DNA from: Candidatus Poribacteria bacterium
GTDB lineage: Bacteria; Poribacteria; WGA-4E; WGA-3G
Assembly (NCBI GenBank): GCA_963665235.2
Contig: CAXXLX010000002.1
Location: 1-64,000 of the forward strand
DNA length: 64,000 nucleotides
Reading direction: 5' to 3'
The translations under genes were made by a program, and so were the position numbers. The notes below the pieces were generated by a model. It made no database searches. It saw nothing but the letters and a program-made list of their open reading frames with translations, and was not told the DNA's origin. Below are positions 1-64,000 of this stretch, one piece after another; the first letter of the stretch is position 1; every line of letters starts with the position of its first letter.

Positions 1-413
1 TGTTAACAAACCAGAGGAGGTGTGACACGTAGTGTTGCGCCCTTGAGGTGTGGCATTCGTGTCACGCCCTTCCGGACAGGGTGGAGGGTTTACTCCCTCT
101 GCCCTTAATTGGCTCATTGGCAATTGGCAATTGGCGGCAATTAGCAATTAGCAAGATGTTGTGATTGGCTATTAGCAAGAAGTCTGAAGATTCGTCAGCA
201 GGTTTCTCCTCTTTGTTTCTTTCTCTTGCTATAAGGCATAAGCCAACAGCCATAAGCCAGCGAAGCTATACGGTTTCCAACAGCTAACATTATTTTTTAA
301 GGTTTACTTTCATTTCAAACTTTGGTATACTATTACGTAACGTTCACAATTAAAAAATTTTGCCGATGCGCTATCGGCATTCTAACTTACGGAAAACAGA
401 AGGAGGTACCTAA

Positions 414-494
414 ATGTTATATCTGAACACCACACTTAATCCGAACGTATTGCGTCTAAGGCGATGGTGCCTCTCGCCATTATCAATACATTAA
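414..494 (+). CDS. Putative 26-aa leader peptide (uORF), MLYLNTTLNPNVLRLRRWCLSPLSIH
   Basis: AAGGAGG at 400-406, ATG 414, TAA 492-494; too short for the ORF track. Confidence 0.3.
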   Translation: MLYLNTTLNPNVLRLRRWCLSPLSIH

Positions 495-543
495 ATTGGA
501 AATGGCATAGGTACCCGCGCCTCATTTTGAGGAGTCGCTATCT

Positions 544-918
544 ATGTCTAAATTTAACCCAGATTTTTGGGAAATTCCGGTGCCACCGGAATATTTCGAT
601 CGGCTAACTACGGAAGACCATCTCTGGTATCAACCGCCGGTTGACGAACGGACGAAGACACGCCGTGTCAAACGTCAGAAAGTCTTAACACAGATTCGTC
701 AAATTATCTCGGAAGAGCTGACTGACCGCCAAACTGCTTGTGTCGAACTCTATTTCTATGAAGGGAAAACGCAGGAGGAAATTGGCGACATTCTCGGCAT
801 TTCGCGCCGAGTCGTCAGTCAACATCTGTTCGGGATAACACGAAACGGCAAACAGATTGGCGGTGCGATTAATAAAATCCGAAAGGTGTGCCGCAAATTA
901 GGGATACAGTATCCGTAG
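544..918 (+). CDS. Small protein with sigma-70 region-4-type HTH (stand-alone sigma4/HTH regulator)
   Basis: LTDRQTACVELYFYEGKTQEEIGDILGISRRVVSQHL matches sigma region 4; GAGGAG RBS upstream. Confidence 0.75.
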   Translation: MSKFNPDFWEIPVPPEYFDRLTTEDHLWYQPPVDERTKTRRVKRQKVLTQIRQIISEELTDRQTACVELYFYEGKTQEEIGDILGISRRVVSQHLFGITRNGKQIGGAINKIRKVCRKLGIQYP

Positions 919-929
919 TTGTTAAAGGA

Positions 930-972
930 AGAAAACCAACCTACACTCACAGGAGATAGGGTTGGTTTTCTT
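930..972. terminator. Hairpin between convergent units, probable bidirectional terminator
   Basis: GAAAACCAACCTA...TAGGGTTGGTTTTC inverted repeat followed by T-rich tract. Confidence 0.5.
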
Positions 973-981
973 TCGGGAAAA

Positions 982-1056
982 TACCCCCGACGAGATTTGA
1001 ACTCGTGTCGCCGCCGTGAAAGGGCGGTGTCCTTGGCCAGGCTAGACGACGGGGGC
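982..1056 (-). tRNA. tRNA-Glu(TTC), CCA not encoded
   Basis: Reverse complement GCCCCCGTCGTCTAGCCTGGCCAAGGACACCGCCC-TTTCAC-GGCGG...GTTCAAATC...CGGGGGTA folds as a cloverleaf. Confidence 0.95.
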
Positions 1057-1078
1057 TTAAGGAGAATGAAAAATGAAA

Positions 1079-1152
1079 TGAGCCGTACAGGAATCGAACC
1101 TGTGACCCCCTGATTAAAAGTCAGGTGCTCTGTCCTGCTGAGCTAACGGCTC
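1079..1152 (-). tRNA. tRNA-Lys(TTT), CCA not encoded
   Basis: Reverse complement GAGCCGTTAGCTCAGCAGGACAGAGCACCTGA-CTTTTAA-TCAGG...GGTTCGATTCC...CGGCTCA. Confidence 0.95.
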
Positions 1153-1168
1153 AAACTCACAACCTTTA

Positions 1169-1197
1169 ATGATACTACATTTTTAGGCGGATGTCAA
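1169..1197 (-). promoter_or_regulatory. Sigma70 promoter of the tRNA-Lys/tRNA-Glu pair
   Basis: TTGACA-17bp-TATCAT on the minus strand, just upstream of tRNA-Lys. Confidence 0.65.
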
Positions 1198-1246
1198 ATT
1201 AAAAATGAAAAAAGAATTGAAATCCGCCTCGAATACGCTGTTATGC

Positions 1247-2527
1247 CTACCAAAACATCTTTCCTAACGGTACAATTTGTTCTCTATCCGGCCCGACAGA
1301 GATAATCGGAATTGGTACTTTGAGATAATCGGCGACATAAGCGACGTAGTCTTTGGTCTGTTGCGGAATATCCGTTTCGGTACGTGCTTCCGTTAGTGGG
1401 TGTTGCCACCCGGGTAACGTTTCATACACCGGTTCACACGCCTCCAAGACCCGCAGGCTGCTCGGGAAGGTGTTCGTCTCTTTTCCGTTATAGCGATAGG
1501 CAACACAGACCTGTAGCTCTGATAGGGTGTCAAACACATCTAATTTCGTCAAGGCAATAGCAGTGAGTCCGTTAATGTGTGTTGCGTATCGGAGCGCGAC
1601 GAGGTCAAGCCATCCACAACGTCTGGGGCGCTGCGTTGTAGCACCGTACTCTTTGCCGATACCCCGAATTTCTTCATCTAGGTCGGGAGGCATTTCAGTT
1701 GGAAACGGCCCCCCGCCGACGCGCGTGACATAAGCCTTTGAAACGCCTAGTACTTCATCAATCACTTTCGGTCCGATGCCAAGCCCGGTGCAGACCGCCC
1801 CTGCGGTACAGTTAGAGGAAGTGACATAAGGGTACGTGCCGAAATCTATATCTAACATAGTTCCCTGCGCGCCCTCAAATAGGATGCGTTTTTCTGCGGC
1901 AAGTGCCTCGTGCATGAAGGCGACGGTGTCGGTCACATAAGGTGCAAGCCGTTCCGCATAGCTGTGATACGTTTCAAGGAGCGCATGTCGGGCAACACCG
2001 CCTATCTGGAGTGCGTCCGATTTGGCTTGTAGGTTGTAGTCCAACTTCTTCTGGAAATGCTCAAAATCAAGCAGATCACAGACGCGTATCCCAGCGTGTC
2101 GATTCATCTTATCGGAGTAGGTCGGACCAATACCGCGGGAAGTGGTGCCGATTTTGGTTGCACTCCCCATCTGCTCCCACTGTTCAACGGCCTTATGGTA
2201 AGGCAAAATGAGATGGGCCCGGTCGCTGATTTTCAAATTATCGCTACTCACTTCAACGTCTTGCGCCTGCAAACGATCTATCTCACCGAAAAGGGTTTCC
2301 AAGTTAATAACAACCCCGTTGCCGATGACGTTCACGGTCCCCTGTCGGAAAATTCCGGAGGGAATTAGATGAAGGATAAACGTCTTTTCACCGAGTACAA
2401 TCGTGTGCCCTGCGTTATCTCCGCCCTGGTAGCGGGCGACAACATCCGCGTGCTCAGCGAAGACATCGGTGAGTTTCCCTTTACTTTCATCCCCCCACTG
2501 GGCACCTAGGATGACAATATTTGACAT
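1247..2527 (-). CDS. purA: Adenylosuccinate synthetase
   Basis: GAQWGDESKGK, GGDNAGHT, EGAQG, TTQRPRRCGWLD, TKLD motifs. Confidence 0.98.
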   Translation of the reverse strand: MSNIVILGAQWGDESKGKLTDVFAEHADVVARYQGGDNAGHTIVLGEKTFILHLIPSGIFRQGTVNVIGNGVVINLETLFGEIDRLQAQDVEVSSDNLKISDRAHLILPYHKAVEQWEQMGSATKIGTTSRGIGPTYSDKMNRHAGIRVCDLLDFEHFQKKLDYNLQAKSDALQIGGVARHALLETYHSYAERLAPYVTDTVAFMHEALAAEKRILFEGAQGTMLDIDFGTYPYVTSSNCTAGAVCTGLGIGPKVIDEVLGVSKAYVTRVGGGPFPTEMPPDLDEEIRGIGKEYGATTQRPRRCGWLDLVALRYATHINGLTAIALTKLDVFDTLSELQVCVAYRYNGKETNTFPSSLRVLEACEPVYETLPGWQHPLTEARTETDIPQQTKDYVAYVADYLKVPIPIISVGPDREQIVPLGKMFW

Positions 2528-2585
2528 ACAAATTCTTTGCGCGATAAATGTGCAGCTAGCTACAATTCCGTGACGTATAAAAGGT

Positions 2586-2981
2586 TTAACGTTTGGAGAA
2601 TTGGTAACGTGCTCGCGCCCCTTTCTGTCCGTATTTTTTTCGTTCTACCATTCTTGAGTCGCGTGTTAAAAAACCGCCTTTTTTCAACGAAGGTTTCAAC
2701 GATTCATCCGCATTCACGAGTGCACGTGCAAGACCGTGCGAAATTGCACCGGCTTGCCCAGTGTTGCCTCCACCGCGGACATTGACGTGAACCGCGTATT
2801 CGCCAACCCGTTCGACGTGTTCAATCGGTCGGCGGGCTGCCTTCACATGGTCGGGCCGGTCGAAGTACTCCTCAATCGGTTTTTTATTGACAATGATGTT
2901 GCCTTCGGCTCCAGGGATAATTCTAACGCGCGCGACAGCGGTTTTCCGTCTGCCTGTCCCCCAGTATTGTTCGATAGCCAT
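2586..2981 (-). CDS. rpsI: 30S ribosomal protein S9
   Basis: GTGRRKTAVARV, GGGNTGQAGA, C-terminal RYQFSKR. Confidence 0.98.
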   Translation of the reverse strand: MAIEQYWGTGRRKTAVARVRIIPGAEGNIIVNKKPIEEYFDRPDHVKAARRPIEHVERVGEYAVHVNVRGGGNTGQAGAISHGLARALVNADESLKPSLKKGGFLTRDSRMVERKKYGQKGARARYQFSKR

Positions 2982-3006
2982 ATCGTTTTTCCTTACCTAC
3001 TAAAAT

Positions 3007-3444
3007 CTAAAATGTTAAGACCTCCGGGGTCTGGGCCTGGTGTGGATGGTTCGGCCCCGTGTAAACCTTCAACCCCTTCATCAGTTTCGCCCCGAGTCGA
3101 TTCTTCGGCACCATGCCTTTGACAGCGGAAGTGATAATCGCCTCCGGACTGACTTCCATCTGTTCGTTGAAGGTCCTATATTTATCACCGCCCGGATAGC
3201 CGCTATGTCGGAAGTAAATCTTCTGCTCCCGTTTCTTTCCTGTGACAACCACCTTCTCGGCGTTAATCACAGCAACACGATACCCTAAATCCGCATGGGG
3301 TGTATACCCAGGGTCGTGTTTCCCTCTTAAAATTTGTGCAATTCGGGATGCCAAACGGCCGAGCACCTGCCCATCCGCATCGACGACGTACCACTTAATC
3401 TCTTTATCGGATTTAGGAAAATGGGTTTTCGTTTTCAGTATCAT
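3007..3444 (-). CDS. rplM: 50S ribosomal protein L13
   Basis: [34 protein letters not shown]; start placed at ATG 3444 (MILKTK). Confidence 0.97.
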
Positions 3445-3505
3445 AATTTTTGACCTTTTCGTAAAATATGTCTGCAATCTCTCTTTAAGGAGATTTTATA
3501 GATAT

Positions 3506-3534
3506 ATTATACCACAAAAATTATGGATTGTCAA
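3506..3534 (-). promoter_or_regulatory. Sigma70 promoter of rplM-rpsI
   Basis: TTGACA-17bp-TATAAT with TG extended -10 on the minus strand. Confidence 0.75.
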
Positions 3535-3549
3535 AATTAAAAAGTGAAA

Positions 3550-3933
3550 AACGTGAGATTGGAAAAAGTTTTCCGCTCGTATTCGGGCAAACGGTTTCCC
3601 GCTCCTTAGGGCCTCTTTTCTTCTGTAGGAGCGTGCTGTGCACGCGATGGGTTTCTGCCCTGCCTTAGTCCCGTAGGGACGATATCTTTATAGAAACAGG
3701 CATCTCCACCACCCTCTTAGTCCCAGTATTCGGGCAAGCAGCCCGCTCTTTAAGGACGATATGTTTATAGAGTAGGACTTACGCAAATTTAGCACATAAC
3801 CTCGTAGGGGCGGGGTCCCCCGCCCGCTGGGTTTCCTTAGAGATCCCATTATCATAAGGACTTATCAACACGCTGCGTAAGTCCTGTTTATAGAGGGTTA
3901 GTGCAAATGGGCATTTATTAGCAAGCTCACGTT
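3550..3933. mobile_element. Composite MITE (family 2 ends AACGTGAG...CTCACGTT) filled with nested REPs and a family-4 MITE (3774-3885)
   Basis: Terminal inverted repeats shared with copies at 4275, 24487, 27356 and 50720; internal GTAGGAGCGTGCTGTGCACGCGA, CCCGTAGGGACGATAT and GTAGGGGCGGGGTCCCCCGCCC palindromes; AGGACTTACGCA...TGCGTAAGTCCT. Confidence 0.7.
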
Positions 3934-4068
3934 GAAAAGGGTGGAAGGGTGGAAGGGTGGAAGGATGGAAGGAAGGATTTGGCGTGTGTTGTCAGAATCT
4001 CGGATTTTTCGCGTATTACGTGGATTTTAGACAAGTTCATCCTGAGCCCAGTATGGGCGTTATGTTTA

Positions 4069-4212
4069 TACGCAAGTTGCCACATAGTAGCACAAACTTC
4101 ATAGTTTGTGGCATAAGGGCGCGAACTATGAAATTCACGGGACAATTATCATCATTTTTTGACTAAAAGCGGCGTTCCCAAGTCTAAAAATTTATAGGTG
4201 GCAACTTAGGTA
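4069..4212. mobile_element. MITE family 3 (ends ~ACCTAAGTTGCCAC)
   Basis: Homologous to 26010-26163; inverted termini CAAGTTGCCAC/GTGGCAACTTAGG. Confidence 0.65.
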
Positions 4213-4274
4213 TCTGTAGGAGCGTGCTGTGCACGCGATATTAAGGCACTGGCTGCTTGTCCGGATACTATAGG

Positions 4275-4427
4275 AACGTGAGCTTGATAATAAATATCCG
4301 TTTGCTCTAAACCTGTTTCACCGCGAAAAAAGCAGCATAATTGTAGCACATACTTCCTAGTTTGTGCAGTTTTTTGCTAAAACTACCAGAGAACGCTCTA
4401 GGTCAAAACTTTTTTCAAACTCGCGTT
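4275..4427 (-). mobile_element. MITE family 2 (~153 bp)
   Basis: Reverse-complement copy of 24487-24640; TIR AACG(C/T)GAG(C/T)TTGA. Confidence 0.8.
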
Positions 4428-4505
4428 ATAGGAGGTTTTTTGAACACCCGGCGAAAAATATCGAGAACTAAATAACCCTGGCCCAGGAACAAGGAAATTT
4501 TAAAT

Positions 4506-4534
4506 TTGCAAATCTTAATATTTTTTGATATACT
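4506..4534 (+). promoter_or_regulatory. Sigma70 promoter of the ArsA-family gene
   Basis: TTGCAA-17bp-TATACT with TG extension. Confidence 0.55.
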
Positions 4535-4572
4535 TAATAGGTGCATAAAAAAACTACGTAAGGAATTGAAAA

Positions 4573-5787
4573 ATGCGAATTATTTTTTATACAGGCAAAG
4601 GAGGCGTAGGCAAAACAACCATCTCTGCAGCAACAGGCCTCAAGCTAGCCGCACTTGGCTACAAAACGATTGTTATTTCGCTTGACGTAGCACATTCGCT
4701 CCGAGATGCGTTTGATACCGAAGAACGTCTCATCGCGCAAAGCGCGGACACCACCGAAAAACAGATACAAATTAACGAAAATCTTTGGATACAAGAGATT
4801 AACGTTCAGGAAGCAATTGTCGAATACTGGGATGAAGTTTACAACTACATCCGCTCACTGCTGAATCGGTCCGGGCTTCAAACCCTCGTCGCCGAAGAGA
4901 TTGCGGTGTTCCCAGGGATGGAAGAAATCTGCGCGCTCCTCTATATCAATCAGTACATCCGAGAAAACGCGTACGATGTCATTATCCTTGACTGTGCACC
5001 GACAGGTGAATCGCTAAGGTTCGTTAGCATTCCGACAACGCTTGAATGGTATATGAATCGCATTTTCAAACTAGAACGTAATCTCGCAAAAATAGCAGGG
5101 CCCGTGATTGAAAAGGTCAGCTCCGTTCCAATACCGCGGGATGCCTACTTCCAAAATATACAGAATCTTTTTGATAAATTAGAGGGTATTGAGGTAGTCC
5201 TAACGGACCCGAAGATTACAACGGTGCGCCTCGTGACCAACCCCGAAAAAATCGTAATCAAAGAGACACAACGCGCATTCATGTACTTCTGCCTTTACGG
5301 TTTGTGCATTGATGCGGTTATCATCAACCGCATATTTCCGGAGGGCGTTGAAGCGGAGTTTTTTGAAGTTTGGAAACAGACGCAACAGCGGTATATTGAG
5401 GAAGCCACTACCTATTTTTCGGGGGTACCGATTTGGAAAGTCAACCTCTTCGCCGATCAGATTGTTGGCGAACCCGGTTTATATCAACTCGGTGAGGCAC
5501 TCTACTCGGACATCGATCCGGCGGAACGGTTTGCTGAAAAAAGTCCGTATCAGTTTCGAAAAATTGATGAGCTATATCAACTTGAAATGCAATTGCCATT
5601 TTTGACCAAGGAGGAGGTAGACATCACGAAGCACGGAGACGAGCTAATCATCACTATCGGGGGCTTTAAACAGCACGTTGCCCTCCCGCGAAGCTTGGCA
5701 AATGCCAAAGCCACAGGCGCGAAACTCTCTGAAACGAAACTTGTCGTTACGTTCCAGCAGCCCGAAGCACAGAGCTCTATTAAATAA
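4573..5787 (+). CDS. ArsA/Get3 (TRC40) family ATPase with C-terminal HSP20-like domain
   Basis: GKGGVGKTT deviant Walker A, DVAHSL, DCAPTGESLRF; C-terminal GDELIITIGGFKQHVALP. Confidence 0.9.
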   Translation: MRIIFYTGKGGVGKTTISAATGLKLAALGYKTIVISLDVAHSLRDAFDTEERLIAQSADTTEKQIQINENLWIQEINVQEAIVEYWDEVYNYIRSLLNRSGLQTLVAEEIAVFPGMEEICALLYINQYIRENAYDVIILDCAPTGESLRFVSIPTTLEWYMNRIFKLERNLAKIAGPVIEKVSSVPIPRDAYFQNIQNLFDKLEGIEVVLTDPKITTVRLVTNPEKIVIKETQRAFMYFCLYGLCIDAVIINRIFPEGVEAEFFEVWKQTQQRYIEEATTYFSGVPIWKVNLFADQIVGEPGLYQLGEALYSDIDPAERFAEKSPYQFRKIDELYQLEMQLPFLTKEEVDITKHGDELIITIGGFKQHVALPRSLANAKATGAKLSETKLVVTFQQPEAQSSIK

Positions 5788-5830
5788 CGTAGGGGTAGGT
5801 CCTCCGTCAAACCGCTACCAATTTGTCAGC

Positions 5831-6502
5831 ATGCACATCAAAACGGATAAATCTGTTCTCACTGTAGCCTGTACTACACTTTTAACGTTCTTACTATTGT
5901 TTCTGCATGACAAATTGGCGGGCAAAATCGGGGCTATCTGGCTGCTTTATCCGAACATCCTGCTATCAGCCGGCTGGTTCGGCTATCTGATATGGAAACA
6001 ACGTGAAACATCAGAAATCCTTTTTCGCAGTGTATTGTTCGGCTTTGCTACTGCAGCGACATATCTGCCGATAGACTGGCTGTTTTCGAGAAAAATGTAT
6101 CTCATCGTCTATCGCAGTACAGACGTAACAACGCCAATTGGGCTGATACTAACGTGGACGATTTTTGCCACGTTAACTGTTTACAGTTATCATCGACTTC
6201 ACCAGAACGGTTTGCACCGTTTCGTGGCTTCAGTGATAACCGGTGCCGCTGCAGGACTCGGAAGCATCGTTATCTACGGACTGGGACCGGCATTATGGAC
6301 ATGGAACGAGCTCCGGGTGGAAAATATTGCAAAAATTGCCACGGTGCCGGTCTTTGTACCGTTCACTTTTCTGTTGACCTATACCCTTTGTCCGTATTAC
6401 TTTCACCGGGAGCAACCCGCGTTAGTCGCTGGCATGCGGTGCGGGCTCTTCATGGGGGCACTGATGTTTCTTAGTTTTCTGGTGTTTTATCGATGGCGAT
6501 AG
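5831..6502 (+). CDS. Multi-pass membrane protein, unknown function
   Basis: About 7 hydrophobic segments; start placed at ATG 5831, after the ArsA stop. Confidence 0.7.
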   Translation: MHIKTDKSVLTVACTTLLTFLLLFLHDKLAGKIGAIWLLYPNILLSAGWFGYLIWKQRETSEILFRSVLFGFATAATYLPIDWLFSRKMYLIVYRSTDVTTPIGLILTWTIFATLTVYSYHRLHQNGLHRFVASVITGAAAGLGSIVIYGLGPALWTWNELRVENIAKIATVPVFVPFTFLLTYTLCPYYFHREQPALVAGMRCGLFMGALMFLSFLVFYRWR

Positions 6503-6587
6503 TATACCGGAAGAGGTCTCTTTCTTCTCCTGCTAATTGCTCGCTGGCTATTGGCTTATGGCGATTGGAAACCAGAGAAAGAGGTTT

Positions 6588-6616
6588 TTGACGCGCGTCA
6601 AAGCACGTGTTATAAT
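6588..6616 (+). promoter_or_regulatory. Sigma70 promoter of hslVU
   Basis: TTGACG-17bp-TATAAT with TG extension. Confidence 0.7.
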
Positions 6617-6674
6617 CACAACATCTTGCCAATAGCCAATAGCCAATAGCTAATTACCAACCTAGGAAAAATAT

Positions 6675-7238
6675 ATGTTTAATTCACTTGACAGTCCAAA
6701 GATACGTTCAACAACGATTTTAACAGTCCGCAGAGATGGGCAGGTCGCTATCGGAGGCGATGGGCAGGTCACATTAGGGGATACTGCAATTAAACACGGG
6801 GCGCGAAAAATACGTAAAATCCATCAGGACCGAGTGCTGCTCGGATTTGCTGGGTCCGCCTCGGACGCGCTCACCCTCTACGAAAATTTGGAAAAGAAGT
6901 TGGAACAGTACCGGGGCAGTCTTCAGAAAGCAGCTGTGGAACTTGCAAGAGATTGGCGCACCGACCGCATTCTCAGACGCGCCGATGCACTGATGATTGC
7001 AGTTGACGCAAAAGATGGATACCTCATTTCTGGCAACGGGGATGTGATTGTCCCCGACGATAATGTCCTTGCCATCGGGTCAGGTGCCGCCATCGCGCAA
7101 GCCGCTGCCAAAGCCCTCCTTAACCATTCAACATTGACCGCTTCCGAGATTATTAAAGAGGCACTACAGATTACGAGTGAGATTTGTATCTATACTAACG
7201 CACGTATTGAAATCGAAACAATTGAAACGGAGGAGTAG
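6675..7238 (+). CDS. hslV: ATP-dependent protease subunit HslV
   Basis: Short propeptide then catalytic TTI, GDGQVTLG, GFAG, AIGSG, ICIYTN. Confidence 0.97.
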   Translation: MFNSLDSPKIRSTTILTVRRDGQVAIGGDGQVTLGDTAIKHGARKIRKIHQDRVLLGFAGSASDALTLYENLEKKLEQYRGSLQKAAVELARDWRTDRILRRADALMIAVDAKDGYLISGNGDVIVPDDNVLAIGSGAAIAQAAAKALLNHSTLTASEIIKEALQITSEICIYTNARIEIETIETEE

Positions 7239-7321
7239 AACAGTATACGTCCCCGCGGACCAAAACCTCAAAGTCTGCATCTGCTACCTACCAACCGAGC
7301 TCACGTTTTTAGGAGGTTATC

Positions 7322-8803
7322 TTGGAGAATTCAAATGTAAAAACCAAAATGTTAGCATCCGCGTTAACCCCGCGGCAAATTGTTGAGGAACTTGATAAAT
7401 ATATTATCGGACAGTTCGAGGCGAAACGGTCAGTCGCCATCGCGCTTCGAAATCGGGCACGCCGACAGATGCTGGCTGAAGAAATGCAAGACGAAGTTGC
7501 ACCGAAAAATATCATCATGATTGGGTCAACCGGCGTGGGCAAAACTGAAATTGCACGCCGACTTGCACGCCTCGTTGATGCCCCCTTCATTAAGGTCGAA
7601 GCTTCAAAGTACACTGAAATCGGATACGTCGGCAGGGACGTGGAATCCATGATTCGTGACCTAACCGAACTCTCTGTCAGCAAGGTCAAAGCAGAGCAAA
7701 CCACCGTCGTTGAAGAAAAGGCACTCGAATTTGTCGAAGAACGGCTATTGGACTGTTTAATCCCGATGCCCCGATTCCTACAGAAAACCCTCACGAATGA
7801 ACCCTCGGATGAATTCGATTTCGATGATGACAAAGACGATGACGACGACGATTTTGACTTCCCGTTCGACCTTGATGTTGCTGATGAACAGGTGGAAGCA
7901 CTGGAAAAACAGAGAGAACGGTACCAGAAAACACGGGATAAATTCCGAAAGCAGCTCAAGGAGGGAACGCTTGAGGATAAGGAAATTGAAATCAGCATGA
8001 AAAGCCGAAGCACACCGTTCGTTGAAATCTTTTCACCCGGCGGTATTGAGGAGATGGACATCAACTTCAAAGATATGTTCGGCGGCATACTTCCAAGTCA
8101 GACCAAAAAACGCAGAGTGCTTGTCTCTGAAGCACGGCAAATCTTGATGCAAGAGGAAGCAGAAAAACTGATTGACATGGACGCTGTTATCAGTGAAGCA
8201 ATTGAGCGGGTCGAGAACACCGGCATTGTCTTTTTGGACGAAATCGACAAAATTGCTGGCAGAGAATCCCGACACGGCCCGGATGTCTCCCGCGAAGGTG
8301 TACAACGCGATATCCTCCCTATCATTGAGGGCAGCACAATTGCCTCAAAATATGGCGCGGTCCGGACACATCATATCCTTTTCATCGCTGCCGGAGCTTT
8401 CCATGTTTCTAACCCGTCCGATTTGATTCCTGAACTACAAGGCCGTTTCCCAATCCGGGTAGAACTCAAAAGTCTTAATAAATCGGACTTTGAATCTATT
8501 CTCACCGAACCTAAAAACGCCCTAGTGAAGCAGTATACGGCACTGCTCAATACGGAGGGAATAGAGGCGACTATCACCGAAGATGCAATTGAGGAGATCG
8601 CTTCGCTTGCGTTCCAAGTGAACGAATCGGTTGAGGACATTGGCGCGCGACGGCTGTACACTATCATGGAGAAGCTGTTTGAAAACCTCTTTTTCGACGC
8701 ACCCGACCTGGAGGCAAAGGAGATTACCATTGATGCCGATTATGTCCAAGCAGAATTGGCCGAAATCGTCAAAGACCAAGATCTGAGCAGATACATTCTC
8801 TAG
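7322..8803 (+). CDS. hslU: ATP-dependent protease ATPase subunit HslU
   Basis: [52 protein letters not shown]; AGGAGG RBS before TTG start. Confidence 0.98.
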
Positions 8804-8894
8804 GGGGACGCTATAGATAGGCGCGGTTTCAAACCGTGCCTACCCTTAGCTGCCCGGAATCGACGCACAGAAACCCGACACCGAAAAATATGAG

Positions 8895-10109
8895 ATGCAA
8901 TTCACAGCGAAAGATATAACCACATCAGAAGCCCGCTTGTCCAGTGGACAAACGGAAATCCAAAAATTCGGCAGCCTTGTCCTGTTCGTTACCTATCTTC
9001 TCATCCTGCCGAGTAGTTTCGCCCAGAATCACTGGCAAGTGCCGACAAGCAACGAGCTCCTCCACGGCATAACCGCGCTAACGTTCTCCCCAGATGGCAC
9101 GCAAATAGCAGTCGCAAACACCAGCGGAATTTCTCTATATGAAACCTACACCGGTAAACAACGCACCCTATTTAGGACAACAACACATCCTGTCACCGCT
9201 TTAGCCCTTTCTCCTGACAACCGAACGCTTGCCAGTGCAAACGAAGACCGGACAGTCAACTTGTGGGACACACACACCGGAGCGCATCGAACCCGTTTCA
9301 CAATTCCAGTGCACGCGGTTGTTGCCTTAGTCTTCTCACCGGACAGCACAACCCTTGCAGGGGGGAGCTTCAAAGCCATTCATTTATGGCACTTAACCGA
9401 TAAACACGCGCGCATTAGGACTGTGCTTCATGGGCACCGGGATATGGTTACCACGTTGGCGTTCTCTCCGGATGCCCAAACCCTCGCCAGCACAAGCTTT
9501 TACGGCACAATTCTATTATGGAATACGCGGACCTACCAACTACAAAATGCTATCCAAGCACATACAGATTCAATCTTAACCCTTGCGTTCTCGCCGGACG
9601 GTAAAATGCTGGCAAGCGGCGGATATTGGAGCCCAGATACAGAAAGCACAATCCGTTTGTGGGACCCATATACTGCCGAACTCCAAACAACGTTTTCGGG
9701 ACATACGAATACTGTCTTTGACCTAGCGTTTTCATCTGATGCCCAAAACGAAAGCATAACGCTTGCTAGTGCAGGTCGGGACAGGACGATTCGTTTATGG
9801 AACCCCTATACGCGTGAACTGATAGCAATCTTTGAGGGAGATATGCACCCTGCCTCTACCCTCACATTTTTACCGAAACCACAAAGTCCTCGCAGCACAG
9901 TCCTTGCAAACGTGAGTCTTGATAACACGTTGCTGCTGTGGGAGCTTGCCACCGCCCGCCCACCGTGGGATGTCAATAGAGACGGGTTGATAAATATATC
10001 GGATTTAACCTTCATCACCTCCCGTTTTGGGCAGACCTCGCCTGATGTCAACGGTGACGGCATTGTAAATATCTTAGATTTAGTCGCTGTTGCAGCGCAA
10101 ATTCAATAA
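8895..10109 (+). CDS. Exported WD40-repeat beta-propeller protein with C-terminal dockerin-like domain
   Basis: Repeated GH...LAFSPDG.TLAS...TIRLWD units; DVNRDGLINISDL and DVNGDGIVNILDL. Confidence 0.85.
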   Translation: MQFTAKDITTSEARLSSGQTEIQKFGSLVLFVTYLLILPSSFAQNHWQVPTSNELLHGITALTFSPDGTQIAVANTSGISLYETYTGKQRTLFRTTTHPVTALALSPDNRTLASANEDRTVNLWDTHTGAHRTRFTIPVHAVVALVFSPDSTTLAGGSFKAIHLWHLTDKHARIRTVLHGHRDMVTTLAFSPDAQTLASTSFYGTILLWNTRTYQLQNAIQAHTDSILTLAFSPDGKMLASGGYWSPDTESTIRLWDPYTAELQTTFSGHTNTVFDLAFSSDAQNESITLASAGRDRTIRLWNPYTRELIAIFEGDMHPASTLTFLPKPQSPRSTVLANVSLDNTLLLWELATARPPWDVNRDGLINISDLTFITSRFGQTSPDVNGDGIVNILDLVAVAAQIQ

Positions 10110-10128
10110 CACCAATAGGTGAACTCAC

Positions 10129-11200
10129 ATGAAATTTCACAAAAATAGACTTTTTCTTTCTGTTTCACTACTGCTGACGACCCTGATATTTTCAGGTTGT
10201 GAGAAAATTCAACAGGTGGTTATGCCTGAAACGGAGCACGCCTGTACGGATGGAACACGCGTGCTGAATGTAGGCTTTTACGCCTATTTTGCACCAGTGA
10301 GCTACAGTGCCGATGAAAACCCGGATTCTGATGGATTCAATACACATCAAGGGTACGAAGCAGATTTACTAACTGCCCTTGAGGCGATGGAAGGCGTGGG
10401 CCTCTCCTTTTCCCGAAAACCTATCACTGTCTGGCCCGGCATCTGGCTCAAGTCTGCCGAACCGGGGTATGATATGGTCGGCGGGGGCATCACAATTCTC
10501 GATTCTCGGACGAAAGATGCTGATGGCACACCGCGCATCAGCTTTACATCGGGACATATCACGTTTCGTCAATCGCTCCTGGTTCGTGCGGAGGATGCGG
10601 AACGTCTTGCGACGCATGCAATGCTGACAAACGATGTCCGCGTCGGCGTATTTGCCGGCACGACAGGCGAAGCACGTTTACTGCAACTAGCAGGGCTCGC
10701 CGATGCCGACGGTATTCTCGCCGAGGGAACACAAATTGAGACCCCCCAGGGCACTGTCACGGCTGATGGAACAGCAGGTTACAGGATTACCGCCGCTGAT
10801 GCCTCGCCTAATTTAGCGGGCAGAAGTCATATCTCCCCTCCCTCACAAAACATGCCGCAGGTTATCTATCTTGGAGACGCATTCGGTGAATCGGCACTGT
10901 TAGCAGCGCTCGCCGATGGCACTATAGACGCAGTTGCACGCGGAGAAATCGGTAACCGGGATGCCGCCCATGCAGCTGATAGCGTCAGTTCGTCGTCACT
11001 GCCCTTGACGAGGAGGTCGAGTACGGCGGTTTTACCGGGAGTTCGCATTAGAAGAAGCTGAGCTCGCTGCATGCATCGACGAGAAGATTAATTATCTGAC
11101 AGACAATAGAAACATCGGTTACGGCGAATGGTTGCAAGATACCTCGGTATTTATGAATCGTGCAGAAATGTGGAACGCCGCAGCAGAAGTGGGGAATTGA
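10129..11200 (+). pseudogene. Lipoprotein substrate-binding protein (PBP family 3-like), frameshifted twice near its 3' end
   Basis: Lipobox IFSGC; GYEADLL, GGGITILDSR, AGTTGE; C-terminus continues in other frames (QFVVTALDEEVEYGGFT, then ALEEAELAACIDEKINYLTDNRNIGYGEWL...GN* at 11200). Confidence 0.65.
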
Positions 11201-11213
11201 TAATCGCAACTTA

Positions 11214-11649
11214 TACCATTTCTAATTGAAGATGTCTCTTTCTAGTAGCATAAACTTCCAGTTTGTGTTCTTTCTAGTAGCATAAACTTCCAGTTTGTGT
11301 TCTTTCTAGTAGCATAAACTTCCAGTTTGTGTTCTTTCTAGTAGCATAAACTTCCAGTTTGTGTTCTTTCTAGTAGCATAAACTTCCAGTTTGTGTTCTT
11401 TCTAGTAGCATAAACTTCCAGTTTGTGTTCTTTCTAGTAGCATAAACTTCCAGTTTGTGTTCTTTCTAGTAGCATAAACTTCCAGTTTGTGTTCTTTCTA
11501 GTAGCATAAACTTCCAGTTTGTGTTCTTTCTAGTAGCATAAACTTCCAGTTTGTGTTCTTTCTAGTAGCATAAACTTCCAGTTTGTGTCTTCCGTTCTCC
11601 GTTTCATTTCTAACAACCGGTAATGATAGAATAATTAATAAAAATGGTA
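11214..11649 (-). mobile_element. MITE family 1 carrying 11 x 32-bp tandem REP units
   Basis: Ends TACCATTT...AAATGGTA, TTA duplicated on both sides (11211-13, 11650-52); unit TCTTTCTAGTAGCATAAACTTCCAGTTTGTGT. Confidence 0.85.
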
Positions 11650-11674
11650 TTAGATTTTTAGGAGACCTAGACAC

Positions 11675-14600
11675 GTGAACACATCCAAAACTCCGAACCA
11701 AGACGCACTATATCAAGCCTTGAACATCTATCGCGATAGCATGCGCACCTTTATCTTCCAAAGCTTGAGAGCAGTACCGGGATTACTCAGCGCAGAAAAT
11801 TTTCAGAATGAAACAGATTTTGATATTAACGATTTTCCACACCTCGTCAGAAGGTATTGGGCAAATGCCTTTGAACACCGCTTCTATGCCGACCGGGATA
11901 TTCGCGGTGCTGTAGGTCTTATAACCGAAGCACGAAATAAGGCTTTCCACCCCGAGGGAGAAGACCTCGTGCTCGAATATGCCCTAGCGCGGCTCTATGA
12001 AATTTCGGATATCCTCGGACTAATCAACGCGTATAGTCAGAAAGCGGAGGTTGAAGCTATACGCGCAAAACTGTTTGCGAGCATAGTGCGCGACCCGGCT
12101 CCAGAGCCTGAACCGAAACTCCCGCGTAGAAAGGCATCCGACCTTAAGCCGTGGCGTGAAGTTATCCACCCGAACACCGATGTTATTGAAGGCACTTTTC
12201 GTAAATCGGAATTTGCCGCCGATTTGCAGGAGGTTTTCGAGGGAAAAGCGAAAACACCTGAATATGGCGAGACTGAAATCTTTTTCAATCAAACGTATAT
12301 TACCCCCGGACTCCGACACCTGTTAGTCAATACCTTGAAACGGCTCGCCGGTAAGGGGGGCGACCCGGTCATCCAGCTCAAAACAGGGTTCGGCGGCGGT
12401 AAAACCCATAGCTTAATTGCACTTTACCACCTGATCACCGGTACACATATCCTAAAAGACCTCCCGACTGAGGGGGAATATGCGCGGTTACGGGAAGAGA
12501 TAGAGGACATCCTAACAGAAGCGGACTGGGATATAAACGCGCCGCTCGACGCAAAGGTCTCTGTTCTTGTCGGCACATATCTCTCTAGCACAGATGCCGA
12601 TAAAACGGCACAAGGTGACCCGCTCAACACGCTTTGGGGCATTATGGCGAACCAACTTGGTGGACAAGATGCATACAACTTTATCCGGGACGCTGCGATT
12701 GAAGGCATTTCGCCCGGCGGCAAGCAGTTAGATGCCCTTTTTGAACACGTCGGACCTGCTGTCATCTTAATAGATGAACTTGTCGCTTACGTGCGGAACG
12801 TAGGAAGCGAGGCCCAAGCACGGCTCTATACCTTTTTTCAGACACTCACGCAGTCTATAAAGCGCTCGGACAATGTTACGTTAGTCGCTACGTTACCGGC
12901 GGGGAAAACACAAGCAGGCGGACAAGTGGGCATGACTGTCCTTGATAACCTTGAGGAAATCCTCAACCGGGTTGATGCTGTCTCCATACCTTTGGAAGTG
13001 GATAACGCATTTGAGGTCGTCCGGCGGCGGTTGTTCGGGCCGCTTATTGATGAAGAAGAACGCGATCAAACCTGTGAAGCTTTCCGCAAGATGTACCAGA
13101 ACGCTCGTAGAGCATACCCGGACAATGTCAGCGAGCAGGCCTATCTGAACCGCATGAAGGCGTGCTATCCGATTCATCCGGAAATATTTGACCGTCTCTT
13201 TCAGGACTGGGCTGTTATCCCCGGATTTCAGCGTACCCGAGCCGTGCTCCGCATTATGGCAAGTTGTATTTCACGTCTCTATCAACAGCAGGATATATCC
13301 CTGTTAATAATGCCTGCGAACCTCACCTTGGATGACCCCGCCCTCGCCGATGAATTCAAACGATTGCTTGAAAGAGCTGACAGTAATTGGGAGCCTGTCA
13401 TAACCGAAATAGACAGACACGGTTCTCGCACCGACCTCATCGATAAGCAATCTAAAATCTTCATTGAGGTAGGCGGTGCAGCACGCCGCATCGCTCGAAC
13501 TATTTTTCTCGGCAGCGCAGATGGGCGTGCTGTCAAAGGCATATCGCAGCAGCAAATCCGTATAGGGGTCGTCGAACCCGGACAAACCGCTTCTGCTTAC
13601 AACGACGCGCTCAGCAGAATGACCGGTAACCTTTACTACCTCTATAACCTCGACGATAGATACTACTTTCACACACAGGAAAATCTGAACAAGGTCGCCA
13701 AGGACAGGGCGGAGCAGTACACCAAAGAGGATATCTACGCCGAAATCGTTTCACAATTAGAACAGGCAATCGGAAGCGACCCCACTGTGTTTGTCTGCCC
13801 CGAATCTCCATGTCCCGTTAAAGATTCCGAAACGGTTCAATATGTCGTTCTGCCACCGCATGTTTCCCTGCCGAGCCGCGAAAAGGAGGAGGACACCGCA
13901 CGCGCCACAGCACTTGACATACTCACACACTGCAGTGAAGATGGACAGCTCCGAACCTTCAGGAACACACTTCTTTTTATTACAGCGCGGCGCGACGAAA
14001 TCCGTGAACTCAAAAACCTTGTCAAAAATTACCTTGCATGGCACTCAATTCTGAACGGTGATGAAATCCACGGCGCACTTAATAACCTCGAAGGCGAACG
14101 CCTAGAGCAGACAACGGAAAATCTTGAAGCCGCTAAGGATGCTGTATCGACTGCCCTATTCAAGGCATACCGATACGGATTGACACCGTCACAAGCTGAC
14201 CCGCAGAAAGACGACTACCACTTCGCTGATGTCACCAAAGAACCGGAGGATACGCAAATCGTACACCGTATCCGTGAACAATTTATCGCTGATGATATCA
14301 TCATCAAAAAGATTGACCCCGGGATATTTGTCGAAAAGTTGCAACGATATATCTGGAGTGCGGACACCACTAAAGACCATATTCGGCTGGACGCACTTTG
14401 GAAACTGACGGCACAGAACGTTTATATGCCACGGATGCAGGATTGGAACGTCCTAATGACGTGTATCAGAGATGGCGTGCTAGCGGGCACATTCGGATAT
14501 GCGAAGGCATACACAGATGACGAGTATGTCGACTTCTGTTTTGAAGGGCAGGTCGGCGCGCTTCCGAGAGATAAAGACACTACGGCTGTCCTCATAAACC

Positions 14601-14965
14601 CTGAATTAGCGAAAATAATTCAGGAGGAAAAGAAAGGGGCTGAACGGCCAGCCCCGGATACAAAACCAACTCCCGAAGTGGATGAAGAAAAGGCGGAAAC
14701 TTCAACCGAGGAGGCCGGCTCGACACCGCAGCCGAAGGGCCCCACACGCGTTGTCATCACCAAAACTCTGCAATTCACACCGGCTGCCGCCGCCGAGGTT
14801 AGCGCAATTCATGACGAAATTGCAAGCACGCTAGAGAACGATGGCGGGGAAGTCGAAATTCAAATCGTTGTCACTGCCAACAAATCGGATGGGTTTTCGG
14901 AAAACACCACCCGCTCCGTTAAGTCCAACAGTGAACTCCTAAATGCTGAATTCAAAAGCGAGTAA
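11675..14965 (+). CDS. DUF499-family AAA+ ATPase (BrxC-related) with N-terminal Swt1-like HEPN domain
   Basis: LKPWREVIHP, SEFAADL, Walker A TGFGGGKTHSL, Walker B ILIDEL, YPIHPE, FQRTR; N-terminal RNKAFH (HEPN Rx4H); AGGAG RBS before GTG. Confidence 0.88.
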   Translation: MNTSKTPNQDALYQALNIYRDSMRTFIFQSLRAVPGLLSAENFQNETDFDINDFPHLVRRYWANAFEHRFYADRDIRGAVGLITEARNKAFHPEGEDLVLEYALARLYEISDILGLINAYSQKAEVEAIRAKLFASIVRDPAPEPEPKLPRRKASDLKPWREVIHPNTDVIEGTFRKSEFAADLQEVFEGKAKTPEYGETEIFFNQTYITPGLRHLLVNTLKRLAGKGGDPVIQLKTGFGGGKTHSLIALYHLITGTHILKDLPTEGEYARLREEIEDILTEADWDINAPLDAKVSVLVGTYLSSTDADKTAQGDPLNTLWGIMANQLGGQDAYNFIRDAAIEGISPGGKQLDALFEHVGPAVILIDELVAYVRNVGSEAQARLYTFFQTLTQSIKRSDNVTLVATLPAGKTQAGGQVGMTVLDNLEEILNRVDAVSIPLEVDNAFEVVRRRLFGPLIDEEERDQTCEAFRKMYQNARRAYPDNVSEQAYLNRMKACYPIHPEIFDRLFQDWAVIPGFQRTRAVLRIMASCISRLYQQQDISLLIMPANLTLDDPALADEFKRLLERADSNWEPVITEIDRHGSRTDLIDKQSKIFIEVGGAARRIARTIFLGSADGRAVKGISQQQIRIGVVEPGQTASAYNDALSRMTGNLYYLYNLDDRYYFHTQENLNKVAKDRAEQYTKEDIYAEIVSQLEQAIGSDPTVFVCPESPCPVKDSETVQYVVLPPHVSLPSREKEEDTARATALDILTHCSEDGQLRTFRNTLLFITARRDEIRELKNLVKNYLAWHSILNGDEIHGALNNLEGERLEQTTENLEAAKDAVSTALFKAYRYGLTPSQADPQKDDYHFADVTKEPEDTQIVHRIREQFIADDIIIKKIDPGIFVEKLQRYIWSADTTKDHIRLDALWKLTAQNVYMPRMQDWNVLMTCIRDGVLAGTFGYAKAYTDDEYVDFCFEGQVGALPRDKDTTAVLINPELAKIIQEEKKGAERPAPDTKPTPEVDEEKAETSTEEAGSTPQPKGPTRVVITKTLQFTPAAAAEVSAIHDEIASTLENDGGEVEIQIVVTANKSDGFSENTTRSVKSNSELLNAEFKSE

Positions 14966-15022
14966 AATACACGGCGACACATGTCGCAAAGAATGCTGCA
15001 GCAAGCAGCCTCATTTTTTTCT

Positions 15023-15052
15023 TTGACATCTTTCCACACATTATGGTAGAAT
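15023..15052 (+). promoter_or_regulatory. Sigma70 promoter positioned for a leaderless rpn transcript (copy 1)
   Basis: TTGACA-18bp-(TGG)TAGAAT; ATG follows 6 nt after the -10; no SD. Confidence 0.65.
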
Positions 15053-15058
15053 ATAACT

Positions 15059-15644
15059 ATGGCACAAGAATATAACAATACAGCAAGAATTTTGCTAACA
15101 GAGCACGCTCCCGACATTTCACAATTTGTGCTCGACACATCGGTTTTGGAGCGGCAAGCCCCGGGTTTGCTGCCGTTTACGCCGCTGATGCGACGGCCGG
15201 CGGGTATGAATTTAGACCGGTGGGTTCAGCCCCGGGTTTGCTGCCGAATGCGACGGCCGGCGTATGAATTTAGACCGGTGGGTTCAGGAATGCGTTGATG
15301 CAACGCTTGCTGCTCCCGTCGACCAAGGGACACGAGCAGATTTGCTTTACGGAATCTCTGTCTTCGGCGGCGTAGTGTATGATTCTCAACTATTTGATAG
15401 AAATATACCGGAGGAACTTATGATAGAATCCAAAACTTACCAACAACAACGCGGACGAATTATTAGAGAAACTACTGTTAAACACATTTTGGCATTATTG
15501 AAGCGGAGATTCCAGGCAGAGGCAGTGGATGCTTTACAAACTATGCTGCTAAACATTACAGATTTGCAAAAATTGGAGGATTTGCTCTTCGCAGCATCAG
15601 AAGTGCCAAACATAGATGCGTTCGCCCAGATGCTAAACGAATAG
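15059..15644 (+). pseudogene. Internally deleted and frameshifted copy of the Rpn-family nuclease gene
   Basis: 5' end identical to the 15926 gene; the nuclease core (~340 bp) is missing after ...VLDT; ~55-bp internal duplication at ~15230-15290. Confidence 0.75.
15420..15644 (+). CDS. Rpn C-terminal small-protein cassette 1 (74 aa, RpnS-like)
   Basis: GGAGGAACTT-ATG; MIESKTY...VPNIDAFAQMLNE. Confidence 0.65.
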   Translation: MIESKTYQQQRGRIIRETTVKHILALLKRRFQAEAVDALQTMLLNITDLQKLEDLLFAASEVPNIDAFAQMLNE

Positions 15645-15710
15645 CAGCCTTTGCGCGTGTTGCTGGGCAGATGCGTTCCGTTGTATAGTCCCCGTATACC
15701 GGAGGAATTT

Positions 15711-15780
15711 ATGATAGAATCTAAAACTTACCAACGCCAACGCGAACAAATTATCAGAGAGAATACTGTTAAACACATCA
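15711..15780 (+). pseudogene. Truncated Rpn C-terminal cassette 2, interrupted just before a REP pair
   Basis: GGAGGAATTT-ATG MIESKTYQRQREQIIRENTVKHI, then homology stops. Confidence 0.65.
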
Positions 15781-15800
15781 CGTTAGGAACCGTGAATATC

Positions 15801-15863
15801 GTAGGGGCGAGGTCACCTCGCCCGTGTAAAAACATTGTGCCGACGGGGAAACCCTGCCCCTAC
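15801..15863. repeat. Inverted pair of GTAG-type REPs (REPIN-like)
   Basis: GTAGGGGCGAGGTCACCTCGCCC ... GGGGAAACCCTGCCCCTAC. Confidence 0.7.
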
Positions 15864-15889
15864 TTTATACACTCGCCCCATTTTTTTCT

Positions 15890-15919
15890 TTGACATCTTT
15901 CCACACATTATGGTAGAAT
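15890..15919 (+). promoter_or_regulatory. Sigma70 promoter positioned for a leaderless rpn transcript (copy 2)
   Basis: Identical to 15023-15052; ATG 15926 follows 6 nt after TAGAAT. Confidence 0.65.
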
Positions 15920-15925
15920 ATAACT

Positions 15926-16777
15926 ATGGCACAAGAATATAACAATACAGCAAGAATTTTGCTAACAGAGCACGCTCCCGACATTTCACAATTTGTGCTC
16001 GACACAGACGACGTTGAAGTCCTTGAGGATATTGATACGGAACAACAACACACCGTCGCACGCCGAACCGATAGCACAAAACGCATTCGTGTCGATGGGC
16101 ACGAGGCGATATTGCACATTGAGCTGCAACTTCGGGATAGCACACATAGACCGATGTGGGCCCGAAACGCAGAATATCAAGGTTATCTCGTCGGTCAACA
16201 TCAGTTGCCTGTGTATACCAACGCTATCTATTTCCACCGCAACGCGGGCAAGAATGATCCTGGGAAATACGAATATAGCTGGAACGGATATGTGTATACC
16301 CTGCACTATAAGGTAATTCGGTTGAGTCAGATAGATGGCAAATCGATTTTGGAGCGGCAAGCCCCGGGTTTGCTACCGTTTACGCCGCTGATGCGACGGC
16401 CGGCGGGTATGAATTTAGACCGGTGGGTTCAGGAATGCGTTGATACGACATTATCTGCGCCTGTTGATGAGCAGACACGGTCCGATTTACTGTTCGCTAC
16501 CTATCTGTTTGGGAGCATTGTGCATGACGCTACGGTGTATAAACACCGTATACGGGAGGAACTTATGATAGAGTCTAAAGGATACCAACTCCTTATCAGA
16601 GAGAATACTGTTAAACACATTTTGGCATTATTGAAGCGGAGATTCCAGGCAGAGGCAGTGGATGCTTTACAAACTATGCTGCTAAACATTACGGATTCGC
16701 AAAAATTGGAGGATTTGCTCTTCGCAGCATCAGAAGTGCCAAACATAGATGCGTTTGCCCAAATGCTAAACGAATAA
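15926..16777 (+). CDS. Rpn/YhgA-like (RpnC/YadD-type) PD-(D/E)XK nuclease, full length
   Basis: DIDTE...RRTD...ILHIELQ...MWARNAEY, YKVIRLSQ, GLLPFTPLM; helical C-terminal domain. Confidence 0.85.
   Translation: MAQEYNNTARILLTEHAPDISQFVLDTDDVEVLEDIDTEQQHTVARRTDSTKRIRVDGHEAILHIELQLRDSTHRPMWARNAEYQGYLVGQHQLPVYTNAIYFHRNAGKNDPGKYEYSWNGYVYTLHYKVIRLSQIDGKSILERQAPGLLPFTPLMRRPAGMNLDRWVQECVDTTLSAPVDEQTRSDLLFATYLFGSIVHDATVYKHRIREELMIESKGYQLLIRENTVKHILALLKRRFQAEAVDALQTMLLNITDSQKLEDLLFAASEVPNIDAFAQMLNE
16565..16777 (+). CDS. In-frame nested small protein (70 aa, RpnS-like antitoxin candidate)
   Basis: Internal GGGAGGAACTT-ATG encoded by the codons for REELM; preceded by hairpin TACGGTGT-ATAA-ACACCGTA. 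Confidence 0.6.
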   Translation: MIESKGYQLLIRENTVKHILALLKRRFQAEAVDALQTMLLNITDSQKLEDLLFAASEVPNIDAFAQMLNE

Positions 16778-16843
16778 CAGCCTTTGCGCGTGTTGCTGGG
16801 CAGATGCGGTCCGTTGTATAGTTCCCGTATACCGGAGGAATTT

Positions 16844-17068
16844 ATGATAGAATCCAAAACTTACCAACAACAACGCGAACGAAATTTCATAGAAAATACC
16901 ATTGAAAACACGTTGGCTTTACTGGAATCCCAATTCCAAACTGAGGCAGTCAATGCTGTCCGCCCGGTCCTTCTTCGCATAGACGATTTGGAACAACTAA
17001 AGCAGTTGCACATCGCAGCAGCAAAAGTGCCAAACATAGATGCGTTTGCCCAAATGCTAAACGAATAA
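16844..17068 (+). CDS. Stand-alone Rpn C-terminal cassette 4 (74 aa)
   Basis: GGAGGAATTT-ATG; MIESKTYQQQRERNFIENTIENTLALLESQF...VPNIDAFAQMLNE. Confidence 0.7.
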   Translation: MIESKTYQQQRERNFIENTIENTLALLESQFQTEAVNAVRPVLLRIDDLEQLKQLHIAAAKVPNIDAFAQMLNE

Positions 17069-17134
17069 CAGCCTTTGCGCGTGTTGCTGGGCAGATGCGC
17101 TCCGTTGTATAGCCCCCGTATACCGGAGGAATTT

Positions 17135-17359
17135 ATGATAGAATCTAAAACTTACCAACGACAACGGGAACGAATTATCATAGAAAGTACCATTGAAAAC
17201 ACGTTGGTTTTGCTGGAACATAGATTTTCAGGCGAGGCGGTTCATGCTGTCCGCCCGGCACTTCTGCGCATAGACGATTTGGAAAAACTAAAGCAGTTGC
17301 ATCTTGCAACAATAGAAGTGCCAAACATAGATGCGTTTGCACAAATGCTAAACGAATAG
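17135..17359 (+). CDS. Stand-alone Rpn C-terminal cassette 5 (74 aa)
   Basis: GGAGGAATTT-ATG, 291 bp after cassette 4; MIESKTYQRQRERIIIESTIENTLVLLEHRF...VPNIDAFAQMLNE. Confidence 0.7.
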   Translation: MIESKTYQRQRERIIIESTIENTLVLLEHRFSGEAVHAVRPALLRIDDLEKLKQLHLATIEVPNIDAFAQMLNE

Positions 17360-17408
17360 CAGCACCTACCCTTATAGGAACGTTTTTGTTCATGAGGACT
17401 TGTCAAAT

Positions 17409-20210
17409 ATGACCAACTCCCGCAAAAAACTCATTGAAACAAATATACCGCTCCAAGCTATTAACATAGAAGCCGCAAAGGATGCATCCCTCACACACGG
17501 ACACCCCTCAACACTGCACCGCTACTGGGCACGCAGACCCCTCGCCGCATGCCGAGCCGTTATCTTCGCTACTATGGTAGATGATCCCGCCGACTGCAAA
17601 GACGAATTCCCTACCGAATCTGAACAGAACGTCGAACGAAACCGACTCCATAGCCTCATGAAACGTCTCGTTATCTGGAAAAATAGCAACGACGAAAATA
17701 TCCTCGCGGAGGCACGGTACGAAATCGCTGTCTCTATCGCACGTAACAACGGCGAAAACGTAAAGGCATTCCGCGAAAGACATAAGCATAATCCGAAGGC
17801 AGTCCTACAATACCTCAACGACCACTGCCCCGCTGTCTACGACCCGTTCTGTGGCGGCGGCTCCATTCCACTTGAGGCACAACGGTTGGGATTACGCGCC
17901 CGCGGCAGTGACCTCAACCCCCTACCCGTCCTTATCACGAAGGCGATGATTGAATTGCCGCCGAAGTTTCACAATTGTCCGCCTATCAATCCCGATGCTG
18001 CGCCGATGGCCAGTAGCAGCCAAACGCGAACGCCCTGGAGAGGCCCTGCTGGTTTAGCAGATGACATTCGCTACTACGGCGCGTGGATGCGTGAGGAGGC
18101 ACACAAACGTATCGGACACCTCTATCCGAAGGTGCAGTTGCCGGGGGGCGGTTCTGCGACTGTGGTGGCGTGGCTCTGGGCACGGACAGTGCCGTGTGCT
18201 AACCCTGCCTGTGGTCTCCAGATGCCTTTAATGAAAACCTTTCAGTTGTCAAAAAAGAGAGGCAATGAACATTGGATTAAACCTGTTGTTGACAGAGGCT
18301 CAAATACGATTTCGTGGGTGGTGCAAACCGATAACGATGGCGTGCCAAAGCCTACCGTAAACCGTAGCGGGGCTCACTGTTTCGCCTGCGGTTCTGCTGT
18401 CAAGTCGGATTATGTTCGTGAGAAAGCACAAGCGGGCAAAATAGGGGAAATAATGACCGCAGTAGTCGCCGAAGGTAATCGTAGAAAACTGTATGTGGCC
18501 CCCACTGAAGCGGATATTGAAGGAGCCCAGTCGGCCAAAGCAACCCGGAGCCTACGGCAAGCAATGCCTAATAACCCTACTCTAGTAAGTGGGCGCGGAT
18601 ATGGAATTACGCATTGGCATCAACTTTTTACCGAGCGACAACTTACCGCATTAACCATTTTCAGCGACCTACTATCAGAGGTTAGGGCCCAGATTACACA
18701 AGATAGTGCGGACGAAAGATATGCCAATGCCGTTTGCACCTACTTATCCCTTGCTATTGGACGAACGGCTGAGAGCAGTTGTAGTTTTACATGGTGGGAA
18801 AATCAAGGAGAGAAGATTCCGCCAGTTTTTACACGCCAAGCAATTCCAATGACATGGGACTTCACTGAAACCAATTTGTTCTCTAGCTCAACACAGAACT
18901 GGCTTGCACAGATAAGGTGGATAGCAAAGGTTATCGAGAATTTACCGTGCTCCGCAAATAGAGGTGAAGTGTATCAAGCAGACGCAACCACCACAAGTCA
19001 TGCTGTCGATGCTCCAGTCATCATCACCGATCCGCCCTACTATGACAATATTGACTATGCAGATTTGTCCGACTTTTTCTATGTTTGGATACGTCCCCTG
19101 CTTCGTGATGTCTACCCCAATCTGTTTGCTGGAATACTGACCCCTAAGGCGGAGGAAATCGTGGCCATTCCGTCACGTTTTGATAATTCACAAAAGCGAT
19201 TTGAAGAATTGCTTGGTAAAGTCTTGCTACGGATACGGCAACACTGCTCTGATAAGTTCCCAACCTCTATCTTCTACGCCTACAGACAACAGGAGAAGGG
19301 ACATGATGGAAAAACTTCCACTGGCTGGGAGACGATGCTAATGGCAATCGTTAATGCTGGTTTTCAAATAGTTGGTACCTGGCCGCTGCGCACCGAGCGG
19401 ACATCCGGGGTCAAAACAAATATAAACGCGCTCGCCTCCTCTATTGTGCTCGTCTGCCGGCCGCGTGATGAGGATGCCCCCATTATAACCCGCAACGAAT
19501 TCCTACAAGTCCTGCGAAAAGAGATGCCCCCCGCCCTCAAAGGACTCACCCGCATCGCAAACATTCGACCAGTAGACTTGGCTCAAGCTGCCATTGGACC
19601 GGGCATGGAGGTCTATTCCCGCTATAGCAAGGTGATGCGTGTCAGTGGCGAAATTGTGCCGATACGGGAAGCACTTATGCATATCAACAACGAAATCGCC
19701 GCGTATCATGAAAAAGAGACCGGCACGCTCGATGCGGAAAGTCAGTTCTGTTTTACATGGCTACAGCAGCACGGCTACATGGCGGGCAATTTCGGGGATG
19801 CTGATGGGCTCTCAAAGGCGAAGGGTGTAGACATCGCCGCGATGCACGAGAGGGTGCTAATTTCGGCACGGGGACAGGTTCGGCTCTTGCGCGCGGAAGA
19901 ATATGCGGAACGTGAAAACAGCGAAGATATGACTGCCTGGGAGGGGTGTCTGCGGATGGTGTGGCATCTGTCCGGTAAGGAGCATAGCGGAGGTATTATG
20001 GGATGTGCTGCGGTTGCACGTGCGATGCGCGCTTATGAATCGGCGAAGCAGCTGGCACAGGTATTATATGCCTATCACGAAACCCGTGGCGATGCGGAAA
20101 GCGCGTCGGTTTACAACAACCTCGTGACGGAGTGGCAATATATCTCCCAAGCAACGGGTAGAAAACAGCCGATAACGCCTTTAATGCCTGAAACCGCACC
20201 GTCTCGGTAG
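17409..20210 (+). CDS. DUF1156-family N6-adenine DNA methyltransferase with Zn ribbon
   Basis: KKLIE, HPSTLHRYWARRPLAACRA, motif I DPFCGGGSIPLEA, CANPAC/CFAC, motif IV TDPPYYD, TGWETML; alternative start TTG 17400. Confidence 0.92.
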   Translation: MTNSRKKLIETNIPLQAINIEAAKDASLTHGHPSTLHRYWARRPLAACRAVIFATMVDDPADCKDEFPTESEQNVERNRLHSLMKRLVIWKNSNDENILAEARYEIAVSIARNNGENVKAFRERHKHNPKAVLQYLNDHCPAVYDPFCGGGSIPLEAQRLGLRARGSDLNPLPVLITKAMIELPPKFHNCPPINPDAAPMASSSQTRTPWRGPAGLADDIRYYGAWMREEAHKRIGHLYPKVQLPGGGSATVVAWLWARTVPCANPACGLQMPLMKTFQLSKKRGNEHWIKPVVDRGSNTISWVVQTDNDGVPKPTVNRSGAHCFACGSAVKSDYVREKAQAGKIGEIMTAVVAEGNRRKLYVAPTEADIEGAQSAKATRSLRQAMPNNPTLVSGRGYGITHWHQLFTERQLTALTIFSDLLSEVRAQITQDSADERYANAVCTYLSLAIGRTAESSCSFTWWENQGEKIPPVFTRQAIPMTWDFTETNLFSSSTQNWLAQIRWIAKVIENLPCSANRGEVYQADATTTSHAVDAPVIITDPPYYDNIDYADLSDFFYVWIRPLLRDVYPNLFAGILTPKAEEIVAIPSRFDNSQKRFEELLGKVLLRIRQHCSDKFPTSIFYAYRQQEKGHDGKTSTGWETMLMAIVNAGFQIVGTWPLRTERTSGVKTNINALASSIVLVCRPRDEDAPIITRNEFLQVLRKEMPPALKGLTRIANIRPVDLAQAAIGPGMEVYSRYSKVMRVSGEIVPIREALMHINNEIAAYHEKETGTLDAESQFCFTWLQQHGYMAGNFGDADGLSKAKGVDIAAMHERVLISARGQVRLLRAEEYAERENSEDMTAWEGCLRMVWHLSGKEHSGGIMGCAAVARAMRAYESAKQLAQVLYAYHETRGDAESASVYNNLVTEWQYISQATGRKQPITPLMPETAPSR

Positions 20211-20235
20211 GAATAAGATAAGGAAACCCGTTGCT

Positions 20236-20604
20236 ATGCGTGAAAACGTCACCCCATACATCTTACAGTATCAACTTAAGCGTAATCTGCGGCCGTTTAC
20301 ACGCGAGGAGCTCCTGAAATTGCCGACAGGTCGGAGCGGTGTGTATGCGTTATGGCGAAAAACCGGCACCGAGGGGCGTAACGAATGCCTCTACGTTGGC
20401 GAATCCACGACATGTGTCCGGCGACGGTTGTTACAACATCACGACGGCACGACAAATCCTGACTTGCAGGCACAACTTCGGCTGTTCCGGGCAATCATCC
20501 TATTTTCGGTAGAGTTCACAGAGGGGGCGGAGGAAACGGTGTTATTGGAAACGGAGCTAATTCGGGCGTGGAAACCCAAAACAAACCGCAATAAACTGGA
20601 GTAA
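20236..20604 (+). CDS. Small GIY-YIG nuclease
   Basis: SGVYAL...LYVGES...RRRLLQH...LETELI...PKTN. Confidence 0.8.
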   Translation: MRENVTPYILQYQLKRNLRPFTREELLKLPTGRSGVYALWRKTGTEGRNECLYVGESTTCVRRRLLQHHDGTTNPDLQAQLRLFRAIILFSVEFTEGAEETVLLETELIRAWKPKTNRNKLE

Positions 20605-20639
20605 ATGTGGCGTTTGTAAATAACGGCACACGGTGTGTT

Positions 20640-21455
20640 TTAAATCGTTACAACTTGTGGAGCTTGTTCTAAAGTCAGATTATGTTCTGCTGCCCATTGT
20701 GCCGCAGCACCGCCACCCCCACCGAGGAACTGCTTACCGAGGTCGTCAACGTTTTGCAGCACATCCTCGTCAGGCTGCTGCTTCTCATCGTAATACAGCA
20801 GATATCCCTCCGGTTTGAGCCAGGCGTAGTGGTATCCGTAGATGATAATCTTAGCAGTTTCATCAGTAAAGTTAAGCCCGCTGGTATGATAAATACGGTT
20901 CTCAAAGAAATATGCGTCTCCCGCGCGGAGGAGCGGTTCAGCGTAGGGTTCGATAGGGTCAATTTTGCCTTCGGGGATACCCAAAGGTTTACCGGACTTA
21001 TGGCTTTTCGGGATAAACAGCGTTGCCCCAGAGTTCGGTACGTTCAGGTCTGTTAGGCAGTAAGCCACCTTTAATCCGACACGAGGACACGCCTTATGCC
21101 CAAGATCGAGATGTAAACCGACATCTCGGTGCCACCCGCGGTTTTCAGGAAGTTCGCGCGGCTGCGGGTGTTTGTAGAGGAGAGCCGTATTGGTAATATG
21201 TATATTCGTCCCGAGCAGTTGAATCACCAACGGAATCGCTTTTGTCTGGGAGGTAAGCTCCGCGAAGGCCGGTTCTTGTACCAAACCATCGCGCTTATGT
21301 ACGTATTGTGCATCGCTTTCCATCGATGCCACGATACGGTCGGCTGCTTCTGTCAACCGTGCTATCATATCAGCGTCAAGCACTGAGCGGACGATGAAAT
21401 ATCCGTTCTCTTCAAATTCCTCACGTTGTATATCTGTCAACTGGACGAATTCCAT
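20640..21455 (-). CDS. Phytanoyl-CoA dioxygenase (PhyH) family Fe(II)/2OG oxygenase
   Basis: FEENGYFIV, WHRD, GATLFIPKSH, AGDAYFFENRIYH. Confidence 0.9.
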   Translation of the reverse strand: MEFVQLTDIQREEFEENGYFIVRSVLDADMIARLTEAADRIVASMESDAQYVHKRDGLVQEPAFAELTSQTKAIPLVIQLLGTNIHITNTALLYKHPQPRELPENRGWHRDVGLHLDLGHKACPRVGLKVAYCLTDLNVPNSGATLFIPKSHKSGKPLGIPEGKIDPIEPYAEPLLRAGDAYFFENRIYHTSGLNFTDETAKIIIYGYHYAWLKPEGYLLYYDEKQQPDEDVLQNVDDLGKQFLGGGGGAAAQWAAEHNLTLEQAPQVVTI

Positions 21456-21472
21456 AATTAAATTCCTTACGG

Positions 21473-21952
21473 TTATTGGGCACTCAGTTGTTGCTTCAAT
21501 ATTTCTATTTCCTGTTTAAGTTCCTCAAATTCTTTCCTGCGCCGATTTTCTATAACCACCCACACGGTCACAGCTATCGCTATAATTGCCAAAGGTAACC
21601 CGATGCAGGCGATGATGATACTGTTCTGCCTGTCAAAATTTCTTTGAACGGATTCAAAACCTTGCTTGACGTTTTCTTTCAGATTTTTGATTTCCGTTTT
21701 CATGACAGCAAAATCTGTTTTCAGGGCAATAAGCTCTGTTTTCATGACAGCAATCTCTGTTTTGATGCCTGCAATCTCTGCTTTCATGTCCGCAATTTCT
21801 GCTTTCATGTCCGCAATCTCTGCTTTCATGCTAGCCATTTCTGTTTTGATACCGGCAATCTCTGCTTTTATTTCGTCATCGGCTATTGACTGCATGCAGA
21901 AAGGTAGGACGAGGACACAAAAAAGTATTGACAAGACTAATAATTTTTTCAT
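21473..21952 (-). CDS. Exported coiled-coil protein with 7-aa repeats and C-terminal TM anchor
   Basis: Signal peptide; (I/M)K(A/T)EIAx heptads encoded by 21-bp repeats; TM IIIACIGLPLAIIAIAVTVWVV. Confidence 0.8.
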   Translation of the reverse strand: MKKLLVLSILFCVLVLPFCMQSIADDEIKAEIAGIKTEMASMKAEIADMKAEIADMKAEIAGIKTEIAVMKTELIALKTDFAVMKTEIKNLKENVKQGFESVQRNFDRQNSIIIACIGLPLAIIAIAVTVWVVIENRRRKEFEELKQEIEILKQQLSAQ

Positions 21953-22283
21953 GGTGTGTTTCTCATTTCCGATTTGGCAAGGATGACCGAAAACGGAACG
22001 ATTTCCCCCCTCTATATACCTCGCCCAAACTTCATCATTCCAATTAGGCGAGGCTGTCCGCAGGAAAGCTTCCCCTAGTAAAGGGAGGCTTTCTCTTTCT
22101 TCTATTAAAATCTAACTAAAACAATTGGGCTTCGCCCGGCTCCGCTTCGGCAAAGATAGGTTGGGATGACCGAAAACGGAACGATTCCCTCCATGTCAAC
22201 CCTTCGGATTTTCTATCAAACAAAAAAGCGTCGGGTTATTTCAACCAACGATTTAAGTATCGGTTGAACCACGGAGTGTTATA

Positions 22284-22312
22284 AGTATATCTCAAATTTG
22301 CATAAATGTCAA
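22284..22312 (-). promoter_or_regulatory. Sigma70 promoter ~330 nt upstream of the 21952 start
   Basis: TTGACA-17bp-(TGAGA)TATACT on the minus strand. Confidence 0.6.
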
Positions 22313-22414
22313 ATTTTTTTCAAAAAAGTTAAGTTGCATACGCTGTGTATGGTCCCTCTATCTATAGACATGCTTACAAAGCACATCTACAGACAGAGAG
22401 CCCATAGATAAACC

Positions 22415-23038
22415 CTATCGTCGTAAAGGCGCGTCCACCACAGCAGGATAAACCTCAAGATCTGAACGCGGGATGAGTACCCCGACATAGAAGATTAGCC
22501 AATCTCCGCAGTGCTCAACAGACATAAGGGCATCGTTATCGCTGGCGTATTCGTGAAGCTCCACCTCAAATTCCTCTTTCCCTTGTGCATTGGTAACAGT
22601 GAGTTTCGCTTCAACGATTTCCTGCCGACTGTATTCAACAGCAACCTCCGTGTTTTCGTCATCCGGGTCCGGATAATAGAGCGTGATTACATCAGGCAGC
22701 GGGTCACCTATTTCCTCTTCACCATCGACAATCCATCGGGAAATTTCATACTCATCCTTCGTACCCGCTATGTGGTCAACCCCGACAACAACCTCCGCCT
22801 CCGCGTCCTGTACGTGATACATGTAACGGAGGAGGCTAGCCCCTTCATACCGCTTTCGCGTGACGAGTCTAAACGCCCGTGAGGTGTCCCCTGTCTCCTC
22901 ATAAGTTGTAATATCGGAGAGCTCAATCATGCTATCGAGCGGTATATCGACTAGTTCATGCCGTAGCGGTTTTTTCGGCGTAGCCTCTTTCCCTTTACCA
23001 AACAAGGATTTTCTATCTTTTCTACCAAATAGTGCCAT
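22415..23038 (-). CDS. Hypothetical acidic beta-rich protein (DUF4178-like)
   Basis: 207-aa ORF with an AGGG RBS, 10 nt downstream of the upstream gene; family assignment by resemblance only. Confidence 0.65.
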   Translation of the reverse strand: MALFGRKDRKSLFGKGKEATPKKPLRHELVDIPLDSMIELSDITTYEETGDTSRAFRLVTRKRYEGASLLRYMYHVQDAEAEVVVGVDHIAGTKDEYEISRWIVDGEEEIGDPLPDVITLYYPDPDDENTEVAVEYSRQEIVEAKLTVTNAQGKEEFEVELHEYASDNDALMSVEHCGDWLIFYVGVLIPRSDLEVYPAVVDAPLRR

Positions 23039-23048
23039 ATTGAATCCC

Positions 23049-24242
23049 CTAGAAATACCCCTTGTTGTACATAACCAGCATAATTACGCCAACAATGAGA
23101 AGACTTCCGAAAATAAGGACGAACCACATCGCGCCTGAGGTTTTCTTCTCTACGATAACCCTTTGCACGACCGGTTTTTCTACGACAACCTGTTGCGTTG
23201 TCGGCGGTGCGCGCGATGTCTCAGTAGTTTCGGATGGCGTTTCAGCAGATGCAAGGAGCTCCTGCTTCAGTGCCTCCTCATCCGGCAGCTCGTCAACGGT
23301 GACAACTTCCACATTTTCTCCGTAGAATTTATCCGGATTTTCCTCTACATAACTTGCAATATAGTCTTCATCACGGTTCGTGCCTGGGTCAACGTAATTC
23401 GGGTTCGGTTCAATGCCTTGACTTTCGTAGTATTCCTTATAATACTCGTACTCCGCCTGTTTTTTGGCATCCCAATGCGACCGGTCATAATCTCGATGGT
23501 GATAATGCCATAGATAGCTACGGCGAATTGCATGGTTATAGTAGTCGTGGAAGTAGATACCGAACATCAGATTATTAAACGTGCTAGCGGCGGCGAGACT
23601 ATATATCGAATAGGTAGTCACGGGATAGTAGCCCCGGTAGTTATTAATATTAATAGTTGAGCGTTGCTCTCTGCGTGCGTTAGCAGTTTGCCGATTTGCC
23701 GTTTTAACTTGACGTTTTAAGGTACGGTTTTCCGCCTTGAGTTGTCGAACCTGTTTCCGGTTTTGTGCCGTAGTTTTGCGCTGTTGACTTCGCGTAGCGG
23801 TATTGCTGCGCGTTGACGTTGTATTCGTCGTCCTTGCCTTGTTCGTTGCAGTCTGCTTCTGACGTGCTGTGCTACTTGCGCGTGTCGTCGGCGTTTTTGA
23901 TGAACGACTACTTCCGTAACTGCTACCTGAACTGCGCGTACTGCGCGACGTTGGAGAGGTCGTAGGACGTGTAGACGTACTACGCGTTGACCTGCTGGTA
24001 CTACTTCGCGAACTGGTACTCCTACTCCGGGTGCTGCTATAAGAACGTTTTGGCGCGCTGTAGCTGCGTCGGCTGGAACTGCGGCTAAAGCTGCGGCTGA
24101 AACTCCTACCGCCAAAACTCCGTCTGCTTTCCGCTAAATCAGGGGCAAGACTAAACAGGAAGATAACAATCATCGCGATTTGTAGTACCCGTTTGCACGC
24201 TGCACCCCAATTTTTTGTGGGTTGCGGAAGTTTATGTTTCAT
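23049..24242 (-). CDS. Hypothetical envelope protein: signal/TM, long S/R/T-rich disordered region, Tyr/His-rich segment, C-terminal TM
   Basis: RRSFGGRSFSRSFSRSSS...; C-terminal AMWFVLIFGSLLIVGVIMLVMY; start placed at ATG 24242. Confidence 0.75.
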   Translation of the reverse strand: MKHKLPQPTKNWGAACKRVLQIAMIVIFLFSLAPDLAESRRSFGGRSFSRSFSRSSSRRSYSAPKRSYSSTRSRSTSSRSSTSRSTRSTSTRPTTSPTSRSTRSSGSSYGSSRSSKTPTTRASSTARQKQTATNKARTTNTTSTRSNTATRSQQRKTTAQNRKQVRQLKAENRTLKRQVKTANRQTANARREQRSTININNYRGYYPVTTYSIYSLAAASTFNNLMFGIYFHDYYNHAIRRSYLWHYHHRDYDRSHWDAKKQAEYEYYKEYYESQGIEPNPNYVDPGTNRDEDYIASYVEENPDKFYGENVEVVTVDELPDEEALKQELLASAETPSETTETSRAPPTTQQVVVEKPVVQRVIVEKKTSGAMWFVLIFGSLLIVGVIMLVMYNKGYF

Positions 24243-24280
24243 GCTAAAATTCCCCCTTAAAGATTTTTCATTAAAAAAAC

Positions 24281-24309
24281 TTGACAAAAGCAATTGAATT
24301 TGTTAAACT
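24281..24309 (+). promoter_or_regulatory. Sigma70 promoter of tRNA-Arg
   Basis: TTGACA-17bp-(TGT)TAAACT. Confidence 0.65.
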
Positions 24310-24337
24310 ATTAAAAGACACTTCAAAATTAATTTAT

Positions 24338-24411
<74 letters not shown>

Positions 24412-24486
24412 TTTATATTTTTATGCCCTTCGTACTATATGATTGATATATTAACATGAATTAGCAATAGATGTCAAGGATATTAA

Positions 24487-24640
24487 AACGCGAGTTTGAA
24501 AAAAAGTTTTGACCTAGGGCGTTGTGTGGTAGTTTTAGCAAAAAACGGCACAAACTAGGAAGTTTATGCTACAATTATACCGCTTTTTTCGCGATGAAAA
24601 AGGTTTAGAGAAAACGGATATTTATTATCAAGCTCACGTT
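24487..24640 (+). mobile_element. MITE family 2 (~154 bp) with one internal REP core
   Basis: TIR AACGCGAGTTTGA/TCAAGCTCACGTT; contains GCACAAACTAGGAAGTTTATGCTAC. Confidence 0.8.
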
Positions 24641-24654
24641 ATTAAAGGAAAAAT

Positions 24655-25539
24655 ATGGCACTTGACGTACGCGACTCACGATTATTAGAATTGGTTGATG
24701 AAACCGCAACTGTTGAACGATTAGCAACAGGATGCCGATTTACCGAGGGACCGCTTTGGAACGTTATCCGGAATTTTCTGATTTTTAGTGATATTCCCGC
24801 AAACACAATCCGAAAATGGGACGCAACATCCGGCATGACCGTTTTCCGCAAACCCTCAGGCAAGTCAAACGGTTTAACCTACGATAAGGGTGGGCACCTC
24901 ATCGCTTGTGAACACGCAAACCGGCGGGTATCTCGAACTACAGCCGATGGGGACGTACTCACAATCGCTTCGCACTATCAAGGCAAACGTTTAAACAGTC
25001 CGAACGATGTTGTTGTGAAATCCGATGGCAGCATCTATTTCACCGACCCGCCGTACGGCTTACGCTCAGCATCCGGGCCTGAATCGGAAAAGGAGCTTGA
25101 TTTTCACGGAGTCTATCGCTTGTCCCCGGACGCAGAAACGTTGACCCTTCTCATCGACGACTTCGATAGACCGAACGGCCTCTGCTTCTCACCGGATGAA
25201 GCTATCCTTTATATAAACGACACCACCCGGATGCATATACGAGCATTTGATGTCCAACCCGATGGCACACTCGCCAATGACCGCATCTTCGCTGAAGAAA
25301 AAGGTGAAAACGGAAAACCGGATGGGATGAAGGTTGACCGTCGGGGGAATGTCTACTTAACCGGACCCAACGGAATTTGGATTTTCGCACCAAATGGAAC
25401 GCACCTTGGAATCATCCGTGTACCTGAACGAACCGCGAATCTCGCCTGGGGCGGTGAGCAGTGGAAAAGTCTTTTTATCACCGCCAGCACATCTCTCTAT
25501 CGGGTGGAATGCAAAATAGCCGGAGTAGCAGTACCGTAA
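24655..25539 (+). CDS. SMP-30/gluconolactonase/LRE family protein
   Basis: FTEGPLW, SNGL, RLNSPNDVVV, FTDPPYG, PNGLCFSPD, PDGMKVD. Confidence 0.92.
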   Translation: MALDVRDSRLLELVDETATVERLATGCRFTEGPLWNVIRNFLIFSDIPANTIRKWDATSGMTVFRKPSGKSNGLTYDKGGHLIACEHANRRVSRTTADGDVLTIASHYQGKRLNSPNDVVVKSDGSIYFTDPPYGLRSASGPESEKELDFHGVYRLSPDAETLTLLIDDFDRPNGLCFSPDEAILYINDTTRMHIRAFDVQPDGTLANDRIFAEEKGENGKPDGMKVDRRGNVYLTGPNGIWIFAPNGTHLGIIRVPERTANLAWGGEQWKSLFITASTSLYRVECKIAGVAVP

Positions 25540-25970
25540 TGCAAGTGAAAATCAAACGCGTAGATAAAACGCTTCCGTTGCCAAAATATGAAACCGCCGG
25601 TTCTGTAGGGTTTGACCTACTTTGTCGGGAATCGGCGGAAATTGCACCGCACACCATTGTCCTTATACCGGCGAACGTTATCGTGGAAACGCCACCCGGC
25701 TATATGCTTATGGTATGCTTGCGGAGCAGCACACCACGAAAACTAGGATTACTCATGCCGCAAGGCTTAGGCATCGTTGATAACGATTACTGCGGTGAGG
25801 CAGACGAACTAAAAATTCAGGTCTACAATTTCACAGAGGCCCCGGTCACCATAGAGAGAGGCAGTCGAATTGCACAAGCCGTTTTTGTCCGCGTCGACAC
25901 GGCTGAATGGCATGAGACCGAAATTATGACAGCACCGTCTCGAGGCGGGTTTGGCAGCACCGACCGGTAG
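25539..25970 (+). CDS. dut: Trimeric dUTP diphosphatase
   Basis: GSVGFDL, RSST, GIVDNDYCGE, RIAQ, RGGFGST; ATG overlaps the upstream TAA. Confidence 0.9.
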   Translation: MQVKIKRVDKTLPLPKYETAGSVGFDLLCRESAEIAPHTIVLIPANVIVETPPGYMLMVCLRSSTPRKLGLLMPQGLGIVDNDYCGEADELKIQVYNFTEAPVTIERGSRIAQAVFVRVDTAEWHETEIMTAPSRGGFGSTDR

Positions 25971-26009
25971 TCTACCCTGGCTATCGTAAATATGTAGCGC
26001 AGCTTGAAT

Positions 26010-26163
26010 AACCTAAGTTGCCACATAGTAGCATAATCTTCCAGATTGTGCATATTTGTGTGCAAATTGGAAGTGAACGGGACAAATATTAGCTAATTAT
26101 CAGCATATTTTCATTAAAGACGGTGTTTCTAGGTCTAAAAACTTATAAGTAGCAACTTGGGTT
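26010..26163. mobile_element. MITE family 3
   Basis: TIR AACCTAAGTTGCCAC/GTAGCAACTTGGGTT; internal GTAGCATAATCTTCCAGATTGTGC. Confidence 0.7.
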
Positions 26164-26258
26164 TGAATACAGAGAAACCCGACAAACTAAACATTTAAAC
26201 TGGACAAAGCACTAGCACTTTACCTGTGATATGACTGACTATAGGAGGCATATTAGGA

Positions 26259-27083
26259 ATGGACCAGTATCTTGAAGGACTCCAGCAAATATTAGACACC
26301 GGGGTTGACCAGCAAATATTAGACACCGGGGTTGACCGCGAAGGTAGAAACGGAATAACCCGAGCAGCCTTCGGCATGCAGATGCGATATAGTCTTGAAG
26401 AAGGATTTCCTGCCGTAACTACCAAGAGACTCGCGTTCCGCTCAGTAAAAGCAGAGCTTCTGGGATTTCTGCGCGGCTATAACCACGTCAAGCAATTTCA
26501 GAGACTCGGCACACAGATATGGAACGCAAACGCTGCCGCATGGGGACGCGAAGGCGCACTCGGATGTATCTACGGTGTCCAATGGCGACGCTGGCAAAAA
26601 GAGCATGGCAAAATCGACCAACTCGCTGAAGTGATTGAACGCCTAAAAACCGACCCGCACAGCCGCAGGCATATCGTCACCGCATGGAACCCAGCTGAAC
26701 TCGATCAGATGGCATTAGCACCATGCCACATGTTCTTCCAATTCTTCGTCGCAGATGGAAAGCTGTCCCTACAGATGTATCAACGCAGCTGCGATATGTT
26801 CCTCGGCGTACCTTTCAATATCGCGTCCTATTCCCTGCTACTCTCTATGGTCGCACAAGTGACGAATCTACAACCGAGTGAGTTTATCCATACAATGGGG
26901 GATGCGCACATCTATCACGCGCATTTCGATCAGGTCAAAACGCAACTTAAACGGAAACCTTACCCCCCTCCGAAACTCATCCTCAACACCGAGGTCACCG
27001 AAATTGACAACTTCAAAATCCAGGATATGCAGCTAGAGGATTACCAGCATCACGATGCAATTCGCGCGAAGTTGATTGTCTAG
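26259..27083 (+). CDS. thyA: Thymidylate synthase
   Basis: FPAVTTK, YGVQWR, SRRHIVTAWNP, LAPCH, YQRSCDMFLGVPFNIASY. Confidence 0.97.
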   Translation: MDQYLEGLQQILDTGVDQQILDTGVDREGRNGITRAAFGMQMRYSLEEGFPAVTTKRLAFRSVKAELLGFLRGYNHVKQFQRLGTQIWNANAAAWGREGALGCIYGVQWRRWQKEHGKIDQLAEVIERLKTDPHSRRHIVTAWNPAELDQMALAPCHMFFQFFVADGKLSLQMYQRSCDMFLGVPFNIASYSLLLSMVAQVTNLQPSEFIHTMGDAHIYHAHFDQVKTQLKRKPYPPPKLILNTEVTEIDNFKIQDMQLEDYQHHDAIRAKLIV

Positions 27084-27237
27084 GTTCAACTTGAGTACCA
27101 GGAAAAATTAGGCGATGACCTATATATTGTGCACTGGGGAGTTGCTCCGAAGGTGAACCGGGGTATTAAAGATAAAGATGTGGTGTCGACAGACCGTTAA
27201 CGTTCTAAAGTTTCCTATATAACGCAACGTGAGTTCA

Positions 27238-27292
27238 GTAGGAGCGTGCTGTGCCTGCGATAATCTTCAGTAGGAGCGTGCTGTGCACGCGA
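27238..27292 (+). repeat. Two tandem GTAGGAGCGTGCTGTGCACGCGA-type REPs
   Basis: Same motif at 3625, 4216 and 57111 (x3). Confidence 0.75.
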
Positions 27293-27355
27293 TACATTCC
27301 GCTATTTTCGGAGAACCTGAAAAGTGTCTACGGTAAACCAACAGATATTATTATC

Positions 27356-27685
27356 AACGCGAGTTTGAAAAAAAGTTTTGACCTAGGGCGTTGTGTGGTA
27401 GTTTTAGCAAAAAACAGCACAAACTAGGAAGTTTATGCTACAAGTATACCGCTTTTTTGGCGATGAAAAAGGTTTAGAGCAAACGGATATTTATTATCAA
27501 GCTCCCGTGTACGGAACGCGAGTTTGAAAAAAAGTTTTGACCTAGGGCGTTGTGTGGTAGTTTTAGCAAAAAACAGCACAAACTAGGAAGTTTATGCTAC
27601 AAGTATACCGCTTTTTTGGCGATGAAAAAGGTTTAGAGCAAACGGATATTTATTATCAAGCTCACGTTATTATCAAGCTCACGTT
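27356..27685 (+). mobile_element. Tandem dimer of MITE family 2 with duplicated right end
   Basis: Two near-identical ~153-bp copies starting at 27356 and 27515. Confidence 0.8.
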
Positions 27686-27702
27686 AGGAGTATCAAAAAA
27701 CC

Positions 27703-28221
27703 GTGCAAATCTCAATGATTGCCGCTATAGATAAAAACCGACTCATCGGCAACGGACCGCATATTCCGTGGCAAATGCCCGCCGACCGCCGACACTTTCG
27801 GGACATGACAATCGGCAAACCGGTCGTTATGGGACGTAAAACCTTTGAAACACTTAAACGCCCCTTGGGAAAGCGACAAAACATTATCTTAACACGGAAC
27901 CGGGACTATGAGGCACCTCAAGGCTGTATCATCGCCTATTCAGTCGCAGACGTTCTCGACAAGGTAAACGCGCTTCAGAAGTCCACCGAAGAACTGATGA
28001 TATGCGGCGGCGCACCCATCTACGAAGCTTTTTTACCGCACGCGACTCGACTCTACCTCACCCAGATACACGCCACTTTTGAGGGAGATGTCTACTTTCC
28101 CGCGTTTGACACAGCAGCATGGGAAGAGGTAAAACGCATTGATTGTGAAGCAGATGAGAAAAATCCGCACCCCTACAGTTTTCTGTTTTTAAATAAAAGG
28201 GAAGGAGCAAAATTTTGCTAA
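27703..28221 (+). CDS. folA: Dihydrofolate reductase
   Basis: IAAIDKNRLIG, IPWQMPAD, VVMGRKTFET, ICGGAPIY, GDVYFP. Confidence 0.95.
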   Translation: MQISMIAAIDKNRLIGNGPHIPWQMPADRRHFRDMTIGKPVVMGRKTFETLKRPLGKRQNIILTRNRDYEAPQGCIIAYSVADVLDKVNALQKSTEELMICGGAPIYEAFLPHATRLYLTQIHATFEGDVYFPAFDTAAWEEVKRIDCEADEKNPHPYSFLFLNKREGAKFC

Positions 28222-28847
28222 ATCTGTGCATGCTCTCCGGGTCATTTGAATACGACTCCGAAGCATCTTTAAATATTTTCAAAACGTTTGTTCAGAAACA
28301 TTATCCAATCCAAGCCAATTTGGTTGTCTACACTTCCGAGGATGATGACCCTGACCTGGCACCGTTGGATGATGCAGATGTCCTATTGGTATTTACACGT
28401 CGACTCAATACAACAGGCGCGTCGCTCAAACGATTCCAAACATATTGTGAACAGGGTAAACCGCTCGTTGGAATCAGAACAGCTAGCCATGCCTATCAGA
28501 ATTGGCTAGAATTTGATAAAATTGTATTAGGCGGCGATTACCAAGGACATTATGGAAAAGGGCCAGCTGTGCAATTAGAAACAGTAATCCCCGAACATCC
28601 TATTCTGAACGACATTCCGAAATTTGAAAGCTACGGCAGCCTTTACAAAAATCCGGCACTTCGCAACGATACATCTGTGTTGCTGATGGGACATACCGAC
28701 GAACATTCGGAACCCGTGGCATGGACGCGCATGCATCACGGTGGACGCATCTTTTATACATCATTAGGACACCAGCAAGATTTTACGTTAGAGCCATTTT
28801 TACGATTTCTTGCACAAAGCGTATTGTGGGTATCGGAACCAGCATAG
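28215..28847 (+). CDS. ThuA-like (class I glutamine amidotransferase fold) protein
   Basis: GKPLVGIRTASHA, LGGDYQGHY, HPIL, SLYKN, PVAW, GRIFYTSLGH. Confidence 0.8.
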   Translation: MLNLCMLSGSFEYDSEASLNIFKTFVQKHYPIQANLVVYTSEDDDPDLAPLDDADVLLVFTRRLNTTGASLKRFQTYCEQGKPLVGIRTASHAYQNWLEFDKIVLGGDYQGHYGKGPAVQLETVIPEHPILNDIPKFESYGSLYKNPALRNDTSVLLMGHTDEHSEPVAWTRMHHGGRIFYTSLGHQQDFTLEPFLRFLAQSVLWVSEPA

Positions 28848-28879
28848 GTATGCCGAGTTTAAAGGTGGACGATAAAGAT

Positions 28880-30148
28880 ATGGAAACATTGACGATTGTG
28901 AATGGTGACATTTATACCCCGGCACATTACGGCAAGGGGACCCTCGTCATTCAAGGCGAAACAATTACAGCATTAACGACGGATAAACCCCCGACATCAG
29001 GCGAAATTATTGACGCAACAGGCCATCTTGTCATTCCAGGGTTGATTGATGGGTTAGTGCATGGCGGCGGCGGTTGTGATACCATGACAGGTAACGTTGA
29101 AGACATTGCCACAATTGCTCGAGCACATGCTGCTAACGGTGTTACCTCCTTAGTCATCGGTATTTCCTCTGGAAGTATGGAGCGGATAAATGCATCCTTA
29201 GCAGCAATTGCACAGGTCGTTGACCAACCGGTGGCGGATGGGGCGAGGGTTTTAGGCGCGTATGTTGAAGGGAAGTTTGGAAGTCTCGCCAAAAATGGTG
29301 CCCAAAACGCGAAGTACATTACACCCCCCAACTTTGAGGAATTCCACGCCATGTGGGCAGCTTCCGACGGCACCTTAAAAGTAATTTCCGTCGCACCCGA
29401 AAACGACGCAGATTTGAAATTTATTAAACACCTCGCCGATTACAGCGCAAGTAGCTATAACAACATCGTTATCGCCATGGGGCACACAAATGCAACGTAT
29501 CAGCAAGCGATGGCTGCGATTGATGCAGGTATTACCCGTGCCACACACACCTACAACGGCATGAGCGGCATGCACCATCGGGACCTCGGTGCCCTTGAAG
29601 CAGTCTTCGCACATCCCGATATCCATGCAGAATTAATTGTTGACGAACATCACGTTCACCCGTTTTGGGGGAAGCAGTTAATCCAGCATAAAGGCATTTC
29701 GGGGGTCGGCCTCATTACAGATTGCACACAACATGCCGGACTTTTACCCGAAGAATGGCAAAAAACAGCTATCTACGAAGCGGAGCATGACGCTTACCGG
29801 CTCAACGGAGGCGTTCACGACGCATCCCCGCCTACCTCTGATACACAAGCATATATAAAAAATGGAGCGATGTGGTTAGATGTCGGTAAACCGACCGAGC
29901 GGCTCGCTGGGGCAATCATTACCCTTATAGAGGGGGTCCGCAACGTTATCGCCTGGGGGTATTCATTAGAAGATACGTTAACCATGGCAACATTAACACC
30001 CGCGCAGAATTTGGGTGTAGAGAATCGCCTCGGTTCCATTTCCCCCGGGAAATCTGCAGATATCGTCATTGTTGATTCAGATTTAAACGTCCGCGAAGTG
30101 ATTATCGGCGGAAAATTGCTAAAATCGGAAAAAGAAGGGCAAAATTAG
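28880..30148 (+). CDS. nagA: N-acetylglucosamine-6-phosphate deacetylase
   Basis: PGLIDGLVHGGGG, APE, GHTNATY, THTYNGM, LITD, TPA...GSISPGKSADIV; alternative start 28850. Confidence 0.85.
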   Translation: METLTIVNGDIYTPAHYGKGTLVIQGETITALTTDKPPTSGEIIDATGHLVIPGLIDGLVHGGGGCDTMTGNVEDIATIARAHAANGVTSLVIGISSGSMERINASLAAIAQVVDQPVADGARVLGAYVEGKFGSLAKNGAQNAKYITPPNFEEFHAMWAASDGTLKVISVAPENDADLKFIKHLADYSASSYNNIVIAMGHTNATYQQAMAAIDAGITRATHTYNGMSGMHHRDLGALEAVFAHPDIHAELIVDEHHVHPFWGKQLIQHKGISGVGLITDCTQHAGLLPEEWQKTAIYEAEHDAYRLNGGVHDASPPTSDTQAYIKNGAMWLDVGKPTERLAGAIITLIEGVRNVIAWGYSLEDTLTMATLTPAQNLGVENRLGSISPGKSADIVIVDSDLNVREVIIGGKLLKSEKEGQN

Positions 30149-30197
30149 AAAAAAATTAGAAAAATTTGCGATTTTTTGCATTTTTTTCAAAAAAAAT

Positions 30198-30227
30198 TTG
30201 ACAACCGCTAGTTTTTTGTAGTATAAT
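30198..30227 (+). promoter_or_regulatory. Sigma70 promoter of the str/S10 ribosomal operon
   Basis: TTGACA-18bp-TATAAT with A/T-rich UP element. Confidence 0.7.
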
Positions 30228-30296
30228 TATCATTTGTGGTATAATTATCATTTTGGAAATCCCAAGTGAATCTTTTTTAAAGAACAGAGGTATGAA

Positions 30297-30671
30297 ATGC
30301 CAACAATTAACCAGTTAATCAAGAAACCGCGAAAAAAGTATCGCAAAAAGACGAAATCGCCGATTCTGCAACAGTGCCCGCAACGGCGCGGCATCTGTTT
30401 ACAGGTAAAAACAGTAACACCGAATAAACCGAATTCAGCTTTGCGTAAGGTAGCGCGAGTCCGATTTACCTCATCTGCCGACGAAGCAACCTGTTATATT
30501 CCAGGAATCGACCATAATTTGCAGGAACACTCGGTTGTATTAGTTCGAGGCGGACGTGTCAAAGACCTATCAAATGTGCGATACCATATTGTACGCGGTA
30601 AACTAGACACAGCAGGTGTTGAAAATCGGCGACAGGGCCGGTCTAAATATGGCGCGCGGAAGCCAAGTTAA
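30297..30671 (+). CDS. rpsL: 30S ribosomal protein S12
   Basis: MPTINQL, PNSALRK, HNLQEHS, SKYG. Confidence 0.98.
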
Positions 30672-30750
30672 CCAACACCGGAAGCACAAACGGCTAATTG
30701 CGTATCGGATAAGCGTGGGCAGTATTCGGAACGCTCTGGAGGAGTAGCAA

Positions 30751-31221
30751 ATGCCAAGACGTGGAAACGTCACTAAACGTGAACCAAGTCCTGATGCAAC
30801 CTACAACAGTAAGTTAGTTACAAAATTTATTAATCACCTGATGTGGGATGGCAAAAAAGGCACTGCACAACGCATTGTGTATAAAAGCTTTGAGATTATT
30901 GCGGAGCGAACGCAAGAAGATGGATTTTCTGTGTTTCGCCAAGCGATAAACAACGTCAAACCGGTCTTAGAAATTCGCCCACGACGCGTCGGCAGTCAAA
31001 CATACCAAGTACCTGTTGATGTCAAAGCTGACAGGCGAACGACCTTAGCCGTTAACTGGATTATTCAATCTGCACGGAAACGCAGTGAAAAAGGCATGGC
31101 GGCGAGACTCGCCGGTGAACTTTTGGAAGCAGCCCGCAATGAAGGCGCTGCAATGGACAGGAAAAAAGAACAGCATCGAATGGCTGAAGCCAATAGAGCT
31201 TTCGCACATTATCGCTGGTAA
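30751..31221 (+). CDS. rpsG: 30S ribosomal protein S7
   Basis: MPRR, RRVGSQTYQVP, MAEANRAFAHYRW. Confidence 0.98.
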   Translation: MPRRGNVTKREPSPDATYNSKLVTKFINHLMWDGKKGTAQRIVYKSFEIIAERTQEDGFSVFRQAINNVKPVLEIRPRRVGSQTYQVPVDVKADRRTTLAVNWIIQSARKRSEKGMAARLAGELLEAARNEGAAMDRKKEQHRMAEANRAFAHYRW

Positions 31222-31294
31222 CGAATTAATACACACATATTTTCTATAGGCAGACGACACTACAATATACGTCTCCCTGAGGAGTCTTTGAACC

Positions 31295-33403
31295 GTGGCG
31301 GAAAAAAATCAGAGAGGTCCACGTCGACCCACCCTCTCCCATAGACGGAATATCGGTATTATGGCGCATATTGATGCAGGCAAAACTACCGTAACCGAAC
31401 GTATCCTATACTACACAGGACGCGTCTACCGAATCGGTGAAGTTGACGATGGCACAACCACAATGGATTGGATGGTCCAAGAACAGGAACGCGGCATTAC
31501 CATTACAGCCGCAGCAACGACCTGCCATTGGAAAGAACACCATATCAATATCATTGATACCCCCGGACATATCGATTTTACGGTTGAAGTTGAGCGCTCG
31601 CTTCGAGTACTTGACGGGGCCGTCGCTGTGTTCTGTGCAGTCGGCGGTGTCGAACCGCAATCCGAAACTGTCTGGCGACAGGCAGATAAATATGAAATCC
31701 CACGCATCGCTTACGTCAACAAGATGGATAGAACCGGGGCAGACTTCTTCCGAACCGTTGAAATGATGACTGAACGCCTCGGTGCAACTGCTATACCTCT
31801 TCAACTTCCCATAGGGTCAGCCGAACAATTCAAAGGAATTGTAGACCTCATTTCAATGAAGGGACAGTTTTGGGACGAAGGCAGCCTCGGCACCGTTATC
31901 CACGAAACCGATATTCCACCAGAAATGGAAGGAATCGCCAATGAATATAGGGAAAAATTATTAGCTGCCGTCGCGGAATGGGACGACGAACTTCTAATTA
32001 AATATCTAGAGGGAATCGAACTTTCTCCAGAGGAAATTAAAACAGGATTGCGACAAGCTACACTCAGCGCAGAAGTTGTACCTGTACTCTGCGGAAGCGC
32101 ACTAAAAAATAAAGGCGTACAACCCCTCCTAGACGCTATCGTCTCATACCTGCCAGCACCGACAGATGTCAAACCAATTGTCGGGTTTAACCCCGAAACC
32201 GGCGCAGAAGAGGTCCGCAAACCAAAAGACGATGAACCCTTCTGTGCACTCGCTTTTAAAATTACCAGCGACCCGCACGGAAAAATGACGTATCTCCGAG
32301 TTTACTCCGGCGTTCTCAACAAAGGCGATACCGTCTACAACAGTAAACAGCAAAAATCTGAACGTATTGGCAGATTGATGCAAATGCACGCCAACAAACG
32401 CGAAGAACGACAATCTGTCAGAGCAGGCGACATCGTTGTAGCAATCGGATTAAAAGATTTGACAACCGGCGACACCATCTGTGCACCAAACGCGCATATC
32501 GCTTTGGAGACCATGGTCTTTCCGTTACCTGTCATGTCTGTAGCTGTCGAACCGCGCACACAATCGGACATCGATAAGTTGAACCTCGCCCTTGCAAAGT
32601 TAGCAGAGGAAGACCCCACTTTCAAGGTCCACCAAAATTCTGAAACTGGGCAAACCCTCTTATCGGGCATGGGGGAACTTCATCTAGAAATCATCGTTGA
32701 CAGACTCGTCCGGGAGTTCAGTGTTTCTGCAAATATAGGTTTACCTGAAGTCGCCTATCGCGAAACACTCCGGAAACCTGTCAAATCGGTCGGAAGATTC
32801 GTCCGACAAACTGGCGGCAGAGGCCAATTCGGGCATGTTGTCATTGAGGTTACACCCCTTGAAAAAGGGACCGGTTTCCAGTTCACTGATAAAACAAAGG
32901 GCGGCGTTATACCACAGGAGTACATTCCAGCAGTTCGGAAAGGCATCGAAGAGGCGATGAAGGTTGGAACATTAGCAGGGTACCCTGTCGTTGATATAGG
33001 CGTAGAACTTGTAGATGGCTCCTATCATCCGGTAGATTCATCCGAAATGTCGTTTTCAATAGCAGGCTCCATGGCATTTAAGGACGCAGCCAAACAGGCA
33101 GGCTCTATATTACTTGAACCAATAATGGATGTCGAAGTTATCGTTCCGGAAAAATACCTCGGCAAAGTAATTGGAGACCTTAACTCCCGGCGAGCACAAA
33201 TTCGGAAAACGGAAGCCCGCGCCAAATCTCGGATTCAGGTAGTGTACGTAGATGCACCCCTCTCCGAAATGTTCGGTTACGTCAAAACACTTCGTTCGCT
33301 GACACAAGGCCGCGCAAACTATTCTATGGAATTTTCACATTATAGTCAGGTACCAGCAAGTGTCACCGAAACATTGATTTCAAACGTAGCCTCGAAACCA
33401 TAA
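31295..33403 (+). CDS. fusA: Elongation factor G
   Basis: [30 protein letters not shown]. Confidence 0.98.
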
Positions 33404-33687
33404 CCCCTCCAACGAAAGACAAAGGCACGGTGGCGTGACACCTGCAAACGGAGGGCACTTACGACACATTTTTGTTGGCACTGCCAACTTATGATATTCG
33501 TTATAAAATTCGGCACACCTAAGCAATCGAAAATCGCTTAGGCAATTTGGAAATGCCCGAGAACTTTGGGCACATCTAAGACCCGGCGCGCAATTACGCG
33601 CATTTAGCAAGAACACAGATTCAACTCAGGTTAAGTGGTATCTTAAAAACCTTTAGACCTAAACATTTTATTGGAGCTCGGACAGAA

Positions 33688-34887
33688 ATGGCAAAACAAG
33701 CTTTTGAAAGGACAAAACCACACGTTAATATTGGGACCATCGGCCACGTCGACCACGGTAAAACAACGCTCACCGCAGCAATTACCATGGTCCTCTCAAA
33801 ACTCGCTGACAAAGACTATGTCATGACCTATGAAGACATTGACAAGGCACCCGAGGAAAAAGAACGTGGCATTACGATTAACACAGCACACGTTGAATAC
33901 GAGACAGACAACCGACACTATGCTCACGTCGACTGCCCCGGCCACGCGGACTACATCAAAAATATGATTACAGGTGCTGCCCAGATGGATGGTGCCATTC
34001 TCGTTGTTTCCGCAGCGGATGGCCCCATGCCGCAGACACGAGAGCACGTGCTCCTGGCAAGACAGGTTAACGTCCCCTCCCTGGTCGTCTTTCTTAATAA
34101 GGCAGACATGGTAGATGACGAGGAACTGCTAGAACTCGTCGATTTGGAGGTCCGAGAATTGTTAACCGAGTACGAGTTCCCCGGAGACGATACACCTATT
34201 ATCGCAGGTTCCGCACTCGAAGCGATGGAAGCCGCTGGCAACCCCGAAAGTGATGCCTGTAAACCTATCCGTGAACTTATGGCATCTGTTGACGAGTTTA
34301 TCCCTGAACCGGTTCGCGATACGGAAAAACCCTTCTTGATGCCCATCGAAGATATCTTTACTATCAGTGGACGCGGCACCGTCGTCACCGGACGCGTTGA
34401 ACGCGGCATCATTGAAGTCGGAAATACCGTCGAAATTGTCGGCCTCCGGGAAACACAAGACACCGTCGTCACTGGCGTTGAAATGTTCAACAAATTCCTT
34501 GACGAAGGAAGAGCCGGCGACAATATCGGAGCCTTGCTCAGAGGTATTGACCGAGACGATGTAGAACGGGGACAGGTGTTGTCAATCCCCGGAACCGTCA
34601 CACCGCATACCAAATTTGAAGCGGAAGCCTATATCTTAACCAAAGAGGAGGGCGGCCGATGGAATCCGTTCTTTAGCGGATATCGCCCCCAATTCTATTT
34701 CCGCACAACCGATGTGACCGGCGAAATGCGCCTCCCTGAAGGCATCGAAATGATTATGCCCGGCGATAACGCACAGATTACCGTCGAACTCACAAAACCG
34801 ATTGCATTAGAGGAACAACTCCGATTCGCCATCCGCGAAGGCGGACATACTATTGGCGCTGGCGTTGTCTCTAAAATCCTTGAATAA
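33688..34887 (+). CDS. tuf: Elongation factor Tu
   Basis: [40 protein letters not shown]. Confidence 0.99.
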
Positions 34888-34954
34888 GAGGAACGTTTTT
34901 TGTAGGATGCCTCACTCGCTTCGCTGATGTTGCTTAGCAAAACAGGAGACACGA

Positions 34955-35266
34955 ATGGACAATCAAAAGATACGCATCCGGCTTAAAGCCTTTGATTACC
35001 GGCTGCTTGACCAGTCTGCTAAACAGATTGCTGTCACCGCACGTCAAACGCAAGCCAGGGTCTCCGGGCCCATTCCGCTACCGACGAAAAAGCACATCTT
35101 TACTGTTCAACGTTCAACGTTCAAAGACAAAAAGTCTAGGGAACAGTTCGAAATGCGGATTCATAAACGGTTGCTGGATATTCTTGAAACCGCCCCGAAG
35201 ACAGTTGACGCGCTTATGCGCCTTGACCTACCGGCTGGCGTTGATGTCAAAATCACACTATTGTAA
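34955..35266 (+). CDS. rpsJ: 30S ribosomal protein S10
   Basis: [30 protein letters not shown]. Confidence 0.98.
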
Positions 35267-35281
35267 AGGGAGACAGCCGAA

Positions 35282-35932
35282 ATGGTTAACGGAATCATTG
35301 GTAAAAAAGTCGGCATGACACAGCTCTTTGAAGAATCCGGGAAAGCAATTCCTGTCACTGTCATCGAAGCGGGCCCGTGCCCTATTGTACAGCTCAAAAC
35401 CCAGGAACGCGATGGATACCAAGCTGTCCAATTAGGATTTGGCACCCGGAAAGAGAACAAAACCAATAGCCCGAAACGTGGGCATTTCAGAAAAGCCGGA
35501 GTCGACCTAACCCAGGTCCTCCGAGAATTTCGGGTAGAAAGCCTTGAGGAAATCACAGTCGGTGACACCGTAAACGCAAGCCTCTTCTCAGAAGGGGAGC
35601 TAGTAGATGTCACCGGCACCACAAAGGGACGGGGATTCACAGGTGTCGTTAAACGTTGGGGATTCGCAGGCGGTAGAAAGTCACACGGTGGTGAACAGGA
35701 CCTCCGCCGCCCCGGAGCTATCGGCGCAAGCGCAACCCCCTCCCGTGTCTTTAAGGGGAAACGCATGCCCGGACGCCACGGTGCCAAAAGGCACACCGTC
35801 CAAAATTTACAAGTCATCCGCGCTGACGCAGAACGGAACTTGTTGGTTGTTAAAGGAGCCGTCCCAGGACCGCCTAACGGACTCCTTTTGATAAAGAAAG
35901 CTGTAAAGACCTCCAAAACAGCTACCGATTGA
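35282..35932 (+). CDS. rplC: 50S ribosomal protein L3
   Basis: GKKVGMTQ, DGYQAVQ, KGRGFTGVVKRW, KGAVPG. Confidence 0.98.
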   Translation: MVNGIIGKKVGMTQLFEESGKAIPVTVIEAGPCPIVQLKTQERDGYQAVQLGFGTRKENKTNSPKRGHFRKAGVDLTQVLREFRVESLEEITVGDTVNASLFSEGELVDVTGTTKGRGFTGVVKRWGFAGGRKSHGGEQDLRRPGAIGASATPSRVFKGKRMPGRHGAKRHTVQNLQVIRADAERNLLVVKGAVPGPPNGLLLIKKAVKTSKTATD

Positions 35933-36067
35933 GAAGAGGTCGCAGCATTCAGGAACACCTTGCCCAGGAAAACAGGGAATTGGCAGCATTAACCGAGGGG
36001 ATGCTTAAAAGCGGACACCACAGGTATCGCATGCCACGCCAGTATATCGGAGAAGAAACAGAAAGCT

Positions 36068-36718
36068 ATGGCAACCTTAAACGTACACAATCGTTCAGGC
36101 GAAGTCCTTCACCAAAAGAAACTCGATGAAGCCTTCACACATGCAGAAGTTAATGAAGCTGTTGTCCATCAATGTGTAGTCGCATATCTCGCCAACCAGC
36201 GCAGTGGAACAGCCTCAACCAAAAGCCGAGGTGAAGTCAGGGGGAGTGGTCGGAAATTATACCGCCAAAAAGGTACAGGCAGAGCACGAGTCGGGGACGC
36301 ACAATCGCCAATACGGGTACATGGCGGCGTAGCCTTCGGACCGAAACCGCGTAGCTACAGGCAACGCACACCGAAACAGATACGCCGACTCGGACTAAAA
36401 AGTGCCATCGCCGCTCAATTCCAGAATGAACGATGTGTTCTCATTGAAGATTTCACGCTCGAGCGGCCCCGAACCAAAGAAATTGTCGCACTCTTAGACG
36501 CTTTGAATTTGAAGGGAAAAGTCTTATTTGTGTTGGATGAACACAGCCCGAATATCTACCTCTCCCTACGAAATATCCCGAAGGTTAACAGCTGCACGTG
36601 GAATACACTCAATGTATATCAGGTCCTGTGGCACGACACGTTGGTCATAACGGAGCGCGCTGCGGAAAAATTAGAAGCCAAATTCGTCGAGACTGAAGAG
36701 GTAACTCATGAGGGATAA
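36068..36718 (+). CDS. rplD: 50S ribosomal protein L4
   Basis: [19 protein letters not shown]. Confidence 0.97.
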
Positions 36719-37007
36719 ATACCAAATCATTTTGAAACCTCACTTTACAGAGAAAAGCTCCGCCCTGCGCGAGAATAATAAGTACGTGTTCGTGGTCAGA
36801 CGGGATGCAACGAAAACAGAAATCCGTCAGGCAGCCGAAGAACTTTTTGAGCTCCAGGGAAATATCGTCAGCGTCCACACAATGCGCGTCAAAGGTAAAC
36901 CGAAAGGCAAAATGCTTCGATACCAACGGGGACGCAGCCCACATTGGAAAAAAGCAATTATCACCGTAACTGAAGGAACAACACTCGCAGCCTTCGAGAA
37001 TATATAG
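36708..37007 (+). CDS. rplW: 50S ribosomal protein L23
   Basis: TEKS, ATKTEI, WKKAII; operon position. Confidence 0.95.
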   Translation: MRDKYQIILKPHFTEKSSALRENNKYVFVVRRDATKTEIRQAAEELFELQGNIVSVHTMRVKGKPKGKMLRYQRGRSPHWKKAIITVTEGTTLAAFENI

Positions 37008-37069
37008 TCATGAGATAACCCCCTAACACCGTGGGGGACAGATACATATTTTAACGAGAGGAAGGGAAA

Positions 37070-37885
37070 GTGCCTAAGACATATTCACCTGTCACGCCAA
37101 GTCGGCGATTTATGACAGGATATACCTTTGAAGAGATTACACGGCAGAAACCTGAAAAATCGCTCGTCAAAGGAATCAAGAAGAACGCAGGCCGTAACAA
37201 TAATGGACGCATGACCGTACGCCGACGCGGCGGCGGGCACAAACGCCGATACCGAATCGTTGATTTCAAACGCGATAAATTCGGCATCCCCGCAAAAGTC
37301 GCCTCCATCGAGTACGACCCGAATCGCTCCGCACATATCGCACTGCTCCATTATGCAGATGGCGAGAAACGGTACATACTCGCCCCTGTCGGACTTCAGG
37401 TCGGCCAGAGCGTCACCTCAGGACCCGATGCCGAAATTCAGGTCGGAAACGCCTTACCGCTTCAAAAAATTCCGCTGGGCACTTCAATACATAACATAGA
37501 AATGCGCCCCGGTAAAGGCGGACAACTCGTCCGAAGCGCAGGTGGAGCCGCCCAATTGATTGACCGTGAAGGAAAATATGCACGCATACGGCTACCCTCC
37601 AGCGAAATCCGACTGCTGCCAGTAGAAGCAATGGCAACTATAGGACAGGTCGGAAATGTCAGCAAGATTGTCATCGGCAAAGCTGGACGCTCAAGATGGC
37701 TAGGAAAACGACCAAAAGTCCGAGGAGTCGCCATGAACCCGGTAGACCACCCCCATGGCGGCGGGGAAGGCAAAAGTTCCGGCGGAAGACACCCAGTCAC
37801 ACCCTGGGGCGTACCGACCAAAGGGTATAAAACGCGAAACCGAAAGAAGAAATCCAGCCAATATATTGTTGGAAAACGTAAATAG
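37070..37885 (+). CDS. rplB: 50S ribosomal protein L2
   Basis: [32 protein letters not shown]. Confidence 0.98.
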
Positions 37886-37910
37886 GACTTTCAGGTAACA
37901 GGAGAAGCCA

Positions 37911-38180
37911 ATGCCACGCTCTATCAAAAAGGGACCCTATGTTGACCCGAAACTCGCAAAAAAGATCGCTCAAATGGAACAAACCGGGAGCAAACGGGTA
38001 ATTCGCACATGGTCGCGTAGCACTACTATCACCCCCGAATTTGTTGGCCATACACTCGCAATTTATAACGGAAAAAAATTCTTTCCCGTTTATATCACCG
38101 AGAATATGGTCGGCCATAAACTCGGAGAATTTGCTCCGACCCGGACATTCCGAGCACATGCCGGGGGGGTTACCAGATAA
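37911..38180 (+). CDS. rpsS: 30S ribosomal protein S19
   Basis: [24 protein letters not shown]. Confidence 0.98.
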
Positions 38181-38308
38181 TTTTTTTCTAATGTTCTTGC
38201 ATCAAAACGAAACGCTTTACGCAGAGAAAGCGGATTAACCTTCTGATGCATAGCCAAGTGTTAATATGAAACAAAACCTCGCAACTTAGGTTTTGTTAGG
38301 AGAAACTG

Positions 38309-38680
38309 ATGGAAGCTAAGGCTAAGATTCGGAACGTTTCGGTGGCACCCCGAAAAGCACGACTTGTCGCCGACCTCGTCAGGAATCAATATGTTGAAGA
38401 CGCTTTAAATCAATTGATGTTTACACATAAAGCGGCAGCACCTATCATTTACAAGCTGATTCAATCCGCAGTGGCAAACGCACAATATCAAGATTCCGCA
38501 GTGGATATCGCTAATTTGTACGTCAAAGAGATATGGGTCGATGAAGGAGTCACCCGAAAATGGATACGGCATAGAGCGAGAGGTATGGCAAACCGAATTC
38601 TAAAACGCCAAAGCCATATCACCGTCATCGTCGACGAGGAAGAGGAAGAAGAGGAGCACTTCGATTATGCTGATGAATAA
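38309..38680 (+). CDS. rplV: 50S ribosomal protein L22 (acidic C-terminal tail)
   Basis: PRKARLVADLVR, SAVANA, RARG, SHITV. Confidence 0.97.
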   Translation: MEAKAKIRNVSVAPRKARLVADLVRNQYVEDALNQLMFTHKAAAPIIYKLIQSAVANAQYQDSAVDIANLYVKEIWVDEGVTRKWIRHRARGMANRILKRQSHITVIVDEEEEEEEHFDYADE

Positions 38681-38739
38681 ACAGCAGCCCGTCCAACCTC
38701 TAAAATCACGACAGACGCTGTGTCCGACAGGAGGTTCGC

Positions 38740-39576
38740 GTGGGACAAAAAACTCATCCGCGTGGTTTACGCTTAGGAATAATTAAAACCTGGGATTCAA
38801 AATGGTACAGCGACCGAGATTATGCAAAGTGGCTGCACGAAGATTTCCAGATTCAAAAATACGTCAAAGAGCAATTGGAACGGGCCGGCATTTCGCGCAT
38901 CGTAGTCGAACGGGTCGCAGAGAAATGCACCGTGAATATACATACTGCCCGACCCGGGGTCGTTATCGGACGGAGAGGCGTTGAAGCTGAAAAACTTCAG
39001 GCAGAACTCGAAAAACTTATCGGGCGACCCGTTAAAATTAACGTCGAGGAAATTAAAGTCCCCGAATTGGATGCACAACTCCTCGCCGAAGCTGTCGCAA
39101 CCCAAATCGAACGCCGCATCAGCTATAAACAAGCCATGCACCGAAATATCGCCGTTTCAATGCAAGCGGGGGCTAAAGGCGTGAAAGTCATGGTCAGCGG
39201 CAGGCTTGATGGCAAGGAAATCGCACGAACTGAATCCAGTCTAGAAGGACGAGTCCCTTTACATACACTCCGCGCCGATATAGACTACGGATTCACCGAA
39301 GCCAATACCACTTACGGAAAAATTGGCGTAAAAGCCTGGATTTTCAAAGGCGAAATCATTGAACTCCCTGAAGAACTCAGAGGTGAACCTTTAACCCGAC
39401 GGCAACCTAGTAGTAAACGCGACGATGTGGGAAGCCCAAGAACCGAGCAGCAAAGAACAAACACACGGCGCAACACCAGAAACCAACCGGGCGGACAGCG
39501 AAACCGAAACCAAGGACGCGGCAAACCCAGAGGGAGACAACAGAGAGGCAGCGGTAGACAAAACAGGAATAACTAA
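38740..39576 (+). CDS. rpsC: 30S ribosomal protein S3 (long basic C-terminal tail)
   Basis: GQKTHP, ARPGVVIG, GRVPLHTLRADIDY. Confidence 0.98.
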   Translation: MGQKTHPRGLRLGIIKTWDSKWYSDRDYAKWLHEDFQIQKYVKEQLERAGISRIVVERVAEKCTVNIHTARPGVVIGRRGVEAEKLQAELEKLIGRPVKINVEEIKVPELDAQLLAEAVATQIERRISYKQAMHRNIAVSMQAGAKGVKVMVSGRLDGKEIARTESSLEGRVPLHTLRADIDYGFTEANTTYGKIGVKAWIFKGEIIELPEELRGEPLTRRQPSSKRDDVGSPRTEQQRTNTRRNTRNQPGGQRNRNQGRGKPRGRQQRGSGRQNRNN

Positions 39577-39631
39577 ATACTGGAAACGTTTACCTAAACC
39601 TATCATAAACTGACCGAAGGAGACATTCAAA

Positions 39632-40048
39632 ATGTTGATGCCAAAACGAGTAATGCATCGATATGTACACCGGGGTAAACGCCGGGGTAAACCTAAAAGA
39701 GGCTCCCAAATTAGCTTCGGGGAATACGGACTACAAGCGATGGAAGCCGGATGGATTACCAGCAACCAAATTGAATCCGCACGAGTTGCCATCACACGTC
39801 ACGTGCGCCGGGGTGGAAAAATTTGGATCAAAATTTTTCCGCACAAACCTATTAGCAAAAAGGCAGCCGAAACGCGGATGGGCGGCGGCAAAAAGGGCGG
39901 TGCTGAATCCTGGGTAGCCGTTGTCAAACCCGGTAGAATCCTCTATGAACTCAGCGGCGTTTCCCTCGAAGACGCAAAGGGGGCAATGGAACGAGCCGCC
40001 CACAAATTGCCTATCAAAACCAAATTCGTCGCACGGGGTGAAATATAG
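39632..40048 (+). CDS. rplP: 50S ribosomal protein L16
   Basis: [19 protein letters not shown]. Confidence 0.97.
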
Positions 40049-40050
40049 CC

Positions 40051-40245
40051 ATGAAAGCTGATGAATTCAGAACAAAGTCAAATGACGAACTACACAGTGA
40101 ACTAGAGACGCTTAAAGAGAACCTTTTTAACCAAAGATTCCGAAGCATCCTAGGGCAACTTGAAGACACTACGCGTCCGGGCAAAATTCGGAAGGACATC
40201 GCACGGATCAAAACTATTCTACGGGCACGCGAGCTAGAAGAATAG
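40051..40245 (+). CDS. rpmC: 50S ribosomal protein L29
   Basis: LFNQRF, RKDIARIKT. Confidence 0.95.
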   Translation: MKADEFRTKSNDELHSELETLKENLFNQRFRSILGQLEDTTRPGKIRKDIARIKTILRARELEE

Positions 40246-40271
40246 ACATAAAACTGAAACCGGCATACTTA

Positions 40272-40739
40272 TACCATTTTTATTAATTATTCTATCATTA
40301 CCGGTTGTTGGAAATGAAACGGAGAACGGAAGACCCAAACTGGAAGTTTATGCTACAAGAACGCACAAACTAAAAGTTTATGCTACAAGAACGCACAAAC
40401 TGGAAGTTTATGCTACAAGAACGCACAAACTAAAAGTTTATGCTACAAGAACGCACAAACTATGCTAAGTTTATGCTACAAGAACGCACAAACTGGAAGT
40501 TTATGCTACAAGAACGCACAAACACAAACTGGAAGTTTATGCTACAAGAACGCACAAACTGGAAGTTTATGCTACAAGAACGCACAAACTGGAAGTTTAT
40601 GCTACAAGAACGCACAAACTGGAAGTTTATGCTACAAGAACGCACAAACTGGAAGTTTATGCTACAAGAACGCACAAACTGGAAGTTTATGCTACAAGAA
40701 CGCACAAACTGGAAGTTTATGCTACAAGAACGCACAAAT
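40272..40739 (+). repeat. MITE family 1 left end plus ~13 x 30-bp REP tandem array (right end not seen)
   Basis: TTA|TACCATTTTTATTAATTATTCTA...; unit CACAAACTGGAAGTTTATGCTACAAGAACG. Confidence 0.85.
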
Positions 40740-40835
40740 TAGTATACCGAAAACTTGGCGGACACTTAAAAGTGAAACCCCAACGGAACTCACGTAACTC
40801 ACGTCTCATACTAAGAGACCCGAAAAGAGGATAAG

Positions 40836-41111
40836 TTGAACGTGGAAAAACGAAGACACCGCAAAATCCGAACCGGCACAGTCGTCAGCAATCGCATGGC
40901 GAAAACTGTCAGTGTCGCAATCGTTCGGAGATATCAACATCCACTTTACAAAAAAGTCATACGCTCCACCAAAAAGATTCTTGCACATGACGAGCAGAAT
41001 CGTTGTAATGTCGGAGATGTTGTACAGGTGATTGAAAGTCGACCGCTCAGCCGACGCAAACGCTGGCGCGTCCAAAAAATACTATCAGTGGCACAAGCCG
41101 CCACCGATTAA
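40836..41111 (+). CDS. rpsQ: 30S ribosomal protein S17
   Basis: GTVVSNRMAKT, HPLYKK, AHDE, SRPLS. Confidence 0.96.
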   Translation: MNVEKRRHRKIRTGTVVSNRMAKTVSVAIVRRYQHPLYKKVIRSTKKILAHDEQNRCNVGDVVQVIESRPLSRRKRWRVQKILSVAQAATD

Positions 41112-41212
41112 ACCGATAGACAACCGTAAGACCTACGTTGGCAGGCACGTCTATATAAACAATAAATCTTCGGATTTATCTAAGTTCTAAGGAGCGGAAG
41201 GAAGGTACCGCA

Positions 41213-41587
41213 ATGGTTCAATCTTACACCCGATTAACCTGCGCTGATAATACAGGAGCCCGAAAATTAATGTGCATTAGCGTACTCGGCGGGACACGAC
41301 GGCACTATGCCAGAGTCGGCGATATCATTGTCGCAAGCATTAAAGAGGCAGCTCCAAATACCCAAGTCAACGCCGGGGAAATCGTTCATGCTGTTGTCGT
41401 CCGAACTGCTAAAGAGTATCGCCGTCAAGATGGCTCCTATATCAAGTTCGACCAAAACGCAGCAGTACTTATCGACCCGCAGAACGATAATCGGCCCCGG
41501 GGGACACGGATTTTCGGACCGGTCGCCCGTGAACTGCGAGAAAAAAAATTCACGCGAATCGTTTCGTTAGCCCCTGAAGTCATCTAG
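41213..41587 (+). CDS. rplN: 50S ribosomal protein L14
   Basis: [32 protein letters not shown]. Confidence 0.98.
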
Positions 41588-41598
41588 GAGAAAATCGC

Positions 41599-41832
41599 AT
41601 GTCTCAGAAAAAACTGCATATCAAAAAAGATGACTTAGTTGTCGTCTTGAGTGGACAGGACCGAGGAAAGAGCGGCGTTGTGTTAGAAGTATTTCCCAAA
41701 AAAAACAGAGCGATTGTTGAGGGAATCCATTTCGTCAAACGCCACATGCGCCCCAATCAAGCAGGACAAGGCGGAATCGTAGAACGTGAAGGCACTATTC
41801 ACATCTCTAATCTAAAGAGAGTTGAAAACTAG
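41599..41832 (+). CDS. rplX: 50S ribosomal protein L24 (short, 77 aa)
   Basis: KOW motif IKKDDLVVVLSGQDRGK, EGTIHISN. Confidence 0.93.
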   Translation: MSQKKLHIKKDDLVVVLSGQDRGKSGVVLEVFPKKNRAIVEGIHFVKRHMRPNQAGQGGIVEREGTIHISNLKRVEN

Positions 41833-41872
41833 CACCATCATCTCTACCCGAACGTGATAGGATATAACCCGG

Positions 41873-42412
41873 ATGAGCCCATTTAAAACATTTTATCAAA
41901 CCGAAGTTGTTCCCGCATTACAGAACCAGTTTCATTACAAAAATGTGATGCAGATACCCAAACTGGAGAAAATTACCTTAAATATCGGCATCGGGGAAGC
42001 CATTCAGAACCCAAAGGCACTGCAAGATGCTGTTGAAGAATTAACACAGATTGCCGGCCAACGAGCGATTATCACACACGCAAAAAAATCCGTATCCGCC
42101 TTTAAGGTTCGCGAAGGCAATGCTATTGGATGCAAGGTTACGCTCCGACAACAACGGATGTACGAATTCCTCAACCGATTAATCAACGTAGTACTCCCCC
42201 AAATTCGGGATTTCCGGGGAGTCTCTCCAGATGCTTTTGATGGCAGAGGAAATTATTCACTCGGCCTAACAGAACAACTCATTTTTCCCGAAATCGATTA
42301 TGACCAAGTCAATGACATACGAGGCATGAACGTCACAATTGTGACAACGGCTAAAACTGATGAAGAAGCACATGCCCTATTACGGGAACTTGGGATGCCC
42401 TTCCGTCAGTAA
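41873..42412 (+). CDS. rplE: 50S ribosomal protein L5
   Basis: PKLEKI, RDFRG, FDGRGNY, FPEIDYD. Confidence 0.98.
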
Positions 42413-42541
42413 AATCTTAACGTTTATACCGGACCGACAGGCGCAAATCCAACCCGTTATAGCAAACAGAGCATAGCCGTTCTGAAACTACGAAGTTTTT
42501 TAGGGTGCCTCTCTCAATTCTTGTAAAGGAGTACATGAAAA

Positions 42542-42727
42542 TTGGCAAGTAAATCATGGATTGCACGACATAAGAAAACCCCACGTTTCCGCTCACGCAA
42601 ATATAACCGTTGCAAAACTTGCGGACGCGCCCGGGGATACCTCCGGAAATTTGAATTATGTCGTATCTGCTTTCGGCTCTTCGCACGCGCCGGAAAAATA
42701 CCCGGGGTCAGAAAGGCTAGCTGGTAA
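42542..42727 (+). CDS. rpsN: 30S ribosomal protein S14, Zn-binding type
   Basis: RCKTCGR...[15 protein letters not shown]. Confidence 0.95.
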
Positions 42728-42744
42728 CACAAGGAGAAGGTTTC

Positions 42745-43146
42745 ATGGCAATGACAGACCCGATTGCGGATATGTTAACCCGAATGCGCAACGCCAATAT
42801 GGCGGGGCATGAACGCGTCGAAATTCCCGCATCAAACATTAAACTTGAGATAGCACGAATCCTCGCTGATGAAGGATTTATCCGAAACTATAGTTTTATC
42901 GAAGATGCCAAACAGGGAATTTTACGCATCCATCTGAAATACGGAGCACATAATAAAGAGAAAGCTATTACCAACCTCAAGAGAATTAGCAAACCCGGCA
43001 GACGCGTCTACGTAAAAGCCGATAAACTGCCACGAGTCTACGGCGATCTCGGCATTGCTATACTCTCAACATCGCAAGGACTCAAAACCTCTATGGAGTG
43101 CAGACGCACCAAAATTGGAGGCGAAGTCCTCTGCTACGTTTGGTAA
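42745..43146 (+). CDS. rpsH: 30S ribosomal protein S8
   Basis: [30 protein letters not shown]. Confidence 0.98.
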
Positions 43147-43201
43147 CAACACAACACGCGGCTACAAAGCGCACCCACAAAATCTTAAGTGGAGAAATCA
43201 A

Positions 43202-43768
43202 ATGTCACGTATTGGACAAACACCTATTCCAATTCCAAACACGGTGAAAGTTGATTGCAACGAACAAGAAATTCACGTAGAAGGACCGAAAGGGAAACTC
43301 AATTGGATATTCCCCAACGGCATTCATGTCAACGTTGCAGAAAACACTATCAACGTCACACGAACCAGTGAGCTGAAACGACATAAAGCGTTACATGGAT
43401 TAACCCGAAGCCTCATCGCAAATATGATCACAGGCGTTTCGGAAGGGTTCGAAAAAACGCTCCGAGTCGTCGGAACAGGCTACCGCGCCGAAGTCAACCA
43501 TCAGAATATACTCACGCTCGATGTTGGTTATTCACATACTGTCACCTATACCCCACCAGATGGGATAACACTCAGCGTGGAACCTTCCGAGAATATAGAC
43601 GGCCAAACGCACACGCCAATACGCGTCACTGGCATCGATAAGCAGTTGGTAGGACAAACAGCAGCTTCTATTCGCCAAATTAAGAAGCCTGAAGTCTATA
43701 AACCTTGTAAAGGTATTAGATACGAAGGCGAACGCGTCCGAGATAAAGTCGGAAAAGTGGCAGGATAA
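43202..43768 (+). CDS. rplF: 50S ribosomal protein L6
   Basis: MSRIG, GPKGKL, GIDKQLVG, PEVYK..KGIRY. Confidence 0.97.
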   Translation: MSRIGQTPIPIPNTVKVDCNEQEIHVEGPKGKLNWIFPNGIHVNVAENTINVTRTSELKRHKALHGLTRSLIANMITGVSEGFEKTLRVVGTGYRAEVNHQNILTLDVGYSHTVTYTPPDGITLSVEPSENIDGQTHTPIRVTGIDKQLVGQTAASIRQIKKPEVYKPCKGIRYEGERVRDKVGKVAG

Positions 43769-43795
43769 CAGCCGAAAACACCGGGAGGAAAACCT

Positions 43796-44164
43796 TTGGA
43801 AAGAACAAAGAAAAAGCGAATTAACTATCTAAGACGCAAAAAGCGGGTGCGATGGAAAATTAACGGAACAAAACAACGCCCCAGACTTTCTGTGTCTAGA
43901 AGTCTCAAGCATATTTATGCACAAATCATCGACGATGAAAACGGCACTACACTCGTACATGCCTCCAGCTTATCGCCTGAATTGAAGACGAAAACTGATA
44001 ATGGCGGAAAACTACAAACCGCCCAAAACGTCGGACAACTCATCGCACAAAAGGCAAAAGCACATCAGATTGAGACTGTTATCTTTGACCGAGGCGGCTA
44101 TCTCTATCATGGACGTGTTAAAGCCCTCGCCGATGCCGCAAGGAAAGAAGGCCTTAAGTTTTAA
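43796..44164 (+). CDS. rplR: 50S ribosomal protein L18
   Basis: [29 protein letters not shown]. Confidence 0.97.
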
Positions 44165-44205
44165 CCGAACCAGACCAACGCCCGGTCCCTAGAGAGGAGA
44201 CTTTT

Positions 44206-44715
44206 TTGCGAAAAGAAAGAATTAACCCTGAAGATTACGAATTTGAAGAACGACCCATTGCAATTAATCGGGTAATGCGTGTTGGAAAAGGACGCCGCAC
44301 CCCCAGCTTTAACGCGCTCTCTGTCGTTGGCAATCGGGACGGTATTGTCGGAATCGGATTCGGCAGCGCAAGTGAAATCACGGGAGCCCTCCGAAAAAGC
44401 TCCGCTGACGCACGCAAAAATCTGATACGTGTACCGCTGACTGATGGAACACTGCCACACGAAATTATCTGTGAATTCAAAGCCGCAAAAGTTTTGCTCA
44501 AACCCGCAAGACCCGGCACCGGAATCATTGCAGGACATGCAACACGCGCTATACTGGAATTCGCAGGAGTACGCGACGCACTTACCAAATGTCTTTCCTC
44601 ACGAAATGTGAAGAATATCGCCGAAGCCACGATGATTGGATTAAAAAATCTCAAAGATATCAACGAGGTCGCGCGAATCCGAGGCAAGACAGTCGAAGAA
44701 TTGTTACACAAATAG
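44206..44715 (+). CDS. rpsE: 30S ribosomal protein S5
   Basis: INRV, VVGN, PARPGTGIIAG. Confidence 0.96.
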   Translation: MRKERINPEDYEFEERPIAINRVMRVGKGRRTPSFNALSVVGNRDGIVGIGFGSASEITGALRKSSADARKNLIRVPLTDGTLPHEIICEFKAAKVLLKPARPGTGIIAGHATRAILEFAGVRDALTKCLSSRNVKNIAEATMIGLKNLKDINEVARIRGKTVEELLHK

Positions 44716-44771
44716 GGCAACAAGACGCACAACTGAGCCTGCACAGGCAAAACTAAGGAATGGTAGACACC

Positions 44772-45218
44772 ATGAAACTCAATGAACTCAAACCCCCTCG
44801 GGGCGCAAACCGGCCCAAAAAACGGGTCGGACGCGGAAATGCATCAGGACGAGGCGGCACATGCGGACGCGGACACAAGGGACAAAAATCCCGAGCCGGC
44901 AGCTCCATCCCCGCATGGTTCGAAGGCGGACAAATGCCACTCGTACGACGACTCCCAAAACGGGGGCCCAGACGCACCGGACATAAACGCCTCGAATACC
45001 ACATCGTCAACGTAGAAACCCTCAACCTTTTTGAGGAAGAGGGTGTTGTCAACCCGGAACGCCTTCGAGAAGCAGGTATCGTTAAACGCAGAAACGCACG
45101 CATAAAGATACTCGGCGATGGTGAACTTGAAAAACGACTCAACGTACAGGCACATCGCTTCTCAAAGGCAGCAATTCAAAAAATTGAAGCAAAAGGCGGC
45201 ACCACCGAGGTGATATAA
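44772..45218 (+). CDS. rplO: 50S ribosomal protein L15
   Basis: RVGRG, GHKGQKSR, FEGGQMPL, KILGDGEL. Confidence 0.97.
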   Translation: MKLNELKPPRGANRPKKRVGRGNASGRGGTCGRGHKGQKSRAGSSIPAWFEGGQMPLVRRLPKRGPRRTGHKRLEYHIVNVETLNLFEEEGVVNPERLREAGIVKRRNARIKILGDGELEKRLNVQAHRFSKAAIQKIEAKGGTTEVI

Positions 45219-46556
45219 GTGATTAAGGCATTTCAAAACGCATCTAAAATCCCTGAATTACGAAAGCGCATCGTTTTCACCGCGCTACTTTTGATTGTCT
45301 ACCGACTCGGCGCACATATTACGCTGCCCGGCATCGACGATATAGCACTAAAGGTTTTTTTTGATGGGCTCACCGAACGAACGGGGAGTGCCATTGCATT
45401 TATTGATGTCTTCTCCGGCGGAGCTTTCAGCCAAATGACAATCTTCGCACTCGGCATCCAGCCCTATATTAGCGCATCAATCATTATGCAGCTCCTGGCA
45501 GTTATTGTCCCCGCCTTGGAAAAACTCTCCAAGGAGCCAGACGGCCGTAAGAAAATTACGCAATACACTCGATACGGCACCGTCCTCCTCAGTATCGTGC
45601 AGGGGTTCACAATTAGCATCGTCTTGAGAAATCCTGAACAGCTTATCTCCGGAGATGTCGGCCAAGTCGTCATTAATCCAAGCATCTGGTGGCATGGACT
45701 CGTCGTCCTAACACTCACCGCAGGCACAGCTTTTGTCATGTGGCTCGGTGAACAAATTACCGAACGCGGTATCGGGCAAGGAATTTCCTTGATTATCACC
45801 GTCGGTATTATTGCTGGATTACCGGGGGGAGTCTCTACCGTCTTCACGCAGCTCTTTAATAACCCACGTTTTGGAATTCCACAGCTCCTTATCCTAGTCG
45901 TTCTCGTCATCATCGCAGTGAGCGGCACCGTTTTTATCGTGCTTTCTGAACGCAGAGTCCCCGTTCAATATGGACGCCAAATCCGAGGACGCAGAGTCTT
46001 TGGTGGGCAGACAACACACCTCCCCCTCAAAGTCAACGCAGCAGGCATGATTCCGATTATCTTCGCTGTAACTTTGATGACGTTCCCAAGTGTAATCATC
46101 GGATTTTTGCCACAGGATTGGACCTGGGTCGCCTGGGTCGCACGATTAATCGACCCCGGCGCACCTTTATATCTCATCGTTTATGCACTCTTGATTATCG
46201 GATTCACCTATTTCTACACCGCAGTCCAAATCAACCCTGTGCAAATGGCAGAAAACTTACAGAAATATGGCGGTTTTATCCCAGGCGTTCGCCCGGGCAA
46301 ACAAACAGCCGATTATATCAACACAACCCTCACACGAATCACGCTCCCAGGCGCACTCTTCCTCGCCGCTATCTCCGTGATACCCATTATTATCACCACC
46401 CGATTGGGAATCGGAAACATGGTCGAAGGGGCTTCTGTTCTGATTGTTGTCGGGGTTGTCTTGGATACAATGTCACAAATCGAATCCTACTTAACCATGC
46501 GGCATTATGATGGCTTCCTAAAGGATAGACGTTTGAAAGGGCGCCGAGGCAGGTAA
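45219..46556 (+). CDS. secY: Preprotein translocase subunit SecY
   Basis: IFALGIQPYISASII, WLGEQIT, AGMIPIIFA, IPGVRPG. Confidence 0.98.
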   Translation: MIKAFQNASKIPELRKRIVFTALLLIVYRLGAHITLPGIDDIALKVFFDGLTERTGSAIAFIDVFSGGAFSQMTIFALGIQPYISASIIMQLLAVIVPALEKLSKEPDGRKKITQYTRYGTVLLSIVQGFTISIVLRNPEQLISGDVGQVVINPSIWWHGLVVLTLTAGTAFVMWLGEQITERGIGQGISLIITVGIIAGLPGGVSTVFTQLFNNPRFGIPQLLILVVLVIIAVSGTVFIVLSERRVPVQYGRQIRGRRVFGGQTTHLPLKVNAAGMIPIIFAVTLMTFPSVIIGFLPQDWTWVAWVARLIDPGAPLYLIVYALLIIGFTYFYTAVQINPVQMAENLQKYGGFIPGVRPGKQTADYINTTLTRITLPGALFLAAISVIPIIITTRLGIGNMVEGASVLIVVGVVLDTMSQIESYLTMRHYDGFLKDRRLKGRRGR

Positions 46557-47164
46557 TACCATTTTTATTAATTATTCTATCATTACCGGTTGTTAGAAAT
46601 GAAACGGAGAACGGAGGACCCAAACTGGAAGTTTATGCTACGATAAAGCACACAAACTGGAAGTTTATGCTACCATGCACAAACTGGAAGTTTATGCTAC
46701 CATGCACAAACTGGAAGTTTATGCTACGATAAAGCACACAAACTGGAAGTTTATGCTACCATGCACAAACTGGAAGTTTATGCTACGATAAAGCACACAA
46801 ACTGGAAGTTTATGCTACCATGCACAAACTAAAAGTTTATGCTACGATAAAGCACACAAACTGGAAATGCTACGATAAAGCACACAAACTGGAAGTTTAT
46901 GCTTTGAAAGCTACCATGCACAAACTGGAAGTTTATGCTACCATGCACAAACTGGAAGTTTATGCTACGATAAAGCACACAAACTGGAAGTTTATGCTAC
47001 CATGCACAAACTAAAAGTTTATGCTACCATGCACAAACTGGAAGTTTATGCTACGATAAAGCACACAAAAAACCATGCACAAACTGGAAGTTTATGCTAC
47101 GATAAAGTGCACAAACTGGAAGTTTATGCTACGATAAAGTGCACAAACTGGAAGTTTATGCTAC
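46557..47164 (+). repeat. MITE family 1 left end inserted at the secY TAA, plus ~18 REP units of two interleaved lengths (27 and 32 bp)
   Basis: Core CACAAACTGGAAGTTTATGCTAC with linker CATG or GATAAAG(C/T)(A/G); no right end. Confidence 0.85.
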
Positions 47165-47196
47165 CAAATAGGGAACATCTGCCGAAAAGGAAAATT

Positions 47197-47313
47197 ATGA
47201 AAGTCCGAGCTTCTGTCAAAAAAATATGTAACCGTTGTAAAATTGTCAAAAGAAAAGGGGTCGTCCGCGTCTTGTGCCCAGCAAACCCTCGGCACAAACA
47301 GAGACAGGGATAA
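47197..47313 (+). CDS. rpmJ: 50S ribosomal protein L36
   Basis: [38 protein letters not shown]. Confidence 0.97.
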
Positions 47314-47340
47314 ACCCATACCTTCCATAAGGAGGAAACC

Positions 47341-47736
47341 ATGGCACGGATTGCAGGGGTCGATTTACCCCGTAACAAACGAGTAGACATCGCGCTAACT
47401 GCCATCTACGGCATCGGCCGATATACTGCTACGCAAATCGTCACTGACCTTAACATTGACCCGGCTAAACAGGTCGATTCCCTCGCTGAAAACGAAATCA
47501 GCCTACTCCGAGATAAGCTGAACGAAGGCTATAAAGTCGAAGGGGACCTGCGCCGAGAAGTCGATCAGAACATTAAACGGCTCATGGATATTAACAGCTA
47601 CCGCGGACTGCGCCACCGACGACAGTTACCCGTGCGAGGCCAACGCACAAATACAAACGCCCGCACACGCAAAGGCAAAGCCCGAACCATTTCTGTCGGG
47701 AGAAAAGCTAAAGAAGCAGCACGCAAGGGCGGTTAA
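47341..47736 (+). CDS. rpsM: 30S ribosomal protein S13
   Basis: [31 protein letters not shown]. Confidence 0.98.
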
Positions 47737-47833
47737 GAGCCGCTGAACCCGGAAAACCACCCCTTTGCAACGTGTGTTGGTCAACAAAATATGCAACCAA
47801 CGCACGTTGCCGAACGGATAAAGGAGAAACAGT

Positions 47834-48205
47834 TTGCGCTCACGAAGAAGAGAACGAAAAAATGTACCTGAGGGCATCGCCCATATCCAGGCAACATTTA
47901 ATAATACAATCGTCACTATCACCGACCCCAATGGGAATACTATCGCATGGGCAAGCGCAGGAATGACGTTCCCCGGCTCAAGAAAATCCACACCCTTCGC
48001 AGCACAGCAAACCGCTGAAGCATGCGCGCGAAAAGCTATGGAACACGGTGTCAAACGCGTTGAGGTCAGAGTCAAAGGCCCCGGCTCCGGACGAGAATCA
48101 TCTATTCGCGCACTCGCCGCCGCTGGGCTCGAAATTACATTGCTAAAGGATATGACACCTATCCCCCACAACGGCTGTCGACCGCCCAAAAGACGACGCG
48201 TCTAA
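47834..48205 (+). CDS. rpsK: 30S ribosomal protein S11
   Basis: [33 protein letters not shown]; AAGGAG before TTG. Confidence 0.97.
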
Positions 48206-48256
48206 CCCTTTTCCCACCATCGGGAATGTAGGCACACCGACGTTTCGCCTTTTTAT

Positions 48257-48285
48257 TTGCAAAACGGCTAAAAATGTGGTATACT
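48257..48285 (+). promoter_or_regulatory. Internal sigma70 promoter upstream of rpsD-rpoA-rplQ
   Basis: TTGCAA-17bp-(TGG)TATACT. Confidence 0.55.
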
Positions 48286-48341
48286 TTATAATTTGTTGGC
48301 AAGAGGACCAACTTACGCGGTACGGAAAAATTGAAATAGTA

Positions 48342-48509
48342 CAGGACTTACGCAAATTTAGCAGGCCCCTCAGTATTCGGGCAAACGGTTTCCCGCTCCT
48401 CTGGGCGAGGTTTCCCCGTCCGCTCGTAGGGTCGGGGTTTCCCCGCCCGCTAGATTTGCCTCTAAATCCCACTATCATAAGGATTTATCAATGCGCTGCA
48501 TAAGTCCTG
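48342..48509. mobile_element. MITE family 4 (CAGGACTTA...TAAGTCCTG) with internal REPs
   Basis: Homologous ends and subterminal sequence to 3774-3885. Confidence 0.7.
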
Positions 48510-48581
48510 ATAGTATTTTGGAAAACAACGTTCCCGCTAAATTTTTACGAATAGCTAACTGTATCATAAACAAGGAGACAC

Positions 48582-49214
48582 ATGAGCAGGTATTTAGGTT
48601 CAGTCTGTAAACTATGCCGCCGAGAAGGCGAAAAACTTTTTTTGAAAGGCCGCCGATGTAACGGACCAAAATGTTCCTTCGAACGACGCGGATATCCACC
48701 CGGCGAACACGGACAAAAACCCCCAACTCGCGCACGCGGCGACTATAGACGCCAATTGCGAACCAAGCAGAAAGCCAAGCGAATCTACGGAATCCTTGAA
48801 AAACAATTTCGAAACTATTACGTCAAAGCAGCACAACAAACAGGTATCACCGGCGAAAACCTCATCACACTTCTCGAACGCCGCCTTGATAATGTGGTTT
48901 ATCGACTCGGATTCGCAACATCGCGCAAACAAGCCCGACAACTTGTCAAGCACAATCACTTCACCGTCAATGGAAAACGCGTCAATATTCCCTCCTATCT
49001 CGTTGAAGTCGGAGATGTTATTACGCCACGCGAAAAAAGCCGCCAACTTGTCGCAATACAGGACGCACTCGAATTGGCAAAGCAGAAGGGCACCCCGGAA
49101 TGGCTGGAAATCAATACCGATACGTCCCAAGGACGAGTCCAAGGAGTACCAGTCGTACAACATATTGCAGACGAACTAGACACACAATTAATTATCGAAT
49201 TGTACTCTAGATAG
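48582..49214 (+). CDS. rpsD: 30S ribosomal protein S4 (Zn-finger type)
   Basis: CKLCRRE...C....C, PPGEHG, LERRLDNVVYRLG, IELYSR. Confidence 0.98.
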   Translation: MSRYLGSVCKLCRREGEKLFLKGRRCNGPKCSFERRGYPPGEHGQKPPTRARGDYRRQLRTKQKAKRIYGILEKQFRNYYVKAAQQTGITGENLITLLERRLDNVVYRLGFATSRKQARQLVKHNHFTVNGKRVNIPSYLVEVGDVITPREKSRQLVAIQDALELAKQKGTPEWLEINTDTSQGRVQGVPVVQHIADELDTQLIIELYSR

Positions 49215-49271
49215 TGCTTAACCGATTGCCCGTGTTCATTCACAGGAATACTAACTGAGAGGAGAAAATTG

Positions 49272-50234
49272 ATGAATACGTTAGAATTAAATATGCCCGA
49301 ACGCCTTGTAACCGATACGCAAACCTTGAAACCGAATTATGCGAAATACATCGCGGACCCCCTCGAAAGAGGATACGGCACTACCCTCGGCAACTCGCTA
49401 CGACGTGTACTGCTCTCCTCAATTAAAGGGGCCGCAATAGTCGCAATTCAAATCGACCAGGTCAAGCACGAATACGCCACTATACCCGGTGTCGTTGAAG
49501 ATGTTGTTCATATCATCCTCAACCTCAAGCAGATTCGATTCCGACTCCTACAAGATGAACCGATGGTACTTGAACTCACAGCAAGCGGCTCCGGACAGGT
49601 CACCGCAGCCGACATACGACCTAATGCACTCGTCGAAATTATTAACCCCGACCAGCACATCGCAACACTTGATAAATGCCAAGGAATCGATATGCAAATC
49701 GAAGTCCAAACAGGACGCGGCTACTCACTCGCTGACGAACGCAGAAATAGGAAAAAACCCATCGGATGGATTCCGATTGACGCAAAATTCTCACCCGTCG
49801 AAAAGGTTAACTTCCGAGTCAACGAAACCCGAGTTAAGGATATGACAAACTTTGACCGACTCAACCTCGAACTCTGGACTGATGGAAGTATCACACCCAA
49901 ACAAGCTATGACGCAAGCCGCCGAAATCTTACAACGGCAACTCGAACTTTTTACCGAATTTGATGAAACCTACATCGAACCTGAACCCGAAATCGACGAA
50001 GCACAACTCCTGAGAGACAGATACCTCGCAAAACCAATTGACGACCTCGAACTCTCAGTACGATCAAGCAAATGTCTTAAAAACGCAAATATTAAAACCA
50101 TCCGAGAACTGGTCGCTAAAGACGAAAGCGAAATGCTGACATACAAAAATTTCGGCAAAACCTCGCTCAACGAACTCAAAGACCAACTCGCTAACATGGG
50201 ATTAACGCTCGGAATGCAATTGGATGACGAGTAG
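49272..50234 (+). CDS. rpoA: RNA polymerase alpha subunit
   Basis: [34 protein letters not shown]. Confidence 0.98.
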
Positions 50235-50262
50235 AACCGTCATACAGAAGAGGAGAAACACA

Positions 50263-50664
50263 ATGCGCCATAGAAAACGCGGCAGAAAACTCGGACGAAC
50301 TACCAGCCACAGAAACGCACTCTTCCGAAACCAAGCCACCGCACTGTTCGAACACGAACAGATACGGACTACATTGCCGAAATGCAAAGAACTCCGACGC
50401 GTCGCTGAAAAACTCATCACGCTCGCAAAGAAAGATGACTTACACTCGCGACGACAAGCCGCACGATTCTTATACGGACGAGACCTGCATTATAAAGCAC
50501 AAAGAGGTGAATCCGCCGCCATCGAAAAACACGCGGTCCTTCAAAAACTTTTCGATGATATTGCACCCCGTTATCAAGACCGAAATGGCGGCTATACCCG
50601 AATCATACGCGGCGAACTCCGACGCGGCGACGGCGCACAGATGGCTTACATTCAACTCGTTTGA
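50263..50664 (+). CDS. rplQ: 50S ribosomal protein L17
   Basis: [27 protein letters not shown]. Confidence 0.97.
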
Positions 50665-50671
50665 AGAAAAG

Positions 50672-50704
50672 CAAAAAGGCGGAGCCGAAACTCCGCCTTT
50701 TTTG
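50672..50704 (+). terminator. Rho-independent terminator of the ribosomal operon
   Basis: AAAAAGGCGGAG-CCGAAA-CTCCGCCTTTTTT. Confidence 0.85.
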
Positions 50705-50719
50705 CTGTAATCTAACCAA

Positions 50720-51250
50720 AACGTGAGCTTGATAATAAATGTCCGTTTGCTCTAAATCTGAGCGTTCAGTATTCGGGCAAACGGTTTCCCGCTCCTCTGG
50801 GCAATTCATTGCCCGTCGAATACCGAACTATTTTATTTAAGCTTCATTAGTTTGTGCGTTCTTTTGTAGCATAAACTTCCAGTTTGTGCGTTCTTTAGTA
50901 GCATAAACTTCCAGTTTGTGCGGTCTTTTGCTAACACTACCACAGAACGCCATAGGTGAAAACTTTTTTCAAACTCACGTTAACCAAAATGTGAGTTTGA
51001 TAATAAATGTCGGTTTGCCTAACCCCTTAAACATTTTACGGGACTAAGAATTAGGATGGAAACGTCTTTTTCTATAAATATATCGTCCCTACGGGACTAA
51101 GAGTTTTGGTGTTAGCGGCTGCTTCTATAAATATATCGTCCCTACGGGACTAAGAGTTTTGGTGTTAGCGGCTGCTTCTATAAATATATCGTCCCTACGG
51201 AGCGAGCTGGTTGCCCGAATACTAAGGGAAAACTTTTTTCAAACTCACGT
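50720..51250 (-). mobile_element. Two adjacent family-2 MITE shells (50720-50981, 50988-51250) carrying different REP cargo
   Basis: Ends AA(C/T)GTGAG(C/T)TTGATAATAAATGTC and AACTTTTTTCAAACTCACGT; first holds GTAGCATAAACTTCCAGTTTGTGC units, second holds ATATCGTCCCTACGGGACTA units. Confidence 0.7.
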
Positions 51251-52523
51251 GATACGCAGCAGACGCAAAAAACCGATGCGTCAAATGTTCGGTCTTCACA
51301 TTGTTCTGTTCTTGGGCCCAACCCCCAAGTACATAAGTAACATCCACTTTCAACGAATCCTCGAAAATTTTACCGACTCCTGCTGTAAAAAAATCATGCG
51401 TATCTACCTGGGTATATCTGAACGGGATAGGGTCGCGAAGATATCCAAGACGGATATGTGTTGCAATGCTGGGTATCCGATATTCCAAGCCGAGTCTCGC
51501 CTGAACTGTTGTGGCATAGAACTTCTCAAAATTGTCGTCTGAGATATTATCTGCTGGAGCCGGATCGTACCGCGTCTGTGTCCAGTCCGTGAATTGAACA
51601 TCCCCCGCCAAAATCAACTGTTTATCTAACAGTTTGACTGCAAGACCCGCACCGACTTCATACGGCCTCTCAATGTCAAACGCCTGAACACCGCTCGCCG
51701 CATCCGACGTTTCCTCACCATCATCATAATACGCTAACGTATACTCACGCCAGAATTCATCAACTACCAACTCAGTCGGGGCAACCAACGTGAGACCGAG
51801 GCTAATAGCGTCTGTTAAGTTAACCAAAATCCCCACTCTCCCGCTAATACCGGAATACTTCCGTTCAATCTCATCGTCATATCTGAAGCTTGCTAACTCA
51901 CTGTCTATCCCCTTGCTATCTTTCGCAGCAGTATCCAGCTCATGAAGGCTTTCACCCTCCCAAAAATCTATAGAGCCCCCAATCAGAATATGCTTCGAGA
52001 TAAACACACTCCCACCAAAACTCCAAATCCCGATGCCACCTGAGTTCGTATTCCTATCAGCAACCGTAAGGCCGCTGAACTCATTACCAACACTCGGATC
52101 GATTCCCTGAACCTCGGTTTGATAATCGAAGTTTTGCTGACGGTTGTAGCCGAAAGCGATTGCAAAACCACCCTGGCTCGTCTGAAACGGATAAACAAAA
52201 CCGATGGAATTCAGACGCAGCTGTGAGCGACTCGTTCCTGTTTTCACCGCATCCCCCGTAAAATAGGTATCCGCAATCGCCGTATTGTGTGAAAAACCGG
52301 TGAACAGTTCAAACTTCCGTATCTGTGCTATCCCCGCAGGATTCCAATACAGCGCAGTGAAATCATCGGCGAGCCCGAGAGACGCACCGCCCATACCCAT
52401 CGTCCGTGCACCAACACCAAACGTTTTCCCGATTGCCATCTCCTCAACTTGGGCGGTACAAACAGCTGTCAATAAGCTTGTCGCAAGTAAACAGGTAAAA
52501 ATGCAATATATTTTCTGCTTCAT
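51222..52523 (-). CDS. Outer-membrane beta-barrel, FadL/OmpP1/TodX-like
   Basis: Signal peptide; GARTMGMGGA, DFTALYWNPAGI motifs; amphipathic strands; start placed at ATG 52523. Confidence 0.8.
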   Translation of the reverse strand: MKQKIYCIFTCLLATSLLTAVCTAQVEEMAIGKTFGVGARTMGMGGASLGLADDFTALYWNPAGIAQIRKFELFTGFSHNTAIADTYFTGDAVKTGTSRSQLRLNSIGFVYPFQTSQGGFAIAFGYNRQQNFDYQTEVQGIDPSVGNEFSGLTVADRNTNSGGIGIWSFGGSVFISKHILIGGSIDFWEGESLHELDTAAKDSKGIDSELASFRYDDEIERKYSGISGRVGILVNLTDAISLGLTLVAPTELVVDEFWREYTLAYYDDGEETSDAASGVQAFDIERPYEVGAGLAVKLLDKQLILAGDVQFTDWTQTRYDPAPADNISDDNFEKFYATTVQARLGLEYRIPSIATHIRLGYLRDPIPFRYTQVDTHDFFTAGVGKIFEDSLKVDVTYVLGGWAQEQNNVKTEHLTHRFFASAAYHVSLKKVFP

Positions 52524-52590
52524 AGTTCCGCTCGCTCCTTTGTTTTCACCATCACACTGCGTACTTTCAAAGCACGCCAGCATGAGGCGG

Positions 52591-53154
52591 TTATTTTTTT
52601 TCGTCCTTTTTTAAACCGCGCCGGGGCCGTTCCGACCGAGACTTCGGTGAAGTCAAACTACGAGAGGCACGCGAACGCCTATTCTCTACGCGCCCCTTTC
52701 TCAAGCTACCGCTTTTATAGGTGCCACGAGGCGCACGCAAATAGCCACCGCCGTAATACCTACCGTAATAACCCCAGTAAGGATAAAAGCTACCGTAATA
52801 CCGGTAATAGGGGGCAGAATACCTGTAATACCCATACCCGTAATACCAAGAAGGTGGTGGATAATAATACACCGGCGGATAATATAATAGGCGTGGATAC
52901 GGTGCATAAGGCACCCAATACGAATCACCCACGTAAGGATAGGAAGAGCGGTAGGTAGACTTCCGGCGACCGTAATAGCCTTCAGAGTCATCAGAATCGG
53001 AAACGTGTTCCATCTCTTCCCCGGTTTTTTCTATCTGTTTATGTCGTTTCTCCTTAAGGTACGCCGTATCGTGATAACCGAGTTTTGTATAGCACCCGAC
53101 AAACGCCACCGTTGTCAAGAGAAACAGCAGTATAAAAACAACTTTCAAACTCAT
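52591..53154 (-). CDS. Tyr/Pro/Gly-rich lipoprotein, unknown function
   Basis: Lipobox VAFVGC; YYYPPPSWYYGYGYY low-complexity region; GAGG RBS; directly upstream of the OM barrel gene. Confidence 0.7.
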   Translation of the reverse strand: MSLKVVFILLFLLTTVAFVGCYTKLGYHDTAYLKEKRHKQIEKTGEEMEHVSDSDDSEGYYGRRKSTYRSSYPYVGDSYWVPYAPYPRLLYYPPVYYYPPPSWYYGYGYYRYSAPYYRYYGSFYPYWGYYGRYYGGGYLRAPRGTYKSGSLRKGRVENRRSRASRSLTSPKSRSERPRRGLKKDEKK

Positions 53155-53264
53155 CGGTTTACCTCCTCTAAATTCAACATTTACTTTCCTATTTGCGTCT
53201 GTCCTGTTACCTATTTCAACGAAAATTTTTCACTTGCGTTTACTTAGCAAGTCTGCTAAACTAA

Positions 53265-53704
53265 TACCGTTTCCATTTTTATTAATTATTCTATCATTAC
53301 CGGTTGTTAGAAATGAAACGGAGAACGGAAGACCCAAACTAAAAGTTTATGCTACAAGAACGCACAAACTGGAAGTTTATGCTACAAGAACGCAAACTGG
53401 AAGTTTATGCTACAAGAACGCACAAACTGGAAGTTTATGCTACAAGAACGCACTAAAAGTTTATGCTACAAGAACGCACAAACTGGAAGTTTATGCTACA
53501 AGAACGCAAACTAAAAATGCTACAAGAACGCCCAAACTAAAAGTTTATGCTACAAGAACGCACAAACTAAAAGTTTATGCTACAAGAACGCACAAACTAA
53601 AAGTTTATGCTACAAGAACGCACAAACTAAAAGTTTATGCTACAAGAACGCACAAACTGGAAGTTTATGCTACAATAAAGAGACATTTTCAATTAGAAAT
53701 GGTA
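53265..53704 (+). mobile_element. Complete MITE family 1 with ~12 x 30-bp REP units
   Basis: TAA|TACC...CAATTAGAAATGGTA|TAA target duplication. Confidence 0.85.
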
Positions 53705-53711
53705 TAACCCC

Positions 53712-54617
53712 ATGAAAGTATTTGTTCAAATCGCACATGGCATCATCGGTGCTGCACTCATATCTATCGGTTGCATTTGGCAAGCGGGCAGTTTCGGCGA
53801 AGCGAGACACACAATTAGTATTATCGGTGCTGTCGCTATCCTTATCGCAAGCCTCTATCTCCTACGAAGTCGGTGGATTCGCTGGGGCAAACGGCAGGTC
53901 TGGCTAAAATACCATCAACGCTTGGCAACCCTCGGTTTATGCCTTGTGCTGTTCCATTCTGCATTCCAACCGCTTGTGTGGCATTCATGGTTAACCCTTT
54001 TACTCGCCCTTGCAAATTTAGGCACCGGAATTGCTGTTAGCCTGACCGCACACCGGACAAGACAAATTCTGCTCCGATGTCACCTCATCCTCGCCCCAAT
54101 TTTGTTAATCAGTATTGTCTTTCACGGGCAAGCCAAACTGGACCACGATGAATTTTTCCCGCTTACCGAGGACCACGATGTCCCTTGTGCCAGGTGCCAC
54201 ACCGCTGAACCGCTCCTCTTCCATGTGGACGTAACACCCCAGCAAGACCTAAATGACGTTGACATCCTCCCAGAGGATATACAGTGGTGGTTCTCACAGC
54301 ACGGACTACAGACACCAGAGACTGCAAAGGTTTCAACCAAAAAAGCGGGACGCACATGGACAATTGCTGACAGCGAAAATAGACGCGTTTATCAAATTAA
54401 AAAACTAGAAACACAACTCGGTATCTACGCCGACTCTGTCTATCAAAGCTATACCTGCCGCACCTGCCACACCCATGACACTCCCGAAATCCGTTCAGCC
54501 CACGAATTGCACGGCGTTTACGATTACCATAGATGCCTCGGATGCCACCAAACCGAAATTGCTGATACCCGCTACGGTAGACAACGTGTGAATTGGACCT
54601 ACGACCCAAATTGGTAA
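53712..54617 (+). CDS. Membrane-anchored multiheme c-type cytochrome (3 CxxCH) with His-containing TM domain
   Basis: CARCH, CRTCH, CLGCH; about 5 N-terminal TM helices containing His. Confidence 0.75.
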   Translation: MKVFVQIAHGIIGAALISIGCIWQAGSFGEARHTISIIGAVAILIASLYLLRSRWIRWGKRQVWLKYHQRLATLGLCLVLFHSAFQPLVWHSWLTLLLALANLGTGIAVSLTAHRTRQILLRCHLILAPILLISIVFHGQAKLDHDEFFPLTEDHDVPCARCHTAEPLLFHVDVTPQQDLNDVDILPEDIQWWFSQHGLQTPETAKVSTKKAGRTWTIADSENRRVYQIKKLETQLGIYADSVYQSYTCRTCHTHDTPEIRSAHELHGVYDYHRCLGCHQTEIADTRYGRQRVNWTYDPNW

Positions 54618-54687
54618 ACAAATAAAAAAAGACTTGTGCCCAACATATTGCTGAACACAAGCCGAAACAAAACCGGAGCTCATGCTC

Positions 54688-55467
54688 TCAACGAGCCTTA
54701 ATAGTTCCCCAAGTTGTCGTCAGTTTGTCCGCCGGGTCTACAGATAGCAGGTCGCCATCCATAACCTGCTTAATTTCAGCAGCAGACAGCGCACGACCGA
54801 ACAGATAATACTCATCCATCAAACCAGCAAACCAGCGGTCATTCTTATGGTGCCCGATTCCTGCCGACTGACCCCAGTTATCCTCAACTTTACCGTTCCC
54901 TTTAGCAGCGTGCGTCTCCTTCCCATCAATATAGGTCTTAACATCACCGCTATCACTGTCATACGTGCCAGCAAAGTGCACCCATTTATTCGCTTCAATC
55001 ACAGGCCCCGGGTTGATATTAAAAACCTCAGTATTTGTGCCATCCCGGTGAAACCATCTGAAACCGCCAGGACGAATCTCAGCGTGATAAAGACCACTTG
55101 CATGGTCCGTACCGATTGCATCAAGCAACGTCTGTGGGTTATTAGAACCGGTATGATTTACCCAAACCGCAAGTGTGATTCCATCCACCGGACCGTTCTT
55201 AAATTCTGGACCGTTCATATCAATCCATTTGTTCGCTTCCAACGCAATGGCTTTACCGATAACACCCTTCTCACGAGCAGCATTACCTACAACCTTTCCG
55301 TTATTCCCGCTGGGTGAACCATCTTTGACGGTATCCCCTTCTTCATCAAAACTATAGTAAACAGCCAATGTCGGGTCTTTAAGGGCTTGGACCGGGAACA
55401 CACACGCCCCCATAATCACCAAAATAGCAAAATAGACCTGACACCATTTTATCGAATTAAAATGCAT
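54688..55467 (-). CDS. Exported LamG-like jelly-roll protein with Poribacteria-type C-terminal motif
   Basis: YYSFDE, KWVHFAGTYD, YIDG, GLMDE; ends VDPADKLTTTWGTIKAR. Confidence 0.88.
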   Translation of the reverse strand: MHFNSIKWCQVYFAILVIMGACVFPVQALKDPTLAVYYSFDEEGDTVKDGSPSGNNGKVVGNAAREKGVIGKAIALEANKWIDMNGPEFKNGPVDGITLAVWVNHTGSNNPQTLLDAIGTDHASGLYHAEIRPGGFRWFHRDGTNTEVFNINPGPVIEANKWVHFAGTYDSDSGDVKTYIDGKETHAAKGNGKVEDNWGQSAGIGHHKNDRWFAGLMDEYYLFGRALSAAEIKQVMDGDLLSVDPADKLTTTWGTIKAR

Positions 55468-55480
55468 TTTTGCCTCCTAA

Positions 55481-55731
55481 TACCATTTTTATTAATTATT
55501 CTACCATTACCAGTTGTTAGAAATGAAACGGAGAACGGCACAAACTGGAAGTTTATGCTACAACTGGAAAGCGCACAAACTGGAAGTTTATGCTACAATG
55601 CTACAATAAAGCGCACAAACTGGAAGTTTATGCTACAATAAAGCGCACAAACTGGAAGTTTATGCTACAATAAAGCGCACAAACTGGAAGTTTATGCTAC
55701 AAGAAAGAGACATTTTCAATTAGAAATGGTA
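55481..55731 (+). mobile_element. Complete MITE family 1 with ~5 REP units
   Basis: TAA|TACCATTT...AAATGGTA|TAA; inserted next to the RBS of the LamG gene. Confidence 0.85.
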
Positions 55732-56098
55732 TAATATTCATAGAGTATAAAGATATGTGGACATCAGATAAAATCCGCCCCCCTTCGCTTGTCGTCTGAA
55801 AACAGAAATGCCCGCAACAAATTCCGTTGTTGACAACACGGAACGTGCGGGCGCGAAGACAGTACAGCGGTAGTTGCTAACACTACTATGCTAGAAGTGT
55901 TACAAACTATAACTTTATGTAAATATAATAAGGGGGGGGAATTAACGAATAGTAAAATACGCAGGTATAGCACAAACACTGCAAAACGACGTACAGACTC
56001 GCTCTGCCCGGGGCACACATAGTTTCGCTGTGAGGAGAGTCGTTTTTTATGCCGCATGTTTGCCTCCTACCGTCCAAAAAGTGACGAGCGTATTAGAC

Positions 56099-56884
56099 TT
56101 AGCGATGTGCTTTAATGCTACCCCAAGTGGTAGTCAGTTTGTCCGCCGGTTCCACAGCCAGCAGCTCGCCATTCATAGCACTCATTATTTCATCCGCAGA
56201 TAACGCACGACCAAAGATATAATACTCATCCAGAAGTCCGTTAAACCAGCGGCCATTCTTATGGTGCCCGATTCCTGCCGAAACGCCCCAATTGTTTGAA
56301 AGCTTTCCGGAACCAGTAGCTGTATGGGTTTCCTCGCCGTCCACGTAGGTTTTCACTTCACCGCTATCGCTATCGTACGTGCCGGCAAAATGTACCCATT
56401 TATTCGCCTCAACGACGGGCCCGGGGTTGATATTGAAAACGGTTGTATTCGTACCATCCCGGTGGAACCATCTCACACCGCCGGGTCGAAGTTCTACGTG
56501 AAAAAGTCCATTTCCGTGGTCCGTGCCGATTGCGTCAAGGAGCGTCTGCGGGTCGTTGGAACCGGTATGGTTCACCCAAAGCGCTAGTGTAAACCCATCC
56601 ACCGGCCCGTTTTTAAACTCAGGACCGTTCATATCGATCCATGTATCAGTTTCCAGAGCAATCGCCTCTCCAAAAACCCCATCTGCACGACTGACTTTCC
56701 CGACAATTTTGCCATCATTTCCATTAGGTGAGCCATCTTTGACAGCCTCCCCTTCTCCGTCAAAACTGTAATAGACAGAAAGCGTCGGATCACTCAAATC
56801 GGACTCAGCGGTTATCACAACAGCTCCCATAATCACCAAAATAGCAAGAGAGACCTGAAACCACTTTATCAAATCAAAACACAT
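56099..56884 (-). CDS. Exported LamG-like jelly-roll protein, tandem paralogue of 54688-55467
   Basis: High similarity to the neighbouring gene; ends VEPADKLTTTWGSIKAHR. Confidence 0.88.
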   Translation of the reverse strand: MCFDLIKWFQVSLAILVIMGAVVITAESDLSDPTLSVYYSFDGEGEAVKDGSPNGNDGKIVGKVSRADGVFGEAIALETDTWIDMNGPEFKNGPVDGFTLALWVNHTGSNDPQTLLDAIGTDHGNGLFHVELRPGGVRWFHRDGTNTTVFNINPGPVVEANKWVHFAGTYDSDSGEVKTYVDGEETHTATGSGKLSNNWGVSAGIGHHKNGRWFNGLLDEYYIFGRALSADEIMSAMNGELLAVEPADKLTTTWGSIKAHR

Positions 56885-57110
56885 ATTCGTTCCTCCAATA
56901 ACATTGTTGCAAGGTCATAGACTGAAATCATGCGTAGCCATAAACCTCTACATATTTTTTATATCCCATCTCATAACAGCTGTACACAGCTGTCCTGAGA
57001 ATGACGTTAGATTTCTTATGATAGTATACCACATACAATTTTTTTGTCAAATTAAAAAAACGGCGGATAGCGGTTTCCCGCAGAGTCATTTTTTTCACCA
57101 CCCCTCTTCT

Positions 57111-57197
57111 GTAGGAGCGTGCTGTGCACGCGACCTCCCCGTGTAGGAGCGTGCTGTGCACGCGACCTCCCCGTGTAGGAGCGTGCTGTGCACGCGA
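57111..57197 (+). repeat. Three tandem GTAG-type REP units (32-bp period)
   Basis: GTAGGAGCGTGCTGTGCACGCGACCTCCCCGT x3, last copy partial. Confidence 0.8.
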
Positions 57198-57230
57198 CCA
57201 AATAACCCGTGTAAAGTTTTTGTACAAAAC

Positions 57231-57990
57231 GTGTAAATGTTACACTTTTGACGCAAAAACCTCCAGTTTTGGGTTTCTAAAGCACGCCCTGTCTAGTTTT
57301 CAACTATTTTTTGCACAAAAAAAACGTGTAGTGTCATTTCGAATGGCCTACTTTTCTTAACGTCTCAGGTGTAAATGTTACACTTTTGACACAAAGTGTA
57401 ACATTCAGTTTTGGGTTCTGAACTCCCTTGAACGCACGCCCTGTCTATGTTTTCAATCGGTTTCGACCCATTTTTTCCCAGCACAAAAAAAACGTGTTGT
57501 GTCATTTCGACTGCCGGTTTTCGGGTATCTGTCCTGCCTACTTTTCTTACCGTTCTGCCTGCTACTTTTTGATGCGGGTCCGGTTAAATGTTACACTTTT
57601 TGACACACGGTATCGGGACCCAATCCGGTGAGTTGCATAAGCACCGCTTCCATTCCGAAAAACACTTTTGTCAAAGATGAAACATTCAGTTTTGGGTTCT
57701 GATTGCGCCCCTTGAACGCACGTTAACAGTCTATGTTTTCAATCGGTTTCGATAACATTTTTTCCCAACAAACTGGAAGTCTTTACATTGATCTAACGTG
57801 TTGTGTCATTTCGACTGCCGGTTTTCGGGTATCTGTCCTGCCTTTCTTTATACCGTTCTGCCTGAACACCAATCTATTTTTTGATGCGGTAGATCCGCAC
57901 CTATGTAAATGTTACACTTTTATGACACGGGTATCGGGACCCAATCCGGTGAGTTGCAAAACGGATGAACCGCTTCCTTCGGAAAAATGT
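57231..57990. repeat. Degenerate mosaic tandem duplications, non-coding
   Basis: Recurrent TGTAAATGTTACACTTTT, CAGTTTTGGGTT, GTGTCATTTCGA and GGTATCGGGACCCAATCCGGTGAGTTGCA blocks. Confidence 0.6.
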
Positions 57991-58027
57991 TTTGGTTTTC
58001 TGTCGGGTAAAAGCAGAAATCCCATTA

Positions 58028-58330
58028 TACCATTTTTATTAATTATTCTACCTCGATTACCGGTTTACAAATTGACCGGCCCTGGCACATTTCATCAAAT
58101 ACAACTTCAACTGACGGGAGAAAGACACACCCTTCAGATAAAGAAATCCCTACCATAACTTTTGAAAACAGATTAATTATTCACAAACTGGAAGTTTATG
58201 CTACAATAAAGCGCACAAACTGGAAGTTTATGCTACAATAAAGCGCACAAACTGGAAGTTTATGCTACAATAAAGCGCACAAACTGGAAGTTTAGCTACA
58301 ATAAAGAGACATTTTCAATTAGAAATGGTA
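58028..58330 (+). mobile_element. MITE family 1 variant with a different interior and 4 REP units
   Basis: TTA|TACCATTTTTATTAATTATTCTA...CAATTAGAAATGGTA|TTA. Confidence 0.8.
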
Positions 58331-59013
58331 TTAGTTGCGAACTGTTTGATTTTTCTTCATAAAAAATATCGCAGCCGTACAAAAACTTTACACACCCAAC
58401 CCTACAATTATATTTGACTTATGATGTGAACTTTGGTATAATAATTGAAATACAAGGGTTATTCTCTGTCTATAGTTTACTAAACTTTGGACAATTTTAG
58501 AGTTTCGATTTGCGTTGTTGTCTGAATGCACGTCACATTTGGGCGAGTGCGCCGCAAATCGCGGATTATCGCGGATTACACAGATTACGCGGATTTTAAG
58601 GTGTGTATGCGTCAAGGTTTTGTGATTAAGTTGCGTTTTTTTGTCTGAATCACGGAAGGCACAGAGGCCGCAGAGGACGCGGAAAGAAGAGGGGTTTGGC
58701 TAAAATCTATAAACATACCGCCCCGCTGGGGCTAGTTTTTGTTTTGTTTGTGTTTTCTATAAAGATACCGCCCCGCTGGGGAAACCGCGCTTTGGCGCAT
58801 CGGAGTCTATTTTCTACTGTTTGTATTTGTGTGAGGAACTTAGAGAAAAATCAGAAATGCTTTGAAAATCGGGCATCAGGCTCACAGAAATTGTCCAAAC
58901 TATAGTATAGTTTAGATGGACAACGGTTAACAACGGGTGCAAAACGCACAGATTTTCAAGTGCGGACACGGTTGAATTTTCAATATAGGAGCGGTGTTTC
59001 CTCCCCCGCATAA

Positions 59014-59520
59014 ATGCTGAGGGTCTCCACACCGAATATTTTGATGAAAAATAGTGAAACGGATAACGTCACTTTCTTCGCGGAGCTGGAGCCGGCGTTG
59101 ATAAATGCACTAGCGCACATTAACCAGCTGCCTGAGGAAAAAAGAGCACAGTGGCGGCGCGCCATCTTGTATATCAGTTTGCTGATTTTGCATCGGCGCC
59201 CGTCTGAAGAACACGATGACTTGAATACATTGGTTCAAGATCAGATACGAGATGAATCTCGTAAAAAGGAGGCAAGCGAAATGTCACAATCCATGGCGGA
59301 AAAGGCCTTCCAACAAGGCGAAGCACGCGGTGAGAAACGCGGTGCGCTGCGTGCGAAACGCCAAGCTACGCTAACATTACTCCAACTGCGTTTTGACAAC
59401 GTCCCCGACGCACTCATCCGAAAAATTAACGCAATGCGCAGCATTGCACGTCTTGATGCGATTTATGAAAAAGTCGCCCTTGCACCGACCCTCGAAGATA
59501 TCGACCCGGAAAATCTGTAA
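59014..59520 (+). pseudogene. 3' half of a second Rpn-family gene, with intact nested small ORF 59281-59520 (79 aa)
   Basis: LLILHRR...MSQSMAEKAFQQGEARGEKRG...LLQLRFDNVP...; internal AAGGAGG RBS before ATG 59281; no nuclease core upstream. Confidence 0.65.
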
Positions 59521-59570
59521 AAACACGGCGAACCGAAAATTGACAACCGTTCCAAAGGAGTATAACTAAA

Positions 59571-60137
59571 ATGCATAGAAATATCATAATCTTTAGCGTA
59601 ACCATACTTTTTATTATCAGCCTCATAACTGTGCTAAGTCTTCGCACTGTTCAAAGTCAGAACGATGTGGCGCAGCGCGGAAAATATCTCGTGGATACAG
59701 TAGGCGCATGTGGACATTGTCACACACCACGCGCCGGTGCCGAATATAACATGGATATGTACCTCGCCGGACATCCCAACGGAGAGGGGTATCCACGTTT
59801 CAATTTCAGCATGATGCAGCAAGGTATTTTTCTACTAACAGCACCACAGCTAACCGCATTTTCAGGACCGTTCGGCACCAGTTTTTCCACAAACTTAACC
59901 CCCGACAAAGAGACCGGACTCGGCGAATGGACAGAAAAGATGTTTATTGACGCAATGCGCACCGGACATCATCAAGGCGATAAAACTAACAGGAAAATTT
60001 TTCCGCCAATGCCCACCAAGCATTACGCCCTCATGAGTGATGCCGACCTCAAAGCGATTTGGGCGTACCTCCAAACGATTAAGCCTGTTAAAAACGAGGT
60101 GAGCCCACCCTTGAACCCACGAGGCCGCCCGTATTAG
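59571..60137 (+). CDS. Exported monoheme c-type cytochrome
   Basis: RGKYLV...CGHCHTPR, NLTPD.ETGLGEWT, PPMP, DLKAIWAYL. Confidence 0.88.
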   Translation: MHRNIIIFSVTILFIISLITVLSLRTVQSQNDVAQRGKYLVDTVGACGHCHTPRAGAEYNMDMYLAGHPNGEGYPRFNFSMMQQGIFLLTAPQLTAFSGPFGTSFSTNLTPDKETGLGEWTEKMFIDAMRTGHHQGDKTNRKIFPPMPTKHYALMSDADLKAIWAYLQTIKPVKNEVSPPLNPRGRPY

Positions 60138-60638
60138 ATTGCCATTCTCTGTTCAGAATAGGTTCGGTTATACCCCTATCGTTTGTATGCATGCTTTTGT
60201 AAGCGTGCATACAACACCCCTTAGTCACAAGCTGTTTTTTCTTCCATCCTTCCCCCCTTCCATCCTCCCCTCTTCCTGGCTCATAGTTTATCTCATAAAA
60301 TACAGCATCAGGTCTTCTCCCCTTCCATCCTTCCCCTCTTCCCCCCTTCCATCCTTCCGCCCTTATATCTATTCCTTTGACAAAAACCTTAAGAAAAACG
60401 TTGCAATATGCTACATAGTTGCATTTTACAACATAGCCTACTGAAACCCTTTACCCTCAACGCTTCCCCCCTATATATGCTACCAAAATTATTGTATTTT
60501 GCAACACCTGTTTAAAAGGACCTATCGGTCATTTTCTTATGTTCTCAGATTACAATTGTTAGGTCCCACCCGATAAAGCCTTGACAGACAAGGGTTTCTG
60601 TGAGGCGCGATATCTGAACATTAAGACCGATTTCCCTA

Positions 60639-60655
60639 TTGGCAAGGTTCTTGCA
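60639..60655 (+). promoter_or_regulatory. Candidate sigma-54 (-24/-12) promoter
   Basis: TTGGCAAGGTTCTTGCA fits GG-N10-GC; flanked by TGTTG-N-CAACA-like palindromes. Confidence 0.5.
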
Positions 60656-61192
60656 CATAATTCATACTATACCTTTAACTTGTACGAAAACCTTACACAC
60701 TCTAATTTTCATTTTAATTTGAAAACTTGTTTTTTTTGTGGTATAATTTATAAACAAATGTTGCAAAACACAACAATTTTAGGAGCGTATATAGGGAAAG
60801 AGCGTTGAAGGTAAAGGGATATAGGGGTATGTTGTAAAATGCAACGGTCCAGCAGATTACAACGTTTTGGTCTATGGTAAACGGGGAGGAGACTAGTTTT
60901 TTTAATATATAAATTATTCTTCTTCAATACCTGAATTAAACTTATAAGTCAAGTTTCTACCTAACGTGAGTTTGAAAAAAGTTTTCCCCTAGTATGAGGA
61001 GCGGGAAACCGGTTGCCCGAATACTGGGCGAGAAATCTGCTCCTTAGGGACGATATGTTTATAGTGTTATGGAAACCTATAGCAAGCGAAAGGGGTGTCT
61101 GACGCGCTTCAGATATGTTCTTAGAATCACAACATCTTGCTAATTGCTAATTTGCCAATTGCTAATCGCTAATAACAGAGGAGTATAGGACG

Positions 61193-63457
61193 ATGAATAA
61201 CAAAAAGACCGTATTATTTATTTTCACAACTATCTTATGTGCATGCCTTATGCATGCCACACTGATGAACGCATCGGCGCAGGTGGATAAGATATACTGG
61301 ACGGACCTTACAACGGGCAAAATTGTGCGCACAGATATCGATGGGACAGATAAAACAGAACTCGTCACGGGGTTGTCAAATCCGAGCGGGATTGCCTTGG
61401 ATGTTTCAGCAGGCAAAATCTATTGGACAGACCAAGGCTTCGGTAAAATCCTGGCTGCCAACCTTGATGGGTCAGATGAAACAGATGTCCTCACGGGCTT
61501 GTCAAAACCAACGGCTATTGCATTGACAAGTAGCAAGATATACTGGACTGACACCTCCGATTATAAAATCTATTCTGCCAACCTTGATGGGTCCAGTCAA
61601 ACCCCCCTTGTCTCGAACGTGTCATCATCCGGTATCGCCGTGACAAGTAGCAAGATATACTGGACAGACTATTCCGCTGATAAAATTCGGTCTGCGGACC
61701 TCACTGGCTCAAATCAAACAGACCTTATCACAACCGGAAGCTCCCCAGCCGGTATCGATGTCACAAGTAGCTACATATATTGGGTAGACACGCTAGCTGA
61801 TAAAATCCAGTACGCGCCGATTGCCGGGGGAACTGCTACAGACCTCATCACGACCGGATTGAATGTTCCAAGGAGTGTCGCCGTGACAAGCGAAAAGATA
61901 TATTGGGCGGAGTCGAACAGTGGCGAAATTGAGGTCGCGGACCTTCAGAACAATAGCATATCAAATAGAAAAACCCTCGTCAGTACAAATGCATGGAATG
62001 TCGCGCTGCTTATCGGTAAGAGTGAACCAGAGCAACCTACAAGTTTAACGGCGATTCCGAACGCGGATAAAACAGTGGCGTTGTCTTGGACAGCCCCCAC
62101 GAACACCGGCGGCTATTCTATCGATGGGTATGTCATCAAGCAAACAGGGCCCGCAGATAATACCTATAATACCACTAGCACTAGCTACACTACACCTGCT
62201 TTGGCTAATGGACAATATTCGTGGACAGTGGCTGCCAAGAACGTTGTAGGCACCAGTATCGCAAGCAGTTCCTCCTCGGCGAGAGTCTTTTCCCTGGACG
62301 TGGCTGATGCTGTGCCGGGGCTCAGCAGTCAAGAACTCTCGCAGCTCGCCGCACTGTTGAAGTATGATACTGTCATCTTCAATGAACTGCACAACGGCTC
62401 CGACGATGCCACGGACTGGCTGGAACTCCGCAATGTAAGCGCGGCCGCTATTGAACTTGACGACTATCAACTCACTATCCTAACAGGTGAAAGCAGTAGC
62501 GTCGTACAATTCCCCGCAGACACGGTCATTCCGGCAGGTGATGTGCTTTTAATCACCAACCCCGATACAGCATCAGCCGATATATCCGTTCTGTCTGTGG
62601 TTTCCGAAACGTTCGTGATACCGCAAACCGATTTCGCGCTAATTCTGCGAAGTCCCACGGCATTCAGCGATCTCGCTGGGAACTACTTTGAAGGGGACAT
62701 TCCGGCAACCGCCCCCGCATTCACCGTAGACACCGTGTGGGACCGCACCCAGCCAACTGTCTTCGGGTATCGTGCGGAAGCGTGGTCGAAGAGCACGTAT
62801 CAAAATGGACTCGGCTCTCCGGGCTATCAGCCTCTGATGCCATCGGTGGATATCAATAGCGATGGGGTTGTAAACATCTTTGATTTGGTATTAGTCGCCT
62901 CACAGTTCGGGACGACAAGCACAACTGCCGATCTGAATGGTGACGGCACTGTCAACATGGTTGATTTGGCTTTAGTTGCTGGTGCGTTAGGTCCCGCTAT
63001 CGGCGCACCGACTGCAAATCAGTCCAATGCGGCCATCGTCAACACTTGGCTCAAACTCGCGCGTGAAAACGCCGTAAACCTTGTTGTAACATCAATCCCG
63101 GAAGGATTTTCCTACCAGCGCGGTATAGCTATGCTTGAAGCGTTAGCACGTGCTTTAACCCCGGATACAACCGCCTTATTGGCGAACTATCCGAACCCGT
63201 TCAACCCAGAGACATGGATACCGTATCAGTTATCCAAAGCCGCTGATGTAACAATAACGATATATGCGTCAGATGGGAGCGTCGTTCGGACATTAGCACT
63301 GGGACATCAGGATGTGGGCATGTATAAAACCCGTAGTCAAGCCGCATATTGGGATGGCAAAAATGAGACAGGTGAGTCTGTAGCGAGCGGTGTGTATTTC
63401 TACACCCTCACCGCAGGCGATTTCTCTGCTACGCGCAAAATGCTCATCCTTAAATAA
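61193..63457 (+). CDS. Large exported protein: YWTD (LDL-receptor class B) propeller, FN3, lamin-tail-like, dockerin-like and C-terminal FlgD-Ig/sorting domain
   Basis: Repeated KIYWTD; LSWTAP...GY; IFNELHN..DWLEL; DINSDGVVNIFDL; LLANYPNPFNPETWIPYQL...SGVYFY. Confidence 0.88.
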   Translation: MNNKKTVLFIFTTILCACLMHATLMNASAQVDKIYWTDLTTGKIVRTDIDGTDKTELVTGLSNPSGIALDVSAGKIYWTDQGFGKILAANLDGSDETDVLTGLSKPTAIALTSSKIYWTDTSDYKIYSANLDGSSQTPLVSNVSSSGIAVTSSKIYWTDYSADKIRSADLTGSNQTDLITTGSSPAGIDVTSSYIYWVDTLADKIQYAPIAGGTATDLITTGLNVPRSVAVTSEKIYWAESNSGEIEVADLQNNSISNRKTLVSTNAWNVALLIGKSEPEQPTSLTAIPNADKTVALSWTAPTNTGGYSIDGYVIKQTGPADNTYNTTSTSYTTPALANGQYSWTVAAKNVVGTSIASSSSSARVFSLDVADAVPGLSSQELSQLAALLKYDTVIFNELHNGSDDATDWLELRNVSAAAIELDDYQLTILTGESSSVVQFPADTVIPAGDVLLITNPDTASADISVLSVVSETFVIPQTDFALILRSPTAFSDLAGNYFEGDIPATAPAFTVDTVWDRTQPTVFGYRAEAWSKSTYQNGLGSPGYQPLMPSVDINSDGVVNIFDLVLVASQFGTTSTTADLNGDGTVNMVDLALVAGALGPAIGAPTANQSNAAIVNTWLKLARENAVNLVVTSIPEGFSYQRGIAMLEALARALTPDTTALLANYPNPFNPETWIPYQLSKAADVTITIYASDGSVVRTLALGHQDVGMYKTRSQAAYWDGKNETGESVASGVYFYTLTAGDFSATRKMLILK

Positions 63458-63479
63458 CGTGTTAATAGGCTCTCTAGCT

Positions 63480-63772
63480 GTCAGAATCGCGGAGACTACA
63501 GAGGACACAGAGGGCACGGAAAAAGAGGTTTTTTTCTAACCTGCTCGAATTTGTGAAGGGAAACTGAAATGCACAAAAGACCCCTTCCGCGTTCTCCGCG
63601 CCTCCCGCGATTCAGACAAAGGAGCACGGCACGTAGGGGCGGGGTCTCCCCGCCCGAGAGGTGCGATAAGATAAAAAAATAATACGGTTCTTTCGTCTGA
63701 GCCGGGTCGGTAACAAAGGAGCTCTTAATTCTGCGTTTTCCGCGCCTTCCGCGCTAATCCGCGATTCAGACA
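63480..63772. repeat. Cluster of REP-like elements (GAATCGCGG / CCGCGATTCAGAC family and one GTAGGGGCGGGG REP)
   Basis: Inverted copies at 63481, 63586-63617 and 63730-63772; related to 58555-58685. Confidence 0.55.
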
Positions 63773-63795
63773 AACAAAAATTTAAGGAGAACAAA

Positions 63796-64000
63796 ATGTT
63801 AAAACGATTGACAGTTACAACCCTTTTTCTTATCTTGACCCTTTCCGTTTTCATGTTAGGCGTTGACGAGGCATTCGCCGCACCAAATCCGCCAAGCTCA
63901 TTCACCGTATCCAAAGTGACCAGCAACGGCTTTAAAATCAGCTGGTCGGGCGGCCCGGGCTTTGGATGGTCCGCTATAGGTCACAACTTCCGACACCGAG
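63796..64000 (+). CDS. Exported FN3-domain protein, N-terminus (runs off the window)
   Basis: AAGGAG RBS; signal peptide MLKRLTVTTLFLILTLSVFMLGVDEAFA, then APNPPSSFTVSKVTSNGFKISW. Confidence 0.7.
   Translation, partial: MLKRLTVTTLFLILTLSVFMLGVDEAFAAPNPPSSFTVSKVTSNGFKISWSGGPGFGWSAIGHNFRHR

Follow-up and report, generated by a model that had tools for sequence, protein, structure and literature searches.

The window analyzed here, a 64,000-nucleotide stretch of a Candidatus Poribacteria contig (CAXXLX010000002.1), carries at positions 15008-17359 an intact gene for a nuclease-like protein, a core-less copy of that gene upstream, a truncated cassette and two 74-aa cassettes downstream. All of these lie on the forward strand, as do their neighbors: upstream, a gene for an HmaC-like DUF499 AAA+ ATPase (11675..14965; PADLOC HmaC E 7.9e-221 over residues 156-1091, Pfam DUF499 E 5.5e-27) and downstream, a gene for an HmaB-like DUF1156 adenine methyltransferase (17400..20210; PADLOC HmaB E 2.3e-279, Pfam DUF1156 E 3.9e-24). 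These flanks strengthen the link to defense proposed in the original prediction, which had been made from the DNA letters alone.

Organization of the locus

The intact gene (15926..16777) follows a promoter-like site (15890..15919, TTGACA-18-TAGAAT, 11/12 matches with TG) and encodes 283 aa, with a predicted PD-(D/E)XK domain (approximately residues 1-205) ahead of a tail. Nested in frame within the tail is a putative 70-aa RpnS-like ORF (16565..16777; GGAGG at 16555-16559), hereafter U3. Both direct reading of the sequence and the ORF list place ATG ATA GA(A/G) TC starts at 15420, 15711, 16565, 16844 and 17135, each with GGAGGA 4 nt upstream, and four of the tail ORFs are complete (15420-15644, the internal 16565-16777, 16844-17068 and 17135-17359) and share the C-terminal end VPNIDAFAQMLNE. 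A repeat search of the window recovered them as a 300-nt family with spacings of 1133, 291 and 291, so that the five starts, four complete ORFs and 291-bp spacing first predicted are borne out. The free-standing copies are U1 (15420..15644, GGAGGA at 15410-15415), the truncated U2 (15711..15780, with homology to ~15778; repeat family D2 copy 15695-15778, 89%), U4 (16844..17068) and U5 (17135..17359). The downstream cassettes U4 and U5 are 291-bp units, that is 97 codons, in frame; units share one frame with a single stop between them.

Pairwise alignment of U4 with U1, U4 with U3 and U1 with U3 gave 42-45/45 matching columns at the 3' end and 28-29/31 in the spacer, whereas interiors fall into two types (A/A 113/115, A/B 74-78/115), in agreement with the near-invariant junction and two interior types described earlier. 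The last unit, U5, lacks a spacer, and its 3' block matches in 33-34/45 columns. The spacers of unit 1 (15645..15710), the intact gene (16778..16843) and unit 4 (17069..17134) are near-identical; the second aligns with indels to 16481-16564 and is what remains, in decayed form, of the coding sequence ahead of the internal start, with the Shine-Dalgarno (SD) sequence retained. The initial description of a repeat/variable-spacer layout was misleading: each unit is a partial duplicate of the gene, and the 66-nt spacer is what is left of coding sequence. A dispersed chance repeat was also considered and is ruled out, since the 147-nt junction, present in three complete copies in the window, occurs at only two other loci in the 5.3-Mb genome.

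Upstream, the ORF at 15420 had been taken for an orphan cassette; it is indeed intact but belongs to a second copy of the entire gene that has suffered an internal deletion (15008-15644). This copy opens with the promoter and first 27 codons (15008..15139, 99% identical to 15875-16006; promoter-like site 15023-15052, TTGACA-18-TAGAAT, 11/12 matches with TG), continues with a remnant of codons ~139-170 (15136..15260, of which 15136-15229 is 97% identical to 16339-16432) and closes with a 126-aa ORF for the C-terminal part (15264..15644). It has no equivalent of 16007-16338, the stretch with the predicted catalytic residues D49, E66 and Q68, and thus kept a promoter-like site and a tail ORF while losing the nuclease core. 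Its frame is broken by a duplication of 71 nt within the remnant (15157-15184 and 15228-15255; repeat family D6), leaving a frameshifted stub at 15059-15298 with a 79-aa junk ORF, and identity between 15262-15382 and 16407-16527 is only 74%. The 126-aa ORF is identical to the C-terminal portion of P0003, a protein of 287 aa that is intact in another assembly. At the truncation point of U2 lies a REP-like palindromic repeat (15797..15824) with 60 blastn hits in the genome, its own copy included. Logan contigs show loose ends and raised depth at this repeat.

A distant Rpn-like protein with a putative nested start

Neither the window protein nor its cassettes reached the threshold of any Pfam or NCBIfam model, PF04754 and the NCBIfam Rpn models included, and PF04754 was detected below threshold in 5/39 family members (best E 0.02). 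Because neither database calls the protein Rpn, its identity had to be sought by other means. The AlphaFold2 model (pLDDT 91) predicts a PD-(D/E)XK fold for the N-domain, residues 5-132 matching 2vld with Z 8.2 (rmsd 3.0, 100 aa), and the same residues match the nuclease folds of 1xmx (Z 7.2) and 8bao (Z 6.8), values that are middling. In the alignment of 39 homologues D49, H64, E66 and Q68 are invariant, and a D...ExQ-type catalytic motif is present in the domain. A profile of these homologues aligned collinearly with E. coli K-12 RpnE over 245 columns (hhalign probability 77%, E 2e-5), with the D and ExQ/EHQ motifs in register; the N-domain alone, compared with the PF04754 proteins of the same genome, reached a probability of 6.5%. 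The tail matched the tails of five PF04754 proteins of the same genome with a probability of 97.4% (E 1.6e-11); two of the five reference proteins, scanned against Pfam, hit PF04754 at E 2e-28 and 2e-27. DUF4351 was matched by 3/46 tails, none of them a cassette of the window (best E 3.6e-5), and by 3/39 full-length proteins, and the match to E. coli YpaA was weak (38%, E 3.4e-4). As a lead only, those named ESM-Atlas clusters that lie closest bear the label 'Rpn family recombination-promoting nuclease' (cosine 0.97). Judging from sequence and modeled structure, the gene encodes a distant Rpn-like protein with a predicted PD-(D/E)XK fold and a small helical C-terminal domain homologous to DUF4351/RpnS, which upholds the predicted Rpn identity in the form Rpn-like.

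The tail of U4 is modeled as a long first helix followed by three short helices (pLDDT 85). Its homodimer model scored 0.78 against 0.50 for the best control, a score that may mirror likeness to the solved RpnA-S dimer; in calibration 20/30 solved homodimers and 1/23 solved single chains reached the mark. The three runs agreed on 100% of contacts, with partner pLDDT of at least 88, and the predicted interface, which runs through helix 1, consists of residues 7-29 together with 53-61. The solved RpnA-S structure (7TH0, cited in PMC10400941) was not returned by PDB sequence searches and is not among the fold-search matches listed, where small helical bundles match non-specifically.

The internal start had been predicted from its ribosome-binding site and is conserved: an internal ATG with GGAGG at -10..-6 precedes the tail in 36/39 homologues. 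G is present at -10 in 37/39, where the codon varies among P, Q, R, L, S and M, and at -6 in 38/39, where it varies among E, G, A, V and D. The SD and ATG are thus conserved at the nucleotide level despite amino-acid changes in the overlapping codons, a signal consistent with the internal start of Rpn/RpnS systems. A clear SD (GGAG or GAGG within 18 nt) is found in 11/21 free-standing cassettes of the relatives' loci examined.

Mosaic cassettes with signs of purifying selection

Each of the three complete free-standing copies is 4 aa (12 nt) longer than the tail of the intact gene. The 12-nt indel falls after residue 9 of the small ORF, inside the 8-20-residue zone given for E. coli in the available text of PMC10400941, and it separates a long head 1 (+4 aa) from a short head 2. 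U1 combines head 1 with interior A, U3 head 2 with A, and both U4 and U5 (the latter diverged) head 1 with B. The fourth combination completes the set: type B is found as the tail resident in paralogue C1:3442008 (103-106/115 nt between U4 and the paralogue), whose head 2 is identical to that of the window gene (48/48) while their interiors match at 76/115. Full-length proteins of other assemblies carry head 1 with A (P0003), head 2 with B (P0004) and head 1 with B (P0006, frameshifted), and the window's own combination of head 2 with A recurs in P0002. These alignments indicate that homologous recombination has moved segments among the units and between them and a paralogue at another place in the genome, hence the head-by-interior mosaics, and the recombination of modules suspected from the window finds its support here. 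Tail length varies in the same step more widely: among 18 pairs of full-length and free-standing tails, 10 are equal in length, 7 differ by 4 aa in either direction and 1 by +1, so that 7/8 differences are of 4 aa. Orthologue tails fall into classes of 70, 74 and 78 aa, and some paralogues have explicit GIEQ, GEQR or RDEG repeats.

Across cassettes pN/pS ranges from 0.12 to 0.86, with 0.22-0.51 for the six window pairs and a pooled value of 0.36 (19 within-locus pairs, 13 other loci). U4 and U5 differ at 34 nucleotides (pN/pS 0.43, Fisher p 0.006) and both ORFs are intact; U5 moreover has a close 74-aa relative, P0273, intact in another assembly. The 66-nt spacer decayed with indels while the adjacent SD and ORF were kept. 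By these measures the cassettes evolve as coding sequence, their substitutions fitting purifying selection, although pN/pS below 1 could date from a past in full-length genes, the segments having later been moved by recombination.

Extra tails are not peculiar to this locus. Two or more tail domains occur at 11/54 family loci of the same genome, and extra tails at 11/29 loci in relatives. The genome holds 78 tail-domain hits and only 18 intact full-length ORFs of the Rpn-like family, hence many tails without toxin; toxin cores have repeatedly been deleted or interrupted with the tails staying open. No intact full-length head 1 gene was seen in the genome.

Discussion

The locus is likely a tandem-duplication cluster of a Poribacteria-specific Rpn-like toxin/intragenic-antitoxin gene between hmaC and hmaB. 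Tandem duplication of the gene would have produced the intact gene, its core-less sister, the truncated cassette and two tail-only partial duplicates downstream, which retain nothing of the gene but the SD, the ATG and a tail ORF of 74 aa. By homology with E. coli Rpn, each tail ORF would yield a small protein of ~8.5 kDa, which would use its long first helix to pair with a full-length nuclease at the tail and so block it. In E. coli RpnC a helix mismatch of one repeat (4 aa) abolishes neutralization, according to the available text of PMC10400941, so the three free-standing copies, with their additional 4 aa, are probably non-cognate to the resident nuclease, by a rule that comes from one E. 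coli experiment. U1 would be the widowed antitoxin of a decayed sister toxin, and U4 and U5 would be additional genes of the rpnSs type, the genome having no intact form of the toxin cognate to them.

A silent-cassette reservoir is a possible reading, if one we do not favor: the free-standing units would chiefly be donors for homologous recombination, diversifying the tail so as to escape mimics or inhibitors encoded by phages. As the unit is 291 bp and in frame, with units in one frame and a single stop between, one unequal exchange or deletion would re-tail the nuclease and the nested antitoxin together. The four-gamete mosaic fits, as do the head 2 that is identical in the window gene and the paralogue, the presence of every head-by-interior combination on full-length proteins of other assemblies, and the fusions of rpn N-domains with rpnSs regions reported for E. 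coli (Zhong et al., PMC10400941, in the part available). Contigs from X1 and X5, two of the sequencing runs, contain a joint that skips 291 nt (16597 to 16889), but it nearly equals the paralogue's own tail, with a shorter side of 30-31 nt, and probably derives from the paralogue. A pure donor would need neither a conserved SD/ATG nor pN/pS below 1, and no recombinase or directed mechanism is evident. The reservoir is in any case compatible with the tandem-duplication cluster rather than exclusive of it.

The cassettes might instead form a library of orphan antitoxins that neutralize non-cognate Rpn-like toxins, whether paralogous or incoming on mobile DNA, which we consider doubtful. In polymorphic toxin systems, orphan immunity genes do neutralize non-cognate toxins, and here a paralogue has a resident tail that agrees with the type-B interior, tail domains far outnumber intact genes (78 against 18) and tails stay open where cores are lost. 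However, U4 and U5 carry head 1 and the paralogue head 2, a pairing that by the E. coli repeat rule would be non-neutralizing, and no intact full-length head 1 gene was seen in the genome. Rpn toxins, besides, act within the producing cell, so that no toxin is delivered against which immunity would be needed.

It is unlikely that the cassettes are non-functional debris, young by-products of slipped or unequal exchange at recombination-prone Rpn-like loci that have yet to decay. Debris there is: the stub at 15059-15298, the 71-nt duplication and the truncated U2 beside the REP-like element share the locus, 10/21 free cassettes in the loci examined have no clear SD, and the K-12 record annotates ypaA, which starts 13 nt past rpnE, as a pseudogene. 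Yet three complete free-standing ORFs are intact, two of them through 34 differences at pN/pS 0.43; SD and ATG were kept while the neighboring spacer took indels; an intact U5-like ORF exists in another assembly and extra tails at 11/29 loci of other genomes; and tagged RpnESs (ypaA) protein was detected by Zhong et al. (PMC10400941, from the part available).

More improbable still, the Rpn-like gene and its cassettes would be an integral third part of a helicase-less HmaC/HmaB system (DUF499-centered, BREX-related), its nuclease replacing the HmaA helicase-nuclease. Four genomes from three further genera (g6, g4 and g3), namely G036, G003, G017 and G027, have the order HmaC - rpn-like - HmaB as well, and in G015 the order is HmaC - HmaB - rpn-like. 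Of the tripartite Hma core (DUF499 ATPase, DUF1156 N6-MTase and helicase) only HmaC and HmaB are found here: an HmaA-like gene is absent near the window's locus and in the syntenic 18-kb loci L055-L058, while the only strong HmaA match of the genome (C1:2092724) lies beside its own HmaB and HmaC in a canonical hmaABC set at C1:2087043-2096098, away from the window locus. However, only 5/29 best-hit loci in relatives adjoin hmaB or hmaC, the paralogue nearest in sequence (87% identical) lacks Hma neighbors, common descent of four genera can account for the synteny, and hma operons are hotspots for inserted defense genes, ~66.5% having insertions in the available text of PMC11232893.

That the assembler inflated or collapsed the number of 291-bp units is highly improbable: Logan contigs within the repeat are only 115-270 nt, shorter than the array, but unit-specific pieces are exact in runs of study P1 and exact or near-exact in run X5 of a second study, comparable arrays exist in other genomes, and A and B interiors matching at only 74-78/115 cannot be collapsed identical repeats.

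A bolder reading joins several of these elements: Poribacteria would keep a recombination-fed library of expressed, register-shifted RpnS-like cassettes, in which whole-unit, in-frame 291-bp exchanges between cassettes and paralogues would give the nuclease and the antitoxin nested in it a new tail in one step and unused cassettes would persist as orphan antitoxins, inside a helicase-less HmaC/HmaB locus conserved across at least four genera. We hold this to be unlikely as a whole; if true, it would amount to a diversity-generating scheme for a toxin-antitoxin defense gene, with a logic like that of silent-cassette antigenic variation.

Comparison with known systems

Orphan C-terminal toxin/immunity cassettes sit downstream of rhs and cdiA genes; these modules, each a toxin tip with a separate immunity gene, act between cells. 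The window resembles them in its row of variable C-terminal modules after a full-length gene and in its conserved module boundaries, which would permit recombination that swaps C-termini. Unlike them, its module is the predicted regulatory or antitoxin tail itself, the toxin domain being N-terminal and constant, and as each unit holds one 74-aa ORF, with no toxin C-terminus paired with a cognate immunity gene, the likeness is one of layout only.

With Hma and related DUF499-centered, BREX-related systems (PMC8565338; PMC11232893 and PMC12839542 in the available text), the locus shares flanking genes that match HmaC and HmaB strongly, and inserted defense genes are common in hma operons (PMC11232893). 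It differs in having no adjacent HmaA helicase and in what is inserted, an Rpn-like gene with tail cassettes; 'Rpn' and 'YhgA' each occur 0 times in the available text of PMC12839542.

The nearest relatives are the E. coli rpn loci. The original prediction held the arrangement to be undescribed, a view that must be withdrawn: within its available text, Zhong et al. 2023 (PMC10400941) reports separate rpnSs genes, annotated DUF4351, 3' of rpnC and rpnE (ypaA in the latter case), arrays of rpn genes formed by tandem duplication (citing SI Fig. S1B), and cases in which rpnSs was lost when an rpn N-domain became fused to that region. As far as that text goes, the window shares with rpnE-ypaA and rpnC-rpnCSs a nuclease gene whose tail owns an internal start (here predicted), a separate small tail gene directly downstream, tail variation in 4-aa steps in the first helix, surrounding defense genes and an origin in local duplication. 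With the tandem arrays it shares direct duplications with varied end-points, and no target-site duplications are reported for either. The arrays, however, are described in the available text as duplications of genes, whereas the window has mostly tail-only partial duplicates and one core-deleted copy. In contrast to rpnE-ypaA, three complete free-standing copies and a truncated one surround a single gene, and they fall into two interior types and are offset by 4 aa from the tail of that gene. The family also differs from E. coli rpn in that the window protein and cassettes stay below the PF04754 and DUF4351 thresholds. While in E. coli each downstream copy groups with the tail of the gene just upstream of it, the window cassettes are mosaic with the tail of a paralogue. 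What is new here is thus a multi-copy, register-shifted and recombining form of the free-standing tails known singly in E. coli.

Layout of the array

Five starts of the form ATG ATA GA(A/G) TC are found at 15420, 15711, 16565, 16844 and 17135 (sequence reading and ORF list), all with a GGAGGA 4 nt 5' of them; the four complete tail ORFs share the C-terminal end VPNIDAFAQMLNE and the units are spaced by 291 bp (repeat search), so that the array region is as the original prediction described it. Unit alignments also bear out the near-invariant junction and two interior types that it proposed: the unit ends are near-identical when U4 (16844-17068) is set against U1 (15420-15644) and U3 (16565-16777, the tail nested in the intact gene), or U1 against U3 (42-45 of 45 columns of 3' coding sequence and 28-29 of 31 in the spacer), and the interiors agree at 113/115 positions within type A and at 74-78/115 between A and B. 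The last unit, U5 (17135-17359), has 33-34/45 in the 3' block and is without spacer. The complete 147-nt junction has three copies in the window and occurs at only two other loci across the 5.3-Mb genome.

The 66-nt spacer can be aligned, indels included, with coding sequence just 5' of the internal start. Each unit thus partly duplicates the 3' end of the gene: its Shine-Dalgarno sequence, ATG and tail ORF are retained, and what lay outside the tail has decayed. The repeat/variable-spacer framing of the original prediction gives way here to partial gene duplicates (unit and spacer alignments): a CRISPR-like reading fails because what would be spacers are mutually homologous stretches of protein-coding interior, and what would be repeats consist of gene ends together with a decayed remnant of coding sequence. 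A transposon is discarded, as the repeat search found no inverted repeats in 14900-17500, and Rfam found no RNA family over 14000-18000. Because a unit measures 97 codons, all cassettes stand in one frame with single stops between them. The cassette frames open from a TTG just past the preceding stop (94-aa ORFs at 16784-17068 and 17075-17359), so N-terminally extended or read-through fusion products are formally possible.

Missed in the original anatomy, 15008-15644 is a second copy of the whole gene with an internal deletion. A promoter-like site and 27 codons (15008-15139) are 99% identical to 15875-16006 and an inner remnant (15136-15229) matches 16339-16432 at 97% identity; the copy has no equivalent of 16007-16338, the portion bearing the invariant D49, E66 and Q68, and its frame is broken by a 71-nt internal duplication. 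What survives is a 126-aa ORF (15264-15644) identical to the C-terminal part of P0003, an intact 287-aa protein from another assembly, indicating that the sister gene is whole elsewhere. Both gene copies have sigma-70-like promoters (11/12, with TG; 15023-15052 and 15890-15919), and the + strand shows no terminator-like site in the interval from the intact gene (15926-16777) to hmaB. U2 (15711) is cut off beside a REP-like palindrome. This element of ~26 nt (15797-15824; 60 blastn hits genome-wide) sits exactly at the U2 truncation, has a copy near C1:3441920, 5' of the paralogue at C1:3442008, and stands just 5' of both promoters of the rpn-like gene family.

A distant Rpn-like family

Neither the 283-aa protein nor any of the cassettes has a match in Pfam or NCBIfam. 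The protein is nevertheless best regarded, from sequence comparison and structure prediction, as a remote Rpn relative that the Pfam model does not capture, and we call it Rpn-like because tail, whole-protein, structural and ESM-Atlas evidence point that way where family searches fail; to this extent the predicted Rpn identity holds: (i), an iterated search of the same genome (G000) returned 78 tail-domain and 46 N-domain matches in 54 loci, some of the tails belonging to proteins that match PF04754 (YhgA-like, E 2e-28) and carry the EHQS motif, with four-residue repeats (GIEQ or GEQR) preceding the tail. Profile-profile comparison of 39 members with five PF04754-type proteins, two of which were scanned against Pfam, aligned the tails (prob 97.4%, E 1.6e-11), and DUF4351 matches 3/46 tails (best E 3.6e-5); comparison of the N-domain only with the PF04754 proteins of G000 was not significant (prob 6.5%); (ii), the family profile is collinear with E. 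coli K-12 RpnE over 245 columns (prob 77%, E 2e-5), and the D and ExQ/EHQ motifs line up; (iii), in the full-length AlphaFold2 model (pLDDT 91) the structures closest to the N-domain are PD-(D/E)XK nucleases, at middling Z scores (2vld 8.2, 1xmx 7.2, Can2 6.8), with McrC, FokI and BglII also among the matches; (iv), the nearest named ESM-Atlas clusters are 'Rpn family recombination-promoting nuclease', which is a lead only. Searching the PDB by sequence, with the single protein and with profiles A1 and A3, produced no meaningful match, Foldseek against the PDB with full-length and tail models gave no match at E <= 0.001, and VIA-align on the tail found generic helical bundles only. The family is small (455 cluster representatives at E <= 1e-3) and its named members are from Poribacteria, all 'hypothetical protein'; an Rpn-like family previously without annotation is thereby added.

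The internal start was located in 39 of 45 distinct full-length homologues (G000 paralogues and loci of relatives), and GGAGG occupies -10 to -6 in 36 of the 39, counts that are not independent since the homologues are mutually related. G is found at -10 in 37/39, where the codon specifies P, Q, R, L, S or M, and at -6 in 38/39, where it specifies E, G, A, V or D; nucleotide conservation thus exceeds the needs of the protein, as expected for a working Shine-Dalgarno sequence. The internal ribosome-binding site of the original prediction is matched by this conserved signal, and the gene-within-gene signature of Shine-Dalgarno and ATG is kept far outside the Pfam-defined family, in an uncultivated phylum.

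Mosaic tails and the four-residue register

In unit alignments the tails split into three modules, head, interior and end. Head 1, with 12 extra nt, belongs to U1, U4 and U5, and head 2 to the intact gene and both tails of the paralogue (48/48 identical, intact gene versus paralogue); interior A is found in U1 and the intact gene, interior B in U4, U5 and the paralogue, and the end module is of a window type or a paralogue type. The type-B cassettes could accordingly be matched to another rpn tail, as had been proposed, namely the tail interior of the paralogue. All four head and interior combinations are present, which requires recombination; full-length proteins of other assemblies combine head 1 with A (P0003), head 2 with B (P0004) and, frameshifted, head 1 with B (P0006). 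Heads and interiors recombine between cassettes and paralogues, and unit-wise exchange offers a concrete, testable route to tail diversification. A third locus in the genome, at C1:418881-419777, has a head-1, type-A cassette split by a ~290-nt insertion; behind it comes the same junction (89% identity across 144 nt), which contains the beginning of another unit.

The 4-aa difference falls after residue 9 of the small ORF. This indel site lies within the variable zone of E. coli RpnS, 8-20 residues past the Met, where variation is described as four-residue repeats, and one added repeat abolished neutralisation of RpnC (portions of Zhong et al., 2023, PMC10400941). Orthologue tails come in classes of 70, 74 and 78 aa, and 18 pairs of full-length and free tails comprise ten of equal length, seven differing by +/-4 aa and one by +1 aa; extra tails are often off the resident tail by the exact 4-aa step that governs specificity in E. 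coli, a natural matched and mismatched set usable for probing the specificity rule.

Selection on the cassettes, a check named in the original prediction, gave pN/pS below 1 in all six window pairs (0.22-0.51; U4 versus U5 0.43, Fisher p 0.006), and 19 within-locus pairs from 13 other loci gave 0.12-0.86 (pooled 0.36), although part of the signal could pre-date the duplications. P0273, from another assembly, is an intact U5-like 74-aa ORF; the longest contig is 31,264 nt for P0273 and P0003 each. The tail alone is predicted to form a long helix (residues 5-30) and three shorter ones (pLDDT 85). A U4 homodimer model scored 0.78 against 0.50 for the best control, passing a mark reached by 20/30 solved homodimers and 1/23 solved single chains, but a solved RpnS dimer exists and the pass may only reflect likeness. 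Contacts agree 100% across three runs with partner pLDDT of at least 88, and the modelled interface (residues 7-29 and 53-61) spans the indel site.

Recurrence and loss of toxin cores

Extra tails are not unique to this assembly; uniqueness was an outcome that the original prediction had counted against itself. At least two tails are found at 11/54 family loci in G000; matches at E <= 1e-40 occur in 37/61 genomes, with G000 counted, and 11/29 best loci of relatives have extra tails, up to two per locus, with three mutually diverged tails at locus L029. Toxin cores are lost or interrupted again and again and tails remain open. Extra tail genes per locus can reach three or more and stay intact.

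Three G000 paralogues (C1:1162092-1162962, C1:1171707-1172550 and C1:210680-211534) have the same inserted repeat at the same position, translating as ...LANGYWLLAYGKIF / NGNWLMAIGYWL...; it looks like a MITE-type insertion, splitting the nuclease domain and leaving the tail ORF open. P0239 (275 aa) and P0267 (271 aa) each carry three mutually diverged tail domains in series in a single ORF, and probably represent arrays of cassettes fused into a single polypeptide, the expected outcome if in-frame units lose their single stops. In P0217 (103 aa) the first ~30 residues are joined directly to the tail, a core deletion of the same kind as in the window's upstream copy (15059-15644), and together they suggest recurrent toxin loss with the antitoxin kept.

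Parts of the stretch are present in 12 sequencing-run rows from seven studies. The array was checked in four runs of two studies, where all Logan contigs are short and thus uninformative on array spanning, copy number or expression. A joint skipping 291 nt (16597 to 16889) appears in runs X1 (depth 37.5) and X5 (depth 3.5) and one skipping 282 nt (15433 to 15716) in X5, the shorter side of both being just 27-31 nt; neither counts as evidence of rearrangement given these short overhangs and given that the 16597-16889 joint matches the paralogue's own tail. One RNA run, X8, contains 0.06 of the stretch's words, and a search of metagenome contigs for related loci gave 32 pattern matches and zero relatives.

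The Hma setting

The DUF499/DUF1156 surroundings, which the original prediction linked to defence, match HmaC (11675-14965, E 7.9e-221) and HmaB (17400-20210, E 2.3e-279) strongly. Four relatives (G036, G003, G017 and G027) share the order HmaC, rpn-like, HmaB, and G015 has HmaC, HmaB, rpn-like; Hma-adjacent loci thus make up 5/29 rpn-like loci in relatives, over three further genera. No helicase was found adjoining HmaC/HmaB plus rpn-like loci. Two reports describe Hma as having a tripartite core (PMC12839542) and hma operons as hotspots for defence-gene insertion (PMC11232893). A complete canonical hmaA-hmaB-hmaC set lies at C1:2087043-2096098, its HmaB and HmaC ~27% identical to those of the window, so that G000 has two divergent DUF499-centred systems, the helicase being only in the canonical set. 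The PADLOC match of the window's HmaC-like protein begins at residue 156; the ~155 extra N-terminal residues (11675-12140) include an R-N-K-A-F-H stretch that looks like the HEPN Rx4-6H motif, and DUF499-HEPN fusions are mentioned in PMC12839542. In G015 (locus L057, contig C4, 7902-9236) the HmaB-like gene is split by ~1.3 kb of unrelated sequence at residues ~841 / ~840 (window protein numbering), possibly an insertion into hmaB.

Comparison with known Rpn systems

Rpn toxin/intragenic-antitoxin systems were first defined in 2023 (PMC10400941), with the antitoxin as a gene within a gene (Zhong et al., 2023, PMC10400941; Koonin commentary, PMC10400984). These two papers already describe ypaA and rpnCSs as free-standing downstream rpnSs genes annotated as DUF4351, rpn arrays arising through tandem duplication and N-domains fused with rpnSs, and suggest RpnL itself as a driver of such rearrangements; full-text literature searches, covering the main text of Zhong et al., did not turn up any report of diversified tail arrays in multiple copies. 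Set against these papers, the cassette finding is real and not debris only, but the claim of a new system has to be reduced to a variant of an arrangement already described. What appears to be new, as read from the sequence, is how many cassettes there are, their shift in register against the resident tail, the modular recombination that can be demonstrated with the paralogue, the unannotated family and the recurring position between the two hma genes, hmaC and hmaB. Such a variant bears on two questions raised by the E. coli systems, why Rpn tails are hypervariable and what extra free-standing rpnS copies do.
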